Assembly (NCBI GenBank): GCA_043804695.1
Contig: JAZDIV010000128.1
Coordinates: 1-15,184 of the forward strand
Reading direction: 5' to 3'
Length of the DNA stretch: 15,184 bases
Origin: PVC group bacterium
GTDB taxonomy: Bacteria > Auribacterota > Erginobacteria > Erginobacterales > Erginobacteraceae
Within the stretch, counting starts at the first letter, position 1, and each line of letters begins with the position of its first letter. Below are positions 1 to 15,184 of this stretch, piece after piece. The position numbers were made by a program, and so were the translations under genes. Below the pieces are notes generated by a model, which did not search any database, was not told where the DNA came from, and saw nothing but the letters and a program-made list of their open reading frames with translations.

Positions 1-234
1 CTAATTGCTTCATTTCTAAATCGATTTTGCGGTTTCCAGAGAATTTATAGTTTTTTATGAAGTTGCATTCTGGAATAAACTGATTCTTCGTTTATTAGTG
101 TTGAATATGGCTTTTGAGCAACAGCCCGTTTCCTCTTGACACTGCGTCCCCTGCTGCCCCCGTAAGGTGGCGCTTCGCGCTGGATATGTGTTTACAAAAA
201 TAATTTCCGTTCTTGTCGGAACACTTCACCCCCT

Positions 235-283
235 GGTTTCTGTCAATTTGCCTCTACCCCAGTCCCCACACTTGACAGAAACC
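235..283. repeat. 49-bp element bounded by a perfect 12-bp terminal inverted repeat (MITE-like remnant)
   Basis: GGTTTCTGTCAA (235-246) and TTGACAGAAACC (272-283) are exact reverse complements with a 25-nt spacer. Confidence 0.5.
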
Positions 284-296
284 TCCCCCCCTTTGT

Positions 297-365
297 GTAG
301 CCCCGCCGGTCGAAGAAGCTCGGCCTCCATAAACAGATAGCGGCCGGGCCTCTTCGACCGGCTAC
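297..365. repeat. GTAG-type REP doublet (REPIN-like inverted pair)
   Basis: GCCGGTCGAAGAAGCTCGGCC (305-325) matches the reverse complement of 342-362 at 19/21. The outer ends are GTAG (297-300) and CTAC (362-365). Each arm is itself an imperfect palindrome. Confidence 0.5.
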
Positions 366-628
366 GCCCTTCCTATAAATGCAAACGTTTTTCAGTAAAC
401 CAACGTCTCCCTGAGCAAGAAGCGCGCCGGCATAGCTGTCACACTTCTTGCGGAACCGGCCAACGCCACTAACCGGGCGCCTCTACCCCACCCCCTACAA
501 CCCGGACTGAAACCGCTCACCGACAGTAGGCAACGCCCCTTCGCCTCTCAACCCCGCACCTTCCTCGCGCGGGCACCGGCCGGTCATGCTTCTTGCTGAT
601 GGCCTTGCTCCTCCGGGGCATCCCTTAA

Positions 629-659
629 GCGATTGAAACCGCGATGCGGTTTCAATCGC
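629..659. repeat. Perfect 14-bp inverted repeat with 3-nt loop
   Basis: GCGATTGAAACCGC-GAT-GCGGTTTCAATCGC, with outer GCTTCTTGC (588-596) / GCAAGAAGC (674-682) arms. Confidence 0.7.
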
Positions 660-860
660 CTTTGGGCACGGCCGCAAGAAGCCCGCCAGGCCTCGTTTTA
701 TCCGGTGATCAATGCTCTTTCCCCGAGGCAGCGTTCAACCCCCTTTAATCTTTGGTCGCCAAAGTTTCCTGGTTGCGTTTGATCCGTACTCTCCTTATAG
801 AAAGTCCGGGGATTTCGCAGCCTGCCCCCACCAAAACGCGGAAAAGCCTGTTAACAAGCT

Positions 861-885
861 CTTAGCCCCGCGGAGCGGGGCTAAG
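861..885. repeat. Perfect 11-bp hairpin with GGA triloop, inside a longer imperfect inverted repeat (847-901)
   Basis: CTTAGCCCCGC-GGA-GCGGGGCTAAG, flanked by CCTGTTAACAA ... TTGTTAAACAGG. Confidence 0.7.
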
Positions 886-1058
886 CAGGTTGTTAAACAG
901 GACTTTCCCGCCCCCCTACCTGCCCCTACCTTTGTTCCCTCCCATCCGGTCGGGAGGCCCCCGCAGTCAGGCCCAAACGCCGGGCCTTTCTCCTGCGGGG
1001 GCTTGGTACCGCCCTTCGGTCGGTTCTTTTTTCTTATTTCTCCGGACCATCGCCCCCC

Positions 1059-1098
1059 AAAAAAAAGAGAACCCCCGGAATGGCAATCCACTCCGGGG
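1059..1098 (-). terminator. Rho-independent terminator downstream of hicA
   Basis: On the minus strand a GC-rich stem CCCCGGA-G-TGG/CCA-T-TCCGGGG is followed by GTTCTCTTTTTTTT, about 20 nt after the hicA stop. Confidence 0.7.
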
Positions 1099-1120
1099 TC
1101 AAAAAAAATAAACGTGGGAA

Positions 1121-1351
1121 TCAACGCAGAAGATCACGCAGATCTTCTTTGCTGATCCGGGCGACAGAAAGTATCGAAGCAAGTGTTTTAGGAGCAATCT
1201 CCTTGTGGTCGGGAATTGTTACCTTCAATGTTTCGGTGGGAAGAGACTTTTCGAGTCGAATATGGCTTCCCCGTTGCTGGATAACTACAAAGCCGACACG
1301 CCGGAGCGCCTTGACCAGATCCTTTCCGGAGACAAGTGGAAGTTTGCTCAT
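1121..1351 (-). CDS. hicA: HicA family toxin (type II TA mRNA interferase)
   Basis: 76-aa basic protein with LP.VSGKDLVKAL...GF.....GSH (catalytic His)...VTIP.HKEI...TL.SIL, typical of HicA. Its start overlaps the hicB stop (ATGA, 1348-1351). Confidence 0.92.
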   Translation of the reverse strand: MSKLPLVSGKDLVKALRRVGFVVIQQRGSHIRLEKSLPTETLKVTIPDHKEIAPKTLASILSVARISKEDLRDLLR

Positions 1352-1560
1352 ACGGCCAGTTCAATCACCTGGGCGTGAGCATCCGTGGGGAGTTGTTCTT
1401 CAACCGGCTCCAGATACAAAAGGATAGCTTCCTTGATGTTCTTCAGCGTATCTTCTACGCCTTTTCCCTGGGATATGCAGCCGGGGAGGCTGGGGACCGA
1501 AGCAGTATACCATCCTCTTTTTCCCGATGGTTCGATGACAACCTTAAACTTCATGATCAT
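1348..1560 (-). CDS. hicB: HicB family antitoxin (short form, no C-terminal DNA-binding domain); true start may be ATG 1554
   Basis: MKFKVVIE...GWYTASVPSLPGCISQG....DTLKNIKEAILLYLE is the HicB partial RNase-H-fold signature. A GGAG RBS lies upstream. Confidence 0.92.
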   Translation of the reverse strand: MIMKFKVVIEPSGKRGWYTASVPSLPGCISQGKGVEDTLKNIKEAILLYLEPVEEQLPTDAHAQVIELAV

Positions 1561-1619
1561 TTTCTCCGTTGAAGGCTATCTCCTTAATTACATTACATAA
1601 ATATATCATGATTTTAAGA

Positions 1620-1648
1620 ATGGTACCATAAATCACATGTCGTGACAA
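1620..1648 (-). promoter_or_regulatory. Candidate sigma70 promoter for hicBA
   Basis: Minus strand TTGTCA (1648-1643), 17-nt spacer, then TACCAT (1625-1620) with an extended -10 TGn. Confidence 0.5.
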
Positions 1649-1678
1649 CCAGTTCATGAGCCGGACTTTCCCCGTTTT

Positions 1679-1729
1679 TAGCCTGGATTATTCATGAAAA
1701 TTGAAAATTTTCATGAATAATCCAGGCTA
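1679..1729. repeat. Perfect 24-bp inverted repeat with 3-nt spacer, TA at both ends
   Basis: TAGCCTGGATTATTCATGAAAATT-GAA-AATTTTCATGAATAATCCAGGCTA. Confidence 0.85.
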
Positions 1730-1939
1730 CTGATTGTCGTTCAATGTATTATGGATAGCAATCTTGTTTATGCGGCGGCAGCACTCTGCTTTTTCTTCTC
1801 CGAAAAGACAACGTGTTGTTCTTCCTGTTAACGCTGCCGGAAGAAGTAAACCTTTGGCTGTAATTCATTGCCGGAGAATTTGATAAAATCAACATATTAC
1901 CGTGTTGCCGTTCTTTTAACTTTTGTCATTGTTCAAAAC

Positions 1940-1967
1940 TAACCCGATTTATGGATAAATCGGTTTA
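1940..1967. repeat. Near-perfect palindrome just past the HAD gene stop (possible terminator or REP-like element)
   Basis: TAACCCGATTTAT-GG-ATAAATCGGTTTA, 12/13 paired, TA at both ends. Confidence 0.5.
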
Positions 1968-1971
1968 ATCT

Positions 1972-2470
1972 TTAGATCAAAAGCGGGAGAATGTCCTCGA
2001 AACGATCGATGATGTAGGTGGGGTGATAGGGGGTTTCCCCTTCCTGGGAGACGTTCCTCTTCTGGATCGACGACGCCGAGTAATAGCTTAACCGGGCCCG
2101 GGCCTTCGGGGAGATGACGGTTCCGTACCGGGCCCAGACATCGGCGATCCCCATCTCCTGGGCGATCCGGATATCTTTTTTACAGTTGTCCCCCACCAGC
2201 ACCACCTGGTCGGGTGTAATCCCTTCCTTCTCCAGGAGGAGCCGGAGCCCCGCCGTACTGGGTTTTTCATACTCCAGGGGCATCTGGACCACCTTCCCCA
2301 CCCGGGAACGGTAGTACCCGGCCCTAATCCGGTTGATAATCAGCCTGTCCAGCAGGGGTTCTTCCGGGAGGGGGTAGGACTGGAGGGCGTAGAGGGCCCA
2401 GATATACTGTGTTATAAATAGTGTTGTCGGCGTCAGTGATCAGCGTGGTGATCCCGGGCAGTTTTTTCAT
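1972..2470 (-). pseudogene. HAD-superfamily hydrolase pseudogene (large internal deletion plus frameshift)
   Basis: ATG 2470 with AAGGGA RBS gives MKKLPGITTLITDADNTIYN (HAD motif I, DxD), and that frame then stops. A different frame gives ITQYIWALYALQ...YEKP (motif III)...VLVGDNCKKD (motif IV)...WARYG to the stop at 1972. Motif II and the cap domain are absent. Confidence 0.8.
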
Positions 2471-2541
2471 GGGTTTCCCTTCTTGAGTTCTGATGTAAAA
2501 TTCGATACTGTATCCTATTCTGAGATTAAGTCATTTTTCCT

Positions 2542-2765
2542 GTTGAACTTTAAATGGGCGAATGGCGCCTGCCTGCCGGCAGGCAGGGAATTGGCATACC
2601 CCGTTATCAGTTGAACTTTATATGGGCGAATGGCGCCTGCCTGCCCTGCCTACCGGCAGGCAGGCGGCAGGCAGGGAATTGACATACCCCGTTATCTGTT
2701 GAACTTTATATGGGCGAATGGCGCCTGCCTGCCGGCAGGCAGGGAATTGGCATACCCCGTTATCA
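2542..2765 (+). repeat. Tandem array (68, 88, 68 bp) of tRNA-Leu leader plus 5' fragment, each copy interrupted by a 20-bp palindrome
   Basis: Units start at 2542, 2610 and 2698: GTTGAACTTTA(A/T)AT-GGGCGAATGGCG-[CCTGCCTGCCGGCAGGCAGG]-GAATTG(G/A)CATAC-CCCGTTATC(A/T). A fourth unit from 2766 has no insert and continues into the intact tRNA. Confidence 0.95.
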
Positions 2766-2779
2766 GTTGAACTTTATAT

Positions 2780-2861
2780 GGGCGAATGGCGGAATTGGCA
2801 TACGCGCTGGATTTAGGATCCAGTCCCGAAAGGGATGGGAGTTCGAGTCTCCCTTCGCCCA
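2780..2861 (+). tRNA. tRNA-Leu(TAG)
   Basis: Acceptor stem GGGCGAA/TTCGCCC plus discriminator A; anticodon arm CTGGA-TTTAGGA-TCCAG; long variable arm TCCC-GAAA-GGGA; T-arm GGGAG-TTCGAGT-CTCCC. No CCA encoded. Confidence 0.96.
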
Positions 2862-2890
2862 TTTAAATTTTTCTTCGAAAAATTTAAATG
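2860..2890. repeat. Perfect 14-bp hairpin abutting the tRNA-Leu 3' end
   Basis: CATTTAAATTTTTC-TTC-GAAAAATTTAAATG (C-GAA-G loop on the minus strand). Confidence 0.7.
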
Positions 2891-2969
2891 ATTGCAGTGG
2901 AACGGAATTTATTCTTTATGTAATGATCATAACAGAGGAAACGGCATTTTCGGCGAAACTATTGTTCCA

Positions 2970-2999
2970 TTGCTCAATCGAAATTGATATAGTTATACT
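2970..2999 (+). promoter_or_regulatory. Candidate sigma70 promoter for tRNA-Gly/tig
   Basis: TTGCTC (2970-2975), 18-nt spacer, TATACT (2994-2999) in AT-rich DNA upstream of tRNA-Gly. Confidence 0.4.
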
Positions 3000-3023
3000 G
3001 ATAATGTGAAATAGAGTTCACAT

Positions 3024-3065
3024 CTATTATTTTTTCCCCCGCCGGAGGCGGGGGAAAAATAATAG
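3024..3065. repeat. 19-bp hairpin with GGA triloop abutting the tRNA-Gly 5' end
   Basis: CTATTATTTTTTCCCCCGCC-GGA-GGCGGGGGAAAAATAATAG, with one bulged T. Confidence 0.75.
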
Positions 3066-3137
3066 GCGGGAGTAGCTCAGCGGTAGAGCCCCACGTTGCC
3101 AACGTGGTTGTCGCGGGTTCAAATCCCGTCTCCCGCT
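3066..3137 (+). tRNA. tRNA-Gly(GCC)
   Basis: Acceptor stem GCGGGAG/CTCCCGC plus discriminator T; D-arm GCTC-AGCGGTA-GAGC; anticodon arm CCACG-TTGCCAA-CGTGG; T-arm GCGGG-TTCAAAT-CCCGT. No CCA encoded. Confidence 0.97.
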
Positions 3138-3207
3138 CTCGATCCCGGTTGGTATGGAATCATCCCGCCGGCGGACAAAGGGGAGGGGGCCCTCCCCGCC
3201 GGGCGGC

Positions 3208-3240
3208 TTGCCGGCAGGGTCCCCCGGCAACTATTTTTCT
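3208..3240 (+). terminator. Possible terminator/processing hairpin between tRNA-Gly and tig
   Basis: TTGCCGG-CAGGGTCCC-CCGGCAA followed by CTATTTTTCT. Confidence 0.35.
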
Positions 3241-3255
3241 GTTGTGGAGAGGTTG

Positions 3256-4515
3256 ATGACGACAAAGGTCACCGTGCAGGAACTCCATCCCTGCCGGAGG
3301 GAACTGACGATCGAGGTCCCTCCCGAGGTCATGGAGAAAGAAATAGCATCCGTCTATGCCGGGCTGGGCGCCGCCCGCTCGGTCCCCGGCTTTCGCCCCG
3401 GAAAGGCTCCCCGGAAGGTTCTGGAGAAATATTTCCGCGAGGAAGCCCGCTCGCAAACGGTCAGCAACCGGGTCCGGGAGGGGTATCTGGAGGCGATCCG
3501 GGAGCAGGAGATGCGCGTTGTCGGGGATCCGGACTTCAGCGATATTGACTGGTCCGCCGGCGGGCGCCTCCGCTTCAAGGCCGCCGTGGACATCAGCCCC
3601 CCGCTGGAGCTCAAGAATTACCGGGGCATCCGGATCAGCGCCGGCAGCGGCCGGGTCGAAGATCACGAAATAGATCGAATCCTGGAAGGACTGCGGGAGC
3701 GATCCGCCGTGTTCGAAACTCTGGCCGCTCGGCCGCTCGGGGAAGGCGACTGGGCCCTGGTCGATTACCGTCCTTCCGGCCGCCCTGATGATGACTGGAC
3801 TGAAGGGATCCTGGTCGAAGTCGCCGCCGCCGCCGGGATCGGGCCTCAGCTGGCGGGGATGAAGCCCGGGGAGGTCAGAGTGATCAAGATAACACCTTCG
3901 GACCGGCAAAAGCCCGCGGCCGGCGAGCTCGAGCTGGAGATCCGTCTCCGCGAGATAAAGAAGAAGATTTTGCCGGCAGCCACCGATGAATGGGCCCATA
4001 CCTGGGGTCAATTCAAGGGGATGGAAGAGATGCGGGAACAGATCAGGGAAGATGTCAGGAAGAGGAAGGAGATCGAGCAGCGGAGGTCGGCGGAAGAGCA
4101 GGTCGTCGAGTATCTCCTCAAGAAGCATGACTTCCCCCTTCCTCCCTCCACGCTGGATTCCCTGGCCGGGGATTATCGGAAAGAAGCGGAAGAACAGGCG
4201 GAGCGGTATCGCTCATCCGGGGGGGAGAAAGTCCCGCCGGATGAGCTCGACCGGCTCGCCCGCCGGAGAGCGGAAGCGGATCTGCGCCTCCTCTTCATCC
4301 TGGGGGAGATCGTCCGGACGGAAAAAATCGAAGTCGACCCCCGCCTGCTGGCGGAGGAAGTCGCCCGGCTGGCCCGGCGAAAAGAAATTTCCCCGGCCCA
4401 ATGCCGGCGGGAGCTGGAAGAGAGCGGGCGGCTCGGGGCCGTCCGGGACAGTGTGCTCCGGCGATTGACGATGGACTTCATCATCAAAGAGGCCAAGGTC
4501 AAGGAAGTAAAATAA
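3256..4515 (+). CDS. tig: Trigger factor
   Basis: Ribosome-binding motif VPGFRPGKAP, an FKBP-like middle domain and a C-terminal SurA-like domain. Start placed at ATG 3256 behind the GGAGAGG RBS, not 3154. Lies upstream of clpPX. Confidence 0.95.
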   Translation: MTTKVTVQELHPCRRELTIEVPPEVMEKEIASVYAGLGAARSVPGFRPGKAPRKVLEKYFREEARSQTVSNRVREGYLEAIREQEMRVVGDPDFSDIDWSAGGRLRFKAAVDISPPLELKNYRGIRISAGSGRVEDHEIDRILEGLRERSAVFETLAARPLGEGDWALVDYRPSGRPDDDWTEGILVEVAAAAGIGPQLAGMKPGEVRVIKITPSDRQKPAAGELELEIRLREIKKKILPAATDEWAHTWGQFKGMEEMREQIREDVRKRKEIEQRRSAEEQVVEYLLKKHDFPLPPSTLDSLAGDYRKEAEEQAERYRSSGGEKVPPDELDRLARRRAEADLRLLFILGEIVRTEKIEVDPRLLAEEVARLARRKEISPAQCRRELEESGRLGAVRDSVLRRLTMDFIIKEAKVKEVK

Positions 4516-4548
4516 GCAGCAGGACGTGTAACCAGAAGGAGATAGCCA

Positions 4549-5154
4549 GTGGACGAAACGCACTCACAGCTTATTCCGATGGTTGTCGAGCAGACCGGGC
4601 GGATGGAACGGGCGTATGATATCTATTCGCGCCTTTTGAAAGACCGGATCATTTTTCTGGGAACCCCCGTTGATGATTCGCTCGCCAACCTGATTGTCGC
4701 CCAGCTGCTTTACCTCCAGATGGAAGACCCCGAAAAGGATATCAACCTCTACATCAATACTCCGGGGGGCGAGGTCACGGCGGGGCTGGCGATCTACGAC
4801 ACCATGCAGTTCGTGAAATGCGATGTCACCACCTATTGCGTCGGCCAGGCCAGCAGCATGGGAGCTTTGCTCCTGGCGGCGGGGACCAAGAAGAAAAGAT
4901 ACTCCCTCCCGCACGCCCGGATCATGATCCATCAGCCCTGGGGAGGGACCCAGGGCGCCGCGGTCGATATCAGCATCCAGGCGAAGGAAATCCTCCGCCT
5001 GCGGCAAAAATTAAATGAGCTTCTTGCCCTCCATACCGGCCAGCCCTTTGAGAGGATCGAGAAAGACGCCGACCGGGACTTCTTCATGACCGCCGAAGAG
5101 GCGATGGCTTACGGGGTGGTGGATGCGGTGATCAGCAAGCAAAAGGAAAAATAA
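4549..5154 (+). CDS. clpP: ATP-dependent Clp protease proteolytic subunit
   Basis: [27 protein letters not shown], catalytic Ser in GQASSMG, His in RIMIHQP, Asp in DRDFFM. GTG start with AGAAGGAG RBS. Confidence 0.98.
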
Positions 5155-5158
5155 TCCG

Positions 5159-6415
5159 ATGAGTCCTCGCAACCAGGGAGGAGGCGGTCTCCCGCACTGC
5201 TCTTTCTGCGGTTTGCCCGCCTCCGAGTCCGGCCGCCTGATTACCGGACAGGAAGGTTTGATCTGCGAAAAGTGTGTCCGGCTCTGTTCCGAAATGCTGG
5301 AGGGGAAGACGCCGAAAAAGCGGAAACCGCCGTCCCTTCCGGCCCGAACCCCCCCTCCCCACAAGATCAAAGAGTATCTGGACCAGTACGTGATCGGCCA
5401 GGACCGGGCAAAAAAAACGCTGGCCGTCGCGGTCCACAATCATTACAAGCGGATCCGGGAGGCCCGGAAGCCGAGCGGGGTGGAGCTGGAGAAGAGCAAC
5501 ATTTTGATGACCGGTCCCACCGGCAGCGGGAAGACGCTCCTGGCCCGCACTCTGGCCAGATGCCTGCACGTCCCCTTCGCGATCTCCGACGCCACCACCG
5601 TCACGGAAGCGGGGTATGTGGGCGAGGATGTGGAAACGATCATTCTGCGCCTTCTCCAGGCGGCGGATTACGACGTGGAGAGAACCCAGACCGGCATCAT
5701 TTATATCGATGAGATTGATAAGATCGCCCGCCGGACGGAGAACGTTTCGATTACCCGGGATGTCTCCGGAGAAGGAGTGCAGCAGGCGCTGCTGAAGATA
5801 CTTGAAGGAACGGTCTGCAATGTCCCCCCCAAGGGCGGGAGAAAGCATCCCCACCAGGAGTTTATCCAGGTTGACACCGCGAATATTCTCTTCATCTGCG
5901 GCGGCGCCTTCATCGGTCTGGATGACACGATCCGGCGGCGTCTGGGCAAAAGGGTGATCGGATTTGACGCCTCCGTCGCCGGGGCCGGGGAGATGAAGCG
6001 GGGCGACCTGCTTTCCCTGGTCGAGCCGGAGGACCTCATCAAGTACGGGATGATTCCGGAGTTTGTCGGACGTCTGCCGGTTCAGACCGCGTTGTATGAT
6101 CTGGGGAAAGATGATCTGGTCAAAATACTGACCGAGCCGAAGAACGCGCTCCTCAAGCAGTACGCCCGGCTGCTGGAACTGGAGGATGTGGAGCTGAAGT
6201 ACACCGCCGACGCGCTGGCGTTCCTGGCTGATCAGGCGATCCGCAAGGGGACCGGCGCCCGCGCTCTCCGGAGCCTGCTGGAGCGGGTCATGCTTGACGT
6301 CATGTATGAGATCCCTTCCCGGAAGGATCTTCATCAGTTTGAGCTGACCGAAGCGCTCCTGAAGAAACGGTGTCGGCAGATTTCCTCTTCCGACGCTTCC
6401 GCCCGGGCAGCGTAA
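5159..6415 (+). CDS. clpX: ATP-dependent Clp protease ATP-binding subunit ClpX
   Basis: C4 zinc domain CSFC...ICEKC, Walker [13 protein letters not shown] pore loop, Walker [13 protein letters not shown] and IGF loops, GARALR. Confidence 0.98.
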
Positions 6416-6436
6416 GAGCAGCTCCGGATCCGTGAG

Positions 6437-7169
6437 ATGAATGCCCCGATCAGAGAGTACCCCCGGCATGTGGCGATCATCATGGACGGGAACGGCCGCT
6501 GGGCGCAAAAACGCGGGCTCTCCCGGCTGGAAGGCCATCGCGCCGGCGCGGAGGCGGTGCGAAAGATCACCACCGCCGCGGCGGAAATGGGCCTCGGGTA
6601 CCTGACCCTCTACGCCTTCTCGGTCGAGAACTGGCGCCGGCCCAAACGCGAGATCCAGGGCCTGATGCGTTACCTGAAAGAGTACCTCCGGAGCGAGCTC
6701 CCCGTCATGCAGGAGAACAACATCCGTCTGCGAGCCATCGGGCGCATTGCTGAATTCCCGGCCGGCGTTCGGGAAGTGCTGTCCCGGACGATCGCCGCCA
6801 CCGCGAAAAATACCGGCCTGACTCTGACCCTGGCCCTCAACTACCGCGGCCGGGCGGAAATAATCGACGGGGTCAAAAAAAATCGTCCGGGAAGCGCTGG
6901 CGGGGGAGATATCCGCGGACATGATCGACGAAGCGTTTTTCTCCCGGCATCTCTATGCCGGCGACATCCCGGACCCCGATCTGCTGATCCGCACCAGCGG
7001 TGAAATGAGGGTGAGCAACTTCCTGCTCTGGGAGATCTCTTATACCGAGCTCTGGGTGACACCGGTCTGCTGGCCCGATTTCGGACGGGAAAACCTGGAG
7101 GCGGCGATCGCGGACTACCGGCAGAGGGAGCGCCGCTTCGGCGGTCTTATTTTTCCTTCGGAAAAATAA
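6437..7169 (+). CDS. uppS: Undecaprenyl/polyprenyl diphosphate synthase, split by an apparent +1 frameshift in the A8 tract at 6875-6882
   Basis: N-part (ORF 6437-7003): PRHVAIIMDGNGRWA, YAFSVENWRRP. C-part (ORF 6921-7169): PDPDLLIRTSGEMRVSNFLLW, WPDF, RERRFGG. Removing one A joins them as GVKKIVREALAGEISADMIDE. Confidence 0.93.
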
Positions 7170-7198
7170 GAATGTGCAAGCATTGAAAGTGAATTTCA

Positions 7199-7226
7199 TT
7201 ACACTTTACACATTACACCTTACACA
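7199..7226 (+). repeat. Heptamer tandem repeat (TTACACH)x4
   Basis: TTACACT TTACACA TTACACC TTACACA. Confidence 0.85.
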
Positions 7227-7257
7227 TAAATTTGCGAGCGTAGCGAGCTAATTTAAA

Positions 7258-8121
7258 ATGTCGAAAACACGGGTGATAACGGCGATTCCGCTGCTCCTGA
7301 TTCTGATCGGGGTTATTTATTTCAGCTTTACCGCGCCGATCCTTTTCTTCCTGGCCGGCAATCTTTTCGTCGGCCTCGGGATGCGCGAGTTTGTGCGGAT
7401 GACCGACGGGATCCGGGCCGTCGGCATCCTGGGGGGACTCTGTCTTTTTTCCTCGGTGTTCCTGGCCTCCGTCGGACACAATGCCCTGCCGCCCCATCTC
7501 TCCGTCTTCGTGGGCAGCACCTGGGGAGACGCGGTGCTTTTCGCCATCGTCGCGGTTTTGTTTATCTTTCAGGCTACCCGCCGGGACGGCGGAAATGCCA
7601 TCAGCAAGATCAGCACCACCCTGACCGGCATCATCTACGTGGCCTGGCTCTTCTCTTTCCTCCCCCGGATCAACTATTATTTTCAATCGGCCCCCGTCGG
7701 CGCCGACGATGGCCGGTTTTACGTCTTCTTTCTGTTTCTGGTCGTCAAGGTCAACGACTCGGCGGCCTATTACATCGGATCAAAATGGGGTCAGCACAAG
7801 CTCATCCCCCGGATCAGCCCCGGCAAGACCATCGAAGGGACCGTGGGAGGGGTGCTGACAGGCGGTTTGAGCGCGGTGGCCGGAAAGTTTCTTTTTTCCC
7901 TTGGCCGCCTGACCTGGCCGGCGGCGCTGACCCTGGGTCTGGTCCTGGGGACGGCGGCGGTGATGGGCGACCTGGCGGAGTCCCTTCTCAAGAGATCCTC
8001 CGGGCAGAAGGATTCGGGGCGGACGTTGCCGGGGATGGGGGGGATACTTGATCTGCTGGACAGCCTTTTCTTTACCGCCCCCCTGCTGTATTTATATATG
8101 AAGCTAGTTTTAAAACTTTAG
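7258..8121 (+). CDS. cdsA: Phosphatidate cytidylyltransferase
   Basis: Polytopic membrane protein with DSAAYYIG..WG.HKL.P.ISPGKTIEG and GDLAESLLKR..G.KDSG..LPG.GGILD..DS motifs, in the uppS-cdsA-dxr context. Confidence 0.96.
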   Translation: MSKTRVITAIPLLLILIGVIYFSFTAPILFFLAGNLFVGLGMREFVRMTDGIRAVGILGGLCLFSSVFLASVGHNALPPHLSVFVGSTWGDAVLFAIVAVLFIFQATRRDGGNAISKISTTLTGIIYVAWLFSFLPRINYYFQSAPVGADDGRFYVFFLFLVVKVNDSAAYYIGSKWGQHKLIPRISPGKTIEGTVGGVLTGGLSAVAGKFLFSLGRLTWPAALTLGLVLGTAAVMGDLAESLLKRSSGQKDSGRTLPGMGGILDLLDSLFFTAPLLYLYMKLVLKL

Positions 8122-8163
8122 GCACTTAAGAACATCGCCCGAGCAAAGCGAGGGCAAAGTTCC

Positions 8164-9336
8164 ATGAAGAAGATCGTCATCTTAGGTTCCACCGGGTCGA
8201 TCGGCACCGGCACCCTCGATGTGGTTCGCCGGGACCCCGGCGCCTTCCGGGTTCTCGGCCTGGGCGCCGGGGAGAACACCGGGCTGCTCCAGCGCCAGAT
8301 TGAGGAGTTCGGTCCGGCCCGGGCGGCGGTTGCCGGAGAGCGGCAGGCCCGGAGTCTCCGGGCCCGGCTGGGCGGGAAGGTCGATCTCCTCTGGGGCGAT
8401 CGCGGCCTGGAGGAACTGGCGGCCGATGAGGAGGCCGATCTGGTGGTGGTTGCCATTCCGGGCACGAAAGCCCTCCTGCCCGCCTTCGGCGCCATCCGGC
8501 GGGGAAAAGATATCGCCCTGGCTTCCAAGGAAATCCTGGTGGCGGCGGGCGAGCTGGCCCTGGCCGAGGCCGCGGTCAGCGGAAGCCGGATTCTTCCCGT
8601 TGACAGCGAGCACTCGGCGGTCTTTCAGTGCCTCCGGGGAGAGCGGAGAGAGTCGGTCCGGAAGATCATCCTCACCGCCTCCGGGGGACCCTTTCTGAAC
8701 GCATCCCGGGCCGAACTGGAGAAGGCGACCGCCGCGCAGGCGCTCCGGCACCCGCGCTGGAAGATGGGACGGAAGGTCACGCTGGACTCGGCGACCCTGA
8801 TGAACAAGGGGCTGGAGGTGCTGGAGGCGCGCTGGCTCTTCGGCCTGCCGCTGGACCGGATCGATATCGTCATCCACCCCCAGAGCATCGTCCATTCCCT
8901 GGTCGAGATGTGCGACGGGTCTCTCCTGGCCCAGATGAGCCGGCCGGACATGCGGCTCCCGATCTCGTACGCGCTCTATTATCCGGACCGCTCGCCGCGG
9001 GTATTTCAGGCGACGGCGCTCCCGGTTCTGGAGCCGCTGACCTTTTTCGAGCCTGACCGGGAGACCTTCCCCGCCCTCGATCTCGCCGTCCGGGCCGGCG
9101 CCGCCGGGGGGACGATGCCGGCGGCGATGAACGCGGCCAATGAAGCGGCGGGGGCGGCGTTTTTGAAAAATGAGATCCCCTTTCTCGGGATCATGGAAGT
9201 GGTGGAATCGGTGATGGATGACCATCAGGTCGTTTTCTCGCCCGATCTCCCGGCGATCCTGGCGGCGGACCGGTGGGCGCGGAGGAGGGCGGAAGAGTTG
9301 ATCAGGGTTTACCGGCGAAGATCGCAGGTGCTATAA
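8164..9336 (+). CDS. dxr: 1-deoxy-D-xylulose-5-phosphate reductoisomerase
   Basis: ILGSTGSIG NADPH motif, LPVDSEHSA, LTASGGPF, HPRWKMG.K.T.DSATLMNKGLE, NAANE. Confidence 0.98.
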   Translation: MKKIVILGSTGSIGTGTLDVVRRDPGAFRVLGLGAGENTGLLQRQIEEFGPARAAVAGERQARSLRARLGGKVDLLWGDRGLEELAADEEADLVVVAIPGTKALLPAFGAIRRGKDIALASKEILVAAGELALAEAAVSGSRILPVDSEHSAVFQCLRGERRESVRKIILTASGGPFLNASRAELEKATAAQALRHPRWKMGRKVTLDSATLMNKGLEVLEARWLFGLPLDRIDIVIHPQSIVHSLVEMCDGSLLAQMSRPDMRLPISYALYYPDRSPRVFQATALPVLEPLTFFEPDRETFPALDLAVRAGAAGGTMPAAMNAANEAAGAAFLKNEIPFLGIMEVVESVMDDHQVVFSPDLPAILAADRWARRRAEELIRVYRRRSQVL

Positions 9337-9479
9337 TTTAATGTGAATTATAAGCATTGAAACAACGTCACCGACTTATTTTTCAGTTACCGGTATTGCC
9401 GCAATGGAATCATATCTAGACTTTGTTCAAAACATAAAGTAGCGCCGAAGGCGCTAAGTTCTCAGAAGAGGAATAAAAA

Positions 9480-11102
9480 ATGGATGAGATTGTCGTCTGG
9501 CTGATCAGCATAGCTAAGTTCGGGGTGATGCTGGGAATACTGATCTTTGTTCACGAACTGGGCCATTTTCTGGTCGCCCGCCGGTTCGGGGTATATATCA
9601 AAAAGTTCTTTCTCGGTTTTGACATCGGGGGGCTGAAGCTTTTCAGTTACAAAGGCAGGGAAACCGAGTACGGGATCGGCATCCTGCCCCTGGGGGGATA
9701 CGTCAAGATGGCCGGGCAGGAAGACCTGCCGCCGGGGGACGAAGAGGCGCGGGAGAAGCTGGAAAACGAGGACCGGGACATCCCCCCGGAGCGACGGTTC
9801 GACCGCCGGCCCCTCCCTCAGAGGGCGGCGATTGTCTTTGCCGGCCCCCTGATGAACCTGATTCTGGGGCTGGTCGTGTTTATCCTGGTCGCGATGATCG
9901 GGATCGAGGTCCCCCGGTATCTGAGCGAACCGCTGGTCGGCCTGGTGGAAAAAGGACTCCCGGCGGAGGCTGCCGGGGTTCAGCCGGGAGACCGGATCCT
10001 GGCGGTGGGGGGACGAAAGATCGAGGACTGGCCCGCTCTCCGCTGGGAACTCCGGCTGGTTCGGTCCGGCGAGGAAGTGCCGATCACCCTGGAAAGAGAG
10101 GGGGAGCGGTTGACGGTCATGGTCCGGCCGGAAATAGTCCGGGGCACCGGCTACCCCCGGATCGGGATCCTGCCCGGAGGTGAGGCGGTGGTCTGGGCGA
10201 TCCAGAGCGTCTCCCCCGCCGCCGCCGCCGGTTTGCGTGTCGGCGACATCATCGTCTCCGTCGACGGGGTCCCCCTGTACTGCCCGTTCCTGGATGAGAT
10301 TATCGGCGATCAACCCGCGGGAACGGTCGCGGGGCTGATCCGTCGGCCGGAGACGGGGGAGACGCTTCATCTCGACCTCCCCACCTTTTCGGTGAGCATG
10401 ATCCCCGGGCTCTATCTTGACCGCGACCGGGTGCTGAACGTCGACTATCAGGCCGAGGGCGAGGTGGGGATGATGAAAAAGGGCGATCGGATTGTGGCCA
10501 TCGACGGGGAAGCAACGGCCCCGTCGGATGTTGCCGGGACGATCAACGCCGCCCGGGCCGGAGAAACCCTCGTCCTCACCGTCAGCCGCGCCGGCTGGAT
10601 GTTTTTCAAGCCGTCTTCATCCTTTGCGGTCCGGGCCGCCGTCCGGCCCCTGACCGCGGTGGAGGGGGTGCATCTCAATTACCCCGCCGAGACGGTGCTG
10701 GTGCGCTACTCCGGCTTGCGCGCCGTCGCGGTCGGGGCCACCAATGCCCTCGAGAGCGTGGAGAAGATGATAACGGTCTTCACCGGAATGATTGTCGGGC
10801 AATTCGGGGCCTCTGAAGTCTCCGGTCCGATCGGGATTTTCACCATTACCAGCCAGCATCATGAACTGGCGGAACTGCTCTCCCTGCTGGCCCTGATCAG
10901 CATCAATCTCGGGCTGATCAATCTGTTCCCGCTTCCGGTTCTGGACGGCGGGCATCTGTTATTCTTCCTCTTCGAGGCGATCATCCGGCGGCCCCTCCCG
11001 CCCCGGCTTCTCCTGGTCGCCCAGCAGATCGGCCTGGCGATGATCGCGGTTCTTGTCGTCTTGATCACCTACAAGGACATTCTGCGGGTGCTGGGGTATT
11101 GA
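9480..11102 (+). CDS. rseP: RIP metalloprotease RseP (site-2 protease with PDZ domains)
   Basis: HELGH zinc motif, LPLGGYVKM, AGPLMN, PDZ segments, SGPIGI, NLFPLPVLDGGH. Confidence 0.96.
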   Translation: MDEIVVWLISIAKFGVMLGILIFVHELGHFLVARRFGVYIKKFFLGFDIGGLKLFSYKGRETEYGIGILPLGGYVKMAGQEDLPPGDEEAREKLENEDRDIPPERRFDRRPLPQRAAIVFAGPLMNLILGLVVFILVAMIGIEVPRYLSEPLVGLVEKGLPAEAAGVQPGDRILAVGGRKIEDWPALRWELRLVRSGEEVPITLEREGERLTVMVRPEIVRGTGYPRIGILPGGEAVVWAIQSVSPAAAAGLRVGDIIVSVDGVPLYCPFLDEIIGDQPAGTVAGLIRRPETGETLHLDLPTFSVSMIPGLYLDRDRVLNVDYQAEGEVGMMKKGDRIVAIDGEATAPSDVAGTINAARAGETLVLTVSRAGWMFFKPSSSFAVRAAVRPLTAVEGVHLNYPAETVLVRYSGLRAVAVGATNALESVEKMITVFTGMIVGQFGASEVSGPIGIFTITSQHHELAELLSLLALISINLGLINLFPLPVLDGGHLLFFLFEAIIRRPLPPRLLLVAQQIGLAMIAVLVVLITYKDILRVLGY

Positions 11103-11184
11103 GGAATACGGTAAGCGGTGAGCGCGGAGCGAATCGGTTATCGTTGAAGCGAGGGCTAAGTTACTGCTTCGGAATTTCAAAAAC

Positions 11185-11301
11185 GGTAACGGTAAGGGTA
11201 ACGATGCCCGTATCGGTGAGGGTAATGGTAACGGCTGCCTCGCTGGGCGCACGTAACCGTAACCGGCAGACGAAACGGGCATCGTCACCGTAACCGTAAC
11301 C
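11185..11301. repeat. Inverted hexamer arrays (GGTAAC)n ... (CGTAAC)n forming a long imperfect hairpin
   Basis: Left arm GGTAAC GGTAAG GGTAAC...GGTGAG GGTAAT GGTAAC; right arm CGTAAC CGTAAC...CGTCAC CGTAAC CGTAAC. Perfect core ACGATGCCCGT (11201-11211) / ACGGGCATCGT (11275-11285). Confidence 0.85.
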
Positions 11302-11327
11302 ACGTTGCGCCGAAGGCGCTAATTTAT

Positions 11328-12401
11328 ATGAAGAGACGTTTGACTCGTCGAATTATGGTCGGAGACGTCCCCATTGGCGGGGGTGCTCCGATAACCGTTC
11401 AGTCAATGGCCAAGACCGACACCCGGGACGCGGCGGCGACGGCGCGCCAGATCGACGGGCTGGCCGCCGCCGGATGCGAGATCGTCCGGGTGGCCGTCCC
11501 CGACGAAGCCGCCGCCGCCGCCATCCCGGCTGTCTGTGAAAGTTCTCCGATCCCGGTGATCGCCGATATCCACTTCGATCATCGTCTGGCCCTGACCGCG
11601 ATCGCGGGCGGGGTGGCCGGGCTCCGGATCAATCCGGGGAACATCGGAGCCGCCTGGAAGGTCCGGGATGTGGTCCGGGCCTGCCGGGAGAAGAACCTGC
11701 CCATCCGGGTGGGGGCGAACGAGGGTTCCCTGAGCGGGGAGATGGAGGCGAAGTACGGCGGACCCACCCCCCGGGCCCTGGTCGAGAGCGCGTTAAGAGA
11801 AGTGGCGGTGATCGAGAAGGAGGGGTACGGGGAGATAAAGATATCGGTAAAAGCGTTTGACGTTTTTACCGCCCGTTCCGCCTACCGGCTGCTCTCCCGG
11901 AAGACAGATTACCCGCTCCATGTCGGGATCACCGAGGCCGGGCCTCCGGTTCCGGGGACGGTCCGGTCCGCGATCGGGATTTCCCTGCTCCTCCTGGAGG
12001 GGATCGGCGATACGATCCGGGTCTCGCTCAGCGCCGATCCCGTCCGGGAAGTGCGGGTGGGGAGAGAGATCCTGCAGACGCTGGGCTTGCGGAGCTTCGG
12101 CCCGGTCATCGTCAGTTGCCCGACCTGTGGCCGGACCCGGATCGATCTCCTCTCCCTGCTCGGGGAGGTCGAGAGCAGGGTCGCCGCATTACCGTTCCTG
12201 GACAAACTGTCCGGCTTCAAGATAGCGGTGATGGGGTGTGAGGTCAATGGCCCGGGAGAAGCCCGCCGGGCCGATCTCGGCATCGCGGGAGGAAAAGAAA
12301 GCGCCCTCCTTTTCAAGGGCGGGAGCGTTATCGGCCGGTTCCCCGTTTCCGGCGTGGTTGATGCCCTGATAGATGAATTAAAGAAAGGTGCGGCCCAGTA
12401 A
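11328..12401 (+). CDS. ispG: (E)-4-hydroxy-3-methylbut-2-enyl-diphosphate synthase (two-domain IspG/GcpE)
   Basis: IGGGAPITVQSM, ADIHFD, RINPGNIG, PLHVGITEAG, GIGDTIRVSL, and Fe-S ligands SCPTCGR and MGCEVNGPGE. Confidence 0.98.
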   Translation: MKRRLTRRIMVGDVPIGGGAPITVQSMAKTDTRDAAATARQIDGLAAAGCEIVRVAVPDEAAAAAIPAVCESSPIPVIADIHFDHRLALTAIAGGVAGLRINPGNIGAAWKVRDVVRACREKNLPIRVGANEGSLSGEMEAKYGGPTPRALVESALREVAVIEKEGYGEIKISVKAFDVFTARSAYRLLSRKTDYPLHVGITEAGPPVPGTVRSAIGISLLLLEGIGDTIRVSLSADPVREVRVGREILQTLGLRSFGPVIVSCPTCGRTRIDLLSLLGEVESRVAALPFLDKLSGFKIAVMGCEVNGPGEARRADLGIAGGKESALLFKGGSVIGRFPVSGVVDALIDELKKGAAQ

Positions 12402-13594
12402 TTTCCGGTCCGACAAAATATTTCTGGCCGGCAGCTGTTTTCATTCCGGCACTGACGATTCGGCTGATCTGCGGGTTAACCGGACCGGAAAAATATTGCG
12501 ATCCGGACGAAGCCGTCTACCTGGCCATAACCTCCAATGTCCTGGAGGGGAAAGGAGTGATCCTCAATCAGTATCGACAGGCTTCCTTCCCTCCCCTCTA
12601 TCCCGTTTTTCTGGCCGGGCTGCGGCGGATGGGCATCGGATCGATCAGGGATATCCGGCTGGTGCAGGCGTTTCTGGGCGCCGGATCCTGTCTCTGGCTG
12701 ATGGGAATCGCGCACCGGGCATTCTCGCGGCATGAGAACAGCCTGGCCATCTCGGTGGTTGCCGCCCTGCTCCTGGCGGTATACCCCCCCGCGATCTGGT
12801 ATGGCCGGCAGGTGATGACCGAAACAGTTTTCATGTTTCTTCTTCTGTCCGGGATATACTGTCTTTTCCGCAGTATCGAGAGTAAAAGAATGCACCGTTG
12901 GCTGGCGGGGGCCGGGATTTTTTTCGGACTGGGGATTCTCTGTCGTCCGACTTTGCTGCCGTTTGCTTTTGTCATCCCCCTCTGGATAGTGATGGTCCGG
13001 CCGGACGTTCGATTCCGGCGCGTCATCAGTTATCTTGTGCCCCTGGCACTGATTATGGCGCCCTGGGGAGCGAGGAACTATCGGCTTTTTCACCGGGTCA
13101 TCCCGGTCACCACCCAGGCCGGCAATATCCTTTATCTGGCCAACAATCCGTTAGCCTCCGGCGGGACCGTCAGCATCAGCTATTATCTCCAGGCGGGGAT
13201 CTACCATCTGGGGGATGAAGAGGATGAATTGACCTATAATCAGGAATACGGCCGCCGGGCGGTTGATTTTATTACCGCCTCGCCGATGCGATTTCTCCGC
13301 CTTTGTTTACGGCGGCTGGCCTGGTTCTATCATCTGGACGGTCATCACCGCCGGCCTGTTTTGCTTGTCCCTTTCTGGGGGGTGATCGTTCTGGCGATCG
13401 CCGGTTTCTGGCTGGCTCGCGAGCGCTGGAAAGCGACCTTTCCCCTTCTTCTCCTGGTCATTAATTTTACGGCCATTCACATGGTGTTCCCGCCCGAGGG
13501 ACGATACCGGTTGCCCGTCATGCCGGCCTTCTTCCTGTTCGCTGCCGTTGCCTTGATTGAGATCTATACCCGTTTGGGCGGTAATCATGAGTGA
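12388..13594 (+). CDS. ArnT/PMT-like (GT-C fold, GT39/GT83-like) membrane glycosyltransferase; start uncertain and upstream of the called GTG 12557
   Basis: The frame of ORF 12557-13594 is open back to 12377 and reads AAVFIPALTIRL...DPDEAVYLAITSNVLEGKG...FPPLYP, followed by MTE, LCRP, PW..RNY..F and GRYRLP motifs and many TM segments. That frame has no ATG/GTG/TTG before 12557. Likely start is GTG 12388 with a +1 shift near 12430, or a non-canonical start. Confidence 0.8.
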
Positions 13595-15092
13595 AGTCAA
13601 ACGAATTGCCGGCAACACGGCGGCTCTGGTTTTCGGCCGGGGCATCCGTCTCCTGGTCTCCATCGTGCTGGGGATTGTTCTCGCCCGTTATCTCGGACAG
13701 ATCCATTACGGCAACTGGACCGTCGCCCGGTCCCTTTGCGCTCTGCTGACCATCCTGAGCTCTCTCGGGCTGAGCAAGATCGCCATCCGGGAGTGCGCCG
13801 TCAGGGTGGATGAGGCCGGGCGTTACCTGGGGACCGTTCTCGCGCTCACTGCGGCATTTTCCCTCATCAGTGTTCTGGTCGCCGTCCTGCTCGTCTCCGG
13901 CCTCGGTTATCATGCCGAGATTGCCTGGCTGGTCTTCATCGCGCTCGGGGTTTACATCCTCTCCTCCCTCGGGGAGGCCTTCGTGATCCAGTTCCGCTCC
14001 CGCGAAAAAATGGGGTACGAGGCTTTGAGTAATATTTGCAAGGACCTGCTCCTCATGCTCCTGGTCTTTCTGGCGGTCTACCTTTCCTGGGGCGTGCTGC
14101 GGGTCGCCGGCATCTACCTGTTCGCGGCCGCCGCCTACGTTCTCTTCTCCTGGGCCCTGGCGCGGAAAAAATTCCCCTCCCCGCCGCTCTCTCTCGACCT
14201 GTCGCTGGCTCCCCGCCTCATTCTCGGCGGCCTCCCTCTGGCCCTGGCCATCTTTTTCAATTCTTACCACGAGGTGACCAGGATCATCATCCAGAAGACG
14301 ATCGGCTCTGCGGGGGCGGGATATTACAGCGCGGCGGTCCTCCCCTATATGGCCCTGGAGAGCACCGTCATCATCGCCATCATGGGGGCGGTCTTTCCCG
14401 TTCTTTCCCGGCGTCATCTGATCGACCGTCCCGGGCTGGCGTCCCTCTACCGGAGGATGAGCAGATACCTTTTCATGCTCTCCCTGCCGGTTGCTCTGTA
14501 CTGTTTGTTTCTGGGGGACGAGCTGATCCTGATCATGTTCGGCCCCGATTATCTCGACGCCGTGCCGGTCCTGAAAACCATGGGCCCCGTTTTCATCCTG
14601 ATGTTCCAGAACTACCTCCTCTACAACGCGATGGTGGCCTGCCGGAAGGAATGGTGCTTTGCCTGGATCATGGGTGTCGGCGCGCTTATCAACGCGGCCG
14701 CGGCGGTCTTTTTTACAACTGTTCTCTCCCGCGCCGGTGACCCGATAGTGATCGGGAACTCAACCGCCGGGGTCGGGATCCGGCTGATCGGCGTTACGGG
14801 AGGGCCGATTGCCCTGATCATCGCCCAGCTCTTTACCGCGGTTGCTCTCAGCCTGGTCCTTTACCGTGAATATCGGCAGCTTCTGATCCTGAAAAAATGG
14901 CTCCGGCCTTTCGCCGCGGCGCTCCTAACGGGCGGTTTGATCCGGTGGGAGGGCATGCTGGACCTCCCGGCGGGGGTGGTGCTTGCCTCCAGCGCGGTCT
15001 TTTACGGACTGCTGCTTTTCTTCCTCGGGAGTTTCGACCGGACGGATCAGGACATATTTATGTCGATTCTTTTTACTGCGCGAAAAGAATAG
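13587..15092 (+). CDS. Wzx-like oligosaccharide/polysaccharide flippase
   Basis: RIAGNT...LARYLG...YG, GYYSAA, AVFPVLSR, FGPDY..AVPVL, with many hydrophobic segments (MOP superfamily). ATG 13587 overlaps the end of the upstream gene. Confidence 0.88.
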   Translation: MSEVKRIAGNTAALVFGRGIRLLVSIVLGIVLARYLGQIHYGNWTVARSLCALLTILSSLGLSKIAIRECAVRVDEAGRYLGTVLALTAAFSLISVLVAVLLVSGLGYHAEIAWLVFIALGVYILSSLGEAFVIQFRSREKMGYEALSNICKDLLLMLLVFLAVYLSWGVLRVAGIYLFAAAAYVLFSWALARKKFPSPPLSLDLSLAPRLILGGLPLALAIFFNSYHEVTRIIIQKTIGSAGAGYYSAAVLPYMALESTVIIAIMGAVFPVLSRRHLIDRPGLASLYRRMSRYLFMLSLPVALYCLFLGDELILIMFGPDYLDAVPVLKTMGPVFILMFQNYLLYNAMVACRKEWCFAWIMGVGALINAAAAVFFTTVLSRAGDPIVIGNSTAGVGIRLIGVTGGPIALIIAQLFTAVALSLVLYREYRQLLILKKWLRPFAAALLTGGLIRWEGMLDLPAGVVLASSAVFYGLLLFFLGSFDRTDQDIFMSILFTARKE

Positions 15093-15105
15093 GTGTATTG
15101 CTTGC

Positions 15106-15136
15106 CCCGGGTAGGTAATCCGGGTTATTTTTGTTT
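15106..15136 (+). terminator. Possible Rho-independent terminator after the flippase
   Basis: CCCGGGT-AGGTA-ATCCGGG followed by TTATTTTTGTTT. Confidence 0.5.
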
Positions 15137-15184
15137 AAACAACAGCCCCCGGCGCTCGCGGCGGGGAGCCATTAGAATCGTGCG

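Follow-up and report, generated by a model that had tools for sequence, protein, structure and literature searches.

The window, a stretch of 15,184 nucleotides from a PVC group bacterium, carries uppS, cdsA, dxr, rseP, and ispG in that order. The last four genes are each preceded by a small hairpin close to the start codon, and the spacers around these hairpins contain further repeat modules and promoter-like sites, as follows.

7146..7170, + strand: palindrome CTTATTTTTCCTTCGGAAAAATAAG, leading module of the uppS-cdsA spacer, with the uppS stop codon inside it
7205..7232, + strand: promoter-like TTTACA-16-TAAATT, 9 of 12 positions, a consensus match only
7227..7255, + strand: cdsA copy, arms TAAATTT (7227-7233) and TAATTTA (7249-7255), core GCGAGC (7234-7239), loop GTA (7240-7242), GCGAGC (7243-7248); ATG at 7258, 2 nt on
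8118..8136, + strand: upstream module of the dxr cassette, a ACTTTAGGCACTT unit and then AAGAACATC
8130..8162, + strand: dxr copy, outer GAAC/GTTC, core GCCCGAGC (8137-8144), loop AAA (8145-8147), GCGAGGGC (8148-8155), then AAAGTT; hairpin plus AAAGTT at 8137-8161; ATG at 8164
9308..9337, + strand: promoter-like TTTACC-18-TATAAT with TG, 10 of 12 positions, a consensus match only
9435..9461, + strand: rseP copy, TAAAGTA-GCGCC-GAA-GGCGC-TAAGTTC; hairpin at 9441-9460 including an extra (A); ATG at 9480
11108..11144, + strand: separate hairpin directly 3' of the rseP stop codon, with a 2x2 G.A/G.A internal loop
11147..11162, + strand: half copy of the GCGAGGGC-TAAGTT type, 3' arm only, 15/16 identical to 8146-8161
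11163..11299, + strand: further ispG-spacer modules, CTGCTTCGGAATTTCAA and then GGTAAC-like units in facing arrays
11300..11326, + strand: ispG copy, GCGCC (11307-11311), loop GAA, GGCGC (11315-11319), TAATTTA; hairpin plus TAATTT at 11307-11325; ATG at 11328

The four hairpins and their hexamers were recovered at the positions given in the earlier note, as were the 16-mer GCGCCGAAGGCGCTAA shared by 9442 and 11307 (2 matches in the window versus 0 in 200 shuffles), the half copy, and the 2x2 G.A/A.G internal loops in stems 7234-7248 and 8137-8155 and in the hairpin within 11108-11144. In the cdsA copy the outer arm is paired around its G.A loop; in the ispG copy the 5' arm, CCACGTT, is unpaired. 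The dxr copy folds at -13.2 kcal/mol, and the RNA fold z-scores are -0.8 for cdsA, -4.0 for dxr, -4.2 for the rseP region, and -1.4 for ispG. The segment 11108-11166, with the separate hairpin, folds at -18.8 kcal/mol (z -1.6). By nearest-neighbour energies, two of the four folds are unremarkable when taken singly, and the significance of the hairpins lies in their recurrence. Covariance model R1 scored the rseP copy at 42.2 bits (E, 7e-7), the ispG copy at 37.8 bits (E, 8e-6), and the cdsA copy at 20.4 bits (E, 0.13); the 15-mer core of the last occurs four times in the genome, each time followed by TAATTTA. The genes cdsA, dxr, and ispG indeed lack an obvious Shine-Dalgarno (SD) sequence, having only SD-like words of up to 4 nt within the 3' arm of the hairpin, and an SD-like GAGGA is located at 9468-9472, between the rseP hairpin and its ATG.

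These hairpins are copies of one dispersed repeat family and are not specific to the operon. The repeat unit is an imperfect palindrome of roughly 30 nt with three parts: (i) an A+T-rich outer stem, typically with arms TAAATTA and TAATTTA; (ii) a G+C core of 5 to 8 pairs, in the perfect form GCGCC/GGCGC or in the tandem-G.A forms GCGAGC/GCGAGC (67 perfect copies in the genome), GCGACC/GGGAGC, and GCCCGAGC/GCGAGGGC; and (iii) a C-GNA-G triloop. The commonest form is a 12-3-12 palindrome, TAAATTAGCGCC-NNN-GGCGCTAATTTA. The hexamer (T/A)AA(T/G)TT, previously taken for an element that follows the hairpin, is no box of its own but forms the 3' strand of the outer stem and covaries with the 5' arm (TACATTA/TAATGTA, TAAGTTA/TAACTTA, and TAAATGA/TCATTTA). 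At least six of the seven outer pairs are present in 169 of 292 copies picked on core and loop only, compared with 100 on average and at most 113 in shuffles. Double changes were seen at 8 of 12 pairs in alignment A3, whose members were selected for pairing and are thus biased towards structure. Folding on the sense strand is supported by the excess of G.T over A.C among single-mismatch cores genome-wide (16 versus 6), by the tandem-G.A cores, and by the rseP copy of L152, in which two C>T changes yield T.G pairs. The DNA stability invoked in the earlier note holds, since C-GNA-G mini-hairpins are described as extraordinarily stable in DNA and far less so in RNA (PMC13037366; PMC3201870).

The 2.97-Mb genome contains about 200 hexamer-bearing copies. 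There are 68 occurrences of GCGCCGAAGGCGCTAA, 88 matches to the pattern GCGCCGNAGGCGCTAAKTT versus 0 for the reversed control, and 196 sense-defined copies with a 3' hexamer (95 + 101); perfect repeat cores number 181 and single-mismatch cores 46. According to gene calls that are rough and were made for this analysis, no more than 5 of the 196 copies fall within genes, although the calls span 80% of the genome, and 149 of 184 copies share the orientation of the next gene downstream (p 6e-18). Of 2156 genes, 112 have a TAATTT that begins 6 to 11 nt 5' of the called start, most often at -9 (43 genes), and the gap from hairpin to ATG is 0 to 5 nt. All 110 copies located 5 to 12 nt from a start codon have GNA in the gene sense, and none has TNC. 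Where the core is perfectly palindromic and the hexamer one-sided, the hexamer is 3' of the GNA strand in 49 copies and on the 5' side in 2. The covariance-model scan and the start-position and strand test proposed earlier recover a recurrent family: the motif is same-oriented, defined by structure, and far above chance. Start codons are ATG in 103 of 108 hairpin genes (95%) versus 329 of 386 SD-led genes (85%; p 0.005); in predicted AUG accessibility and second-codon usage, hairpin genes do not differ from others. The upstream neighbour is divergent at 19 of the 110 start-adjacent copies. Among the 35 copies that are not co-oriented, 21 are 12 nt or less from the stop codon of a gene on the other strand, which points beyond a pure start-codon function, and whole cassettes were also seen reversed against stop codons.

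The modules that accompany the hairpins recur as well. The ACTTTAGGCACTT unit belongs to a family of about 146 genomic copies, GCTTCGGAATTT of the ispG spacer has 92 copies, and the ispG-type combination of module and hairpin also precedes at least four other genes. Upstream of the rseP hairpin is the module ttgttcaaaacataaa, common to the G003 and L152 copies, and in L153 the arrangement (AACTTTAGGCACTT)n-AAGAACGTT precedes a hairpin of the same type as the dxr copy. About 40 genomic copies of TTTTTCC-GGA-GGAAAAA words are related to the palindrome CTTATTTTTCCTTCGGAAAAATAAG, which has a terminator-like site (7131-7145) just 5' of it. The half-copy sequence GCGAGGGCWAAGTT occurs at 14 genomic sites, several of which lack a 5' arm or carry a nested insert.

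The family is confined to three or four genera of one family among the genomes searched. The pattern search of 41 genomes gave 88 matches in G000, 38 in G001, 47 in G003, 10 in G004, and 1 in G006, and none in the other 36; model R1 gave at least 112, 88, 86, 25, 1, 2, and 2 matches in seven positive genomes and none in 54 of 61 related genomes. The uppS-cdsA-dxr-rseP-ispG synteny is retained in relatives without the motif. Relatives have little or no spacer at some junctions that carry the repeat here: the dxr hairpin occupies a 42-nt spacer where cdsA and dxr overlap or abut in G004, G005, G002, and L154 (no spacer in the first three), and the ispG copy closes a 225-nt spacer whose counterpart in G001 and G004 is 5 to 16 nt. 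Elsewhere, the same junctions contain other repeats or a different hairpin subfamily. These tight or variable junctions, together with the conserved gene order, indicate that the core genes were in place first and the hairpins inserted between them later. Subfamilies and whole cassettes have been exchanged between gene starts of different genomes; for example, the cassette of ACTTTAGGCACTT with a GCCCGAGC-type hairpin lies before dxr here and before rseP in L153. For 12 start-adjacent copies, the gene has an ortholog in 752 kb of G001, and by eye 7 of these orthologous starts carry a hairpin of another subfamily; a strict automated count gave 2 of 13 (odds ratio 46, p 0.006). No closer strain was found, and the nearest genomes, whose proteins are 55 to 90% identical, are too diverged for a target-site duplication or an exact empty site to be defined. 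Of the two outcomes expected of this junction comparison, indel variation bounded by the motif was found and cargo genes were not, every variable spacer examined holding non-coding repeat modules and no ORF. What has been inserted is the motif together with the modules upstream of it, not captured genes. Intergenic spacers of one small clade are filled by mosaic non-coding cassettes, and the hairpin looks like the module that closes them on the gene side.

We consider it unlikely that the hairpin is purely a cis-acting RNA signal, immobile and maintained by selection, whether by shielding the 5' end of the mRNA as a leader hairpin, by marking a site where processing gives leaderless or near-leaderless mRNAs, or by replacing the SD helix at initiation. 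Such a signal would agree with the strict sense polarity at starts (110 versus 0), the tight spacing to ATG and its enrichment, the covarying stems with G.T exceeding A.C, and the hairpins at the same gene starts in sister species. The dxr hairpin, in an intercistronic spacer, must be transcribed, and in G001 a normal SD follows many copies, as expected of a leader hairpin. However, the subfamilies are discrete and near identical, half copies and inserts nested in the loop exist, whole cassettes are reversed at stop codons, most of the family, order, and phylum lack the repeat, and it was gained at junctions that function without it in relatives; no accessibility effect was predicted, and the C-GNA-G triloop is reported as a DNA optimum, much weaker as RNA (PMC13037366). 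The high identity between copies could also reflect selection or gene conversion acting on a functional signal.

A DNA transcription signal, with the A+T arms as -10 boxes or the hairpin and T-rich arm as an intrinsic terminator or insulator, is quite improbable. The -10 hexamer of the promoter-like site at 7205..7232 is the 5' outer arm of the cdsA hairpin, this arm is TATAAAT in many copies, the ispG hairpin and the minus strand of the rseP hairpin were flagged as terminator-like, and reversed copies lie directly 3' of stop codons. However, the arms covary without keeping a TAnnnT box (G001 has AAGTTG/CAACTT and TAAGTTA/TAACTTA-type arms), the dxr and ispG copies lack a TAAATT 5' arm, and a -10 box at the 3' arm would start the RNA inside the ORF. 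Stems of 5 to 6 G+C pairs are short for terminators, which are needless where the upstream neighbour is divergent, and the loop polarity is unexpected for either signal.

The earlier proposal of folded single-stranded DNA recombination sites, attC-like or serving as targets or ends of HUH transposases, at which gene cassettes insert or from which they were excised, drew on the DNA-optimal chemistry and the strand-specific structure. The genome also encodes six Y1/HUH proteins, two above the RAYT cut-off, and Y1 paralog matches are commoner in motif-bearing genomes (21 in G003, 6 in G001, and 3 in G004 versus 1 each in G002 and G005). We nevertheless regard this proposal as very improbable: the gene order is older than the motif and is kept without it, the spacers are free of ORF cargo, the motif lies within 2.5 kb of none of the six Y1 genes, the best RAYT gene is flanked by its own, different repeat, a Y1 ortholog is present in the motif-free G005, and the sequences after the hairpins (GTTCTAA, GTTCC, and TAATTTATA) do not fit the attC core consensus, GTTRRRY. 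No transposase or other mobilising gene was linked to the repeat. An operator, in which a dimeric global DNA-binding regulator would read the duplex palindrome beside start codons, is scarcely credible despite the 12-3-12 layout of the commonest form and the fixed position relative to genes, as the tandem-G.A cores are direct and not inverted repeats in duplex DNA, core length is not constant, the arms covary, and a symmetric dimer could not read the loop polarity.

Among known systems, the REP, REPIN, and BIME elements of Enterobacteria and Pseudomonas, associated with Y1 HUH RAYTs, are also imperfect palindromes, short and extragenic, with hundreds of near-identical copies, form mosaics with other short modules, have lineage-specific subfamilies, and fold on one strand, and RAYT proteins are encoded here too. 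However, REPs typically sit 3' of genes or between convergent genes, whereas the hairpins here face start codons with strict polarity, lack the GTAG-type head of REPs, and do not flank the RAYT gene. The boxA-boxB-boxC elements of Streptococcus pneumoniae and the Correia elements of Neisseria are likewise mix-and-match, modular, non-coding intergenic cassettes; elements of this type may lie in leaders, affect neighbouring genes, and have no transposase of their own. Their sequences are unrelated to the present cassettes, which end in a C-GNA-G mini-hairpin 0 to 5 nt from ATG and in which neither inverted terminal repeats nor a target duplication was seen. The TAACTGA direct repeats of marine Beggiatoaceae, described as 169 lineage-restricted sets mostly a few nucleotides 5' of starts, with no pattern in downstream gene function and a proposed, unproven role in translation (MacGregor 2015, PMC4679880), are similarly abundant, short, and close to starts; as described there, they are tandem heptamers without a hairpin, in contrast to the single folded palindromes with covarying stems found here, which travel in larger cassettes. 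The C-GNA-G triloop on a 5-bp G+C stem is shared with the GCGNAGC mini-hairpins of single-stranded DNA initiation signals and N4 virion RNA polymerase promoters: the GCGCC-GAA-GGCGC copies have CCGAAGG at their centre, as in RSF1010 ssiA, and the N4 promoters have GGA and GAA loops, as here (PMC13037366). According to that account, those hairpins act on single-stranded phage or plasmid templates with dedicated primases or polymerases, unlike the about 200 chromosomal copies on the coding strand here.

We therefore lean, with somewhat better than even confidence, towards the repeat being the terminal module of mosaic intergenic cassettes of the REP, BIME, or BOX kind, mobile or exchanged. The module would fold on the sense strand and, in front of starts with a weak SD, would be either tolerated or put to use as a leader hairpin. 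The cassettes would spread as DNA, probably through a folded single-stranded intermediate and some enzyme, an intermediate suggested by the loop and G.A chemistry being optimal for DNA. At starts, copies would persist only in the orientation that places the GNA strand in the mRNA. If the promoter-like site at 9308..9337, ~100 nt 5' of the rseP hairpin, is used, that hairpin lies within the rseP 5' leader. At starts in general, the hairpin may serve as, or would at least suit, a leader element before an A/U-rich, SD-poor start.

A triloop hairpin followed by the hexamer (T/A)AA(T/G)TT precedes each of four consecutive genes in the window, as the earlier note had described:

cdsA, + strand, ATG at 7258, hexamer TAATTT
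dxr, + strand, ATG at 8164, hexamer AAAGTT
rseP, + strand, ATG at 9480, hexamer TAAGTT
ispG, + strand, ATG at 11328, hexamer TAATTT

Further details of that description hold as well: the 16-mer GCGCCGAAGGCGCTAA is identical at positions 9442 and 11307 (two matches against none in 200 shuffles), the half copy at 11147 to 11162 matches 8146 to 8161 at 15 of 16 positions, and a 2 by 2 G·A/A·G loop is present in the stems of the cdsA and dxr copies and in a further hairpin within 11108 to 11144. The RNA z-scores, based on nearest-neighbor energies, were -0.8 (cdsA), -4.0 (dxr), -4.2 (rseP), and -1.4 (ispG), with two of the four sites standing out, and DNA folding parameters gave weaker folds; the models used do not include the special stability of C-GNA-G loops. 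At the ispG copy, the outer arm is unpaired. The dxr hairpin must be transcribed because it is located in a 42-nt intercistronic spacer, whereas a predicted promoter-like site, rated good, lies ~100 nt 5' of the rseP hairpin, which would thus fall in the leader. An Rfam 15 scan of the window gave two tRNAs only at the gathering score, and the element matched no known RNA family. An intact tRNA-Leu is located at 2779 to 2862 and a tRNA-Gly at 3066 to 3138; in the region from 2520 to 2862, the 5' part of tRNA-Leu is repeated in tandem as three partial copies of ~60 to 70 nt, all of them broken by a CCTGCCTGCCGGCAGGCAGG-type palindrome. A perfect 47-nt palindrome, GCCTGGATTATTCATGAAAATTGAAAATTTTCATGAATAATCCAGGC, at 1686 to 1732 belongs to a family of ~43 copies.

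In the 2.97-Mb genome assembly (155 contigs, 57.8% G+C), of which the window is contig C128, the 16-mer GCGCCGAAGGCGCTAA occurs 68 times, and GGCGCTAATTTA and GAGCTAATTTAT occur 129 and 101 times, respectively. A search with five core types (GCGCC/GGCGC, GCGGC/GCCGC, GCGAGC/GCGAGC, GCGACC/GGGAGC, and GCCCGAGC/GCGAGGGC, the last three with tandem G·A pairing), in which any loop was allowed, identified 292 copies whose loop is GNA or AAA. The hexamer [TA]AA[TG]TT lies directly 3' of the core in 196 of these, and only 5 of the 196 are inside gene calls, i.e., the element shows the extragenic confinement required of REP sequences. Among the hexamer-bearing copies, the core is perfect in 181 and has one mismatch in 46.

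The hexamer is one half of an outer stem. TAAATTA and TAATTTA are the commonest flanks (121 of 331 scan matches), and flank variants are altered on both sides, both in this genome (TACATTA/TAATGTA and TAAAATA/TATTTTA) and in the sister genome G001 (TAAGTTA/TAACTTA and TAAATGA/TCATTTA). When the 292 copies, chosen without regard to their flanks, were examined, 169 had at least six of seven Watson-Crick outer pairs, against a shuffle mean of 100 and a maximum of 113, a test that is inflated by kinship among the copies. The outer arm is often imperfect, with T·T beside the core in 107 copies and G·A at the third position in 116. Two MAFFT alignments (A1 and A2), in which five-, six-, and eight-pair cores were mixed, were inconsistent with the structure and were replaced by an alignment of 21 five-pair copies (A3); here, two-sided changes were seen at 8 of 12 pairs, in a set that was picked for pairing and leans towards structure. 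Owing to the restriction to five-pair copies, the covariance model R1 is biased to the GCGCC type and missed the dxr copy.

The placement of the element was determined with our own, rough gene calls (2,193 genes covering 80% of the assembly). TAATTT begins 6 to 11 nt 5' of the start codon in 112 of 2,156 genes, most often at -9 (43 genes), and a second, broad group is found at -19 to -27, 5' of a Shine-Dalgarno (SD) sequence. Ordinary SD use is intact in this genome, since GGAGG is most frequent at -11 and the 16S rRNA terminates in CACCTCCTTT, with CCUCC present. The downstream gene is co-oriented in 149 of 184 intergenic hexamer copies with a called neighbor (P = 6 × 10^-18). The earlier note had asked about position relative to start codons and strand bias, and both are pronounced: among cores ending 5 to 12 nt from a start, GNA reads in the gene sense in 110 and TNC in none. 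Where the core is fully palindromic (GCGCC) and the hexamer is present on one side only, this is the 3' side of the GNA strand in 49 cases and the 5' side in 2. Single-mismatch copies comprise 16 G·T, 6 A·C, and 13 other changes. The polarity, the G·A cores, and the preference for G·T over A·C together indicate that it is the coding strand that folds, as either mRNA or single-stranded DNA (ssDNA). The upstream neighbor is divergent at 19 of the 110 start-adjacent copies.

The pattern search and R1 agreed on which related genomes carry the element.

Matches to the element in the motif-bearing genomes (R1 counts are lower bounds, as 119 candidates per genome were scored)
G000, own genome: 88 pattern matches; R1, at least 112
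G001, same genus: 38 pattern matches; R1, at least 88
G003, same family: 47 pattern matches; R1, at least 86
G004, same family: 10 pattern matches; R1, at least 25

Single weak matches were obtained in G006, G007, and G013, and the remaining 54 of the 61 genomes, drawn from the family, order, and phylum, gave none. The reversed-pattern control gave no matches in any genome.

The gene order uppS-cdsA-dxr-rseP-ispG is kept in every relative examined, but the junctions vary. (In the window, uppS, at 6437 to 7169, is split over two frames, 6437 to 7003 and 6921 to 7169, with 244 codons in all and a run of eight A residues at ~6878 to 6885, reflecting a frameshift or an assembly error.) At the cdsA start, a relative's locus, L152, has GCGAAC-GGA-GTGAGC-TAATTT-ATG, which differs from the window copy by one compensated pair, and G001 has GCGTC-GAA-GGTGC with the arms ACATTT/AAATGT. 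In G004, G005, G002, and locus L154, cdsA and dxr abut or overlap by ATGA; their junction contains other repeats, ending in a half copy, in G001 and locus L153 and GCGAAC-GAA-GTGAGC-AAATTT-AT-ATG in L152. The rseP start is preceded by ACGACC-GTA-GGGAGT in G003, by a decayed ATGATC-GTA-GGGAGT in L152, in which both C>T changes result in T·G, and by GCCCGAGT-GAA-ACGAGGGC, 26 nt upstream, in G001. In L153, it carries the ACTTTAGGCACTT-plus-GC(A)CGAAC/GTGAGGGC cassette (upstream module and terminal hairpin) that is found at dxr in the window. The rseP/ispG gap is 5 to 16 nt in G001 and G004, and the hairpin is present there in none of eight relatives. The closest Dxr match among the genome contigs is 63% identical, and the closest RseP match among the metagenome contigs is 65% identical.

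The comparison with G001 covered 269 orthologous starts in 752 kb of that genome. For 12 starts with an adjacent copy in G000, inspection by eye showed a hairpin of the same class and another subfamily at 7 of the G001 starts, a half copy at 1, an SD-containing A+T palindrome at 1 or 2, and nothing at 2. With a strict automated rule, 2 of 13 starts were shared against a G001 background of 3 of 269 (odds ratio, 46; P = 0.006); a loose hairpin detector was too noisy and was dropped. As the G000 and G001 spacers are unalignable, neither a target site nor a duplication is definable.

A start-adjacent copy usually ends a spacer of 100 to 500 nt; the spacer is minimal in 2 to 4 of 80 cases, including the dxr copy. 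Recurring upstream modules include the G+C hairpin CAGACCCCCGAC...GTCGGGGGTCCA, ...GGTACAATTCACTCCAATTCTTC, ...TTGGTTCAAAACA, GGTGTCTTAGTGGC, TTGAAATTCCGAAGCAG, and arrays of GGTAAC units, and at least seven module types are joined with several hairpin subfamilies. The element works like the REP/BIME and BOX mosaics, in which distinct short modules appear between genes in varying combinations, and the same cassette is found at different genes across genomes. Half copies exist, as do copies with a second small hairpin in place of the GNA loop. Such loop replacements, consisting of CCCGAT(A/T)(A/T)ATCGGGG plus TAGACTNC, were seen on contigs C47 (~1540 to 1580), C37 (~11250), C83 (~9660), and C63 (~14480), and the loop seems to be a nested-insertion site.

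Thirty-five hexamer copies face an opposite-strand gene, and miscalls account for only three of them. For 21 of the 35, the stop codon of that gene is no more than 12 nt away, the A+T arm often supplying its TAA. These stop-codon spacers hold the whole cassette reversed, upstream module plus hairpin (e.g., on contigs C49, C110, and C61). With regard to inverted doublets as in REPINs, a reversed copy at a stop codon was found in 19 spacers, 2 of which also have a start-adjacent sense copy. The hairpin end thus tends to abut an ORF boundary either way, at ~110 starts and ~21 stops. For this placement in both orientations, we can offer only that very short ancestral spacers combined with an orientation bias could have produced it.

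As to how the element spread, the chemistry of its loop is suggestive of DNA. Mini-hairpins of the GCGNAGC type are exceptionally stable when made of DNA, far more so than their RNA counterparts (PMC13037366, PMC3201870), and they are found in ssDNA initiation signals, such as CCGAAGG of RSF1010 ssiA (PMC13037366). We therefore interpret the element as a repeat that would spread with the involvement of folded ssDNA and whose surviving copies would be filtered by mRNA tolerance or need.

Six Y1_Tnp matches were identified in the genome. Two pass the NCBIfam cutoff of 80 bits for REP-associated tyrosine transposases (RAYTs), with 134 and 91.6 bits, and three fall below it, including one protein fused to a DnaA C-terminal domain. 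Matches to this Y1-DnaA_C protein number 21 in G003, 6 in G001, and 3 in G004, all motif bearing, versus 1 each in G002 and G005, which across five related genomes amounts to a hint at most. For the other long Y1 protein, an ortholog with 51% identity is present in G005, which is motif free. Linkage of the element to Y1 genes was rejected, as none of the six has a copy within 2.5 kb (no IS200/IS605-type hairpin beside tnpA) and the best RAYT has a different flanking repeat. This RAYT (163 aa; NF047646; 134 bits; contig C62, 5400 to 6500) is bracketed by TGTGGGAGGGGTTTCCAACCCCGAT/ATCGGGCTTAAAAAGCCCTCCCACA repeats, which have at least 10 copies elsewhere in the genome; a classical REP-RAYT pair is therefore present, but it is another family. 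REP sequences are defined by a conserved GTAG-like tetranucleotide at the hairpin 5' foot, whereas the element has neither RAYT flanking nor a GTAG-like head, its feet being TAAATTA, TAAAGTA, or AAGTT. A palindrome array on the same contig (C62, 11650 to 12900; GCCCCTGCCGC-N5-GCGGCAGGGGA, 69-nt period) adjoins a 126-aa IS200-like ORF and could be a CRISPR-like or REP array. The proposal in the earlier note of a gene cassette site was not supported: the element is not an attC or cassette site, since the bounded genes are core genes in the same order in genomes without the motif, the spacers examined at orthologous junctions are without ORF cargo, and the sequence 3' of the stem is TAATTTATA, TAAGTTCTA, or AAAGTTCC, unlike the GTTRRRY of the attC R''/R' core sites.

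Any role of the element in expression is one that we infer from sequence. Genes with a start-adjacent copy start with ATG in 103 of 108 cases, compared to 329 of 386 SD-led genes (P = 0.005), which fits with initiation that is unable to lean on an SD. In these 108 genes, the element does not provide a 16S-complementary run 5 to 10 nt before the start; in 21% of them, SD-like words of 5 nt or more are present, within the loop and 3' arm and ~12 nt from the ATG, and the type most often seen beside starts, GCGAGC-GCA-GCGAGC, offers no more than GAG. Presentation of an SD by the loop was rejected, as it would suit loops of GGA or GAA but fails for the 30 copies of GCGAGC-GCA next to starts. A hairpin that keeps the AUG open was rejected, as the predicted unpaired probabilities did not differ (0.44 versus 0.46), as was enrichment of AAN second codons (36 of 108 versus 581 of 2,047; not significant), and inspection revealed no pairing of the hexamer with an extended 16S tail. 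Among the four sense sites in the window, only ispG was flagged as terminator-like on the + strand; 21 reversed copies follow stops.

A second family of start-adjacent palindromes, AAAATTTTTCC-GGA-GGAAAAATTT-TA-ATG, occurs at many loci in the genome (e.g., on contigs C134, C84, and C47). Its C-GGA-G loop and 3' arm spell the SD GGAGGA, placing the ribosome-binding site inside a weak A+T hairpin, a layout that resembles a thermometer or a sequestration device.

It is conceivable, although we consider it improbable, that the hairpin is a punctuation mark for expression, the C-GNA-G hairpin being read, in the mRNA or the displaced coding strand, by a lineage-specific factor or the ribosome. Transcripts might be cut at the 3' foot of the hairpin to give near-leaderless mRNAs, or the 30S/70S ribosome might be set on the AUG 0 to 5 nt downstream without an SD helix. 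If so, a selfish repeat would have been turned into a portable SD-independent start module for ~5% of genes. The N4 hairpin promoter, in which a stem of 5 bp carries a GGA or GAA loop, matches the element in geometry (PMC13037366). Promoters of the N4 type, with stems of 5 to 7 bp, lie on the template strand and are read by a virion-type RNA polymerase, but the hairpin of the element is on the coding strand.

In a narrow search, we found no description of the element in the literature on Auribacterota or on intergenic repeats. In placement, its closest published counterpart is the Beggiatoaceae repeat TAACTGA, most sets of which lie a few nucleotides upstream of starts, in a setting with few ribosome-binding sites (PMC4679880). 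Whereas descriptions of dispersed palindromic repeats usually place them at gene ends, about 1 gene in 20 here has a hairpin replacing the ribosome-binding region, a stable structure that ends 0 to 5 nt before the ATG and follows an orientation rule without exception in 110 cases. The genes affected include the essential cdsA, dxr, and ispG, which in relatives show translational coupling or tight spacing. In this lineage, a hairpin in place of the SD is either tolerated by initiation or has a part in it. The finding bears on the translation of SD-poor genes and on the rewiring of operons by selfish repeats, and in practical terms, annotation of these genomes can take the repeats as markers of true start codons.
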